A DNA stretch of 64,000 bases from NCBI GenBank assembly GCA_002840355.1, contig PHAL01000012.1, positions 23,898 through 87,897 on the forward strand. Reading direction: 5' to 3'. The notes beneath the pieces were generated by a model. The model worked only from the letters and a program-made list of their open reading frames with translations, did not search any database and was not told the DNA's origin. This DNA comes from Elusimicrobia bacterium HGW-Elusimicrobia-3. GTDB lineage: Bacteria; Elusimicrobiota; Elusimicrobia; Elusimicrobiales; UBA9959. The position numbers and the translations under genes were made by a program. This document shows positions 1 to 64,000 of this stretch, piece by piece. Numbering within the stretch: position 1 is the stretch's first letter; every line of letters begins with the position of its first letter.

Positions 1-630
1 ACCGAGCGCCTGCGCACGCGCTCGCTGCAGACCTCCTACATCCGCGACACCATCGACGGGCTGTACCTGACGGCCGTGCGCGGCTCGCGCACCGAGCTCT
101 CCTGGCTCACCGCGGTGGAGCGGCACGGCGGCAACCTCAAGTACGACGTCTTCCTGCTGCAGTACCTGAAATATTTCCCGCTCTCCAAGCGCGCGGCCTT
201 CGTGAACCGCTTCCTGGCGGGCCGCAGCGTGGGCCGCGACCGGCGCTATTTCGGCTTCGGCGGGCTGGGGGGCATACGCGGTTTCTCTTCCACCTCCGAC
301 CGCTACGAGAAGCCCGGCCTGCTCATGAACAACGCCGAGCTGCGGGTGCCGCTGGTCAAGGACATGAACTATTACATGTGGTACATGTTCCCTGATTTCT
401 ACTTTAAAGGCATCTACGCCAAGCTGTTCGCCGACACCGCCTACGGCTGGGACGCGGCCCGGGAGTTCGGCCGCGCCGGCGCCTCCGGGCCGGAGACCTC
501 CGTGGGCGCGGGCGTGAACGTGCACACCTTCGTGCTGCAGGCCTTCCAGCTGGTGCTGAGTTTCGACTACGCCGTGCGCACTTCCGACGGCGGCAAGATC
601 TTCTATTTCTACCTGGGGCCGCTGTTCTAA
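1..630 (+). CDS. Omp85/BamA-TamA family outer-membrane beta-barrel, C-terminal part (5' truncated)
   Basis: Frame open from base 1; GIRGF (VRGY/F-like) motif, NAELRVPL, C-terminal beta-signal YFYLGPLF. Confidence 0.75.
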   Translation, partial: TERLRTRSLQTSYIRDTIDGLYLTAVRGSRTELSWLTAVERHGGNLKYDVFLLQYLKYFPLSKRAAFVNRFLAGRSVGRDRRYFGFGGLGGIRGFSSTSDRYEKPGLLMNNAELRVPLVKDMNYYMWYMFPDFYFKGIYAKLFADTAYGWDAAREFGRAGASGPETSVGAGVNVHTFVLQAFQLVLSFDYAVRTSDGGKIFYFYLGPLF

Positions 631-673
631 GGCGGGCCGGGAGGGAGCTATTTTTATGCTAAAATTCAAGGGT

Positions 674-1699
674 ATGAAGACCACGAAAACAGTAGCCGTG
701 TTAGCCGTTTTTATCCTCGCGCAGGCGCTGACGCTCTGCGCGCAGGCGCCCGCCGCCAAACCCGCTGCCAAGAAGCAGGCGCCCGCCGCGGCCAAGCCCG
801 CGCCTAAAACCGCCGCCCCCGCGGCCCCGCAGGACCCTTTAGAGGCCGCCAAGGTAAAGCTTAAATCCAAGGACGCCTCCGAGCGCCGGCAGGGCGCCGA
901 TATGATAGGCCAGAGCCGCAATCCCAAGGGTGCCCAGGCGCTGATGGGCGCTCTCTCCGACGATTCTCCCCGCGTGCGCCAGGCCGCCGCGGACGCGCTG
1001 GGCCTGCTGTCCTGGCGCGAGGCCTCGCCCAAGCTCAGCGAACTGCTGCTCAAGGACAAGGACGCCTCGGTGCGCCAGCAGGCCGCCATCTCGCTGTCCC
1101 TTATCATGGACCAGGGCGCCGGCCCCTCTCTGGCCAAGGCCCTCGGCGACAGCGAGCCCTCGGTACGCTACGCCGCGCTGCATACCATCTCCGTGCTCAA
1201 GTACGCCCCCGCCGAGGAGCAGGTCCGGGAGCTGCTGGACTCCGGCGACTCCACGCTGCGCCGCAGCGCCATCGCCGCGCTGGGGCAGCTGCAGTCCAAG
1301 AAGTCCGGTCCGGCCATCGTGGCCGCCCTCAAGGACGCCGATCCTCTCGTGACGGCCGAGGCCATAAGGGCCATAGGCGTCATTCCCTACGCCGAGGGGG
1401 CCGCCGAGCTGGTGAAGATCCTCGACGCCGGACGCCAGCCAGCCCTGCGCATGGAGGCCGCCCTGGCCCTCTCCAAGCTGGGCCGCAACGACGGCCTGCT
1501 TACCGCCTATGAGTTCCTTAAATCCCCCGAGCTCAGCATACGCAGCCAGGCCATGACCGTGGTGGGCGACGTCGGCGACGCCCGCAGCCTGCAGCTGATA
1601 GAAGAGATGTATGTAGCTGAGCAGGACCCGGCCAATAAATCCATGCTGGACTTCACCCGCCAGCGCCTGCAGGCCCGCCTGAAGACGGCTACGAAGTAA
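674..1699 (+). CDS. Exported HEAT-repeat protein with Ala/Pro/Lys linker
   Basis: Signal peptide; repeated D-x-x-x-x-VRxxAAxALG units. Confidence 0.85.
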   Translation: MKTTKTVAVLAVFILAQALTLCAQAPAAKPAAKKQAPAAAKPAPKTAAPAAPQDPLEAAKVKLKSKDASERRQGADMIGQSRNPKGAQALMGALSDDSPRVRQAAADALGLLSWREASPKLSELLLKDKDASVRQQAAISLSLIMDQGAGPSLAKALGDSEPSVRYAALHTISVLKYAPAEEQVRELLDSGDSTLRRSAIAALGQLQSKKSGPAIVAALKDADPLVTAEAIRAIGVIPYAEGAAELVKILDAGRQPALRMEAALALSKLGRNDGLLTAYEFLKSPELSIRSQAMTVVGDVGDARSLQLIEEMYVAEQDPANKSMLDFTRQRLQARLKTATK

Positions 1700-1740
1700 T
1701 TTACCTTTCTCCGGCGGGCGCGGGCCCGCCTGGCGGCCGG

Positions 1741-2022
1741 ATGGCAAAGAAAAACTCAACCAAACACCGCGCTGAGTCCCCTGCAAAGTCGCAGGAGGCC
1801 GGCGCGGCGCCTTTTTCGGCTGCCGGTGAGGGGGGGAGGCGCGGCAAGGGCCGCTGGCTGTGGTTCTCGGCCTTCTTTTTGATAATTTCAGGCTACGCCC
1901 TGCTCCATAAGGTGGATCCGGGGGGGAGCAACGCCTGGGCCATAGTTTCGCCAGCCTGCTTGCTGGCCGGCTACCTGCTGATAGTCCCCGCCATACTCTT
2001 TACTTACCGCGATTCCCGCTAA
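1741..2022 (+). CDS. Small two-TM membrane protein
   Basis: 93 aa, two hydrophobic segments, co-directional with upstream genes. Confidence 0.6.
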   Translation: MAKKNSTKHRAESPAKSQEAGAAPFSAAGEGGRRGKGRWLWFSAFFLIISGYALLHKVDPGGSNAWAIVSPACLLAGYLLIVPAILFTYRDSR

Positions 2023-2216
2023 AACCCCCTTTTTAGTGTTTTTTTGCCCTGCCGCCCCTTTCCAGGGGCTATTTTTTTGCTATTTCGACCCCCATTGTGT
2101 TTTTTGACCGATCATTCCGGCTATTGGCCAGGCTTTTTTCCTGTTTTCCCCACCATAGAGCCGGGCCCGGAAAAGCCGGCGCGTTATTCCTGCCTCTTAT
2201 TGTTCTCCTGGATCTC

Positions 2217-2584
2217 CCTCGTGGTATTCTCCGGTTGTCCGTGCCTGGCCTATTGTGGGCATTTTGGGCCCCAAAAAGCTCTTCATGGTATTTTCCAAGT
2301 GTATCGTTTTTGACTGATCCTGTCTGTTTTTCCAGCTTCCTTGCCCCTTCTTCCCTTCATGGTATTTCAAACTTCCTTAAAATCAGCCTGATTTTCGGCT
2401 ATTCGGGGCCTCTGAGGGGGGTGGATCTTCATGGTATTCGGGCCTGGAGGCCATTTTTTCGGTTCTAGGGGGGGTGGCCAGGCTGTTTGCCCTCCCCGGC
2501 CCCTGGCCCGGTCTGGAGGTTTTGTAAAAGTTGGCAACTTTTTGAACTCTTGCGCAGCCGCTTTTTTGAGCTCTTGATGGTGTT
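2217..2584. repeat. Phased 12-bp direct repeats CTTCATGGTATT
   Basis: Exact copies at 2281, 2355, 2427; 2-mismatch copies at 2217 and 2573. Confidence 0.7.
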
Positions 2585-2834
2585 CCCGGCCTGGCCTGAA
2601 TCTTGGCTAATTCCGATCTTCGCGGTTTCGCGTTCTTCAAAACTTGGCAAAATTTTTGAATTTTTAAAATTTGAAAACCGGCCGGCCGCGGTTGCCGGGC
2701 GGGAAAAAGGCTGCTATTAATAAAATACTATAAACGATATTGGAATATTGAAAATAAGCGTTGTAAAATAATCACTATTTGAGAAACACTGATTCCGTGT
2801 GTTGGAATGGAGGCTATTCTTGAGGGGATATACA

Positions 2835-2862
2835 AGTTGACATAATATATCTTATCGTAAGT
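2835..2862 (-). other. dif: dif site (XerC/XerD chromosome dimer resolution)
   Basis: Minus strand ACTTACGATAA-GATATA-TTATGTCAACT, 11-6-11 architecture with near-canonical XerD arm; gene orientation switches here. Confidence 0.88.
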
Positions 2863-3014
2863 TATGGATAAGACCAGGGGGCGGCCTTGTTCTCCTGGTG
2901 TTCTGGGGTTGTTCTGCCGATTTTGGCTGTTCGGCTGCGGTCTTGGCTGGCGGGTTATTGCGGTTGGCCGGGAGCTGTTTGTCGCTGCTTGGGGCTGTTC
3001 TCCTGCTGGCCGGC

Positions 3015-3500
3015 TTATTTCTCTAGTTTTCGGGCTTCCAGCCAGGCCGCTTCCAGGCCCTTGTCGGTTATGTGGTATGCCCTGTTTCGCTTGGTGCCGG
3101 AGGCCTTGATCAGGCCTTCTCTTATGGCTTTTACCAGTATGCGGTCCAGCCTGTCCGGGGCATAGCCGGAGGCTTTTACGGCCTTGGACAGGGTGATGGC
3201 GCCCAGTTCGCGGCTGCCTTTCAGGTTGCTTTCGGCGGCCAGCAGCAGCAGGGCGGCTTCTCCTGATTTGAGGCCTAAATGCTTGTTTTTGAGGGTTAAA
3301 AGGTCATTCCTGGCCTCTGTCAGTGCTCCCCAATCCGGATCTTCCAGGGCTTTCATGGTGTTTTTGGCCGGCTCCTGGGGTGCCCCGGAGCCTTCGATGC
3401 CCTTAAGGAAGCCTTCTTTTTCGGTCAGAATGAACTCGGCCGGGCCCTCGGCTTCGAATTCCGCTCCTGAAGGGTGCTTGATCCTGAGCTTGTAATTCAT
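3015..3500 (-). CDS. Hypothetical protein with probable C-terminal winged helix-turn-helix
   Basis: 161 aa, GAGG RBS, C-terminal YHITDKGLEAA wing motif. Confidence 0.7.
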   Translation of the reverse strand: MNYKLRIKHPSGAEFEAEGPAEFILTEKEGFLKGIEGSGAPQEPAKNTMKALEDPDWGALTEARNDLLTLKNKHLGLKSGEAALLLLAAESNLKGSRELGAITLSKAVKASGYAPDRLDRILVKAIREGLIKASGTKRNRAYHITDKGLEAAWLEARKLEK

Positions 3501-3562
3501 ATATTGCCTCGCGGCGGCTGTTATTTGGCTGTCCTGTGGTCTTGGTTGTTCTATATGTCAAT

Positions 3563-3591
3563 AGTATAGCATATGCACTATCATATGTCAA
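3563..3591 (-). promoter_or_regulatory. Sigma70 promoter TTGACA-N17-TATACT embedded in ATATGTCAA/GCATATG repeats
   Basis: -35 at 3591-3586, -10 at 3568-3563. Confidence 0.7.
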
Positions 3592-4078
3592 TATATGGCT
3601 AGCATATGGCAGTCATATGTCAACAACTGTTGATAACTTGTTAGTAACTCTGGGCCGCTCCGGTACTGCCGGCCGCGGCGGGACAGGCCGGAATACCCCG
3701 CGAACGCTTATAGGGCATTTTTGGGCCGTTTTTCCGGGTTCTCATAGGAGAAAAAGGCCTATTTTGGGGTCGTTTCGGGGCAATTTAGGCTATTTGAGGC
3801 TGCTCCGGTCTGCTTCCGGTCAGGGGCCACCCGGCCGCTATTCCCCGGGCCGCGGATTTACGCTGGGTTCCGGTCGGGCGGTTCGGAATTATGGGGCTGG
3901 CTGCTTCGAAAGGTATTGGCTCCGGCCGGTTTTGGGCTGGGGGAAGGGGGAGGGCCACTATTTCCCCCTTTTCGCTCCTGGCCGTTCCGGGGGCTGCCGG
4001 TCTGCCCCGCCCCCTCCCCCCGCCCGCTTGCTGCCGGCCTTGAGCGCGCGTGGCTCAGGGGGCGTGTCGGGCGGGCGC

Positions 4079-4104
4079 AAAAAAACCGGCCGTGGCCGGT
4101 TCTT
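4079..4104 (-). terminator. Intrinsic terminator
   Basis: AACCGGCC-GT-GGCCGGTT hairpin with minus-strand U tract after the 4139 gene. Confidence 0.55.
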
Positions 4105-4138
4105 TGCGCTAAGAATTAACGAAGCTGTAGCAGGCAGG

Positions 4139-5383
4139 TCAGAATTTAGCTGAGATTGCGCCGTAGATGAGTTTTGCCTGGCTGCCCGAGGGGTACAGGC
4201 CAAGCGGAGTGAAAACGGCGTAGACGGCGTTTAAACGGAGATTGTCCCCCATCGGGTACGAGGCCTTGAGGTCCCATTCGCTGGCTATCTGCAGCGAGCC
4301 GTCGTTGGCGTTCTTGGAGGCGCGGAACTTGTACAGGTCGGCCGAGAGGGTGAGCTTCTTGTACGGCAGGTCGGCGCCGATGTTGATCACGTTCAGGCCG
4401 GACACGCCGTGCGGCAGGCCGTTGAGCGTGTCGGAGGTCTTGATCATGTCGTAGATGGTGGCCCCGGCGATGGCGCCGTAGCCGCGGCGCTCGAGGCCGC
4501 TGTTCTTGCTGCCGAAAGTGGGGAAGAAGGCCTTGTCGGTGTCGGAGGCGCTTCCGGGGTTGCCCGACGAGCGGCCGTAGCCCAGGCGCAGGTGGGACTG
4601 GCCGAAGAAGGGGACGCTCTGCTTCCAGGCGCCCTTGAGCATGAAGGCGTGGGCCTCGTACTTGCCGCTGCCCCCCCCTGCCAGGTCGGCCGAACCGCGC
4701 TGCACCACGGCCTCGCCGTCGAAGGAGAGCTGGCTCTGGCTGAGGAAGTAGCGTACGCCGGTGAACTTCTTGGTCCTGCCCAGCGTATTGAAGATCATGT
4801 CCTGGCCGGCGCCGCTGTCCTTCTGCCAGAAGTGGTAGACCTGCCACAGGCCCTCGGCCGCCGGGTAATACAGCGAGCCGCCCAGCACGCTGTAATAGCG
4901 GTCGGTCTTGAAGGGGCGGAAGGCGAAGAGGTCGGCCTTGACGCGGCGGTACACGTTCTCTATCTCCAGCAGGCCGCCGGGCAGGCCGGTGTCGCCGCCG
5001 GAGAGGGTGATGGCCTGGCCCAGCCGGTAATCCTGCCGGCCGAAGGTGGCGGTCACGCTGGGGCGCATGAAGTTGTAGATCTTCACGTAGGCGTTGCGCA
5101 CGTAAGGGGTGCCGTTGGCGTTGGGCAGGCGGGCGGGCAGCACTATGCCCACGTCCATGCTGGAGCCCTGCGTTTTCTCCAGCTTGATGTCCTTGATGAC
5201 GAAGCCCAGCGTGGCGTTCTCGGAGAAAAGGGACTGGGAGTTGCGCCCGTCGCCGTAGACCAGGTTCTGGTAGTTGGCGGCGCGGATCTCCACGTTGGAG
5301 CTCAGGTCCAGCTTGGTGGCGTGGGCGGCACCGGCTAGCAGCGCGCAGGAGCCTAAGATCGTCAGGAAGGCGGGGCGTTTCAT
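4139..5383 (-). CDS. Alginate-export-like outer-membrane beta-barrel
   Basis: Signal peptide, FGRQ motif, alternating strands, terminal Phe; resembles the neighbouring 5461 gene. Confidence 0.7.
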   Translation of the reverse strand: MKRPAFLTILGSCALLAGAAHATKLDLSSNVEIRAANYQNLVYGDGRNSQSLFSENATLGFVIKDIKLEKTQGSSMDVGIVLPARLPNANGTPYVRNAYVKIYNFMRPSVTATFGRQDYRLGQAITLSGGDTGLPGGLLEIENVYRRVKADLFAFRPFKTDRYYSVLGGSLYYPAAEGLWQVYHFWQKDSGAGQDMIFNTLGRTKKFTGVRYFLSQSQLSFDGEAVVQRGSADLAGGGSGKYEAHAFMLKGAWKQSVPFFGQSHLRLGYGRSSGNPGSASDTDKAFFPTFGSKNSGLERRGYGAIAGATIYDMIKTSDTLNGLPHGVSGLNVINIGADLPYKKLTLSADLYKFRASKNANDGSLQIASEWDLKASYPMGDNLRLNAVYAVFTPLGLYPSGSQAKLIYGAISAKF

Positions 5384-5405
5384 GCGGTTTTAATTATAAC
5401 AAAAT

Positions 5406-5440
5406 AAAAACCCCGGGGCTTTGCGGCCCCGGGGCTTTTT
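5406..5440 (-). terminator. Intrinsic terminator
   Basis: CCCCGGGGC/GCCCCGGGG stem flanked by A/T tracts. Confidence 0.75.
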
Positions 5441-5460
5441 ATCTATTAACCTTTAGGTTA

Positions 5461-6762
5461 TTAGAACTTCACGGAGAACGCCGCACCGAGAATCTCGGTG
5501 GAGTCGTCGCTCGCGGTGAGGGAGTTCCTCTGCGCGTAGTCCTTGTCGGGCATGAACATCGCGTAGTAGGCCTTCAGGCCGACGCTCTCGTTGTGCTGCC
5601 AGTTGGCGCACAGGTCGAACTCGTTGCCGTAGGTGTCGTAGGACTTCGCCGTGCCGGTAAGTTTCTCCGTAGGGGAGAAGTTGAAGTACTTCGCACCAAG
5701 GGTCAGCTTCTCGGCATTGGAGGGATTCCACATCGCACCCAGGTTGAAGGTGGTCAGGTTGGACAGGCCCGCGCCGCCAATGACGCTCAGGTGGCTGCCG
5801 CCCCACAGGATACCAGGGCGGTAATCCGAGTTGGGGCTGTAGAACGAAGCAGCCTCGTCGTCGGTAGCGGCGACGTTGTCATCGCCGGAGCCCATGGCGA
5901 ACTCACCCATGAAGGTGATTTTGCCGGCCAGGTCCATGCCGTACTTGGCATTGGCCAGGAAGGCCATACCAGTATAGTCGTTGGTGGCCGCGCCGCCAAC
6001 GTTGTTGATGAGCCGGTTGTTCTTGCCCATGTTCTTGGCGACTTCGGCATTGTACTCGAAGCCCTTGAACACGCCCATGGCTTTCACGCCGAAGGTGTCC
6101 AGGTGGTCGGCAGGCCCCGCAAAAGCGGTGCCGGACTGCTCGTTGTAGCGATAGAAGTAGCCGGTGAGCTTAACTTCTTCCATCAGGTCATACTTGGCGT
6201 TGAGGCCGAATATGTCCTCGTCGTTGTCGCCCACGAGGTTCGTGTCGGCATCTTTGGCCAGAATGCCGTGGAAGTCCCACTTGCCGGTTTTGTACCAGCC
6301 GGTGTAACCGTCAATCGCATTGCGGTTCATCGCGCTGGTATAGGGCCAGCCCTGGGGACCGTAATAAACAATGAGGTCGCCCTCATTGCCGTAATACTGG
6401 CGGCCCAGTTTGTGGTCGAAGCCCAGCACGCCTTTGAGGTTCAGGTAGGCCTGCTCAAAGAACATGTTGTCCATGATGGTGTTGGCGTCTTCGCCGCGAC
6501 CAGCATCACCGTACTGTTCGTTGTTCTTCACAATGGACACTACGGCGTCAACGTCCTCGGTGAGGTCGAAACCAGCGTTTATCTGGACGCGGGTGTCGAC
6601 ATCGTTGGTCTTGTCGGCGGCATTCTTGTTGTAGTCAGTGTCCTTCACCTGGAAGGCGTTGACTTCTATCTTGCCGTCATACTTGAAGTTCTTGAGCAGT
6701 TCGGCGTTGGCAATGTTGCCAACAAGCGCGATCAGCGCAAGCATACCTATTACTTTTTTCAT
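5461..6762 (-). CDS. Alginate-export-family porin, probably a major outer-membrane protein
   Basis: Signal peptide, FFEQAYLNL and LGRQYYG motifs, terminal VKF, strong GGAGGAG RBS. Confidence 0.8.
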   Translation of the reverse strand: MKKVIGMLALIALVGNIANAELLKNFKYDGKIEVNAFQVKDTDYNKNAADKTNDVDTRVQINAGFDLTEDVDAVVSIVKNNEQYGDAGRGEDANTIMDNMFFEQAYLNLKGVLGFDHKLGRQYYGNEGDLIVYYGPQGWPYTSAMNRNAIDGYTGWYKTGKWDFHGILAKDADTNLVGDNDEDIFGLNAKYDLMEEVKLTGYFYRYNEQSGTAFAGPADHLDTFGVKAMGVFKGFEYNAEVAKNMGKNNRLINNVGGAATNDYTGMAFLANAKYGMDLAGKITFMGEFAMGSGDDNVAATDDEAASFYSPNSDYRPGILWGGSHLSVIGGAGLSNLTTFNLGAMWNPSNAEKLTLGAKYFNFSPTEKLTGTAKSYDTYGNEFDLCANWQHNESVGLKAYYAMFMPDKDYAQRNSLTASDDSTEILGAAFSVKF

Positions 6763-6990
6763 TAATTACTCCTCCTGTTTGTCGTAAGCCCGTTACCGGG
6801 GCTTAGTTACCTGCCCTTGCGGGCGGGTTACTGTACTCTTCCCGCGGGTTGAATCGCGGTTAGGGCCTGCCCCTCGCGGGGCCTACGGCCTTGCAGGAGA
6901 AACGCCTTAAATTGGCGCCCCGCTTCCCCCTTCCCCGGGTTGGCGATTCCCTCTCGAACTGCTATTGAAAGGGCCTCCTAACAGAGCAAT
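6763..6990 (-). ncRNA. Candidate structured 5' leader with three GNRA-tetraloop hairpins
   Basis: GCCCC-GCGA-GGGGC, CGCCC-GCAA-GGGCA, CCCG-GTAA-CGGG; promoter TTGACA(7023-7018)-N18-GATAAT. Confidence 0.45.
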
Positions 6991-7059
6991 GTAATTATCA
7001 CAAAAATCCCAAAAGGCTGTCAACATCTATATTATTATAATAAGGGTAACTTATGTCAC

Positions 7060-7081
7060 ATATGTCAAAATACTGACATAT
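7060..7081. promoter_or_regulatory. Palindromic operator ATATGTCA-N6-TGACATAT
   Basis: Perfect 8-bp inverted repeat upstream of the porin promoter. Confidence 0.55.
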
Positions 7082-7107
7082 AGTAATTAATTCCTATGAG
7101 GGGCAAT

Positions 7108-7135
7108 AAAAAAGCCCGGCAGGTGCCGGGCTTTT
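7108..7135 (-). terminator. Intrinsic terminator
   Basis: AAAGCCCGGCA/TGCCGGGCTTT hairpin. Confidence 0.75.
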
Positions 7136-7149
7136 CTGGCTCGCTTTTT

Positions 7150-7806
7150 TTACTTCTTGGCGGGCGCTATCCGGGCCTTGGCCAGCATGGCCCAGGTGGT
7201 TTCGGGGTAGAGCAGCGAGATCTTCTCGTAGGTGGCGCGGGCCAGTTCGGGCGTGCCGGCCAGCTCCTGCAGGCGGGCCAGCGAGGCGTGGGCCTCGGGG
7301 GCCATGAAGTGGTCGGGGTACTTGGCGATGAAGTCGGAGTACTGCACCTGCGCGCCGGCCAGGTCGCCCGCGGCTTCCTTGCTCTTGCCCACATTGTAGG
7401 CGGCGAAGGGCCCGAGGTCCCGGTTGGTGAGCACCTTGGCGTATTCGGCCTCGGCTTCCTTGAACTTCTCCTGCGCGTAGAGGATGTCGCCCTTGGTCAG
7501 CGTGGCGTAAGGGGCGGCCGTGGTGCTGCCGTAGGACTTCTCTATTGTGTCGAGCTGCTGCTGGGCCTGGGCTATGTTGCCGCCGTAGCCGATCTGCTGG
7601 GCCATGAAGAGGGTCTTCCAGGCGGTGTCGCGCAGGCCGCGGTAATGGGTGAAGAAGTAGACGCCGAAGATGACGGCGGCCACCAGGATCACCAGCGAAC
7701 CGATGAAGGTCTCGCGGTTCTTCTTGATCCAGTGCAGGGCGAGGTCGTAGCGCGAAGGGCCGGTGTGCTCTATTTTGCCGCCGGCTATCCAGGATGTATC
7801 AGGCAT
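7150..7806 (-). CDS. Membrane-anchored TPR protein (YfgM-like)
   Basis: One N-terminal TM after WIKKN, TPR-like helices, KYP/LYPET motifs. Confidence 0.75.
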   Translation of the reverse strand: MPDTSWIAGGKIEHTGPSRYDLALHWIKKNRETFIGSLVILVAAVIFGVYFFTHYRGLRDTAWKTLFMAQQIGYGGNIAQAQQQLDTIEKSYGSTTAAPYATLTKGDILYAQEKFKEAEAEYAKVLTNRDLGPFAAYNVGKSKEAAGDLAGAQVQYSDFIAKYPDHFMAPEAHASLARLQELAGTPELARATYEKISLLYPETTWAMLAKARIAPAKK

Positions 7807-7826
7807 AACTCTCCTTAACTTAAATC

Positions 7827-7898
7827 TGCCCTCTAGAGGAATCGAACCTCTATCTAGAGTTTAGGAAACTCCCGTTCTATCCGTTGAACTAAGAGGGC
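7827..7898 (-). tRNA. tRNA-Arg(CCT)
   Basis: GCCCTCT acceptor, anticodon loop TT-CCT-AA, GGTTCGATTCC T-arm; no encoded CCA. Confidence 0.93.
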
Positions 7899-7904
7899 TG
7901 CAAA

Positions 7905-8444
7905 CTAGTATTTTATCAAAGAATGAATGTCGCGGCCAGCGAGCTTGCTGCGCCCGTTGAGGAATTCCAGCTCTATGAGCATGGCCACGCCGGCGACTTT
8001 GCCGCCGAGCTTTTCCACCAGGTCGCACACCGCGGCCGCGGTGCCGCCGGTGGCCAGCACGTCGTCCACCACCAGTACCTTCTCGCCGGCCTTCACGGCG
8101 TCCTCGTGCATCTCCAGCGTGTCCGTGCCGTACTCCAGCGCGTAGGAGGCCGCCACCGTCTTGTAGGGCAGCTTGCCTTTCTTGCGCACCGGCACAATGC
8201 CCGCGCCCAGCGCCATGGCTATCGGCGCCGCCAGCAGGAAGCCGCGGGCCTCGATGCCCAGCACCTTGGTAACGCCGGCGCCGCGGTAGGCCTCGGCGAA
8301 AGCCTGCACCAGTTCGGTGAAGGCGGCATGGTCGGCCAGCAGCGGGGTGATGTCCTTGAAAACTATCCCCGGCTTGGGGAAATCCGGGACGTCGCGGATT
8401 ATGCTCTTAAGTTTGTTGCTCAGGGCTTCGGCGGTAGCGGACAT
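7905..8444 (-). CDS. apt: Adenine phosphoribosyltransferase
   Basis: PDFPKPGIVFKDITPLL, EARGF, VDDVLATGGT. Confidence 0.96.
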   Translation of the reverse strand: MSATAEALSNKLKSIIRDVPDFPKPGIVFKDITPLLADHAAFTELVQAFAEAYRGAGVTKVLGIEARGFLLAAPIAMALGAGIVPVRKKGKLPYKTVAASYALEYGTDTLEMHEDAVKAGEKVLVVDDVLATGGTAAAVCDLVEKLGGKVAGVAMLIELEFLNGRSKLAGRDIHSLIKY

Positions 8445-8455
8445 AAGTCTCCCAG

Positions 8456-9529
8456 TTATTTCTTTCCCTTCTGCCCTTTCTGCGGCTTGCGCGGCTCGTA
8501 GGGTTTGGTCGGTATGGCGTCGCCCAGGATGTCGGTCTTCACCTTGGGCGCCTGCCAGCCGGGCTGCAGGTTGGTGTGGTCCGGCCTGCGGCCGAGTTCT
8601 ATGAGGCCCATCTTGGCGGCCACGCGGCGCAGGCGCAGCAGGGCGCGCTCTTCTATCTGACGCACGCGCTCGCGGCTGAGGCCGAGCTTCTTGCCGATGT
8701 CGTTGAGGGTCATCGGGGTCTGGCCGGTGAGGCCGTAGCGGTATTCCACTATCATGCGCTCGCGCTCGCCTATCTCCACCAGCGCCTCTCTGAGTTCGTC
8801 GTGCAGGCGCAGGATGGAGATCAGGTTGTCGGGCGTGGAAGAGGCGGAGTCCTTGAGCGTGTCGCCCACGGTGTCGTCCATGCCGTCGCCGGAGCTCAGC
8901 GGCGTCTCTATGGATCTCAGGCCGGTGACGATCTCGCTGGCGTTGAGGGCGGTGCGCACCTGGTTGGCGTTCCAGTGCATGTGCTTGGCCATCTCGGCCA
9001 TCGTCGGATCGCGGCCCAGCTTGCCGTGCATGGCGTCCCACTGCTTGAGCCATTTGCGCAGCGCGGTCCACGCGTGCGGAGGGATGCGGATGGTCTTGGA
9101 ATTCTCTTCCACCGAGCGGCGCACGTACTGCTCCACCCAGTAGGAGGCGTAGGTGGAGAAGCGGTAGCCCTTGCTGGGCTCGAACTTGTCGATGGCGTGC
9201 AGCAGGCCCAGGTTGCCCTCTTCCACCAGGTCCATCAGGTCGGCGCCCTGGTAGAGGAAGCGCTTGGCGATCGGGATGACCAGCTTGAGGTTGAGCTCCA
9301 TGATGCGCTCTTTGGCGCGGCGGTCGCCGCGCTTCACGCGCTTCCACAGCTCGTGGCTTTCCTCGCGCGAGATCTTGTGGTCGATCTGGCTGATCTTGCG
9401 GATGTACTGGTTGGTAGAGTCGATGTTTATCTCGCTCAGCTTTCCCGCGGGCTTCGCGGAGGCGGCCGCTTCTTTGGGCGCCTCCTCGGAGGTCTCTTCC
9501 CTTTCATGTTCGTCTTTTTCTTCAGCCAT
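8456..9529 (-). CDS. RNA polymerase sigma70 factor, RpoD/RpoS-like (group 2)
   Basis: NLKLVIPIAK, DLVEEGNLGL, GYRFSTYASYW, LSRERVRQIE. Confidence 0.93.
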   Translation of the reverse strand: MAEEKDEHEREETSEEAPKEAAASAKPAGKLSEINIDSTNQYIRKISQIDHKISREESHELWKRVKRGDRRAKERIMELNLKLVIPIAKRFLYQGADLMDLVEEGNLGLLHAIDKFEPSKGYRFSTYASYWVEQYVRRSVEENSKTIRIPPHAWTALRKWLKQWDAMHGKLGRDPTMAEMAKHMHWNANQVRTALNASEIVTGLRSIETPLSSGDGMDDTVGDTLKDSASSTPDNLISILRLHDELREALVEIGERERMIVEYRYGLTGQTPMTLNDIGKKLGLSRERVRQIEERALLRLRRVAAKMGLIELGRRPDHTNLQPGWQAPKVKTDILGDAIPTKPYEPRKPQKGQKGKK

Positions 9530-9539
9530 GTGCCCTCTT

Positions 9540-9818
9540 TTAAACCGTAGGTTTGATGTGAAAATCTTTATCCGCCGTTTCCTGGTCCAGCATCTCCTGC
9601 GTCTCGGTGCGCTCCACGCGCGCCCAGGGGTGCCCGGTCTTGATGTCTTTAAGGAAGCCGTCCAGCTCCGGCACGCCGCCCTGCGCCTCCCCCTCCACCG
9701 CGCCGTCGGCGGTGTTGCGCACCCAGCCCGTGACGCCGCAGCGGGCCGCCGCTTCTTTGACGAACCAGCGGTAGCCCACGCCCTGCACGCTGCCGAAAAT
9801 CCTGAAGGTTAGACGCAT
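9540..9818 (-). CDS. acyP: Acylphosphatase
   Basis: [14 protein letters not shown]. Confidence 0.93.
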
Positions 9819-9935
9819 AATTATAGAACAAGTAAATAATACTAAAAGGCAAGGGTATTGACAAGGCAACCGCCCGGCAAAAAAAGAGGCCCGCCACGCG
9901 GGCGGACCGTCTTTTCTGCGGCTGCTTAAAAAGGA

Positions 9936-10009
9936 TCGGGGCGGTGAGATTTGAACTCACGGTCTCTCGCACCCGAAGCGAGCGCTCTAGCCAGCTGAGC
10001 CACGCCCCG
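9936..10009 (-). tRNA. tRNA-Pro(CGG)
   Basis: CGGGGCG acceptor, CTCGC-TTCGGGT-GCGAG anticodon arm, GTTCAAATC; no CCA. Confidence 0.93.
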
Positions 10010-10061
10010 ATAAAACAAAGCTCCGGGTTTTCCTACGTGGATATGATACTAAAAAGGGCCC

Positions 10062-11204
10062 TCAAAGTCCACCGTTGCCGCCGGTGAGCGCCGTGATCAC
10101 CGCGCCGGCGATGTCGCGCGCGGCGTGCGGGCGGGCGTGCTCGGCCAGGGCCCGCGAGGCCCGCGCCAGCAGGTGCGGGCTGTGCAGGTATTTGCGCACC
10201 AGCGGCTCCAGCTCCCCGGGCGAGCCGGCCGCCTCCGCGAGCCGGTGCCGGCAGAGGAAGGCCGTGTTGCGCGCCTCCTGCCCGGGCAGCGGCGCGTAGA
10301 TGATGAACGGGCGGGACATGGCCATGGTCTCGGCCAGCGTCACGCCGCCGGGCTTGCCGATCACCAGGTCGGCGGCGCGGTAGTAGTCGGCCGGCGAGTC
10401 GGTGAAATTCACAAAGCGCACGCCCCTGAGCTGCGCCGCGGCCCGCTCGGCCTGGCGCGAGAGGCGGCGGTTGTTGCCGCAGAGCACGGCCACCTGCACG
10501 CGGCCGAGCAGCGGCTTGAGGGCCAGCGCCGCCTGCAGCAGGTCGCCCAGGCCGCGGCTGCCGCCGGTAAGCAGTACGGTGAAATGGCCGGGCAGCAGGC
10601 CGAGCGCCCGGCGCGCGGCGGCCTTGTCGGGCTGCTCGCCGGTGAATTCCTTGCGCACCGGGATGCCGGTGAGGTGTATGCGCTCGTGCGGCGCGCCCTT
10701 GGCCCTGAGTTCGGCGGCGGCCCCCCTCTCGGGCACGAAATAGGCGCTGACGCCTTTTGGCGGCCAGTAGGTGTGCGCGCAGAAATCGGTGAGCACGGAG
10801 AAGAGCGGCATTTTGGCCAGGCGGCGGTTCTTGGTGATGAGCAGCGAGGACAGGGCCTGCGTGGAGATGGCGGCCTTCACTCCTTTTTTGATCAGCAGGC
10901 TGGCCAGCTTCTGCGAAGAGAAGGGCAGCACGGTCTCGCGCAGCGCGCTGGCCGCGAAGGCCACGAAGTCGTTGTCGTAGACGTAGTTCCACAGCGCCGG
11001 CGTCTTGTGCAGCACCTGCAGGTAGGTCCTGGCCACGAAGGGGCCGAAGTCGGGGTAGACTTCGGACAGGTCTATGAAGACGGGTTCGATGATGCTGGGC
11101 GGCAGGAACTCGGCGATGGCGCGCGCGGCGGCGTGATGGCCCGAGGGCCTGGCGCCGTAGATGAGCGCGACTTTTAAAGGATAGCTCTGCCCCGCCGTTT
11201 CCAT
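10062..11204 (-). CDS. MGDG synthase/UgtP-like glycosyltransferase (GT28)
   Basis: GHHAAA, LTDF, TGIPVR, GGSRG, KPGGVT, PGQEARN. Confidence 0.88.
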   Translation of the reverse strand: METAGQSYPLKVALIYGARPSGHHAAARAIAEFLPPSIIEPVFIDLSEVYPDFGPFVARTYLQVLHKTPALWNYVYDNDFVAFAASALRETVLPFSSQKLASLLIKKGVKAAISTQALSSLLITKNRRLAKMPLFSVLTDFCAHTYWPPKGVSAYFVPERGAAAELRAKGAPHERIHLTGIPVRKEFTGEQPDKAAARRALGLLPGHFTVLLTGGSRGLGDLLQAALALKPLLGRVQVAVLCGNNRRLSRQAERAAAQLRGVRFVNFTDSPADYYRAADLVIGKPGGVTLAETMAMSRPFIIYAPLPGQEARNTAFLCRHRLAEAAGSPGELEPLVRKYLHSPHLLARASRALAEHARPHAARDIAGAVITALTGGNGGL

Positions 11205-11319
11205 ATGCTGATTATAGCAATCCGCGGGCGGCCGCGCTTAAACAGACGGTCCCGGGGCCCGAAGGCACCGGGACCGCTTCTCTCTGTCACTGCTTTATCC
11301 CGCCCCGAAGGGCGGAAAG

Positions 11320-11931
11320 CTATTGCAGCTGTTCCCCCACCTTGCCCACCAGCTTCTCCGAGGGCTTGAGCGTCTTTTCGCCGGGCTTCCATTTGGCGGG
11401 GCAGACCTCGGCGGGGTTGGCGTAGGTGTGCGCGAAGGCGCGCAGCTTGCGCACCAGCTCGGCCATGTCGCGGCCAACGTTGTTGAGGTTCACCTCGGCG
11501 CCGGCCAGCACGCCGTCGGGGTTGATGACGAAGGTGCCGCGGTAGGCGAGGCCGCTCTTGTAGTCGTAGGCGCCGAGCGCCTGCGCCAGGCGGCCGCGGG
11601 CGTCGGCGGCCATGGGGAATTTAACTTCCTTGAGCAGGCGCTCCTGGCCCTGCCAGCCCATGTGGGTGAACTTGGTGTCGGTGCTGACCGAAAGCACCTC
11701 GGCGCCGAGCTTTTCCAGCTCGCAATGGTGCGCGGCCAGGTCGGCCAGCTCGGTGGGGCAGACGAAGGTGAAGTCCGCGGGGTAGAACACCAGCACGGTC
11801 CAGCGGCCCTTCTTGAGGGCGTCGGCCAGGCTGAACTTGCCGAACTTGCAGGCGGCCGGATCGAAAGTCTCCAGCTCGAAAGGGGCCACTTTCTCCCCGA
11901 CGGTGATCACTTGCGCTTTTTCTTCTGACAT
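11320..11931 (-). CDS. ahpC: 2-Cys peroxiredoxin
   Basis: FYPADFTFVCPTE and EVCPAKW; GGAG RBS before MSEEK. Confidence 0.93.
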   Translation of the reverse strand: MSEEKAQVITVGEKVAPFELETFDPAACKFGKFSLADALKKGRWTVLVFYPADFTFVCPTELADLAAHHCELEKLGAEVLSVSTDTKFTHMGWQGQERLLKEVKFPMAADARGRLAQALGAYDYKSGLAYRGTFVINPDGVLAGAEVNLNNVGRDMAELVRKLRAFAHTYANPAEVCPAKWKPGEKTLKPSEKLVGKVGEQLQ

Positions 11932-12353
11932 AATGTCTTCTCCTTGGCGCCGGCCTTTTTGCCGCAGGCCGGGCATATCCCGTAAAATTCCACGTTGCAG
12001 CGCAGCACCTTGAAGCCGCGCGGCGCGCCGGCCGCGGCCGGCGGGCTGGTGACGGCGAGGTCCGAGATGGCCCCGCACTCCACGCACATCAGGTGGGCGT
12101 GGCCGTCCGTGCAGGGGTCGAAGCGCGAGCGCGAGCGGTCTATGCGCACTTCCGCCAGTTCGCCGATGGCCAGCAGGGACTGCAGGGTGTTGTAGACGGT
12201 GGCGAAGGACACGCCGGGAAACTTCTTTTTAAGGCGGCGGTGCAGCTGCTCGGCCGAGGGGTGGCTCTTGTTCCCCTCCAGGGCGCGCAACAGCTCCGCG
12301 CGCTGCGGGGTCATGCGGAAGGCGGGTGAAGGTCTGGCGGGCGTCTTTTTCAT
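11907..12353 (-). CDS. Fur-family repressor, PerR-like
   Basis: RMTPQR, HPSAE, ATVYNTL, HAHLMCVECG, CPAC; upstream of ahpC. Confidence 0.9.
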   Translation of the reverse strand: MKKTPARPSPAFRMTPQRAELLRALEGNKSHPSAEQLHRRLKKKFPGVSFATVYNTLQSLLAIGELAEVRIDRSRSRFDPCTDGHAHLMCVECGAISDLAVTSPPAAAGAPRGFKVLRCNVEFYGICPACGKKAGAKEKTLCQKKKRK

Positions 12354-12354
12354 G

Positions 12355-12406
12355 TTAGAATCATTCCTGTCTGTAAAGAATACCAGATTAGAACCATTCT
12401 TGTCAA
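12355..12406 (-). promoter_or_regulatory. Promoter TTGACA-N18-TATTCT with two PerR-box-like sites
   Basis: TTAGAATCATTCCTG (12355) and TTAGAACCATTCTTG (12388) resemble TTATAATnATTATAA. Confidence 0.65.
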
Positions 12407-12445
12407 GAGCGCGCGCCTGGTGTATAATATAAGCAAGGAGAACTT

Positions 12446-12649
12446 ATGAAGATCACTCTTAAGATAACCGGGATGACCTGCAACGGCTGCCGCGCCGGCG
12501 CAGAGAACGCCCTGAAACGCGTGCCCGGCGTGCTGTCGGCCGCGGTCAGCCTGGAGCGGGGCGAGGCCGTGGTGGAGTACGACGAAAAAACGGCCGCCCC
12601 CGAAACTCTGAGGGCGGCCGTGGAAAAAGCCGGCTTCAAGGCCGGTTAG
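12446..12649 (+). CDS. Heavy-metal-associated (CopZ-like) chaperone
   Basis: GMTCNGC, AVEKAGF; AAGGAG RBS. Confidence 0.9.
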   Translation: MKITLKITGMTCNGCRAGAENALKRVPGVLSAAVSLERGEAVVEYDEKTAAPETLRAAVEKAGFKAG

Positions 12650-12650
12650 G

Positions 12651-13853
12651 CTACTGCGCGGCGGGATTCTGCATCCTGCCCATGAACAGCACCAGGCCGC
12701 TCTTGGGGTCTTCTATGAAGAACATGAACGGCCGGTCGGCCCTGAACACGGCGAAGTCCATCACCATGGATTTCAGGCCCATCGCCACGCCCGTGGCGGC
12801 AGCGGCCTCCGTCCCCTCCTCGCTCACTTCCACGAAAGCCTTGTGGAAGGCGGTCTGTATGTACAGCCTCTTCCCCTTTTCCATCCCGGAGAAATCGGCC
12901 TTGTCGGTGAACGCCTCGGGCATGCCCAGGCCGGCCAGCGCGCCGTTTAGCTTGTAGCCGGAGCTGAACTTGAAGCGCGGCAGGAACACCTTTACCTTCT
13001 GGTTGAAGAGCCCCTTGCGGATCTCTTCCAGCTTCTCGGGAGAGAAGCTCCGCTCCAGGTCGGCGAGGGTGCGGCCTTCCTTGGGCAGCAGCACCAGCAT
13101 GGAGAGTCCGCCGCCGGCGTAGGGCAGGCGCACGGCCTGCAGCTCTCCGGTTTCGCCGTATTCGGCCTCGCGCGTGCCGGGGGCCGCCATCATGTGCACA
13201 CGGGTTTTGGTGCCGCCGTCCAGCGTAAAATCGGCCTCGGAGGTCATCTCCTTCTTGAACGGCGCCTTCCAGCGGCCCTTGAAGTAGACGGCGTTCACGA
13301 GCACCAGCCGGGTGAGCTGGTCCAGCGAGCCCTGCGGAAAGAGCTCGCGGATCTTGCCCCGGGTCTTGTTCTCGGTCCAGGCGTTGATGCCGCGGCGCGC
13401 CGCTTCGGTCTTGCCCAGGAAGTCGGCCTGCATGGCGTCGGCGCCGTAGGCGGAGCGCAGGGTCTTGAGGTAGGCGGGCAGGAACTTGAAGTCTTTCTGC
13501 GCCCAGAAAGAGTTGGCCTGCACGAACTCGGCGTCCTTGGCGGCGCGCTCCAGGTCCTTCTTGATGGCGCCGAGCCCGGCGCGCAGGTCCTTGGTCTTGG
13601 CCGGGAAGGAGAACACCGAGGCGATCTCTTTGGCGGTGCTGCCCGCGGCGCCCTCGTAGGCCATGGCGAAGGCCGTGTACATGCTGTAGGGCGAGAAGAA
13701 GACATTGCCCGGCTTCTGGGCCTCGGCGGCGTAGAATTTAAAGGCTATCCCGTTGGCGCGGGCCACGGCGTCGTCGGCGGGCTTCTTTCCCGCGGCGCCG
13801 CACAGACCGGCGGCCAGCGGCAGCAGCGCTGAGATGATGGCGATCTTTTTCAT
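12651..13853 (-). CDS. Exported serpin
   Basis: NVFFSPYS, LVNAVYFKGRW, EEGTEAAAAT, DRPFMF. Confidence 0.95.
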   Translation of the reverse strand: MKKIAIISALLPLAAGLCGAAGKKPADDAVARANGIAFKFYAAEAQKPGNVFFSPYSMYTAFAMAYEGAAGSTAKEIASVFSFPAKTKDLRAGLGAIKKDLERAAKDAEFVQANSFWAQKDFKFLPAYLKTLRSAYGADAMQADFLGKTEAARRGINAWTENKTRGKIRELFPQGSLDQLTRLVLVNAVYFKGRWKAPFKKEMTSEADFTLDGGTKTRVHMMAAPGTREAEYGETGELQAVRLPYAGGGLSMLVLLPKEGRTLADLERSFSPEKLEEIRKGLFNQKVKVFLPRFKFSSGYKLNGALAGLGMPEAFTDKADFSGMEKGKRLYIQTAFHKAFVEVSEEGTEAAAATGVAMGLKSMVMDFAVFRADRPFMFFIEDPKSGLVLFMGRMQNPAAQ

Positions 13854-13895
13854 TATAAGTCTCCTTACCCTGGGATCAACACGGATATTCTACAA

Positions 13896-13924
13896 CAAAA
13901 AAACCAGCCTCACGGGGCTGGCTT
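13896..13924 (-). terminator. Intrinsic terminator after tRNA-Pro(GGG)
   Basis: CCAGCCTC/GGGGCTGG stem plus minus-strand U tract. Confidence 0.55.
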
Positions 13925-13949
13925 CGCTGCGGGCGTTTGACGGACCTCA

Positions 13950-14021
13950 TCGGGGCGCCGGGAATTGAACCCGGAGTCTCTCGCACCCCAAGCGAGCGCT
14001 CTACCATTGAGCCACGCCCCG
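13950..14021 (-). tRNA. tRNA-Pro(GGG)
   Basis: CTCGC-TTGGGGT-GCGAG anticodon arm, GGTTCAATTCC; no CCA. Confidence 0.93.
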
Positions 14022-14101
14022 GTGGGGTCCGTCAAACCAAAGCAACGCATTTATTATACCAAAAAGTGGGAACGACGGGGAAAACCGCGCGGCGCTCCGG
14101 G

Positions 14102-14440
14102 CTACAGCTCGGCCATCAGCTGGCGCAGTTCTTTCTTTATCTCTTCCAGCAGTTCGTCCTTGGCGTGCGCCGTGGCGGCCATAACCTTGACGGCTTTTTT
14201 CTGGCGCTTCTTGGCGGCCAGCGCCTTGCGCGCCCCGTCGAGGGAATAGCCTTTTATGAAGACCAGGTCCTTGATCTGCCGCAGCGTGTCCACGTCGGCG
14301 CGCGTGTAGCGGCGGTGCCCGCTGGACAGGCGCAGCGGCCGGAGCAGGCGGAATTTAGCCTCCCAGTAGCGTATGGTGTATTCCGGCAGGTCGGCCAGAC
14401 GGGACACCTCGCGCATGGTCAGGTAAGTCTTTTCGGACAT
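14102..14440 (-). CDS. MerR-family HTH regulator
   Basis: TIRYWE, SGHRRY; conventional position after an IHF/HU gene. Confidence 0.9.
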   Translation of the reverse strand: MSEKTYLTMREVSRLADLPEYTIRYWEAKFRLLRPLRLSSGHRRYTRADVDTLRQIKDLVFIKGYSLDGARKALAAKKRQKKAVKVMAATAHAKDELLEEIKKELRQLMAEL

Positions 14441-14706
14441 TACATCCCGATCGTCAGCTTCTTGGACGGCTTGAAGCGGATGCTCTTGCGCGGCCCCACC
14501 ATCACGCGAGCGTTGGTCTTGGGGTTGCGCATCTGGCGCGGCATGCGCTCCTTAACTTTGAAAGTGCCGAAGTTGGAGATCACTACCTTGCGGTTGTCGC
14601 GCAGGGCTTCGCCCATGATCTCGAAGGTCTTGCAGACCGCCAGCTTGGCGTCGCGCTCGGTGGTCAAATGCTTGGTCAGTTCCCTTATCAGGTCAAGTCT
14701 GTTCAT
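14440..14706 (-). CDS. HU/IHF-family DNA-binding protein
   Basis: ISNFGTF, RNPKT, FKPSKKL. Confidence 0.92.
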   Translation of the reverse strand: MNRLDLIRELTKHLTTERDAKLAVCKTFEIMGEALRDNRKVVISNFGTFKVKERMPRQMRNPKTNARVMVGPRKSIRFKPSKKLTIGM

Positions 14707-15280
14707 CGTCCTCTTCCCCCTCTTCCTCGCCCTCGTCTTCTTCGTCCTGTTCTTTAGGGCCCCCGCCCTGCAGCCCGTCGCCGAGGAGCTGGCCGATGAT
14801 GTCGTTGGGCTTGAGGTGCTTGAGGTCGTGCTTGAACTTGGTGACCTCGTCCTCGGTGATGGGCTTGCTCAGGACCTGCGTCTTGCCGAAAACTTTCTCG
14901 TTGATGTACACCGGGCAGCCGAAGCGCACCGCCAGCGCCACCGCGTCGGAGGGCCGCGCGTCGATCAGGCGCAGGCCGCCGCCGTCCGGGTCGGTGAGGT
15001 GGAGGCTGGAATAATAGGTGTTCTCCACGATATCCGTGATCACCACTTTCTTCACCGTCAGTCCCAGCGTCTTGATGACGGAGAAGAGGAGGTCGTGAGT
15101 CATGGGCCGCGGCGACGGGTAGCCCGAGAGGCGGATGGCGATGGCCTGGGCTTCCATCGGGCCTATCCAGATGGGCAGGATGCGGCTGCCCTCGGTCTCG
15201 TCGAGGAAGATGATCGATTCGGTCATGCTCGTGGCGATCGAATAGATGCGCACTTCCACGTCTTTGGGTTCTTGTGTCAT
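14693..15280 (-). CDS. Bifunctional nuclease family (DUF151) protein
   Basis: LPIWIG, RPMTHDL, DARPSDAVALA. Confidence 0.92.
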   Translation of the reverse strand: MTQEPKDVEVRIYSIATSMTESIIFLDETEGSRILPIWIGPMEAQAIAIRLSGYPSPRPMTHDLLFSVIKTLGLTVKKVVITDIVENTYYSSLHLTDPDGGGLRLIDARPSDAVALAVRFGCPVYINEKVFGKTQVLSKPITEDEVTKFKHDLKHLKPNDIIGQLLGDGLQGGGPKEQDEEDEGEEEGEEDDEQT

Positions 15281-15885
15281 TAGTTTTTCCCGGCGCCTTC
15301 CCGCTTGTGTTTGAAAGAGAGCTCGGCGCCTTTTAGGATGCGCCGGATGTTGGCGATATGGGTGTAGAAGATCAGCACGCAGACCGTGAGCGCCAGCAGC
15401 GTGAAGGGGCGCTGGTAATCCTTGGCCAGCGCGAAGCAGAGCACCGGCAGCGCCACCGAGGCGGCCATGGAGCCCACCGAGATGTGGCTGGTGATGCCCA
15501 CCGCTATGGCGAACACCACGAAGGCGCCGGCGGTAGGCAGCGGCAGCAGCGCCATGAAGACTCCGGCCGCGGTGGCCACGCCCTTGCCTCCGTGGAAGCG
15601 CAGAAAAGGGGTCCAGATATGGCCGGCTATGGCCAGCGCGCCGGCGGGGACGAAGAAATACTGCGCCGCTATCAGCGTGGGGATGAAACCTTTGAGGAAG
15701 TCCGCGAAGAAAGTAAGAAGGCCGGGCACCTTGCCCAGCGTGCGGTAGACGTTGGCCGTGCCGGGGTTGCCGGAGCCGTGCTGGCGGATGTCTATGCCTT
15801 TGAGGCGGCCGATGATATAGCCGGTAGGGATGCCGCCTAGGATATAGCTCGCGATGAAAAGCAGGCCTATTTGGATGTGATTCAT
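15280..15885 (-). CDS. plsY: Glycerol-3-phosphate acyltransferase
   Basis: DIRQHGSGNPGTANV, GGKGVAT, HIANIRR. Confidence 0.93.
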   Translation of the reverse strand: MNHIQIGLLFIASYILGGIPTGYIIGRLKGIDIRQHGSGNPGTANVYRTLGKVPGLLTFFADFLKGFIPTLIAAQYFFVPAGALAIAGHIWTPFLRFHGGKGVATAAGVFMALLPLPTAGAFVVFAIAVGITSHISVGSMAASVALPVLCFALAKDYQRPFTLLALTVCVLIFYTHIANIRRILKGAELSFKHKREGAGKN

Positions 15886-15935
15886 TATAAAAAGATTATA
15901 TAAAACCGAGGGGTTTTAGGATAGCGGCGGCGGGG

Positions 15936-17192
15936 CTAGTCGCCGCCCGCGGCCGCCTTCTTGCGCAGCCGGGCGTAGTTCTCCGGGGTGGCCTTGAACT
16001 TGAGCGCCACCCCCTCCTGGCCGTAATCCGCGGCTTTTACGAGGCAGGAGGAGTAGATCTCCTTGATCAGGCCTTTGGAGCCGACGGGGACGGTAAGTTC
16101 GTACTCGCCCCAGCGCGCGGCCAGGGCCCGCTCGCAGGCGGCCAGCAGTTTGTCCACCCCCTGCCCGGTGAGGGCCGAGATGAAAAGGGGCCGCAGGCGC
16201 TCCGGGGCCCAGGCCGAGACGGCCGGGTTCTTGACCGCGTCGGCCTTGTTGAAAACGTGGATCACGGGGATGTCCTTGATGCCCAGCTCCTCGAGCGTGG
16301 CCTTCACGGCGTCGTGCTGCTGGCGCGCCTCTGGCGAGCTCAGGTCGTGCACGTGCAGGATGAGGTCGCTGTAGCGGATCTCCTCGAGCGTGGCGCGGAA
16401 AGCGGCTATGAGGTCGTGCGGCAGCTTCTGGATGAAGCCCACCGTGTCGGTGAACAGCGCCCAGCCTCCGGCCGGCAGGCGCACGCGCTTGGTGGTGGGG
16501 TCCAGCGTGGCGAACAGCTTGTCGTCGGCGTAGACCGCGCCGGGCTTGGCGGTGAGGCAGTTGAGCAGCGTGCTCTTGCCGGCGTTGGTGTAGCCCACCA
16601 CCGAGATCTGGGGCATGGGCACCGAGTCGCGCCGGGCGCGCTGGGTCTGGCGTTCGCGGCGGATGGAATCTATCTCTCGCTCCAGCTCGGTGATCTTCAC
16701 GCGCAGCTCGCGCTTGTCGTACTCCATCTTTTTCTCGCCGGAGCCGCGGCCGCCTATCATGCCGCGCTGCTGGTCCATGCTGCCGCCCTTGCCGCCCAGG
16801 CGCGACAGCGCGTAGTTGAAGCCGGCCAGCCGCGCCTGCAGCTTGCCCTCTCGCGTGCGGGCGCGCATGGCGAAAATGTCTATGATGAGCCGCGGCCGGT
16901 CGGCCACCTTCACGCCCAGGGCCTTCTCCAGGTTGCGGCCCTGGCCGGGGGTCAGCTCCTCGTCGAAGATCACCGCGCCGGCACCGAGCTCTTGTGCCAG
17001 GGCTTTGAGCTCCTCCACCTTGCCCGAGCCCACCAGCGTGGCCGGGTTCCAGGCCTGCAGGCGCACCAGGATCTTCCGCACCGGCTCAAGGCCGGCGGTC
17101 TCGGCCAGGCGCCAAAGTTCGTCGAGGGAGGTGCCGCCGGAGGGGCCAGGGCGGCCGTGCTTCAGTTCGGCCCCTATCAGTATGGTCTTCAT
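15936..17192 (-). CDS. hflX: GTPase HflX
   Basis: GYTNAGKSTL, LFATLDPT, DTVGFI, NKAD. Confidence 0.96.
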   Translation of the reverse strand: MKTILIGAELKHGRPGPSGGTSLDELWRLAETAGLEPVRKILVRLQAWNPATLVGSGKVEELKALAQELGAGAVIFDEELTPGQGRNLEKALGVKVADRPRLIIDIFAMRARTREGKLQARLAGFNYALSRLGGKGGSMDQQRGMIGGRGSGEKKMEYDKRELRVKITELEREIDSIRRERQTQRARRDSVPMPQISVVGYTNAGKSTLLNCLTAKPGAVYADDKLFATLDPTTKRVRLPAGGWALFTDTVGFIQKLPHDLIAAFRATLEEIRYSDLILHVHDLSSPEARQQHDAVKATLEELGIKDIPVIHVFNKADAVKNPAVSAWAPERLRPLFISALTGQGVDKLLAACERALAARWGEYELTVPVGSKGLIKEIYSSCLVKAADYGQEGVALKFKATPENYARLRKKAAAGGD

Positions 17193-18151
17193 GAATTGAT
17201 TATCCTCTCCGCTATGGCGGCGGGGTCGTACTCGGTAAAACTTTTAAGCTCTATGAGCTGCGCGTTGCGGTAGCGCGCGAACCAGGTGTTCTGGCGCTTG
17301 GCGTAGGCCATCGAGGCCGAGACTATCTGCTTTATCGCGTCGGGCTTGCTCAGCCGGCCGGCCAGGTAGTCCAGCATCTGCGGGTAGCCCAGCGTCTTGA
17401 GACCGGGGCAGTCTTCGGCGTAGCCGGCCTTCAGCAGTTCGCGCGTCTCGGCCGCCCATTCTTCGAAGCGCGTCACCGTGCGCAGCTTCACGCGCTCGGC
17501 CAGCAGCTCTTTGGCCCACTTCAGGAAAACGAACTTGCCCTCGTGCGCCGGCAGCGAGGTGAAGAACTTGCCGCTCCACACCTGCGAGGCGGGCTTGCCG
17601 GCCAGCTGGGTGATCTCTATGGCGCGCATCACGCGCTGGATATTGTTGACCGGGATCTTGGCCGCGGCCTCGGGGTCCATCGCGGCCAGCTGGGAGTGCA
17701 GGGCGGCGCGCCCGTCGGTCTCGGCCACGGCGGCCAGGCGCGCGCGCAGCTCCGGGTCGGCCGGCGGCAGGTCGTCGAGGCCGTTCCAGTAGGCCTGCAC
17801 GTACATGCCGGTGCCCCCCGCCATGAGGGGCACCTTGCCCCGCTGCCAGATCTCGGGGATCAGCCGCTTGACTTCCTTGACGAAGGAGCCGGCGTCCCAG
17901 GCGGAGCGCGGGTCGAGCGTATCCACCAGATGGTAGGGGATGCCTTCTACAAGGTAGGCGCGGCCGGCGGGCGAGTCCGCCCAGGCGCCGGCGGGCTTGG
18001 CGGTGCCGGCCTCCAGCAGCCGGTAGACCTGCTTGGAATCGGCCGAGATGATCTCGCCGCCCAGCTGACGGGCCAGCTGCAACGCTATCTCGGTCTTGCC
18101 GGAGGCGTTGGCCCCCATCAGGGTTATCGGTTTAAGCGGTTTCAGGGACAT
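17189..18151 (-). CDS. miaA: tRNA dimethylallyltransferase
   Basis: GANASGKT, ISADSKQVY, GGTGMY, YAKRQNTWF. Confidence 0.95.
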   Translation of the reverse strand: MSLKPLKPITLMGANASGKTEIALQLARQLGGEIISADSKQVYRLLEAGTAKPAGAWADSPAGRAYLVEGIPYHLVDTLDPRSAWDAGSFVKEVKRLIPEIWQRGKVPLMAGGTGMYVQAYWNGLDDLPPADPELRARLAAVAETDGRAALHSQLAAMDPEAAAKIPVNNIQRVMRAIEITQLAGKPASQVWSGKFFTSLPAHEGKFVFLKWAKELLAERVKLRTVTRFEEWAAETRELLKAGYAEDCPGLKTLGYPQMLDYLAGRLSKPDAIKQIVSASMAYAKRQNTWFARYRNAQLIELKSFTEYDPAAIAERIINS

Positions 18152-18220
18152 CGTAAATTGAAAGCGGCCAGTAGGGTTCGCCTACCGGCCGCCTGCTAGC
18201 TTATCGTCCGGCCAGCCTGA

Positions 18221-18703
18221 TCACTTCTTCTTGAACAGCGGCTCGTCCTTCTGCGGCTTGTTGCACAGGCCGTGGGCGCGGCAGGTTTCCACGCACACCT
18301 CGGGCAGCTTCAGCTCGTAGCGGGTGTCGCAGTCGGTATAGTCTTCGGCCATCTCGTTGATGCGCTTGCGGTCGTCGTGGCTGATGTGGGAGAAAGAGAT
18401 GCCGTTCATGAACACGCCGCCCTTGTCTTTTACCCAGGAGATCTTGCCGGTCACCGGTATCTCCTTGACGCCGTTGAGCTTGAGCATGATGTTGAGCTCT
18501 TTGGTGTGGGGCGGGGCCATGAAGGTGATCAGGCGCATGCCGCCGGCCGAGAGGTCGGCCAGGATGGCGGGCTGGGGCACGGCCTTGCCGTGCGCGTCCT
18601 GCGCGTAAAATTCTATCTCCACGGGCTCCAGGATGCCGTGCAGAATGGGCAGGCGCACGTGCTCGCGTCTTTCCTTGAGAACCTTGCTGGTTTTTTTGGT
18701 CAT
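18221..18703 (-). CDS. PilZ-domain protein with Cys-rich C-terminus
   Basis: ERREHVR (RxxxR) and DLSAGG (DxSxGG). Confidence 0.8.
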   Translation of the reverse strand: MTKKTSKVLKERREHVRLPILHGILEPVEIEFYAQDAHGKAVPQPAILADLSAGGMRLITFMAPPHTKELNIMLKLNGVKEIPVTGKISWVKDKGGVFMNGISFSHISHDDRKRINEMAEDYTDCDTRYELKLPEVCVETCRAHGLCNKPQKDEPLFKKK

Positions 18704-19953
18704 ATTAGTTTCCCGTTCAAAGTATTTTTGGCCGCGCCCGTCACCAGTACCTTAGCGGTACTGCCGGGCGCCCCGCCTGCCTTCACTCTCACGGCGAAAT
18801 TGCCGGAGGCGCGGCCGTACGTTTGCGTCTCGAAAAGAACTTCTTCTATTTTACCAATTCTTTCGTTCAATACAAGCCGCGAATTTTCCTTCACGGCCGC
18901 CAGCAGTTTCTCCAGGCGGGCCTCCATTTCGGCCTCGCCTATAGTAGCGGCCATTTCGGGCTTGTCCGAGCGCGGCGAGTACTTGAAGCAGTAGGCCAGC
19001 GAGAACCGCCCCTCGCGCACCAGCGCCAGCGTATCTTCGAAATCTTGCTCGGTCTCGCCCGGGTAGCCCACTATGAAATCGGTGGAGACGGCCAGGCCCG
19101 GCGCGGCCGCCCGCAGGCGGCCTATCAGGTCCAGGTAAGCCCTCCGCGTGTAGCCGCGGCGCATCAGACCCAGTATGCGGTCGGAGCCGCTCTGCACCGG
19201 CAGGTGTATGTAGCGGGCCAGGCGCGGCTCGGCCGCCAGCAGCCTGGTGAACCCCTCGTCGAAATAGAGCGGGTGCGGGCTCATGAAGCGCAGCCGCCGC
19301 AGCCCCGGCAATGCCAGCACTTCCTTTAAGAGTTCGGCGAACGTGGTCTGGCCGTGCTTGTAGGAATTGACGGTCTGGCCCAGCAGCACTATCTCTTTGG
19401 CGCCGGCGGCTATCTTGTCCGCGGCGTCTTTGAGCACCGCGGCCGGCGACAGGAACACGGCCGGCCCGCGCACGGCCGGCACTATGCAGTAGGAACATTT
19501 CAGCGAGCAGCCGCGCATGATGGTGACATAGGCGGTCTGCGGCGAGCGGAACAGGTTCTGGTGGGCGGTCTCGCTTTCGGGCGTGGGGCCCAGCTGCGCC
19601 ACCAGCGCGTCCTCGAAGCTCTCTATAGCCTTGGCCCCCACCACTTCGTCCACGAAGGGGAAGCGCCCCTTGAGGTTCTTCCCCCCCAGCTTCTGGGCGG
19701 CGCAGCCCACCACGAAGATCTTGCCGTCCGCGTGTTTCTCTTTCCACACGCGCAGCCGGCCTATCTGCGAGATGGCCTTATCCTCGGCGCGCTGCCGCAC
19801 GGTGCAGGTGTTCACCACCACCGCGTCGGCCTTCTTCAGGTCGTCCGTGAGCGAGTAGCCGCGCCGGCGAAAAGCCGCCGCGATCCCCTCGGAATCCGCC
19901 TCGTTCATCTGGCAGCCGAAAGTAATAATGTGTACTTTCTTGGTGGTAGGCAC
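18700..19953 (-). CDS. miaB: tRNA methylthiotransferase
   Basis: TFGCQMN, NTCTVR, CSLKCSYC, HLPVQSGS, TRAM-like tail. Confidence 0.9.
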   Translation of the reverse strand: MPTTKKVHIITFGCQMNEADSEGIAAAFRRRGYSLTDDLKKADAVVVNTCTVRQRAEDKAISQIGRLRVWKEKHADGKIFVVGCAAQKLGGKNLKGRFPFVDEVVGAKAIESFEDALVAQLGPTPESETAHQNLFRSPQTAYVTIMRGCSLKCSYCIVPAVRGPAVFLSPAAVLKDAADKIAAGAKEIVLLGQTVNSYKHGQTTFAELLKEVLALPGLRRLRFMSPHPLYFDEGFTRLLAAEPRLARYIHLPVQSGSDRILGLMRRGYTRRAYLDLIGRLRAAAPGLAVSTDFIVGYPGETEQDFEDTLALVREGRFSLAYCFKYSPRSDKPEMAATIGEAEMEARLEKLLAAVKENSRLVLNERIGKIEEVLFETQTYGRASGNFAVRVKAGGAPGSTAKVLVTGAAKNTLNGKLI

Positions 19954-19988
19954 AGGTATATTTTACCTTTTAAGAGGAAGGGGCCGGT

Positions 19989-20411
19989 CTACTTGAAGCC
20001 GTTTACCGGGTAGAGGTCTGAGACCGTGATCTTAAGAAGCGCGCTGGCTGGAGAGCGCGCGAATTCCGCCAGCTCGGGATGCCTGGCTTTGTACAGCTCA
20101 AGAGCTATACCGCGTTCCTCGCCCGACAATTCCCGGGCCGTCCCGGTTATGGTGACGGCCGCTGAGCGGCTGAAATCGGCCTGCCCGCCGGGCCGGTCGT
20201 CTATAAGCAGGGCCACGCGGCTTTCTGCTTCGAGGTTGGCCCATTTACGGGTGTTGCGCGAGGTGACAAAATAAAATGAGCGCCGGTCCGCGCTGGCCGC
20301 GAAGGCGACCAGGCTTAAATAAGGGCCGGCGGCGCCGCTGGTGGCCAGCACCGCCAGGCGCTGGCCGGAAACCAGCCGCTCCAGCGTGCTGCCGCTTTCG
20401 ATCGCGCTCAC
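19989..20411 (-). CDS. Pyridoxamine 5'-phosphate oxidase-like FMN-binding protein
   Basis: VLATS, PYLSLVAF, TRKWANL..RVALLID. Confidence 0.85.
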   Translation of the reverse strand: MSAIESGSTLERLVSGQRLAVLATSGAAGPYLSLVAFAASADRRSFYFVTSRNTRKWANLEAESRVALLIDDRPGGQADFSRSAAVTITGTARELSGEERGIALELYKARHPELAEFARSPASALLKITVSDLYPVNGFK

Positions 20412-20953
20412 TTATACTCCTCCGGCCAGGGGCCGGTGCGGGTCTTGGGGCCGCCGGGGTCGGCCCAGGCCAGGCGCCCGTCTTGCTCCACGGTCGGGAA
20501 CAGGGGCACGGTTATTTCTTCCGGGTGGAACCAGAGCTTGATCTCGCGCTCGCCCTCTATGGGGTCGGAGGAGACGTGCACCACGTTCTCGAAGACGCCT
20601 TTAGTGGTGACGCGGCCGAAGCTGCCGCGGATGGAGCGGTAGTCGGCCTCCTCCGGGTTGGTGGCGCCGGCTATGGCGCGGGCCCGCTTCACCGCGCCCT
20701 CGCCGGTGTAGGCGAAGGCCAGCACGGTGTCCTGGCCGGCGTAGAGCTTGCCGGTGATGAAGTTGATGAGCTCTTCAAAGAAAGGCTTTTCCCTGAGGTG
20801 GTGGTAATGGGTGGCGGCCAGGTCATGGCTGACCTTGGCCAGGCGCGCGCCCACAAGCTTCAGGTCCGTTTCTTCGAAGCGCCGCAGCACGTGGCCGGCG
20901 AGGCCCTTCACCATGCCGTCGGGTTTGATGATCAGCAGTATGGATTCGGTCAT
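20408..20953 (-). CDS. ndk: Nucleoside-diphosphate kinase
   Basis: IIKPDG, GATNPEEA, SIRG, NVVHVS. Confidence 0.93.
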   Translation of the reverse strand: MTESILLIIKPDGMVKGLAGHVLRRFEETDLKLVGARLAKVSHDLAATHYHHLREKPFFEELINFITGKLYAGQDTVLAFAYTGEGAVKRARAIAGATNPEEADYRSIRGSFGRVTTKGVFENVVHVSSDPIEGEREIKLWFHPEEITVPLFPTVEQDGRLAWADPGGPKTRTGPWPEEYK

Positions 20954-21018
20954 GTTTGTATTTTACTTTTTTAGGGCAGGGCTGCGTTCCCGCGGCGGGC
21001 TCTGCCTTCCCGGCTAAA

Positions 21019-21450
21019 TTACGCCCGGGTCCTAATGCGGGTTATGTGTATGGTGACGGCGGCGCCTACCAGCGCGAGGGCCGCCGCCAGCCAGGGCCGC
21101 GCCGGCCAGGCCCAGACCATTGAAGCACCCAGGGTGAGCCAAAGCAGGGAAATCGTTGTGACTTTTAACGGCAGGGGCAGGCCTTCGCCGCTCCTGTAGC
21201 GGCGCAGATATTCCCCGAAGAGGCGGTTGCCGTGCAGCCAGGCGTAGAGCCGCGGCGAGCTGCGCGCGAAGCACCAGGCCGCCAGCAGTAGGAAAGGCGT
21301 GGTGGGCAGCACCGGCAGCAGTATGCCCAGCAGCGCCAGGACCGTGAAGAAAAGGCCCGCCGCCTTCAGCAGCGTACGTCGGGGCCGGCCCCCCTCCGGG
21401 AGAGGGGCCGGTTCCGGCGGGAGGACTGGGTTGCGCGGTCTGGTGTTCAA
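21019..21450 (-). CDS. YbaN/DUF454 inner-membrane protein
   Basis: LPVLPTTPFLLLAAWCFARSS. Confidence 0.9.
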   Translation of the reverse strand: MNTRPRNPVLPPEPAPLPEGGRPRRTLLKAAGLFFTVLALLGILLPVLPTTPFLLLAAWCFARSSPRLYAWLHGNRLFGEYLRRYRSGEGLPLPLKVTTISLLWLTLGASMVWAWPARPWLAAALALVGAAVTIHITRIRTRA

Positions 21451-21464
21451 CGGCTGGCTCTCCC

Positions 21465-22925
21465 TTATTTCGTTACGGCTTCTTTTACCGGCAGGCCCAG
21501 GGCCCTGGCCACGCCCTCGCCATAGGCGGGGTCGGCTTTATAGCAGTTGCCGATGTGGCGCAGTTTTATTTCTTTCGGGGCGTCGCCCATGGCGCGGGCG
21601 GTGTTCTCGAAGAGTACCTGCTGCTGCGCGGCCGGCATCAGGCGGAACAACTTGCCGGGCTGGATGAAGTTGTCGTCCTCCTGCGCCCAGTGGTCGGCGG
21701 CACCTTCCAGTTTGAGCGGCGGCTCGGCGAAGCCGGGCTGCTGCGCCCATTCGCCGTAGCTGTTGGGCTCGTAGCCCAGCGTGCCGCCGTGGTTGCCGTC
21801 GGTGCGCATAGCCCCGTCGCGGTGGTAAGAGTTGAACGGGCAGCGCGGCTTGTTGACCGGGATCTGGTGGTGGTTGACCCCCAGGCGGTAGCGCTGGGCG
21901 TCGCCGTAGGAGAACAGCCGCCCCTGCAGCATCTTGTCCGGCGAGAAGCCTATGCCGGGCACTATGCTGGCCGGGTTGAAGGCCGCCTGTTCCACGTCGG
22001 AGAAGTAGTTCTCAGGGTTGCGGTTGAGTTCCATCACGCCCACTTCCTGCAGCGGGGCGTCCTTGTGGTACCACACCCTTGTCAGGTCGAACGGGTTGTA
22101 GGGCAGTTTGGCCGCGGCCTCTTCGGTCATCACCTGTATGTACATGGTCCACTTCGGGTAGTCTTTCCTTTCGATGGCGTCGAAGAGATCGCGCTGGTTG
22201 CTGTCCCTGTCCTTGCCTATCAGGGCTTCGGCTTCCTGGTCCGTAATGTTCTTTATGCCCTGCTGGGTCTTAAGGATGAACTTGACCCAGCACCTTTCGT
22301 TCTTCGCGTTGATAAGGCTGAAGGTATGGCTGCCGAAGCCGTGCATGTGCCGGTAGGAATACGGGATGCCGCGGTCGCTCATGGTGATGGTCACCTGGTG
22401 CAGCGCTTCGGGCAGCGAGCTCCAGAAGTCCCAGTTGTTCCTGGCGCTGCGCAGGTTGGTTTTGGGGTCGCGCTTTATGGCGTGGTTGAGGTCCGGGAAT
22501 TTCAGCGGGTCGCGCATGAAGAACACCGGCGTATTGTTGCCCACCAGGTCCCAGTTGCCCTCCTCGGTGTAGAACTTCAGGGCGAAGCCGCGTATATCGC
22601 GTTCCGCGTCCGCCCCTCCGCGCTCCGCCGCGACAATGGAAAAGCGGGCGAACATCTCGGTCTGTTTGCCCACCTTGGAGAAGATGGCGGCCCTGGTGTA
22701 TTTGGTTATGTCTTTGGTGACCGTGAAGGTGCCGAAGGCGCCCGAGCCCTTGGCGTGCATGCGGCGCTCCGGTATCACTTCCCGGTCGAAATGCGCGAGC
22801 TTCTCGAGATACCAGACGTCCTGCATCAGCATGGGCCCGCGCGCCCCGGCGGTCAGGCTGTTCTGATTGTCCGGTACAGGCGCGCCGGTCACCGAAGTCA
22901 GTTTGTTGACTTTCTTTTCTTTCAT
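21465..22925 (-). CDS. katA: Monofunctional heme catalase
   Basis: [33 protein letters not shown]. Confidence 0.97.
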
Positions 22926-23030
22926 ATCCCCCCCCCCTTACTTATCCTTCTTCCCTATTATCACCAAATGGAGGGAGGGTTTCAAGTGCTTCCTGGCGCC
23001 AGCCGGCTTTCGGCGCGGCGGGACAACGCC

Positions 23031-24932
23031 CTAATGGGTTTCCAGCTTGAAGCCCAACTTGTACCAGACCGGGCAGAGGGCCAGGCCCAGCGCCAGGTTG
23101 CCGGTTATCCAGACCGCCGGCCAGGGGCAGAAGGCCGGGGGCGGGCTGCCCACCAGCGCTGAGCCGGCCCCGACGAGCAGGCAGAACACCGAGACGCCGG
23201 CGGCGCCCACGGCGCCGGCAGAGAGCAGCAGCCGGCGGGCGCCGTTGTGCGTGTGGTCGCCGCACTCCACGGCGATCTTGTGCCAGAAGCCCTTGGGGCG
23301 GACTAACTTGTAGAAGCCGTGCAGGTGCTTCCTGTCTTCGGGGCCGAAGTAAAAGATGGCCGCCAGGGAAGCCGTCAGGGAGAGGCCGGCCATGATCAGC
23401 AGGCGCAGGGCCGGGTCCGGGACGTAGAGCAGCAGCGGCAGCGCGGCCAGGGCCGAGACCGTTATGGCCGCGATCTCCGACCAGGCGTTGACGCGCCACC
23501 AGAGCCAGCGCAGGATGAGTATGGGCCCCATGCCCGCGCCCAGCAGCAGGCTGGCCTGCCAGGCCTGGTTGATCGACGAGAGCCTGGTCATGATCACCAG
23601 GGCGATGCCGATGAGCATCACGTTGGAGCCGCGCGCCACCCAGACCAGCGCCTTGCCGGAGGGCTCTTTCTTCAGCCAGGCCTGGCAGACCAGGCGCTTG
23701 AAGATGTCGTTGGCCCAGTACGACGAGCCCCAGTTTATGTGCGTGTCCACCGTGGAGGCCAGCGCCGCCAGCATGCCCGTGATCATCAGGCCCTTTATCC
23801 CGGCGGGCAGCAGCTCGGCCATGCCGCGCACGTAGACGCCTTCCCGGTCGGCCTGCAGCAGGTCCCCGGCGAGGTTGGCGGCCGGCGGGAACAGCACCAG
23901 CAGGCCCAGGCCGAGCGGCAGCCATAGCAGGCTGCGCAGCAACACCTGCGTGCCGGTAAAGACCAGCGCCGCGGTCTTGGCCTGGCGCTCGTCGCGGCAG
24001 GCCATGGAGCGCTGGGCCAGGTAGCCGGTGCCGTCCGAGTTGAGCTGTATGAGCCACTGCAGGGCGAACAGCGCCAGCAGCGGGAAGGTGGCGCTGTAGG
24101 CGCGGTCGGGCGTGAAGGCCAGTATCTGCGAGGGGCTTATGCCCCCCAGCGTGCCCGCCGCGGCTATGTTCTGCAGCCCGGCGTGTATGCCGCTTACCCC
24201 GCCCGCCTTGACGAAGACTATGCCGGCGAACAGCAGCGTGGCGCCCAGCATGATGAAGACCTGCACCACGTCGGTGTCCACCACGCTGCGCAGGCCGCCG
24301 GTGGCGGAATAGAAGGTGGTGACCAGCAGGATGGCCAGTACCGAGATGAGGTTGTTGGCCGAAAGCGTGACGGCCAGGCCCGTGCCGGCCGCGGCCGAGG
24401 AGAGGTTGACGCCGACGGCCTGCACCAGGGCGGTGAAGGGGCCGAACAGCCAGACGGGCAGCCACTCGTTCCACGGCAGGAAGGGCTCGGCGATGCGCGA
24501 GGCCGCGAAGAAGACCCAGGCCAGCACCACGCAGTTGAAGACCGTGCCGAAATAGAGCGCCTTGAACCCGCGCAGCGCCAGCGCCCGGCCGCCGCCGTAG
24601 CGCAGTTCGGTGAGCTCGGCGTCGGTTATCACGCCGGCGCGCCGCCAGTGGGAGGACAGCACGAAGCCCATCAGCAGGAAGGCCAGCGCGTAGATCCACA
24701 TCTGCCACAGCGCGAAGATGCCCGAGACCGCGATGATGCCGGTGACCAGCAGCGGCGTGTCGGCCGCGAACTGCGTGGCGGCCATGCTCAGGCCCGCCTT
24801 CCAGCCGGGCAGCGAGCGGCCGGCCAGGAAGTATTCTTCCAGGTTTTTGGAAGCGGCGTCCTTGTTGCGCAAACCGGAATAGATGGAATAGGCTATGAAA
24901 GCCAGGATTATAATTATGTCGATGCCAGCCAT
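23031..24932 (-). CDS. Sodium:solute symporter family protein
   Basis: EYFLAGRSL, ATQFAADTPL, many TMs; GGAGG RBS before MAGID. Confidence 0.9.
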   Translation of the reverse strand: MAGIDIIIILAFIAYSIYSGLRNKDAASKNLEEYFLAGRSLPGWKAGLSMAATQFAADTPLLVTGIIAVSGIFALWQMWIYALAFLLMGFVLSSHWRRAGVITDAELTELRYGGGRALALRGFKALYFGTVFNCVVLAWVFFAASRIAEPFLPWNEWLPVWLFGPFTALVQAVGVNLSSAAAGTGLAVTLSANNLISVLAILLVTTFYSATGGLRSVVDTDVVQVFIMLGATLLFAGIVFVKAGGVSGIHAGLQNIAAAGTLGGISPSQILAFTPDRAYSATFPLLALFALQWLIQLNSDGTGYLAQRSMACRDERQAKTAALVFTGTQVLLRSLLWLPLGLGLLVLFPPAANLAGDLLQADREGVYVRGMAELLPAGIKGLMITGMLAALASTVDTHINWGSSYWANDIFKRLVCQAWLKKEPSGKALVWVARGSNVMLIGIALVIMTRLSSINQAWQASLLLGAGMGPILILRWLWWRVNAWSEIAAITVSALAALPLLLYVPDPALRLLIMAGLSLTASLAAIFYFGPEDRKHLHGFYKLVRPKGFWHKIAVECGDHTHNGARRLLLSAGAVGAAGVSVFCLLVGAGSALVGSPPPAFCPWPAVWITGNLALGLALCPVWYKLGFKLETH

Positions 24933-24994
24933 TGAGCCTCCTTGTCCTGACCGCGCGGCGAAGAATAAATTATGCCGCACTATGGCGGCGAAAA

Positions 24995-25708
24995 TCAAGC
25001 CTTGCGCGGGTCCCGGACCAGCGCCGCGCTGCGCGAGCAGACGGCGTCTATTTTAAGTTTATAGTTCCTGTCGCAATGCAGGTGCACGTCGGCCCAGTTG
25101 CGGCTTTGGGCGCCGTAGGCCTTGAACTCCAGCAGGTTGCTGCGCACGTAGGTGGTGAGGGCCTTCCTGACCGAATAGCCGCGCTTGACGATATCGCGGC
25201 CTATGCGCGTGCGCAGCTGGGTCCACCAGTGGGAGTCTATGAAGACGGAGAAATCCACCAGCTCGTAAAAATCCGGGTAGGTGGCTATCTCGCCTTCGGC
25301 GATCACGAACCTGGCCGGGGCGAAAGGCTCCGTCTGCGCGGCCTGGCCGCTCTTGCGGCAGTAGACCGGCTTGTCTACGCTTTCGCCGTGTTTGAGCCGG
25401 CGCAGCTGGTCCTTGAGCAGCGCCATCTCATTGGCCTCGGGATGCGGCCCCTGGAGTCTTTTAATGGCGCGCGCCGCGCGGGAGGTCTTGTAATCGTCGA
25501 GTTTCAGCACCCGCGCGTCAGGCAGCGCGCCCGCCAGCCTGGCGGCGAAGGTGGTCTTGCCGGTGCCGCCGGGGCCGCCCACGGCTATCAGTACGGGCTG
25601 CTTTCTCCCGGCGAACTTCTCGAGCAGCGCCCCCGCCAGCAGCAGGTGCGGCGCGGCGGCGCGGCTGACCTTGTCCAGTTTTACGTGCAGCCTGTAATGT
25701 CTTTTCAT
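24995..25708 (-). CDS. Uridine kinase/phosphoribulokinase-like P-loop kinase
   Basis: GGPGGTGKTT, LDDY, RIGRDIVKRG. Confidence 0.8.
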   Translation of the reverse strand: MKRHYRLHVKLDKVSRAAAPHLLLAGALLEKFAGRKQPVLIAVGGPGGTGKTTFAARLAGALPDARVLKLDDYKTSRAARAIKRLQGPHPEANEMALLKDQLRRLKHGESVDKPVYCRKSGQAAQTEPFAPARFVIAEGEIATYPDFYELVDFSVFIDSHWWTQLRTRIGRDIVKRGYSVRKALTTYVRSNLLEFKAYGAQSRNWADVHLHCDRNYKLKIDAVCSRSAALVRDPRKA

Positions 25709-25718
25709 CCGGGCGGAT

Positions 25719-26051
25719 CTACCTGGAGCAATTGACGCAGAGCGGGGTTTCGGGCATGGCTTCCAGGCGTTTCACGGCGATCGGCTGCTTGCAGGCCAGG
25801 CAGACGCCGTAAGTGCCGTCCTCGATGCGGCGCAGGGCCGCGCCGACCATCTGCTGCCGTACGCTCAGGTTGCCCTGCAGCGCCTGGGCTATCTTCTGCG
25901 ACTGCAGCGCCCCGGCCCGGGAAAGGCGGCCTATGGATTCGTCGAGAGAGACTATATCGGTCTTGCCGGCGTCGGCGGCCAGCGCCTGCGCCATCTCCGA
26001 GGCCAGGGCCTCCAGCAGGCCTTTGAAATGTTCCAGTCCTTCTTTTTCCAT
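25719..26051 (-). CDS. TraR/DksA C4 zinc-finger protein
   Basis: GTYGVCLAC...RLEAMP..LCVNC. Confidence 0.9.
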   Translation of the reverse strand: MEKEGLEHFKGLLEALASEMAQALAADAGKTDIVSLDESIGRLSRAGALQSQKIAQALQGNLSVRQQMVGAALRRIEDGTYGVCLACKQPIAVKRLEAMPETPLCVNCSR

Positions 26052-45496: not shown

Positions 45497-46006
45497 TCAG
45501 AACCCGCTGCGCTCCGAGCCGCTCTGGCAGACCATGCAGTAGCGGGCGCTGGGCAGCGCCTTTATGCGCTTCTTCTCTATGACCTTCTTGCAATGCTCGC
45601 AGAGGCCGTAGGTGCCCTTATCCATCTTGCGCAGGGCGGCGTCCACGTCGCGCAGGATCTTGCGCTCGTTGTCGGAGAGTTCGAAGAGGATCTCCTTGTC
45701 GAGGCTCTGGGAAGCCTGGTCGATGGAATCGCCGACCTCGGGTTCGAGGATGTCGAAGTTCTTCTTGTCCTCTACATTCTTGGCGATGTCCACGCGCATC
45801 TCGCTCAGGGTGGCCGCGATCTCGGCCAGCTCGGTCCTGGTCAGGGACTCTTCGACCCGGGCCGCCTTCTTCACCGGGGCCGGCGCCGGCTTCCTGGGCG
45901 CGGCCTTGGCCGGGGCCTTTTTGGCCGGGGCCTTTTTTGCCGCGGCCTTTTTGGGCAGGGCTTTCTTGGCCGCAGTCTTCTTAACCGCTTTATTCGTTTT
46001 TTTCAT
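45497..46006 (-). CDS. dksA: DksA-like protein with Ala/Lys/Pro-rich N-terminus
   Basis: DSIDQA (DxxDxA), GTYGLCEHC...YCMVC. Confidence 0.85.
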   Translation of the reverse strand: MKKTNKAVKKTAAKKALPKKAAAKKAPAKKAPAKAAPRKPAPAPVKKAARVEESLTRTELAEIAATLSEMRVDIAKNVEDKKNFDILEPEVGDSIDQASQSLDKEILFELSDNERKILRDVDAALRKMDKGTYGLCEHCKKVIEKKRIKALPSARYCMVCQSGSERSGF

Positions 46007-46035
46007 GTGTGTCTCCGTCCGGGCCGCTCCCGGAG

Positions 46036-47013
46036 CTAATGCTGCGAAGTGCTGAAAAACATCGGGCGCGCCTCCGTTATGACGGCGCGCGAGGCCTTGA
46101 TCCGGTCCCGGTAATACTTCGGGAGGCTGAAGGCCCCGGTAATCGTTTCCCCGTCGGAAAATCTGAGCGGGCGCTTCAGGCGCGTGCGCGCGGCGCGGTC
46201 CAGCGCCGCGGCGTCGAGCCGCGCGGGGGCCTTGGCCGGGTCGTCCGTGCAGTAGAGAAAGGTCCACGGCATGTCGTAGGACGGGATGAAGGCGGAGTAG
46301 CTGCCCACGAAGCGGAAGACCTTGCGCAGCGTGTTGTAGATGGCCGGGTGCAGTTCGAACTGCAGCGGCGTGCCGGGGCCGGCCTGCACGGTGAAGACGG
46401 AGCCGGGGGACATGATCTTCTTCATGCGGCGGTAGAATTCCAGGGTGTAGAGGGAGTAGGCCGGGCCGCCTTCCACGGGGCTCGGCAGGTCGGAGTAGAC
46501 CAGGTCGAACTTCTGCGCGGTGTTGAAGACGAATTTCTTGGCGTCCTGGGCCAGCAGCCGCAGGCGCGGGTCGGAGAAAGAGCCGCGGTGCCAGGTGTCC
46601 AGGTGCTTCTCGGCGAAGCGCAGGATGTTGTAGTCGATGTCGGCCATCACCACGCGCCCGATGCCGCGGTCGTTGAGGATGTCGCGCGCGGTGGCGCCTT
46701 CCCCCCCGCCCAGGATCAGCGCCGTCCGGGGGGCGCGGTGGGCCAGCAGGGCCGGGTAGACCAGCGACTCGTGGTAGAAGGCTTCGTCGTACTGGCTGGA
46801 CTGCGTCTCGCCGTCGAGCACCAGCACCTTGCCGAAGGTGTGCGTCTTGATCAGCGCGGCTTCCTGGAAGGCGGTGGAGGAGGTTTCGAGCACCTTGAGC
46901 GCGCGGTGGGCGTGCAGTTCGCCGGGCGTGAAGAATTCCACGAACCAGTCCCCTCCCGGCAGCAGGCTGCCCGAGGACTTTATCCAGTCGAATTTTCTTT
47001 TCTTGGCGGTCAT
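46036..47013 (-). CDS. speE: Spermidine synthase
   Basis: FGKVLVLDG, YHESLV, LGGGEG. Confidence 0.92.
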   Translation of the reverse strand: MTAKKRKFDWIKSSGSLLPGGDWFVEFFTPGELHAHRALKVLETSSTAFQEAALIKTHTFGKVLVLDGETQSSQYDEAFYHESLVYPALLAHRAPRTALILGGGEGATARDILNDRGIGRVVMADIDYNILRFAEKHLDTWHRGSFSDPRLRLLAQDAKKFVFNTAQKFDLVYSDLPSPVEGGPAYSLYTLEFYRRMKKIMSPGSVFTVQAGPGTPLQFELHPAIYNTLRKVFRFVGSYSAFIPSYDMPWTFLYCTDDPAKAPARLDAAALDRAARTRLKRPLRFSDGETITGAFSLPKYYRDRIKASRAVITEARPMFFSTSQH

Positions 47014-47370
47014 TTATTTGGGGAGCAGGCCGCGCTCCATCTTCATCACGCTGAAATGGGTGGCCTTGAAGAGCGACTTCACCTTTTTGAAGGCCTCCCA
47101 GGGGCGGGTCTTGTCGCCGCAGGTGTAGAGGTCCAGCGAGGCGTACTTGTGCTCCGGCCAGGTATGGATGGCGAAATGGGATTCAGCGATCACGATGACG
47201 CCGGAGACGCCGTAAGGCTTGAAGTGGTGGAAGATGGAGTCTATGATGGTGGCGTCGGCCGCGCGCGCGGCCTTCAGCATGACGTCCTGCACGTCCGCCA
47301 CGGACGAGAGGGTGGACTCATCGCAGCCGTAAAGTTCGAGTATAAGGTGCTGGCCGAGTGCTTTCATCAT
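47014..47370 (-). CDS. speD: S-adenosylmethionine decarboxylase proenzyme
   Basis: AESHFAIHTWPE, DLYTCG. Confidence 0.95.
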   Translation of the reverse strand: MMKALGQHLILELYGCDESTLSSVADVQDVMLKAARAADATIIDSIFHHFKPYGVSGVIVIAESHFAIHTWPEHKYASLDLYTCGDKTRPWEAFKKVKSLFKATHFSVMKMERGLLPK

Positions 47371-47480
47371 TTTTTTCCAGTTAACAAATTTATATTATTT
47401 GCCCCCATGTGTCAACCGCGCTAAAAGTAGCGGAGCCGGGGGGCTCCCGGCTCCGGTCGGACCGCCTGGGCGGGCCCGGG

Positions 47481-48515
47481 TTATTTGAACGAGATCCCCT
47501 TCATCTTGGTAAAGATGGTGCGGTCGCGCCGCTGGAAGATGGGGCTGCGGAAAGGGAAGTCGAAGGTCAGCGAGATGCGGTGGGTACTGCCGAGTTCCCC
47601 CATGGGGACGAAGGCGTAGTCCAGGCTGAAGAAATGCATCGTGGCGCCCACGCCCATGGAGAGGCCGCCGACGCCGTCGCCCATCTTCTGCGTGTCCAGG
47701 CCGGCGCGCACGCAGAGGCGGGTAAGCTCGTTCGGGGTGGCCGCCAGTTCGGCGCCCAGGCGCACGCTGGGCTTGTTATGCTTGGGCAGCACCACGTCGG
47801 TGGCCACCAGCAGGTTGCGGAAGGGGTTGACCGCCGCGCCCAGCTTGAAGGTCAGCGGGATCGGGTTGGACTCGGTGTCGTAGGTCAGGCCGCCGCCCAG
47901 GTTGGTGGCGACCACGGACAGGCGGTACGGGATGTCGGAGAAATTATAGGTCATCACGCCGATGTCGCCCGCGTAGGCCTTGGCCGAGTCCACGATCTGC
48001 GACTTGATGTACTTGGCGGAGACGCCGATGGAGACGTCGATGTCCTTGTCGGAGAACTCCAGGATGGCCTTGCTGTAGGACAGGGTGAAGACCTGGTCGC
48101 GCGGCGCGAAGCTGCCCAGCGTGTTGCCAGAGATGTCGGTTTGCGTGATGGAGCCGATGTCGGTGAGCATCACCGAGCCGGCCACGACGGAGTCGTAAGA
48201 GAGGCGGTGCGCGTAGGCGGCGTACTGATAGCTGATCTCCTCGAGGTACTGTGCCCGCATGAAGATGGCCGACAGCTTGGGGATCTGCACGAGGCCGGCC
48301 GGGTTCCAGTAGATGGCGGAGGCCTCTTCGCTGACGGCGGTGTAGGCGCCGCCCATGCCGGCCGCGCGGGCGCCGATGGGCAGGTTCAGGAAGTCGGCCG
48401 TGGTGGTGCCGGCCGCCTTCGAGGAAAAGTAGCGGGGGTCCTCCGCCGCGACGGGCGAGGCGAGGGTCAGGGCCAGCAGAGCCGCGGCCAGGGCTGTTTT
48501 GTTGTCAGCCTTCAT
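47481..48515 (-). CDS. PorV/PorQ-family outer-membrane protein
   Basis: FLNLPIGARAAGMG, YWNPAGL, LDYAF, LGSTHRISL. Confidence 0.85.
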   Translation of the reverse strand: MKADNKTALAAALLALTLASPVAAEDPRYFSSKAAGTTTADFLNLPIGARAAGMGGAYTAVSEEASAIYWNPAGLVQIPKLSAIFMRAQYLEEISYQYAAYAHRLSYDSVVAGSVMLTDIGSITQTDISGNTLGSFAPRDQVFTLSYSKAILEFSDKDIDVSIGVSAKYIKSQIVDSAKAYAGDIGVMTYNFSDIPYRLSVVATNLGGGLTYDTESNPIPLTFKLGAAVNPFRNLLVATDVVLPKHNKPSVRLGAELAATPNELTRLCVRAGLDTQKMGDGVGGLSMGVGATMHFFSLDYAFVPMGELGSTHRISLTFDFPFRSPIFQRRDRTIFTKMKGISFK

Positions 48516-48518
48516 AAC

Positions 48519-51500
48519 TTACCTTTCCACCGCCAGTTTCAGGACTTTCTTGCCGGCGCTGGAATCGATGACGGCCAGGTAGATGCCGCTGGCCACCAGG
48601 TTGCCGGACTTGTTGACGCCCTTCCAGATTATCACGCCGGTGCTGCCGGCCGTGCCTTCCCAGACCTTGTCGCCCGACAGGGTGTAGATGCGCACCTTGG
48701 CGTTCGCGGGGAGGCGGTCTATGGTCACGAAGCCCTGGCCGCGGTTGGCGTAGAACGGGTTGGGGTAGACGATGACGCCGGCCAGGTTGGTGGCGGCCGT
48801 GCGCACCATCAGCTGGAACAGGCTGAAGTGGTTGAGCGTGGCCGTGATCGTGCGCTCGCCTATGTTCACCTGCGTCTCCAGCGGCAGGCACTGCCCGGAG
48901 ACCGGGTTGTAGCGGGCCATCACCACCTGGGCGGCCTTGTTGATGATGTCGTTCTTGGCCAGCGTGGGGTCCTGGTCGAACTTGATGGTAAGCGTGACCG
49001 GGATCTGGGGCTGGAGGCCGTTTTCCGAATAGATGGCCACCTCTATGGGTATGAGGCCGCCGGCCAGGTAGCCGCACGGGTTGAGGTTGGAAGAGGAGAT
49101 CGCGATGGCGGTGGACCCGGGGAAGGAATCCTCAGGCACGAACATCGTGACGGCGCGGTTGTTGGGGAGCGTGCCCGTTATGGTCACGTCCTCGGTGGTG
49201 CTGCTGGTGCCGCCCACGGAGCCGGACGGAGAGCCGGAGGGGCCCGGCACCGTGAAGGCCGCCAGCGCGCGCTTGCGGGCCGTCACGAAGCCTTCCCCGT
49301 TGCGGGCCGCGACGTCGAAGTAGTAAGTGGTCGCCGTGAGCAGGCCGTTGACGAAGGCCTCGTTGGCCGTGTTGAGGTAGGCGAACGGGATGTGCGTGAC
49401 GATGGGGGCCGCGAAAACTTCGCTGGTGGAACTGCGCAGCTCGTAGACGGTGTCGGGCGCGTTGCCGGCGGTGTCCCAGGACAGCGAGATGCCGGACATG
49501 GTGATCTCGTCGGCGGTGAGGCTGCCCGGCACCTTGGCCAGCGTGTACTTGGTGCCCAGGTCTATGGTGGCGCCCGGCACCCCGTCGCCGTTGTAGGGCG
49601 TGAGCGTGAGGGCGTACGGGACGTTGGGCGAGAGGGTGTTGAAGGTCACGGAGGCCTGGTCCGTGGTGACGCTGGCTATCGCCACGGCGTCGCCGGTGGA
49701 GAGCTGCACGTTATAGGCCGTCCAGGTGGAATTGCCGTTGGTGATCCAGTTGACGGTCAGCGTGCCTGTGCTGACGCCGGTGAAGATGTTGGGCACGGCG
49801 GGCAGCGGCTGCACGGTGAGCGTGTAGACGCTCTCGGCCTGGGACCACGGGCCGCGCAGGGGGCCGTCTACGGTGGTTTTGACCGCGCTGACCACGGCGT
49901 AGTACTTCCGGTTCGCCGCGAGGCCGGTCTGGGAGAAGTCCATCAGCGTGGTGGAGCCGACGAGCACGGCGGCTTCGGTGCCGCTGGTGATGTCGTAGAT
50001 CTCGTAGTACGAGGCGCCTATGGCTTCGTCCCAGGACCAGTTTATGGTCGAGCTGCTGAGGGCCTGGCCCGAGAAGTTGTTGACGCCGCTGACGGTGATG
50101 GTGGAGGCGTAGCCGCTGAAGGCGGTGGTGATGCCGGCGCCGTTCATGGCCCTGACGCGGAAGTCGTACATCTGGTTGGCCGAGAGCGACGTTATCACGG
50201 CGGAGGTGCTGAGGTAGTTCACGGTAAAGGGCACCGGCGTGGAGATGGCCAGCGGGTCCGAGAACTTGGGAGCCTTCAGCGGCGACATCGAGATTTCGTA
50301 GGCGGTGATCTCAGAGTTGCCGCTGCCGCTCCACTCCAGCTCGGCCGTTTCGAAACTGGCCGTGTTGATGGTCAGGGCCGAGGGCGCGGCCGCCAGCGTG
50401 TAGTAGGTGGAAGACTTGCTCAGACCGCCGTAGCCGCCCATGTTGAAGGCGGAGACCATGATGGAGGCCTCGGAGTTGGGCGCCATATTGGTCTGCGTGT
50501 AGGAAGCGTTGTCGGCGAAAGCCGTGGTGGCGATGAAGACGCTGTCGGAGGCCGAGTAGATAGCGTAGCCCTGGGCGCCGCCGGAGGGGATGGTGCCGCG
50601 GGTCCAGGTCCAGGTGATGGAGCTGGTGCCCAGTACCGCGCCGGCAGGTTCCGAGGGCAGGCCGGCGGGGCGGGGCACGGTGACCTGCACCGTGTGGCCG
50701 TCTGAGAAGAGGCCGTTGGCCGCCACGCGCATATGGTACCAGCCGTGGGGCAGGGCCCCGGTCTCGGCCGGCGCGACTATGGTCAGCGAGCTGACGGTCT
50801 TTTCCCAGTTGGCAGCGCCGTAGAGGCCGCCGTAATGGGAGTAGATGCGCGTGGAGAGGTCTATCATGAAGCCGCTGGGGTTGTCTATCTGCTGCATGTA
50901 GAGGCGCGGGCTGCTGAAAGAGGAGTTGAGCGGGCCCGCGCCGCCGCCGGAGGCCTCGGTGATGCCGTGGAAGTTGGAGGTGGCGCTGAGCAGCGTGGCG
51001 CTCATGCCGCGGTCGAAATAGACCGTGCCTGTGGAGATCAGCGCCTGCCGGGTGGTGTCGGCCTCCAGGCCGCTGGCGTCGGGGTAGTGGTTGAAATGGG
51101 CGAACTCGACCGTGCTGAGGTACTTCCCCCCGTCCCAGCCGCCGATGTTGATCACCATGTTGTCCCTGGTCATCAGCGAGGTGTGATGGGTCCTGGGGGA
51201 GCCTTTGGCCTGTACGGCCCAGCTCCTGAAATCGGGGTCGAAGCTTTCCACGTAGGGCTGGGCCGTGCCGCGCATTTCTCCGCCGGTGAGCAGGATCTTG
51301 CCGTTGGGCATCAGCACGGTGCGGTGGTTGGCGCGGTTGAAGTTCAGCTCCGTGCCGGAGTCGGCCCAGGCGGCCCCGGTGAAAAGCTCAGAAGTCTTTA
51401 CGCTGTCCTCGCCGTTGCTGCCGCCGATCACCAGCACGTTGCCGTCGCGCAGCTGCACCGCGCTGTGCGCGTAGCGCGCCGTGATCAGCAGGCCCGTGGC

Positions 51501-54275
51501 CACGGAACTGCGGGCGGAATAATTGTAGATCTCGGCCGAATTCATGGGGCCGGAGGCGTTTATGCCGGCGGCCAGCAGCACGTTGCCGCTCTTGAGCAGC
51601 GTGGCCGTATGCTGGGACCTGCGCTGGGCCAGGGTGCCGCCCGGTATCCAGTAGGAAGTGGAGGCGATGAAGATCTCGGCGGTGTTGGAGTAATTTCCGG
51701 GAACCGCCCCGGCCGCCACCAGCACGTTGCCGTCCGGCATAAGCGTGGCCGTATGCAGCTGCCGGGCCGTGGCCATGGGGGAGGTAGGCACCCACCGCTG
51801 GGTGTCGGGGTAGAAGATCTCGGCCGAACTGATGGCCACGCCCCAGGGGGCGATGCCGCCGGCCACCAGGACATTGCCGTTGGGCAGCAGCGTGGCGGTG
51901 TGGTTGGCCCGGGCCATGTTCATCGCGCCGGTGGGGGCCCAGGTCTTGCTGACCGGGTCCATGAGCTCGCAGCTCGACAGCGGCTTGGCCCCGTCGGAGC
52001 CGCCGCAGGTGAGGATGTGGCCGGTGGGCAGCAGCGTGCTGGTGTGGAAGGCGCGCTTGGTGGCGAGTTCGCCGCCGGGCTGCAGGCCGGCCGGCTCGCC
52101 GTTGGTGCCGCCGCCGTAGACCGGGATTATGGCCGTCAAGGCGGTGGCGGTGCTCATGCGCACCGCGCCGCGCAGGCAGTCGGCGCCGGGGTTGAATTCG
52201 CAGTTCTGGCCGCCCAGCAGCACCGTGTCGGCGGCGGGGGTGAGCAGGGCCGTGTGGTTGAAGGAGGGCGTGGCCATGGTGTCGGAGTCTTTGTCGTCGG
52301 CCATCTCCTCCCATTTGTTCTCGGCGGGGCTGTACGAGAGCCGGTTGCTGAAGATCATGGAGCGGATCACCATGGTGGACTGGTCTATGGTGAAAGTGGG
52401 CTCGCGGTCCATGATGGAAACCGTGTCGGCGGTATAGGCGAGATCCACTGAGGCGGAGACCGCGGTGCCGTCGATGGCGAGGGGCGAGTAGTTGGTGGCG
52501 CCGTCCTCGAGCGCCTGGGGGTTGGCGATAACGCCGGCGATGCCGCTGGCCAGCGGGAAGTCGAGGGTGCCGGTAAAGGTGCAGACCTTGTCGAACAGGT
52601 CGTCGCAGTCCGTGACGGCGTTGGTGGTGAGCGTGAAATTGTTGGAGACGGCCCCTCCTTCCACGGTGATGGAGTACAGCTCGTTCTCGATAGCGGCCGA
52701 CTCCAGCGTGGCCCTGCCCCTTATCTGGGAGCGGTAGACGTTGGGCATGTCCACGGTGATGCTGAAAGTGAGCCTGCCGTCGCTGATGGCGCTTTCGGTC
52801 TCCGGGTAGTTGGGCGGGGCGAAGATCACCTGGGAGCCCGCCGCCAGCTGGCCGCCTACGCTCACGGTCTGCGGGTCGAATTCCACCGTGCCGCTGGGGC
52901 TGATGCTCAGCTTGTTCTTGAAATCTCCGGGCTCATAGCCGGCGTCGGAGCTGCCTATGAGCAGGCCCACGGGGAAACCGTCCACTACGCCTATGGTGTC
53001 GGTGGGGAGCGTGAACTGGGCGTTGTCGATGGTGAAGGACGGCGCGCCGATATCCGGCGGGTCCGAGAAATAGATGTCGCCGTTGACGATGCGGCCGCTG
53101 ACCGGGCGCGCCACCTTGAAGTCAGTCATGAACACGATGCCGCTGCTGCCCTGGTTTATGGTCGCCCTGTTGGGGGTGGCGGTAGTGTCGAGGTTTATGA
53201 CGGATTCCGGCAGTATGGTGGGCGAGTCGTTGAAAAAGGTGGGGACGATGTTGCCGTAGCCGCCCTGCAGGGAGAGCACGCCGCCGGGGTCGAGCACGGC
53301 GGTATGCCAGCCCGAGCGGTAGGGCATTTCGCCGTAGGTGTCTTCCCCCACCACGGTGCGCGCGCCGTTCTGGTCGAAGAACTCGGCGCCGTCCACGAAG
53401 CCGTGGGTGCCCACGTCATGCACGGCCTGCACGGCGGGATTATCGATATGCCAGCATTCGTCCTCTATGCTGCCGGGGGCTTCGGCCTGGCAATAGAGCC
53501 AGTTGCTGCCGTTGTGGCCGCCGGCTATCATGATCTTGCCGTTATTGAGCACGGTGGCCGTATGGCCGGTGCGGCCCTGCAGCAGGGCCGATACCGGCGT
53601 CCAGATATTGGACTGCGGGTCGTACATCTCGTTCATCGCCTCGTACTGCCAGACGGCCCCGGTCCAGCGCTTGCCGCCGGTGGCGAAGACGCGGCCGTCG
53701 CGCAGCAGCGTGGCGGCGTGGCCGAAGCGGTTGCTGGCCATGTCGCTGGCGCCGGTGTCTACGGTGTTGGTGGCGGGATCGAAAAAATCGCAGGCGGCGG
53801 TGTCGCCTTGGGTGGCGGTCTGGCCGCCGCAGATCAATACCTTGCCGGCATTGGGGCCCCTGGAGAGCAGCGTGGCCGTGTGGTTGGCCTTTGCCTCGGA
53901 GAGGGCGGCGCCTATAGAGGCGCAGAGCCGGGTGATGGGGTTGCAGATCTCGAGCGAGGCGGTAAAAGCGGCGGCGCCGGTAAAGCCGCCGGCTATCAGT
54001 ACGCGGCCGTCGGACAGCAGGGTGGCGGTATGCGAGGACCTGGCGATAGAAAGGCCGTTGGTCCAGTTCACGAAGGTGTTGGCCGCCATGTCGTACATCT
54101 GAACGCTGTCGGTGAACTGCGCGGCGCTGTGGCCTCCCCCCGTCACCAGCAGGTTGCCGTCGGGCAGCAGCGTGGCGGTATGGGAGTGCCGGTGAGCGAA
54201 AGGCACGGCGCCGGCGCCCGTCGCTAAAAGCGCGGGAGCCAGCAGGGAGAGGAAGAGGACTTTTCTGAAATCCAT
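48519..54275 (-). CDS. 1918-aa exported kelch + FN3 protein with T9SS-CTD/FlgD-like C-terminus
   Basis: Signal peptide, many R..HTATLL..G.VL..GG repeats, FN3 repeats, VYPNPF...RIYTLSG...ASGIY...KLAVER. Confidence 0.9.
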   Translation of the reverse strand: MDFRKVLFLSLLAPALLATGAGAVPFAHRHSHTATLLPDGNLLVTGGGHSAAQFTDSVQMYDMAANTFVNWTNGLSIARSSHTATLLSDGRVLIAGGFTGAAAFTASLEICNPITRLCASIGAALSEAKANHTATLLSRGPNAGKVLICGGQTATQGDTAACDFFDPATNTVDTGASDMASNRFGHAATLLRDGRVFATGGKRWTGAVWQYEAMNEMYDPQSNIWTPVSALLQGRTGHTATVLNNGKIMIAGGHNGSNWLYCQAEAPGSIEDECWHIDNPAVQAVHDVGTHGFVDGAEFFDQNGARTVVGEDTYGEMPYRSGWHTAVLDPGGVLSLQGGYGNIVPTFFNDSPTILPESVINLDTTATPNRATINQGSSGIVFMTDFKVARPVSGRIVNGDIYFSDPPDIGAPSFTIDNAQFTLPTDTIGVVDGFPVGLLIGSSDAGYEPGDFKNKLSISPSGTVEFDPQTVSVGGQLAAGSQVIFAPPNYPETESAISDGRLTFSITVDMPNVYRSQIRGRATLESAAIENELYSITVEGGAVSNNFTLTTNAVTDCDDLFDKVCTFTGTLDFPLASGIAGVIANPQALEDGATNYSPLAIDGTAVSASVDLAYTADTVSIMDREPTFTIDQSTMVIRSMIFSNRLSYSPAENKWEEMADDKDSDTMATPSFNHTALLTPAADTVLLGGQNCEFNPGADCLRGAVRMSTATALTAIIPVYGGGTNGEPAGLQPGGELATKRAFHTSTLLPTGHILTCGGSDGAKPLSSCELMDPVSKTWAPTGAMNMARANHTATLLPNGNVLVAGGIAPWGVAISSAEIFYPDTQRWVPTSPMATARQLHTATLMPDGNVLVAAGAVPGNYSNTAEIFIASTSYWIPGGTLAQRRSQHTATLLKSGNVLLAAGINASGPMNSAEIYNYSARSSVATGLLITARYAHSAVQLRDGNVLVIGGSNGEDSVKTSELFTGAAWADSGTELNFNRANHRTVLMPNGKILLTGGEMRGTAQPYVESFDPDFRSWAVQAKGSPRTHHTSLMTRDNMVINIGGWDGGKYLSTVEFAHFNHYPDASGLEADTTRQALISTGTVYFDRGMSATLLSATSNFHGITEASGGGAGPLNSSFSSPRLYMQQIDNPSGFMIDLSTRIYSHYGGLYGAANWEKTVSSLTIVAPAETGALPHGWYHMRVAANGLFSDGHTVQVTVPRPAGLPSEPAGAVLGTSSITWTWTRGTIPSGGAQGYAIYSASDSVFIATTAFADNASYTQTNMAPNSEASIMVSAFNMGGYGGLSKSSTYYTLAAAPSALTINTASFETAELEWSGSGNSEITAYEISMSPLKAPKFSDPLAISTPVPFTVNYLSTSAVITSLSANQMYDFRVRAMNGAGITTAFSGYASTITVSGVNNFSGQALSSSTINWSWDEAIGASYYEIYDITSGTEAAVLVGSTTLMDFSQTGLAANRKYYAVVSAVKTTVDGPLRGPWSQAESVYTLTVQPLPAVPNIFTGVSTGTLTVNWITNGNSTWTAYNVQLSTGDAVAIASVTTDQASVTFNTLSPNVPYALTLTPYNGDGVPGATIDLGTKYTLAKVPGSLTADEITMSGISLSWDTAGNAPDTVYELRSSTSEVFAAPIVTHIPFAYLNTANEAFVNGLLTATTYYFDVAARNGEGFVTARKRALAAFTVPGPSGSPSGSVGGTSSTTEDVTITGTLPNNRAVTMFVPEDSFPGSTAIAISSSNLNPCGYLAGGLIPIEVAIYSENGLQPQIPVTLTIKFDQDPTLAKNDIINKAAQVVMARYNPVSGQCLPLETQVNIGERTITATLNHFSLFQLMVRTAATNLAGVIVYPNPFYANRGQGFVTIDRLPANAKVRIYTLSGDKVWEGTAGSTGVIIWKGVNKSGNLVASGIYLAVIDSSAGKKVLKLAVER

Positions 54276-54301
54276 AAAAGGGTCCGGGGATAGTCTATCA
54301 G

Positions 54302-54327
54302 AAACCTGTTACAGGTTTGTTAACAAA
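54302..54327. promoter_or_regulatory. Overlapping palindromes upstream of kelch gene
   Basis: AAACCTGT-T-ACAGGTTT and TTTGTTAACAAA. Confidence 0.4.
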
Positions 54328-54333
54328 AAACGG

Positions 54334-54831
54334 TTATTCCACCGCTACCAGGGAGTCCCCGGTGGGCGCCTTGGGTTTGCCCGGGTCCAGTTTCTTTTTG
54401 CCGTCCACGGTGAAGTGGTACGGGTAGTTGCCGGGCAGTATATAGACTTCGGCTTTCCAGACGCCGTTCTTTTTTGTCATCGGCTTGGCTTTCCAGGAGG
54501 TGAAGCTGCCGGCCAACTTTACGGATTTAGCCTTGGAGTCCTTATATTCGAAGATCGTCTTGACCGCTTTGACTTTGGCGGGCTCGGCCTTGTCCTGGGC
54601 GGCGGCCTGCGGGGCCGGCTCTTCGGCGGCCGGGGCCGCGGCTTCAGGGTTCTCGCCGGCTTCTTCGTCTCCGGCTTCTTCCTGCGGCGGGGGCATGGGC
54701 ACCGGGCGCACTTCTAGGGTGTCTCCGGGGAAATAAGCAGAGACGCGCCCGTACAGGGAGTACGCGGCGAAAACCATGACGGCCAGACTGATCAGCGCCG
54801 AGGCCGCCCAGAAGTTCTTGGATTTTGTCAT
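54334..54831 (-). CDS. Membrane-anchored CBM48/AMPK-type glycogen-binding domain protein
   Basis: N-terminal TM, acidic linker, VKLAGSFTSW, PGNYPYHFTVDG, DP. Confidence 0.85.
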   Translation of the reverse strand: MTKSKNFWAASALISLAVMVFAAYSLYGRVSAYFPGDTLEVRPVPMPPPQEEAGDEEAGENPEAAAPAAEEPAPQAAAQDKAEPAKVKAVKTIFEYKDSKAKSVKLAGSFTSWKAKPMTKKNGVWKAEVYILPGNYPYHFTVDGKKKLDPGKPKAPTGDSLVAVE

Positions 54832-54886
54832 AGGTAATTCCGGAACGGTGCTGAAAATTAACTGCTAAAACTATTTACGGCTCCCC

Positions 54887-55168
54887 CCATCACCCGCTTT
54901 GAACGCCTACTACCGGTATCGCGAGGCAGCCTGTTGCGCATTGAAATCCAAAAGCGGGTGACCGCGAGCGTCAGCGAGCGTACCCCGTTGAACTTCCATC
55001 ACCCGCTTAAACTTCGAGCCTTTAAAATAAAAGCGGGTGACATGCGAGCGGTAGCGAGCTTCCCCATAAGGAAATTCCCATCACCCGCTTAGGGATTACG
55101 AACAAACAACTGCCTATCCCTGATAACAGTTCTGTTGCTCTTAGAAATTCTAAGCGGGTGATGGGAAT
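54887..55168. repeat. Array of inverted repeats derived from the tRNA-Gly 3' end
   Basis: CCATCACCCGCTT at 54887, 54996, 55078; AAGCGGGTGA at 54952, 55031, 55152. Confidence 0.85.
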
Positions 55169-55223
55169 CGAACCCACGTCTAATGCTTGGGAAGCACTCG
55201 TTCTACCATTGAACTACACCCGC
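55153..55223 (-). tRNA. tRNA-Gly(CCC)
   Basis: GCGGGTG acceptor, TT-CCC-AA loop, GGTTCGATTCC; no CCA. Confidence 0.93.
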
Positions 55224-55299
55224 GTCTATATATATAAAGAACCGCACCGCGAATACCCGTAAATTCTACTTAAAACGGTTATCGTTTTCAATATTATTA

Positions 55300-55854
55300 T
55301 TATCTCTTTATGAGGTCCAGGAATTCCTGCCGCACGCGGCTGTCGGTCTGGAAGCTGCCCAGCATGGCGCTGGTGGTGGCGAAAGAGGTCTCGTTCTTCA
55401 CCCCCCGCATGCTGACGCAGAGGTGCTCGGCCTCCATGACCACCCCCACCCCGCGGGGCTTGAGATGCTTGAACAGCGTGCGGGCCACTTCCTCGGTCAG
55501 GCGCTCCTGCACCTGCAGGCGGCGGGCGAAAGCTTCCACCAGGCGCGGGATCTTGGAGAGGCCCACTATGCGGCCGTTGGGGATATAGGCGATGTGGGCT
55601 TTGCCGAAGAAAGGCAGCATGTGATGCTCGCAGAGCGAATAGAAGGCGATATCCTTTACTATCACCATCTCCTTGTAGTCGGCCTTGAAGAAGGCGCCGT
55701 TGAAGACCTTATCCATGTCGGCGCCGTAGCCGGAGGTTATCTCGCGCAGGGCCCGCGCTACGCGCTGAGGGGTTTTCTTCAGGCCCTCCCTGGCGGGGTC
55801 TTCGCCCAGGGCGTTAAGGATCTGCAGCGCTGCCGATTCGATCGGGTCTTTCAT
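55300..55854 (-). CDS. folE: GTP cyclohydrolase I
   Basis: SLCEHHMLPF, GLSK, RLQVQERLT, HLC. Confidence 0.96.
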   Translation of the reverse strand: MKDPIESAALQILNALGEDPAREGLKKTPQRVARALREITSGYGADMDKVFNGAFFKADYKEMVIVKDIAFYSLCEHHMLPFFGKAHIAYIPNGRIVGLSKIPRLVEAFARRLQVQERLTEEVARTLFKHLKPRGVGVVMEAEHLCVSMRGVKNETSFATTSAMLGSFQTDSRVRQEFLDLIKR

Positions 55855-55901
55855 GATAGGTTAATTTTACAATTTTATTCTCCGGGGCGCATTAGCCCCG
55901 C

Positions 55902-55934
55902 AAAAAAAGATCCCCCGCCGGGGCGGAGGATCCT
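55902..55934 (-). terminator. Intrinsic terminator
   Basis: GATCCCCCGCC/GGCGGAGGATC stem plus U7 on minus strand. Confidence 0.7.
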
Positions 55935-55953
55935 TCGCGGGCGCGGGCCCGGT

Positions 55954-56571
55954 TTACTTGGAAGCTATGTACAGCCACTTGCTGGTGGCGCTGAGGTCGC
56001 GGGAGGCGCCGCGCAGGGCGCGGGCGTCGGCGGCGAGGCGGGCCATGGAGCGCTGCTCCGCCAGCACCTCGGTGAGCTTTTTGCCGCGCGCTTTCTTGCC
56101 GCCCTTTTTGGAGCTGACGGCGTCGCGCATGGCGGTTTTCTTGTTCTTGGCGGACAGCTGCGCTATCAGCGAACCGACCTGTACGGATTTGCGGTCCACC
56201 TTGCGGCTGTAACTGAGGATGGTGTTGGTGTACCTGGAAAGATCGGAGCCGGGCTGTATGGCGGCGAACTCGGCCTTGTTTAGGGCGGACACGTGCCGGA
56301 GGTTCTTGGCGATGGACTTCAGGCTGACGCCGAGGGCGGCGAGGTCCTCCTGCGAGGGGCGGCCGGAGGCGGTATCGAGGATCTCGATGGCCTCGTCGAG
56401 GTACTCGTCCTGGCGGACGAGCTTGACCAGGATGTCCTTGAATTCCTTGGTCTTCGCGTCCTGCTGCACGGAGGTTTTTGAGGACTGCGCGGGGACGGCG
56501 CTGCCGGCGAAAGCTAAACCCATTCCGGTTACTAAGACCAGGCCCGCGGAAAACGCGAATTTGAATTTCAT
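55954..56571 (-). CDS. Exported helical hypothetical protein
   Basis: GGAGGAG RBS, signal peptide, basic helical body. Confidence 0.7.
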   Translation of the reverse strand: MKFKFAFSAGLVLVTGMGLAFAGSAVPAQSSKTSVQQDAKTKEFKDILVKLVRQDEYLDEAIEILDTASGRPSQEDLAALGVSLKSIAKNLRHVSALNKAEFAAIQPGSDLSRYTNTILSYSRKVDRKSVQVGSLIAQLSAKNKKTAMRDAVSSKKGGKKARGKKLTEVLAEQRSMARLAADARALRGASRDLSATSKWLYIASK

Positions 56572-56652
56572 GGTTTTATCTCCTCCGTCCCTTACGCTTA
56601 TAGTCTAGCTTTCAGAAGCGGGTAGGGCACGGGCCATGGGGTCCTATATAAA

Positions 56653-56684
56653 TAAAAAAAGGTCCTACGCCTGGATAGGACCTT
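56653..56684 (-). terminator. Intrinsic terminator
   Basis: AAGGTCCTA/TAGGACCTT stem plus U tract. Confidence 0.7.
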
Positions 56685-56709
56685 CGGGCAAGCGCGTCGG
56701 GAGCGGAGA

Positions 56710-58191
56710 CTACTTCATTCCTTTAAGGGCTTTGAGGGCCTGGTCGCGGGTCTTAACCTTGCCCTCGAACTGCAGCAGCTGCACCTTCTCCAGCAGCTCG
56801 CCTATGCGGGGGCCCTCTTTGATCTTGAGCGTCTTGATGACGTCGTTGCCGTCCACCAGGCGCTCGGCGCCCAGCTTGAGGCTCTTCTTGACGTAGACGT
56901 TGAAGAGCTGGTTGAGCACCTGCATGTAGCGCAGCGTCTTCTTGGGGGAATTGTAAGGCAGGCCGGCCGGCAGCGGGGCCGGGGGCGCCTGCAGCCGCTT
57001 GCGCATGCGCCGCAGCTGTTCGGCCGTGACGTAGCTGGCGTGGTCGGCCCAGGAGAGCGCGAGCAGGGGCACGGTGTACTGGCCCATGGCCCTGAAGAAG
57101 CGGAACATGGCCCTGTCGGAAATGGAGTCGTTGGCGGCCAGGTTGCCGGGCCGCAGGTGGGCGCCGATGACGGCGCAGACCAGCCGGATCTCGTCGCGCG
57201 AGAAGCGCAGGCGCTCCATCTCTTTCCCGGCCATCACCGCGCCGAATTCCTCGTGGCCGAAGAAGCGCAGCCGGCCTTTTACCATGGCGGCCTTGGGAGG
57301 CTTGGCGATGTCGTGCAGCAGGGCGGCGAAACGCAGCAGCCGCGCCGGCGGCAGCAGGTCCCCCGCCTTCTTCCAGGCCGGCAGCCAGGCCGGCAGGTCC
57401 CGGTAAAGTTCGTCGGCGCGCTCCACCACCCGCAGCGTGTGCGTGAGCACCCCGCCCTTGCCGTAGTAGCCCGTGGCGCAGCGCTCCTGCGCCGCCAGCT
57501 CGGGGAACAGGGCGGTCAGCAGGCCGTGCTTGTGCATAAGGCCGAGCCAGGCGTGGGAGTCGGGGCTTTCCAGCAGGCGCATCAGCTCTTCGCGCACGCG
57601 CTCCTGGGCCGGCTTGGCTACCAGGGCGGCGTGTTTCTTTATCCCCCTCACCGCTTCCGGGGTGAGGTCGAAGCCCAGGCCGGCGGCCAGGCGGTAGGCG
57701 CGCATCAGCCGCACCGGGTCTTCTGTGAAAATGGCGGGGGTTACGGGGCGCAGCTTTTTCGCGGCGAGGTCTTTGAGGCCGCCGGCGAGGTCTATGACGG
57801 CGGCGCGGGCAGGCTTGAAGGCGAAGTCGCCTGTTTTGGCGCGGGCGGCGATCCTGACACCGGGCGCCAGGCGCAGGGCCAGGGCGTTCACGGTGAAGTC
57901 GCGGCGCTTCAGGTCGGAGGCCAGCGAGCCGCCCACGAAGGGCATGATGTCCACTTGCGCGCGCGGGGCGGCGCGCTGCGTCAGGCGCCAGACCTGGTTC
58001 TCCTCGTCCAGCGGGAAAGCCGCGGCGCCCAGGCGCGCGGCGAGGCGCCGTACGCGGGCCTCGAAGTCGGGCGAGGGCGGCACGGCCACGTCTATGTCTT
58101 TGAAGGGGCGGCCCAGCAGGGCGTCGCGCAGGGCGCCGCCCACCAGGTAGGCTTCCTTGAATACGCCGGTTACCGCGGCTGTTAAGTCCAT
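56710..58191 (-). CDS. Class II tRNA nucleotidyltransferase with HD domain, probably CC-adding
   Basis: LVGGALRD, DIDV, RRDFTVNA, EDPVRLMR, LHDIAK. Confidence 0.9.
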   Translation of the reverse strand: MDLTAAVTGVFKEAYLVGGALRDALLGRPFKDIDVAVPPSPDFEARVRRLAARLGAAAFPLDEENQVWRLTQRAAPRAQVDIMPFVGGSLASDLKRRDFTVNALALRLAPGVRIAARAKTGDFAFKPARAAVIDLAGGLKDLAAKKLRPVTPAIFTEDPVRLMRAYRLAAGLGFDLTPEAVRGIKKHAALVAKPAQERVREELMRLLESPDSHAWLGLMHKHGLLTALFPELAAQERCATGYYGKGGVLTHTLRVVERADELYRDLPAWLPAWKKAGDLLPPARLLRFAALLHDIAKPPKAAMVKGRLRFFGHEEFGAVMAGKEMERLRFSRDEIRLVCAVIGAHLRPGNLAANDSISDRAMFRFFRAMGQYTVPLLALSWADHASYVTAEQLRRMRKRLQAPPAPLPAGLPYNSPKKTLRYMQVLNQLFNVYVKKSLKLGAERLVDGNDVIKTLKIKEGPRIGELLEKVQLLQFEGKVKTRDQALKALKGMK

Positions 58192-58215
58192 CGTTGCCTT
58201 ACCGCTGCGGGCGCC

Positions 58216-59829
58216 TTAGCGGGCGGCCTGCTGCGCCTTTTCGATAATAGCTTCGGCCGAGGCTTTTGCGCGCTTCTCCAGTTCCTTCCTGAGCAGCTCG
58301 CGCTTGAGCACTTTCTGCAAGGCGTTCTTGGGCAGGGCGCTGACCACTTCCACGTCGCGCGGGCGCTTGTACGCGTCGAAGTTTTCCTTGATGAACTTCA
58401 TGATCTCGGCTTTTTCCAGCGCCGTGTCGGGGCGGGCCACGACGAAGCATTTCATCGTCTCGTTGCCGCTGCCGTCGGGGATGCCGATCACGGCGTTCTC
58501 CAGCACTTTCGGGTGGGTGCAGATCGTGTGTTCGATCTGGGCCGGGAACACCTTGAGGCCCTTCACGATGACCATGTCCTTCTTGCGGTCGCGGATGAAC
58601 AGGAAGCCGTCGGTGTCGAGCACGCCGATGTCGCCGGTCTTGAGCCAGCCGTCCTCCGTGAACAGCTCGCGGGTGGCCTGGTCGTTGCCGTGGTAGCCGC
58701 GGGTGATGTTGGGGCCCATCACGCAGATCTCGCCTTCCTCGCCGTGCTTGAGGTGGTTGCCCTGCTCGTCGACGATGCGGATCTTCACGCCGGGGATGGC
58801 CTTGCCTACCGAGCCGTGCTTGCGCGACCTGGGCGGCACAATGGTCACCACCGGGCTGGTCTCGGTGAGGCCGTAGCCTTCGAGGATGTGCAGGCCGAAG
58901 GCCTTGTGGAAGTGGTCGGTGATGGTGCGGTTGAGCGGGGCCGCGCCGGACAGGCACAGGCGCACCTTGCGCAGGCTCCAGAACTTCAGGAAGAACTTCT
59001 TGAGGCCGCGGGCCTCCTTGGCCAGCACGCCGTAGATCTGCGGCACGGCTATCATGATGGTCACGCCCTCGCGGCCCATGGCCTGCAGCCAGGGCTTGGG
59101 CGGGGTGATGCTCTTGACTATCATCGTCTTGGAGCCGAGCAGGATGGGCGTGATCACGTTGCCGGTCCAGGAGAAGGTGTGGAACATGGGCAGCAGCGCC
59201 ATGAACACGTCTTTCTTGACGGGCTCCAGGGTGGCGATGGCCGCCTTGGAGTTCTCTATCATGTTGTGGTGCGTCAGCAGCACGCCCTTGGGGTGGCCTG
59301 TGGTGCCGGAGGTGTAGAGGATGGTGGCCAGGTCGTGCTCGTCGGCCGCGGCTTTCTGGGTCTGTGGGTGGTAATGGGCGTGCTTCACGGAGTGCCAGAA
59401 GTCGTGGACGCCGTCCACGCCGGTGAAGTCGGCCGAGATCAGGAACTTCAGGCCGGGCAGGTTCTTTTTGACGTTGAGGTAGTTCTTGATGAACTCTTTC
59501 TCGGTCACCACGCCCTTGCAGGCTGAGTTCTCCAGGATGTAGGAGAGTTCCTCTGCCTTGGAGACCAGGTAGTTTATGGGCACCGCCACCGCGCCGATCT
59601 TGGAGAGGGCGAAATAGGCGATGATGAATTCGGGGGAGTTGCGCAGGGCGATGGCGGCCCTGTCGCCCTTGCGCAGGCCGTGCTGCCAGAACATGTCGGC
59701 CGCGCGGTCCACGGAGTAGAGCACTTCGTGCCAGGACATGTGTTTGTCGCCGGTGACGTAGGCGGTCTCTTCGGGGTGGCGCTCGGCGGTCTTGGCAAGG
59801 CAGGAGTAAAGGTCTTTGGGTTCGGTCAT
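58216..59829 (-). CDS. Long-chain-fatty-acid--CoA ligase
   Basis: YTSGTTGHPKG, EGYGLTE, TGDIG, DRKKD. Confidence 0.92.
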   Translation of the reverse strand: MTEPKDLYSCLAKTAERHPEETAYVTGDKHMSWHEVLYSVDRAADMFWQHGLRKGDRAAIALRNSPEFIIAYFALSKIGAVAVPINYLVSKAEELSYILENSACKGVVTEKEFIKNYLNVKKNLPGLKFLISADFTGVDGVHDFWHSVKHAHYHPQTQKAAADEHDLATILYTSGTTGHPKGVLLTHHNMIENSKAAIATLEPVKKDVFMALLPMFHTFSWTGNVITPILLGSKTMIVKSITPPKPWLQAMGREGVTIMIAVPQIYGVLAKEARGLKKFFLKFWSLRKVRLCLSGAAPLNRTITDHFHKAFGLHILEGYGLTETSPVVTIVPPRSRKHGSVGKAIPGVKIRIVDEQGNHLKHGEEGEICVMGPNITRGYHGNDQATRELFTEDGWLKTGDIGVLDTDGFLFIRDRKKDMVIVKGLKVFPAQIEHTICTHPKVLENAVIGIPDGSGNETMKCFVVARPDTALEKAEIMKFIKENFDAYKRPRDVEVVSALPKNALQKVLKRELLRKELEKRAKASAEAIIEKAQQAAR

Positions 59830-59916
59830 TTGGCCTCCGGATTAGTCTAAATTGTAGTTAATTATAGGGGGGTTATGAAAGCGCGCGTATCAAAATTAAC
59901 GGGCCGCGGGCGCGGC

Positions 59917-60534
59917 CTACTTATCCAGCGGGATGAGCAGCCGGACGCCCTTTTCTAGGCGGTGGGGATTCGGGACGTGCGGGTTGGCGCCCCAGATCTT
60001 TTCCCAGAGCTTGAGGTCGCCGTAGTACTTGATGGCTATTTCGGCCATGGTCTCGCCGGCCCTGACCACGTGGATGACGTAGCGGCCTCCTTTGGCGCAT
60101 TCCCCCTCCCCGAACAGGCAGTCGAACACGGCGCCGGTCTCGGCCGAGGTGTCGAGCGTCGCCGTGGACAGCGGCACCGAGGGCGTGGGCGCGTCCCGGT
60201 CCAGTTCCGCCAGCAGGATCAGCGTCTTGAGCGAATCGTCTTTGGGAAAGATGTCGGCGGCGCGCCGCAGCGAGTCGCGGGCCCCGTCATAGTCCCCGGC
60301 CCGCAGGGCGTCCTTGCCCTTTATAGCCAGGCAATGGCCGAGTATTTCCTTGGCCCTGGCGTCCCTGGGGTTGGCTTTCAGGGCGCCTGAAAAGAAGGTT
60401 ATGGCCCTGTCCAGGCGGCCGGTGAGGAATAAACCGGCCCCCCGGTCCAGCGCGTCCTTCGCGCCGGCCGGCGCGCTGAGAGCGGCCAGCGCCGGCAGGG
60501 CCAGCGCCAGGAGCGCTCTAGCGGGCAGGCGCAT
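59917..60534 (-). CDS. Exported TPR + LysM protein
   Basis: Signal peptide, TPRs, HVVRAGETMAEIA..YYG...W..I..AN. Confidence 0.85.
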   Translation of the reverse strand: MRLPARALLALALPALAALSAPAGAKDALDRGAGLFLTGRLDRAITFFSGALKANPRDARAKEILGHCLAIKGKDALRAGDYDGARDSLRRAADIFPKDDSLKTLILLAELDRDAPTPSVPLSTATLDTSAETGAVFDCLFGEGECAKGGRYVIHVVRAGETMAEIAIKYYGDLKLWEKIWGANPHVPNPHRLEKGVRLLIPLDK

Positions 60535-61684
60535 CGCCGCCCCCCAGCTGCCGCCTTGCTTCGCTGACGTCCACGCCCAGCGCCGAGAATTTCTCTATGA
60601 TGCGCTTGAGCAGCGTTTCCCGCTCGGCCTTGCCCAGCTTCTCGGTTTCCACCCTGGCCTTGAACCACTGCAGGGTCTCGGCGTAGACGTCGGCGGCGGC
60701 GCGGGTGACTTTCTGGCCGCCCCGTTCCACGGTGATCTGGTCGTTCCCGGCCGTGAGCGAATCGAACTTGAGCTTGAGGCTGAGGCGGTGCGTCATGCCC
60801 AGGTCGCCGTAGGGGCTGAGGGCGTAGTCCACGCCCAGGGCGCCGGTCTCCACGCCGAAGCCCAGGCTGATGGCCGACATGGCGCCGAGGTAGCCCATCG
60901 CGGCCGTCTTGAAGCCGGCGCGCAGGGCCAGGCGCGCGCCTTTTACCGGCGCCGGATAAATATATTCCCCGCCGAAATGCAGCCCCAGCGAATCGTCGAA
61001 GGGCAGGCTGAGGTCGGAGGTGAGCAGCAGGTCCTTGCTGTACTGCAGCGCGGCGCCGGCGCGCAGGCCCATCGGCAGGCCGCCCGGGGTGCCGCCCTCG
61101 CCCAGCGCTAGGCCGGTGCCCAGGTTGCGCAGCGTTGCGCCGAACTTGAGGCGCGGCGAGCGCTCGTAGACGGCGCCGGCGTCGATCGCGAAGGCCTGGC
61201 CGCTCTCGCTCTCGATGCGCTCGCGGATGATCTTGAAGCTGGCGCCGGCCCGGAGCTTGTTCTTGAGCGTGCGGGCGTAGGAGCCTATCAGCACCAGGTC
61301 GCCGGCGCTGTAGTAGCCCTCGGTGTAGCCGTACTTGTTGCCGCGCTCTATGTCGCCGGTGGATAGCCCGCCCAGGCCGGCGCCTATCACGTCATCGGGC
61401 GTGCGGCGCATGGCGAAGGCCGCGTGCTGCAGGCTGGTGTCGGCCAGCCAGACATTGTGGCCGAAGGTCTGCTGCAGGCGCTTGACGTAGTTGAGGCCGG
61501 CCGGGTTCCAGTAGAGGGCGTCCACGTCGTCGGCGGCGGCCGTGAAGGCCTCGCCCATGGCGGCGGGCCTGGCGCCCCAGCCCACGCGCAGGAAGGCGGC
61601 CGAGGACGCGCCGGCGGCGCGCGCCTGCCCGGCGCAGCACAGGGCGGCGAGGGCGGTCAGGACCAGGAGGCGTGAGGTTTTCAT
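60518..61684 (-). CDS. PorV/PorQ-family outer-membrane protein with C-terminal extension
   Basis: FLRVGWGARPAAMG, YWNPAGL, VDYAL, LGMTHRLSL. Confidence 0.85.
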   Translation of the reverse strand: MKTSRLLVLTALAALCCAGQARAAGASSAAFLRVGWGARPAAMGEAFTAAADDVDALYWNPAGLNYVKRLQQTFGHNVWLADTSLQHAAFAMRRTPDDVIGAGLGGLSTGDIERGNKYGYTEGYYSAGDLVLIGSYARTLKNKLRAGASFKIIRERIESESGQAFAIDAGAVYERSPRLKFGATLRNLGTGLALGEGGTPGGLPMGLRAGAALQYSKDLLLTSDLSLPFDDSLGLHFGGEYIYPAPVKGARLALRAGFKTAAMGYLGAMSAISLGFGVETGALGVDYALSPYGDLGMTHRLSLKLKFDSLTAGNDQITVERGGQKVTRAAADVYAETLQWFKARVETEKLGKAERETLLKRIIEKFSALGVDVSEARRQLGGGDAPAR

Positions 61685-61690
61685 GGCGCG

Positions 61691-63814
61691 CTAGCGGATG
61701 ATGGCGAACTTGCCTTTCCGCGGTTCCCCGCTGCCTCCCTTGATGTAATAGATGTAGACGCCGGTGGCCGTTTCGGCCCCGGAGACGCTCTTGGTGTCCC
61801 ACAGGTAGCGGCCTTCGCTGTCGGCCGTGCCGGACTTCTGGTAGATCAGCTGGCCGGCCAGGTCCACGATGGTGAGGTTGAAGGACGCGCCCGCCGCGAG
61901 GCCCGCGAACACGATGCCCGCGCCCAGCGTAGAAGCATCGAAATTGCCGCCGGTGCCAGGCCGGTAGGGGTTCGGGTAGACCTTGGCCGGTATGCCGCTG
62001 CCGCCACCGGGGCCGCCTATGCCGCCGCCGCTGGAAACGGCCTTGAGCACGGCATACTTGTTATTGGCGGCTTTGGCCGCGGCGGTCACCGTTTTGGCGG
62101 CGGTGTTGACCGTGGAGGGCAGGGTGACCCAGCCGGCGACGGTGTCGTAGTAGCCGAGCGACAGGGCGGTCTCGGGGTAATCGCCCAGGTCGGCCGGCGA
62201 GTAGCGCAGCGTGACCGTCAGGTTCTGCAGCGAGGTGGTGGAAGGGTTGCCGGCCACGAACAGCCCTTCGCCGGCCTGCTGTATGTCGCCGGACGCCGCC
62301 GCTTCGGGAGAGAGGGTGATGGTCTCCTGCAGCGAGAAGGAGCCGGCCGGCACGGAGACCGTGACCTGGCCGAGACCGGTCATGGCGTTTATCGTGGCGG
62401 CCTGGCCGGCCGGCACGGTCTGGCGCAGGCGCGTCCTGGCCAGCGCGGCCGAAGTGTAGTACTCGCCGTTGGCGTTGGTGACGGTGATGGTGGTGAAGCC
62501 CAGGATGACGGCGGGCGCGGGGGTGACGGGCAGGGTAAGCTGCCCCGAATTATACGAGGCCGCCCCGGTGGAGATCAGCGGGTCCGAGAAAGTAACGGCC
62601 GTGTCGGCCAGCAGGCCCCGGCCGATGAACGTGACGTTTGCGGTTTCGCCTATATAGAGCGGCGAGACCTCGTTGACCCGGGGCGAGGCGTTGTACTTCA
62701 CCACGAAATAATTATTGGAGGCCGTGTAGCTCTCCCCGGCCGCGATCACGTTGTCCTCGGCGTCCACCGCCACGGCGCTGAGCAGGTCGGCCAGGCCGCC
62801 GTCGTAGGCCGCCGTGGACAGCACGTTGAGCGCGGGGTCGTACTTTATGGAGAAGAAGTCCACCGCGCCGGCGATATTGGTGAAGCCGGAGACGGTGATA
62901 TTGCCGTAGGCGTCCACGGCCACGCCCTTGGGGTTGTCCGCCCCGCCGCTGTCGTAAGCCGCCGACGAGATCAGGGTGGTCAGGGTGCTGTCGTATTTCA
63001 GCGTCAGGAAGTCCGGGATGCCGGACAGCGGCACCATGCGCGCGGCCACTATCACGTTGCCGTCGCCGTCCACGGCCACCCCGACGGCGGTATCGCCGCC
63101 GCCGCTGTCGAAAGAGACGGCCGGCGGCAGGTAGGAGAGGTTCTTGTCGTAGCGCACCAGGCGCACGTCGTCGTTGGTGCCCCCCGTCTTGGTCAGCCCG
63201 GCCACTATCAGGTAGTCGCCGTTGAAGGTCAGCGCGTTAGCTTGGTCCATGTAGCCGCTGTCGTAGGCCGCGCTGGAGACCTGGTTCAGGGCGGGGCTGT
63301 ACTTGATGGTATGGAAATCGTCGGTGCCGTTGTTGCTGTAGCCGGTAACGTAGATATTGTTCTGGTCGTCGGTGCGCACGGCGTTGGCCCTGTCGAAGAT
63401 GCCGCCCGAGTAGGTGGCGGAGGAGAGCAGCGCCCCGAAGTTGGCGCTGTATTTCAGCGTGACGTAGTTGGCGCCGCCGTTCTCCATGCCCGCCACGATG
63501 ATGTTGCCCAGGCCGTCCACCGCTATGCCGCCGGGGATATTGCCGCTGCCGCCGTTGGCGTACAGGCTGGCCGCGCCCACGGTGAGCGCCAGGGTCTTGC
63601 TGTATTTTACCGAAAGGAAATCGGTGCCGCTGTTGCCGGTGACGAAGATGTTGCCCGCCGCGTCCACGGCCACGGCGGTTGCCTTGTCGTCCCCGGCGCC
63701 GGAGTCGTACGTGGCCGAGGCCAGCACGATCATCTCCGGCGCGGCGTGGGCCGCGGCGGCGCAGCAGGCGGCGATCAGGCCGGCCAGCAGGGGTTTAAGC
63801 GTTGCGCGGCGCAC
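61691..63814 (-). CDS. Exported SBBP-type beta-propeller protein with T9SS-CTD/FlgD-like C-terminus
   Basis: Repeats AVAVD..GNI.VTG...DF..VKY; VYPNPY...ATGVYIY...GKFAIIR. Confidence 0.88.
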   Translation of the reverse strand: MRRATLKPLLAGLIAACCAAAAHAAPEMIVLASATYDSGAGDDKATAVAVDAAGNIFVTGNSGTDFLSVKYSKTLALTVGAASLYANGGSGNIPGGIAVDGLGNIIVAGMENGGANYVTLKYSANFGALLSSATYSGGIFDRANAVRTDDQNNIYVTGYSNNGTDDFHTIKYSPALNQVSSAAYDSGYMDQANALTFNGDYLIVAGLTKTGGTNDDVRLVRYDKNLSYLPPAVSFDSGGGDTAVGVAVDGDGNVIVAARMVPLSGIPDFLTLKYDSTLTTLISSAAYDSGGADNPKGVAVDAYGNITVSGFTNIAGAVDFFSIKYDPALNVLSTAAYDGGLADLLSAVAVDAEDNVIAAGESYTASNNYFVVKYNASPRVNEVSPLYIGETANVTFIGRGLLADTAVTFSDPLISTGAASYNSGQLTLPVTPAPAVILGFTTITVTNANGEYYTSAALARTRLRQTVPAGQAATINAMTGLGQVTVSVPAGSFSLQETITLSPEAAASGDIQQAGEGLFVAGNPSTTSLQNLTVTLRYSPADLGDYPETALSLGYYDTVAGWVTLPSTVNTAAKTVTAAAKAANNKYAVLKAVSSGGGIGGPGGGSGIPAKVYPNPYRPGTGGNFDASTLGAGIVFAGLAAGASFNLTIVDLAGQLIYQKSGTADSEGRYLWDTKSVSGAETATGVYIYYIKGGSGEPRKGKFAIIR

Positions 63815-63818
63815 GTCG

Positions 63819-64000
63819 TCAGCCCCCGTTGGCCGGGTAGGCCTGCTCGAGCAGGCGCACGCGCTTGATCAGCTCGTCGTTCTCGAAAGGCTTGGTCAGG
63901 TAATCGTCGGCGCCGCGCTCCATGCCCTTGGCTTTCTCGTCCATGCCCTTGCGCGCGGTCAGCAGCATCACCGGCATCTCCTTGTAGCGGTCGTCATTGC
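63819..64000 (-). CDS. Response-regulator receiver domain (5' truncated)
   Basis: PVMLLTAR...[10 protein letters not shown], stop at 63819-63821. Confidence 0.88.

Follow-up and report, generated by a model that had tools for sequence, protein, structure and literature searches.

The window analysed here, a stretch of 64,000 nucleotides, carries on its minus strand a tRNA-Gly(CCC) gene (55153..55223; ARAGORN; Rfam tRNA, 72.2 bits), which lies between the GTP cyclohydrolase I gene (folE) and a gene for a membrane-anchored CBM48/AMPK1_CBM protein assigned by domain match (54334..54831, minus strand), all three reading in the same direction. A promoter-like site, TTGAAA-17-TAGAAT (55263..55291, minus strand), is located 5' of the tRNA gene; it is a consensus match only, and in a consensus scan it is the sole minus-strand promoter-like site from folE to the CBM48 gene. 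The neighbourhood further includes a CCA-adding-enzyme-like protein with PolyA_pol, HD and tRNA_NucTran2_2 domains, encoded 1.5 kb upstream of tRNA-Gly (56710-58191, minus strand), and, directly downstream of the CBM48 gene, a giant secreted protein of 1918 aa with Kelch propeller repeats and several fn3 domains (48519-54275, minus strand). As the first-pass annotation had stated, neither an integrase nor a cas gene is found among these neighbours of the array.

The gap between tRNA-Gly(CCC) and the CBM48 gene measures 321 nt and holds two related units, B and A, as well as a terminal half unit, all downstream of the minus-strand tRNA and set apart by spacers of 61, 22 and 52 nt. Following the direction of the tRNA, its 3' trailer (55091..55152, minus strand; the 61-nt spacer of the first-pass annotation), which is homologous in the two nearest relatives, leads to unit B (55031..55090), composed of arms and a module and represented by an orthologue in genomes G020 and G019. 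Then follow a 22-nt spacer (55009..55030), which together with unit A makes up a 79-80-nt block missing in the two closest relatives, unit A itself (54952..55008), with arms and apex hairpin as in unit B, a 52-nt spacer conserved in G020 (54900..54951), and the terminal half unit (54882..54903; 54887-54899 in the earlier delimitation), an inverted copy of the tRNA 3' end that has no module and is conserved in G020 and G019. In tRNA-strand order, unit B consists of the inverted tRNA 3'-end copy (55074-55092), the module TTCCCCATAAGGAA, a direct copy of the acceptor 3' strand (55031-55040) and a T run, and its apex hairpin occupies 55044-55059. The apex hairpin of unit A spans 54964-54979; the part following the apex has diverged, and the unit is flanked by TCACCCGCTTT direct repeats. 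The core GCGAGCGnnAGCGAGC is found in both units.

The template of the arms comprises the last 16 nt of tRNA-Gly(CCC) and three nucleotides of the trailer (55150-55168). This segment forms a perfect 19-nt inverted repeat with 55074-55092, as had been noticed at first pass together with the inverted arm copies, and arm pairs of 10-11 nt are also present. The sequence AAGCGGGTGA occurs six times in the window, always within 54890-55161, that is, in the gap or in the tRNA end, where 0.11 occurrences are expected; six copies were reached in 0 of 100 shuffles of the window. Units, half unit and spacers thus lie where they had been described and are far beyond chance. The spacers had been called unrelated, which does not hold for all of them: the 52-nt spacer has at its tRNA-proximal end 22 nt that are 77% identical to the start of the tRNA trailer, and the spacers are common to the nearest relatives. 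The earlier concern that the array might be an assembly artefact is settled by independent contigs: a second run of the same study yielded an identical contig for 54881-55116, and a run of another study yielded one for 54843-55028 with one difference and one gap. Since the array is reproduced in contigs of two other runs, it is not an assembly artefact.

The units combine a conserved hairpin module with copies of the tRNA end

The module, of about 30-45 nt, is located on the strand opposite the tRNA. Read on that strand, a unit begins with the reverse complement of the last 9-12 nt of the tRNA, followed by about three bases and the 16-nt apex hairpin GCGAGC-GNNA-GCGAGC; after this come about TTCCCCATAAGGAA and a copy of tRNA positions ~56-73. 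Seen from the tRNA, the module is therefore flanked by an inverted copy of positions ~56-73 and a direct copy of positions ~65-76, and owing to these inverted and direct copies each unit and each spacer is able to fold as a hairpin. In a predicted fold of the whole tRNA-sense stretch, the 3' half of the tRNA pairs with the anti-arm of unit B, and alternative registers appear.

Pairing in the apex is antiparallel (G-C, C-G, G.A, A.G, G-C, C-G) and closes a four-base loop, so that four Watson-Crick pairs surround two tandem G.A pairs. Across 51 units, Watson-Crick pairing holds in 203 of the 204 cells, double compensatory changes of two kinds are seen at a single pair (CG 48, GC 2, UA 1), and the G.A/A.G pairs are retained in every unit (51/51). 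Because the pairs are kept, the changes are double and the G.A/A.G pairs are universal, the pattern of substitutions fits a hairpin rather than a direct-repeat protein site. In the arm helix, the inner five pairs hold in 43-51 of the 51 units and the outer four in about half. An RNAalifold consensus on either strand predicts only the apex, or the apex and three arm pairs. On the tRNA strand the apex carries U.C/C.U in place of G.A; the wobble count for the inner arm helix is tilted to the tRNA strand (8 vs 1), which does not decide between the strands.

Several identities for the unit were considered and rejected. It is not a shrunken, inverted tRNA-Gly pseudogene or another decayed tRNA, as its interior obtains no higher score with tRNA-Gly than with other tRNAs: unit B alone exceeds its shuffles (its score is reached by 3 of 500), and for this unit four other tRNAs, three tRNA-Val and tRNA-Thr, do equally well or better. 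Alignments dispose of a small open reading frame within the unit, every frame being broken by indels between copies. As for a known RNA family, an Rfam search (E <= 1) of the window region and 18 loci returned only tRNA and chance matches.

The core occurs in five genera and is linked to few tRNA genes

In its own 2.88-Mb genome the core GCGAGCGnnAGCGAGC is present five times (reversed control pattern, 0), and seven true units are found there at four loci, the five exact cores among them. Extended to the taxonomic family, the search yields 169 cores in 50 of 80 genomes, compared with 5 matches of the reversed control. These belong to 5 of the 13 genera, namely g1 (39 of 42 genomes, in addition to the own genome), g11 (1/1), g12 (3/3), g15 (5/7) and g17 (1/7), while in the remaining 8 genera no genome searched contains the core. 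Two further families of the order were likewise without it, except for one match with chance-like context. Genomes carry between 0 and 14 cores among the 80, mostly behind few tRNA genes, and in a scan of public genomes the carriers are uncultivated Elusimicrobia.

The link to tRNA genes is apparent at each of these scales. A T-stem-like tRNA arm follows within 8-30 nt for 114 of the 169 cores, and in the scan of public genomes a tRNA lies within 400 nt in 20 of the 21 loci of Elusimicrobia type. Among the 47 tRNA genes of the own genome, only the three tRNA-Gly genes (GCC, TCC, CCC) carry units, two each. The linked tRNAs are Gly-GCC, Gly-TCC, Gly-CCC, Thr-GGT and Trp. The units bear the arms of their own tRNA in each case, which answers in the affirmative the question raised at first pass of whether the arms change with the tRNA. 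A search of the non-subscription literature that included intergenic and palindromic repeats of Elusimicrobia at tRNA-Gly found no description of the family.

Two observations concern related arrangements. The own genome contains two different tRNA-Gly(TCC)-tRNA-Thr(GGT) pairs, on C87 (300-706) and C90 (206-400); the pair on C90 has another acceptor sequence, a 50-nt gap and no units, and it could be paralogous or derive from another organism's contig, the stated contamination being 2%. In another genus, locus L235 (G095; also L234 and L237) has two tandem 77-nt units behind tRNA-Gly(CCC) in which the arms derived from the tRNA and the TTCC part are present and the apex hairpin is missing. At a greater distance there follow a fragment resembling an inverted tRNA T arm and, in opposite orientation, a degenerate stretch similar to the apex.

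The arms follow the local gene

Differences between tRNA genes allow the origin of the arms to be traced. The direct copy runs into TC(CA) in 23 of 27 units at CCA-encoding genes, compared with 2 of 24 units at genes without CCA. An A/T variant in the T stem is matched in 39/46 and 7/13 units, and the other variant is never present; the non-matching units comprise 3 with G at this position and 10 that are unclassifiable. An A/G variant in the acceptor is likewise matched, in 4/4 and 46/55 units. Since CCA is copied only where the gene encodes it and mature tRNA always ends in CCA, this comparison indicates that the arms are DNA-level copies of the local gene and not adaptations to the mature tRNA.

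Unit number varies between related genomes and filled sites have empty counterparts

The first-pass annotation had proposed a tiny non-autonomous element that inserts serially at tRNA 3' ends and captures unique DNA, and it had left room for an array that does not vary between strains. Counted over 28 loci of the same genus, the cores between tRNA-Gly(CCC) and the CBM48 gene number zero in 5, one in 11, two in 11 and three in 1, the empty spacers measuring 4, 7, 13, 13 and 51 nt, and the two closest relatives are without unit A; the array is hence not invariant. These two relatives keep the orthologue of unit B and the terminal half unit, and what they lack, the 22-nt spacer and unit A, is the block bounded by the TCACCCGCTTT repeats. 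At the same locus, genome G022 corresponds to the empty site of G077 with 3 x 77 nt added, every block ending with TCGCCCGCTCCA.

Filled sites also exist away from tRNA genes. At G006:C74, two modules of 29-33 nt lie between three direct copies of a 32-36-nt target segment, which is single and module-free in G024, G092, G087 and G081; a filled and an empty site were resolved base by base at this one non-tRNA site and at the tRNA-Gly(CCC) locus. In further arrays away from tRNA genes, the module is surrounded by repeated local sequence of 12, 20 or 37 nt. On contig C95 of the own genome and in relatives, the module stands behind a terminator hairpin and its arms are copies of the stem of that hairpin. 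This arrangement exists in a short version and in a longer one, which has in addition the apex of the hairpin copied in inverted orientation. All these sites share one plan: local sequence, module, local sequence. The empty sites together with the non-tRNA site bearing a 32-36-nt target duplication imply that the module behaves like an insertion, and in this respect the idea of a tiny insertion-like element anchored on tRNA 3' ends has held up. Empty sites of the C95 terminator type may sit in paralogous rather than orthologous contexts, and empty sites in general could be secondary precise deletions between direct repeats instead of ancestral states.

The array at G006:C74 also has a bearing on its neighbour. 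The duplicated segment (L178 / L193) includes the ribosome-binding region, the ATG and four codons of a signal-peptide gene on the opposite strand, and the array thereby yields two extra short upstream reading frames.

The second half of the earlier proposal, the capture of unique DNA, did not survive: the spacers are local sequence common to relatives, in part a duplicated trailer, and searches of the spacers against phage and plasmid collections gave no match. Nor was a mobilising enzyme found with the module. The co-occurring HUH or tyrosine recombinase gene that had been envisaged is not apparent, given that 67 of 80 genomes, from 12 of 13 genera, encode a Y1 transposase (PF01797) whether or not they carry the module, and that no integrase lies near the array. 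PF01797 is missing from the module-bearing genomes G083, G021, G003, G091 and G079, and the single Y1 transposase copy of the own genome has no module nearby. In the own genome, which is 97% complete, neither Cas1 nor a reverse transcriptase was found. Classification as a MITE or classical transposon was rejected on account of arms that are local target sequence, duplications of ~12, 20, 32-36 and 37 nt, and no partner element being seen.

The units lie within predicted tRNA transcripts

In the unit-free relatives (window 54829-55153 compared with L208, L215, L224 and L225), the ATG of the CBM48 gene stands 4-13 nt past the tRNA 3' end, from which it follows that the CBM48 gene would be read from the tRNA transcript. 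This gap makes an unusually tight tRNA-mRNA unit, in which a promoter would not fit. In the window, the consensus scan predicts no promoter-like site in the spacer between tRNA-Gly(CCC) and the CBM48 gene, and the units of the TCC locus are placed between tRNA-Gly(TCC) and tRNA-Thr-tuf. Given the short distance in empty loci, the lack of a predicted promoter-like site in the spacer and the position of the TCC units before tRNA-Thr-tuf, the units are probably transcribed together with the tRNA. Contigs from RNA libraries, which carry neither strand nor end information, touch the units weakly, and their depth lies mostly on the tRNA.

Discussion

On balance, the array behind tRNA-Gly(CCC) probably represents a single locus in a family of tRNA-linked hairpin cassettes that is specific to this lineage and consists of DNA repeats with the behaviour of tiny non-autonomous insertions. 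Sequence comparison shows that the arms are copied at the DNA level, that copy number differs among related genomes, and that at a new site the module appears together with a target duplication. According to this model, landing of the module would leave the target stretch on both sides as a direct duplication, and behind tRNA genes the duplicated stretch would be the last 9-12 nt of the gene, which would explain why a copy of the acceptor 3' strand closes every unit in the direction of the tRNA strand. A staggered break that is then filled in, or template switching at the stable hairpin, could underlie insertion. The inverted arm, which none of the tested steps accounts for, may have arisen in either of these ways as well. 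Once in place, arrays may grow and shrink through recombination or slippage between direct copies, that is, the tRNA end and its own copies, and the units would be mere passengers of the tRNA transcript, from which the downstream gene is expressed as well and in which they appear to be dispensable. Two observations weigh against an insertion: no mobilising enzyme was found, and the length of the duplicated target varies from ~12 to 37 nt. To our knowledge, target duplications varying over this range fit no known transposase. In addition, purifying selection on a cellular function, for example as RNA, would explain equally well why the module hardly varies across genera.

This last point leads to the main rival, which we consider rather unlikely and nevertheless the one to be taken most seriously. 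It regards the units as structured RNA segments with a function in the transcript of the tRNA operon, comparable to the tRNA-linked repeats of E. coli. The copied tRNA 3' end would enable the tRNA-end machinery (RNase P, RNase E or Z, exonucleases) to excise each unit as a small RNA or to punctuate the transcript between tRNA and mRNA, and the invariant apex would bind a protein. The position of the units inside transcription units, from tRNA-Gly(TCC) to tRNA-Thr-tuf and before the CBM48 gene, with no promoter-like site predicted in the tRNA-CBM48 spacer, is as such a function would have it, yet the units are dispensable there, none being present in 5 of 28 same-genus loci and 8 genera having no core at all, and in tRNA-Gly(GCC) loci a canonical terminator stands before each unit. 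A module that stays nearly invariant across genera while the spacers diverge is suggestive of selection, but it is also located at tRNA-free sites. Similarly, the G.A pairs kept throughout and the compensatory changes in the apex would suit a protein-binding RNA hairpin, whereas the tRNA strand has tandem U.C/C.U and not G.A; and although the wobble pairs of the inner arm helix lean to the tRNA strand, the outer half of that helix is kept in only about half of the units. In E. coli, the 3' end of a tRNA-linked repeat has been proposed as an RNase E signal and three of the repeats are small RNAs, according to PMC8144298, while the Elusimicrobia arms track the gene, with CCA encoded or not, rather than the mature tRNA. 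An insertion cassette and a functional RNA of the tRNA operon are not mutually exclusive.

That the units form a stack of intrinsic terminators, or an insulator damping read-through from a strong tRNA promoter into the downstream gene, appears improbable. On the tRNA strand the units of the window are 10-bp GC-rich hairpins followed by T runs (TTTTATTTT after B, TTTTGGATTT after A), and the downstream gene relies on read-through, both of which would accord with such a role; a consensus scan of 54500-55600, however, finds no terminator-like site, and the stem loops measure ~40 nt. Only 12 of 50 units have 5 or more T within the 9 nt that follow the stem, the GCC loci already have a normal terminator in front of the unit, and copy number ranges from 0 to 3. 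A mere terminator stack, which the first-pass annotation had named as the refuting outcome, probably fails as a general account.

Even less probable is an origin as att-duplication scars of integrative elements whose tyrosine integrases are directed at the T-loop and 3' end of tRNA-Gly. The copied block does extend from the T-loop to just past the 3' end, reportedly the usual identity block of tRNA att sites, but its long copy is inverted and not direct, the inserts comprise only ~65-125 nt and no cargo, no integrase gene is nearby, no integrase-bearing island separates tRNA and unit in the loci read, and the module is found with non-tRNA arms as well. A CRISPR-like or other repeat-spacer array storing captured foreign DNA, which the alternation of repeats and spacers in the layout would recall, can be set aside as highly implausible in view of units that differ from one another, spacers without phage or plasmid match that are common to relatives and in part duplicated trailer, and a genome in which no Cas1 was found. 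For annotation, this means that such repeat-spacer patterns behind tRNA genes should be taken neither for CRISPR-like arrays nor for integration scars.

A wider reading of the cassette, which we put forward as a speculation and regard as doubtful, is that the ~30-nt module, a tandem-G.A hairpin with a short tail, may be among the smallest mobile DNA units: it would contain no gene, generate long and variable direct duplications together with a fold-back inverted copy, and insert beside hairpins that mark RNA 3' ends (tRNA acceptors, terminators) and occasionally in other places. If this were true, apex-capped hairpins in unrelated phyla would point to a general, undescribed process of hairpin-seeded duplication at tRNA gene ends.

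Such hairpins do occur. Longer perfect hairpins belonging to low-copy repeat families carry the 16-nt apex GCGAGCGNNAGCGAGC as their cap in Knoellia flava (L056, L151-L175), Propionibacteriaceae (L035, L041, L076, L106 etc.) and Xanthobacteraceae (L031, L046, L154-L168), and at least five flanking pairs are present in 27 of 97 non-Elusimicrobia apex matches. One Knoellia genome has 8 apex copies with compensatory stem changes and 0 control matches. A tRNA adjoins 2 of 98 non-Elusimicrobia loci, and both have arms from that tRNA: a Halomicrococcus chromosome (L082 / L155) shows, behind tRNA-Thr(CGT), an inverted T-loop copy, the apex hairpin and a 22-nt direct copy of the tRNA end, and a Chloroflexota MAG (L033 / L173) has, before tRNA-Arg(CCT), direct and inverted copies of the tRNA 5' end around the apex. 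In the haloarchaeal genome the apex motif is not enriched (3 matches vs 4 for the control). The recurrence of the apex in unrelated phyla may reflect either convergence on a stable cap or a shared process.

Several known systems share features with the Elusimicrobia family. With REP, BIME and REPIN elements (RAYT) it has in common that the repeats are short, structured, palindromic and intergenic, often stand behind genes, occur in clusters and show compensatory stem changes. REP and BIME elements, however, are present as tens to hundreds of near-identical scattered palindromes, whereas Elusimicrobia carriers have ~1-14 copies per genome, the arms are copied from the local target and not owned by the element, and the presence of Y1 transposase does not track the module. 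REP elements also possess a GTAG-type head, of which there is none in the Elusimicrobia family. The att duplications at tRNA genes resemble it in that a block from the T-loop to the 3' end is duplicated beside the gene, and differ by the inverted orientation of the long Elusimicrobia copy and the lack of cargo and integrase. A further parallel is offered by folded single-strand sites such as CTX phage attP and integron attC, in which an inverted target-like pair folds into a hairpin that mimics the target. After integration of this type an inverted copy, a loop and a direct copy adjoin the target, as they do in the Elusimicrobia units; in contrast to these systems, the Elusimicrobia insert amounts to tens of bases only, and its inverted arm agrees with each local tRNA, as that of a pre-formed attP would not.

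Among known systems, the tRNA-linked repeats (TLRs) of E. coli, that is, the 178-bp repeats of tyrT/tyrV, RtT and rrA/rrB/rrF, come closest. As described in PMC8144298, TLRs have been known since 1978, most of them without known origin or function; they are repeats behind tRNA or rRNA genes that finish with 18-19 bp copied in direct orientation from the 3' end of the gene before them, they number one to five per locus, and what they do is largely unknown. The Elusimicrobia units resemble this description (PMC8144298) in lying directly downstream of a tRNA gene, within an operon, and in ending with a copy of the gene's 3' end. They differ in that the long copy, of 16-19 nt, is inverted and the direct copy, TCACCCGCTT in the window, extends over 9-12 nt, in having no relationship to TLRs in sequence or Rfam, where RtT and other families give no match, and in possessing a portable hairpin module that is also found at non-tRNA sites with target duplications. 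Because its long copy is inverted, homology is lacking and the module is portable, the Elusimicrobia cassette family works like TLRs and is not one of them. It offers a cleaner system in which to study tRNA-linked repeats: the module is invariant and easily recognised, the arms are legible as copies of the neighbouring gene, unit number at a single orthologous site ranges from 0 to 3 over many species, and the empty site is known for at least one recent insertion. This makes it testable whether such repeats arise by insertion with target duplication or through selection on RNA, and whether tRNA gene ends are general hot spots for hairpin-seeded duplications.
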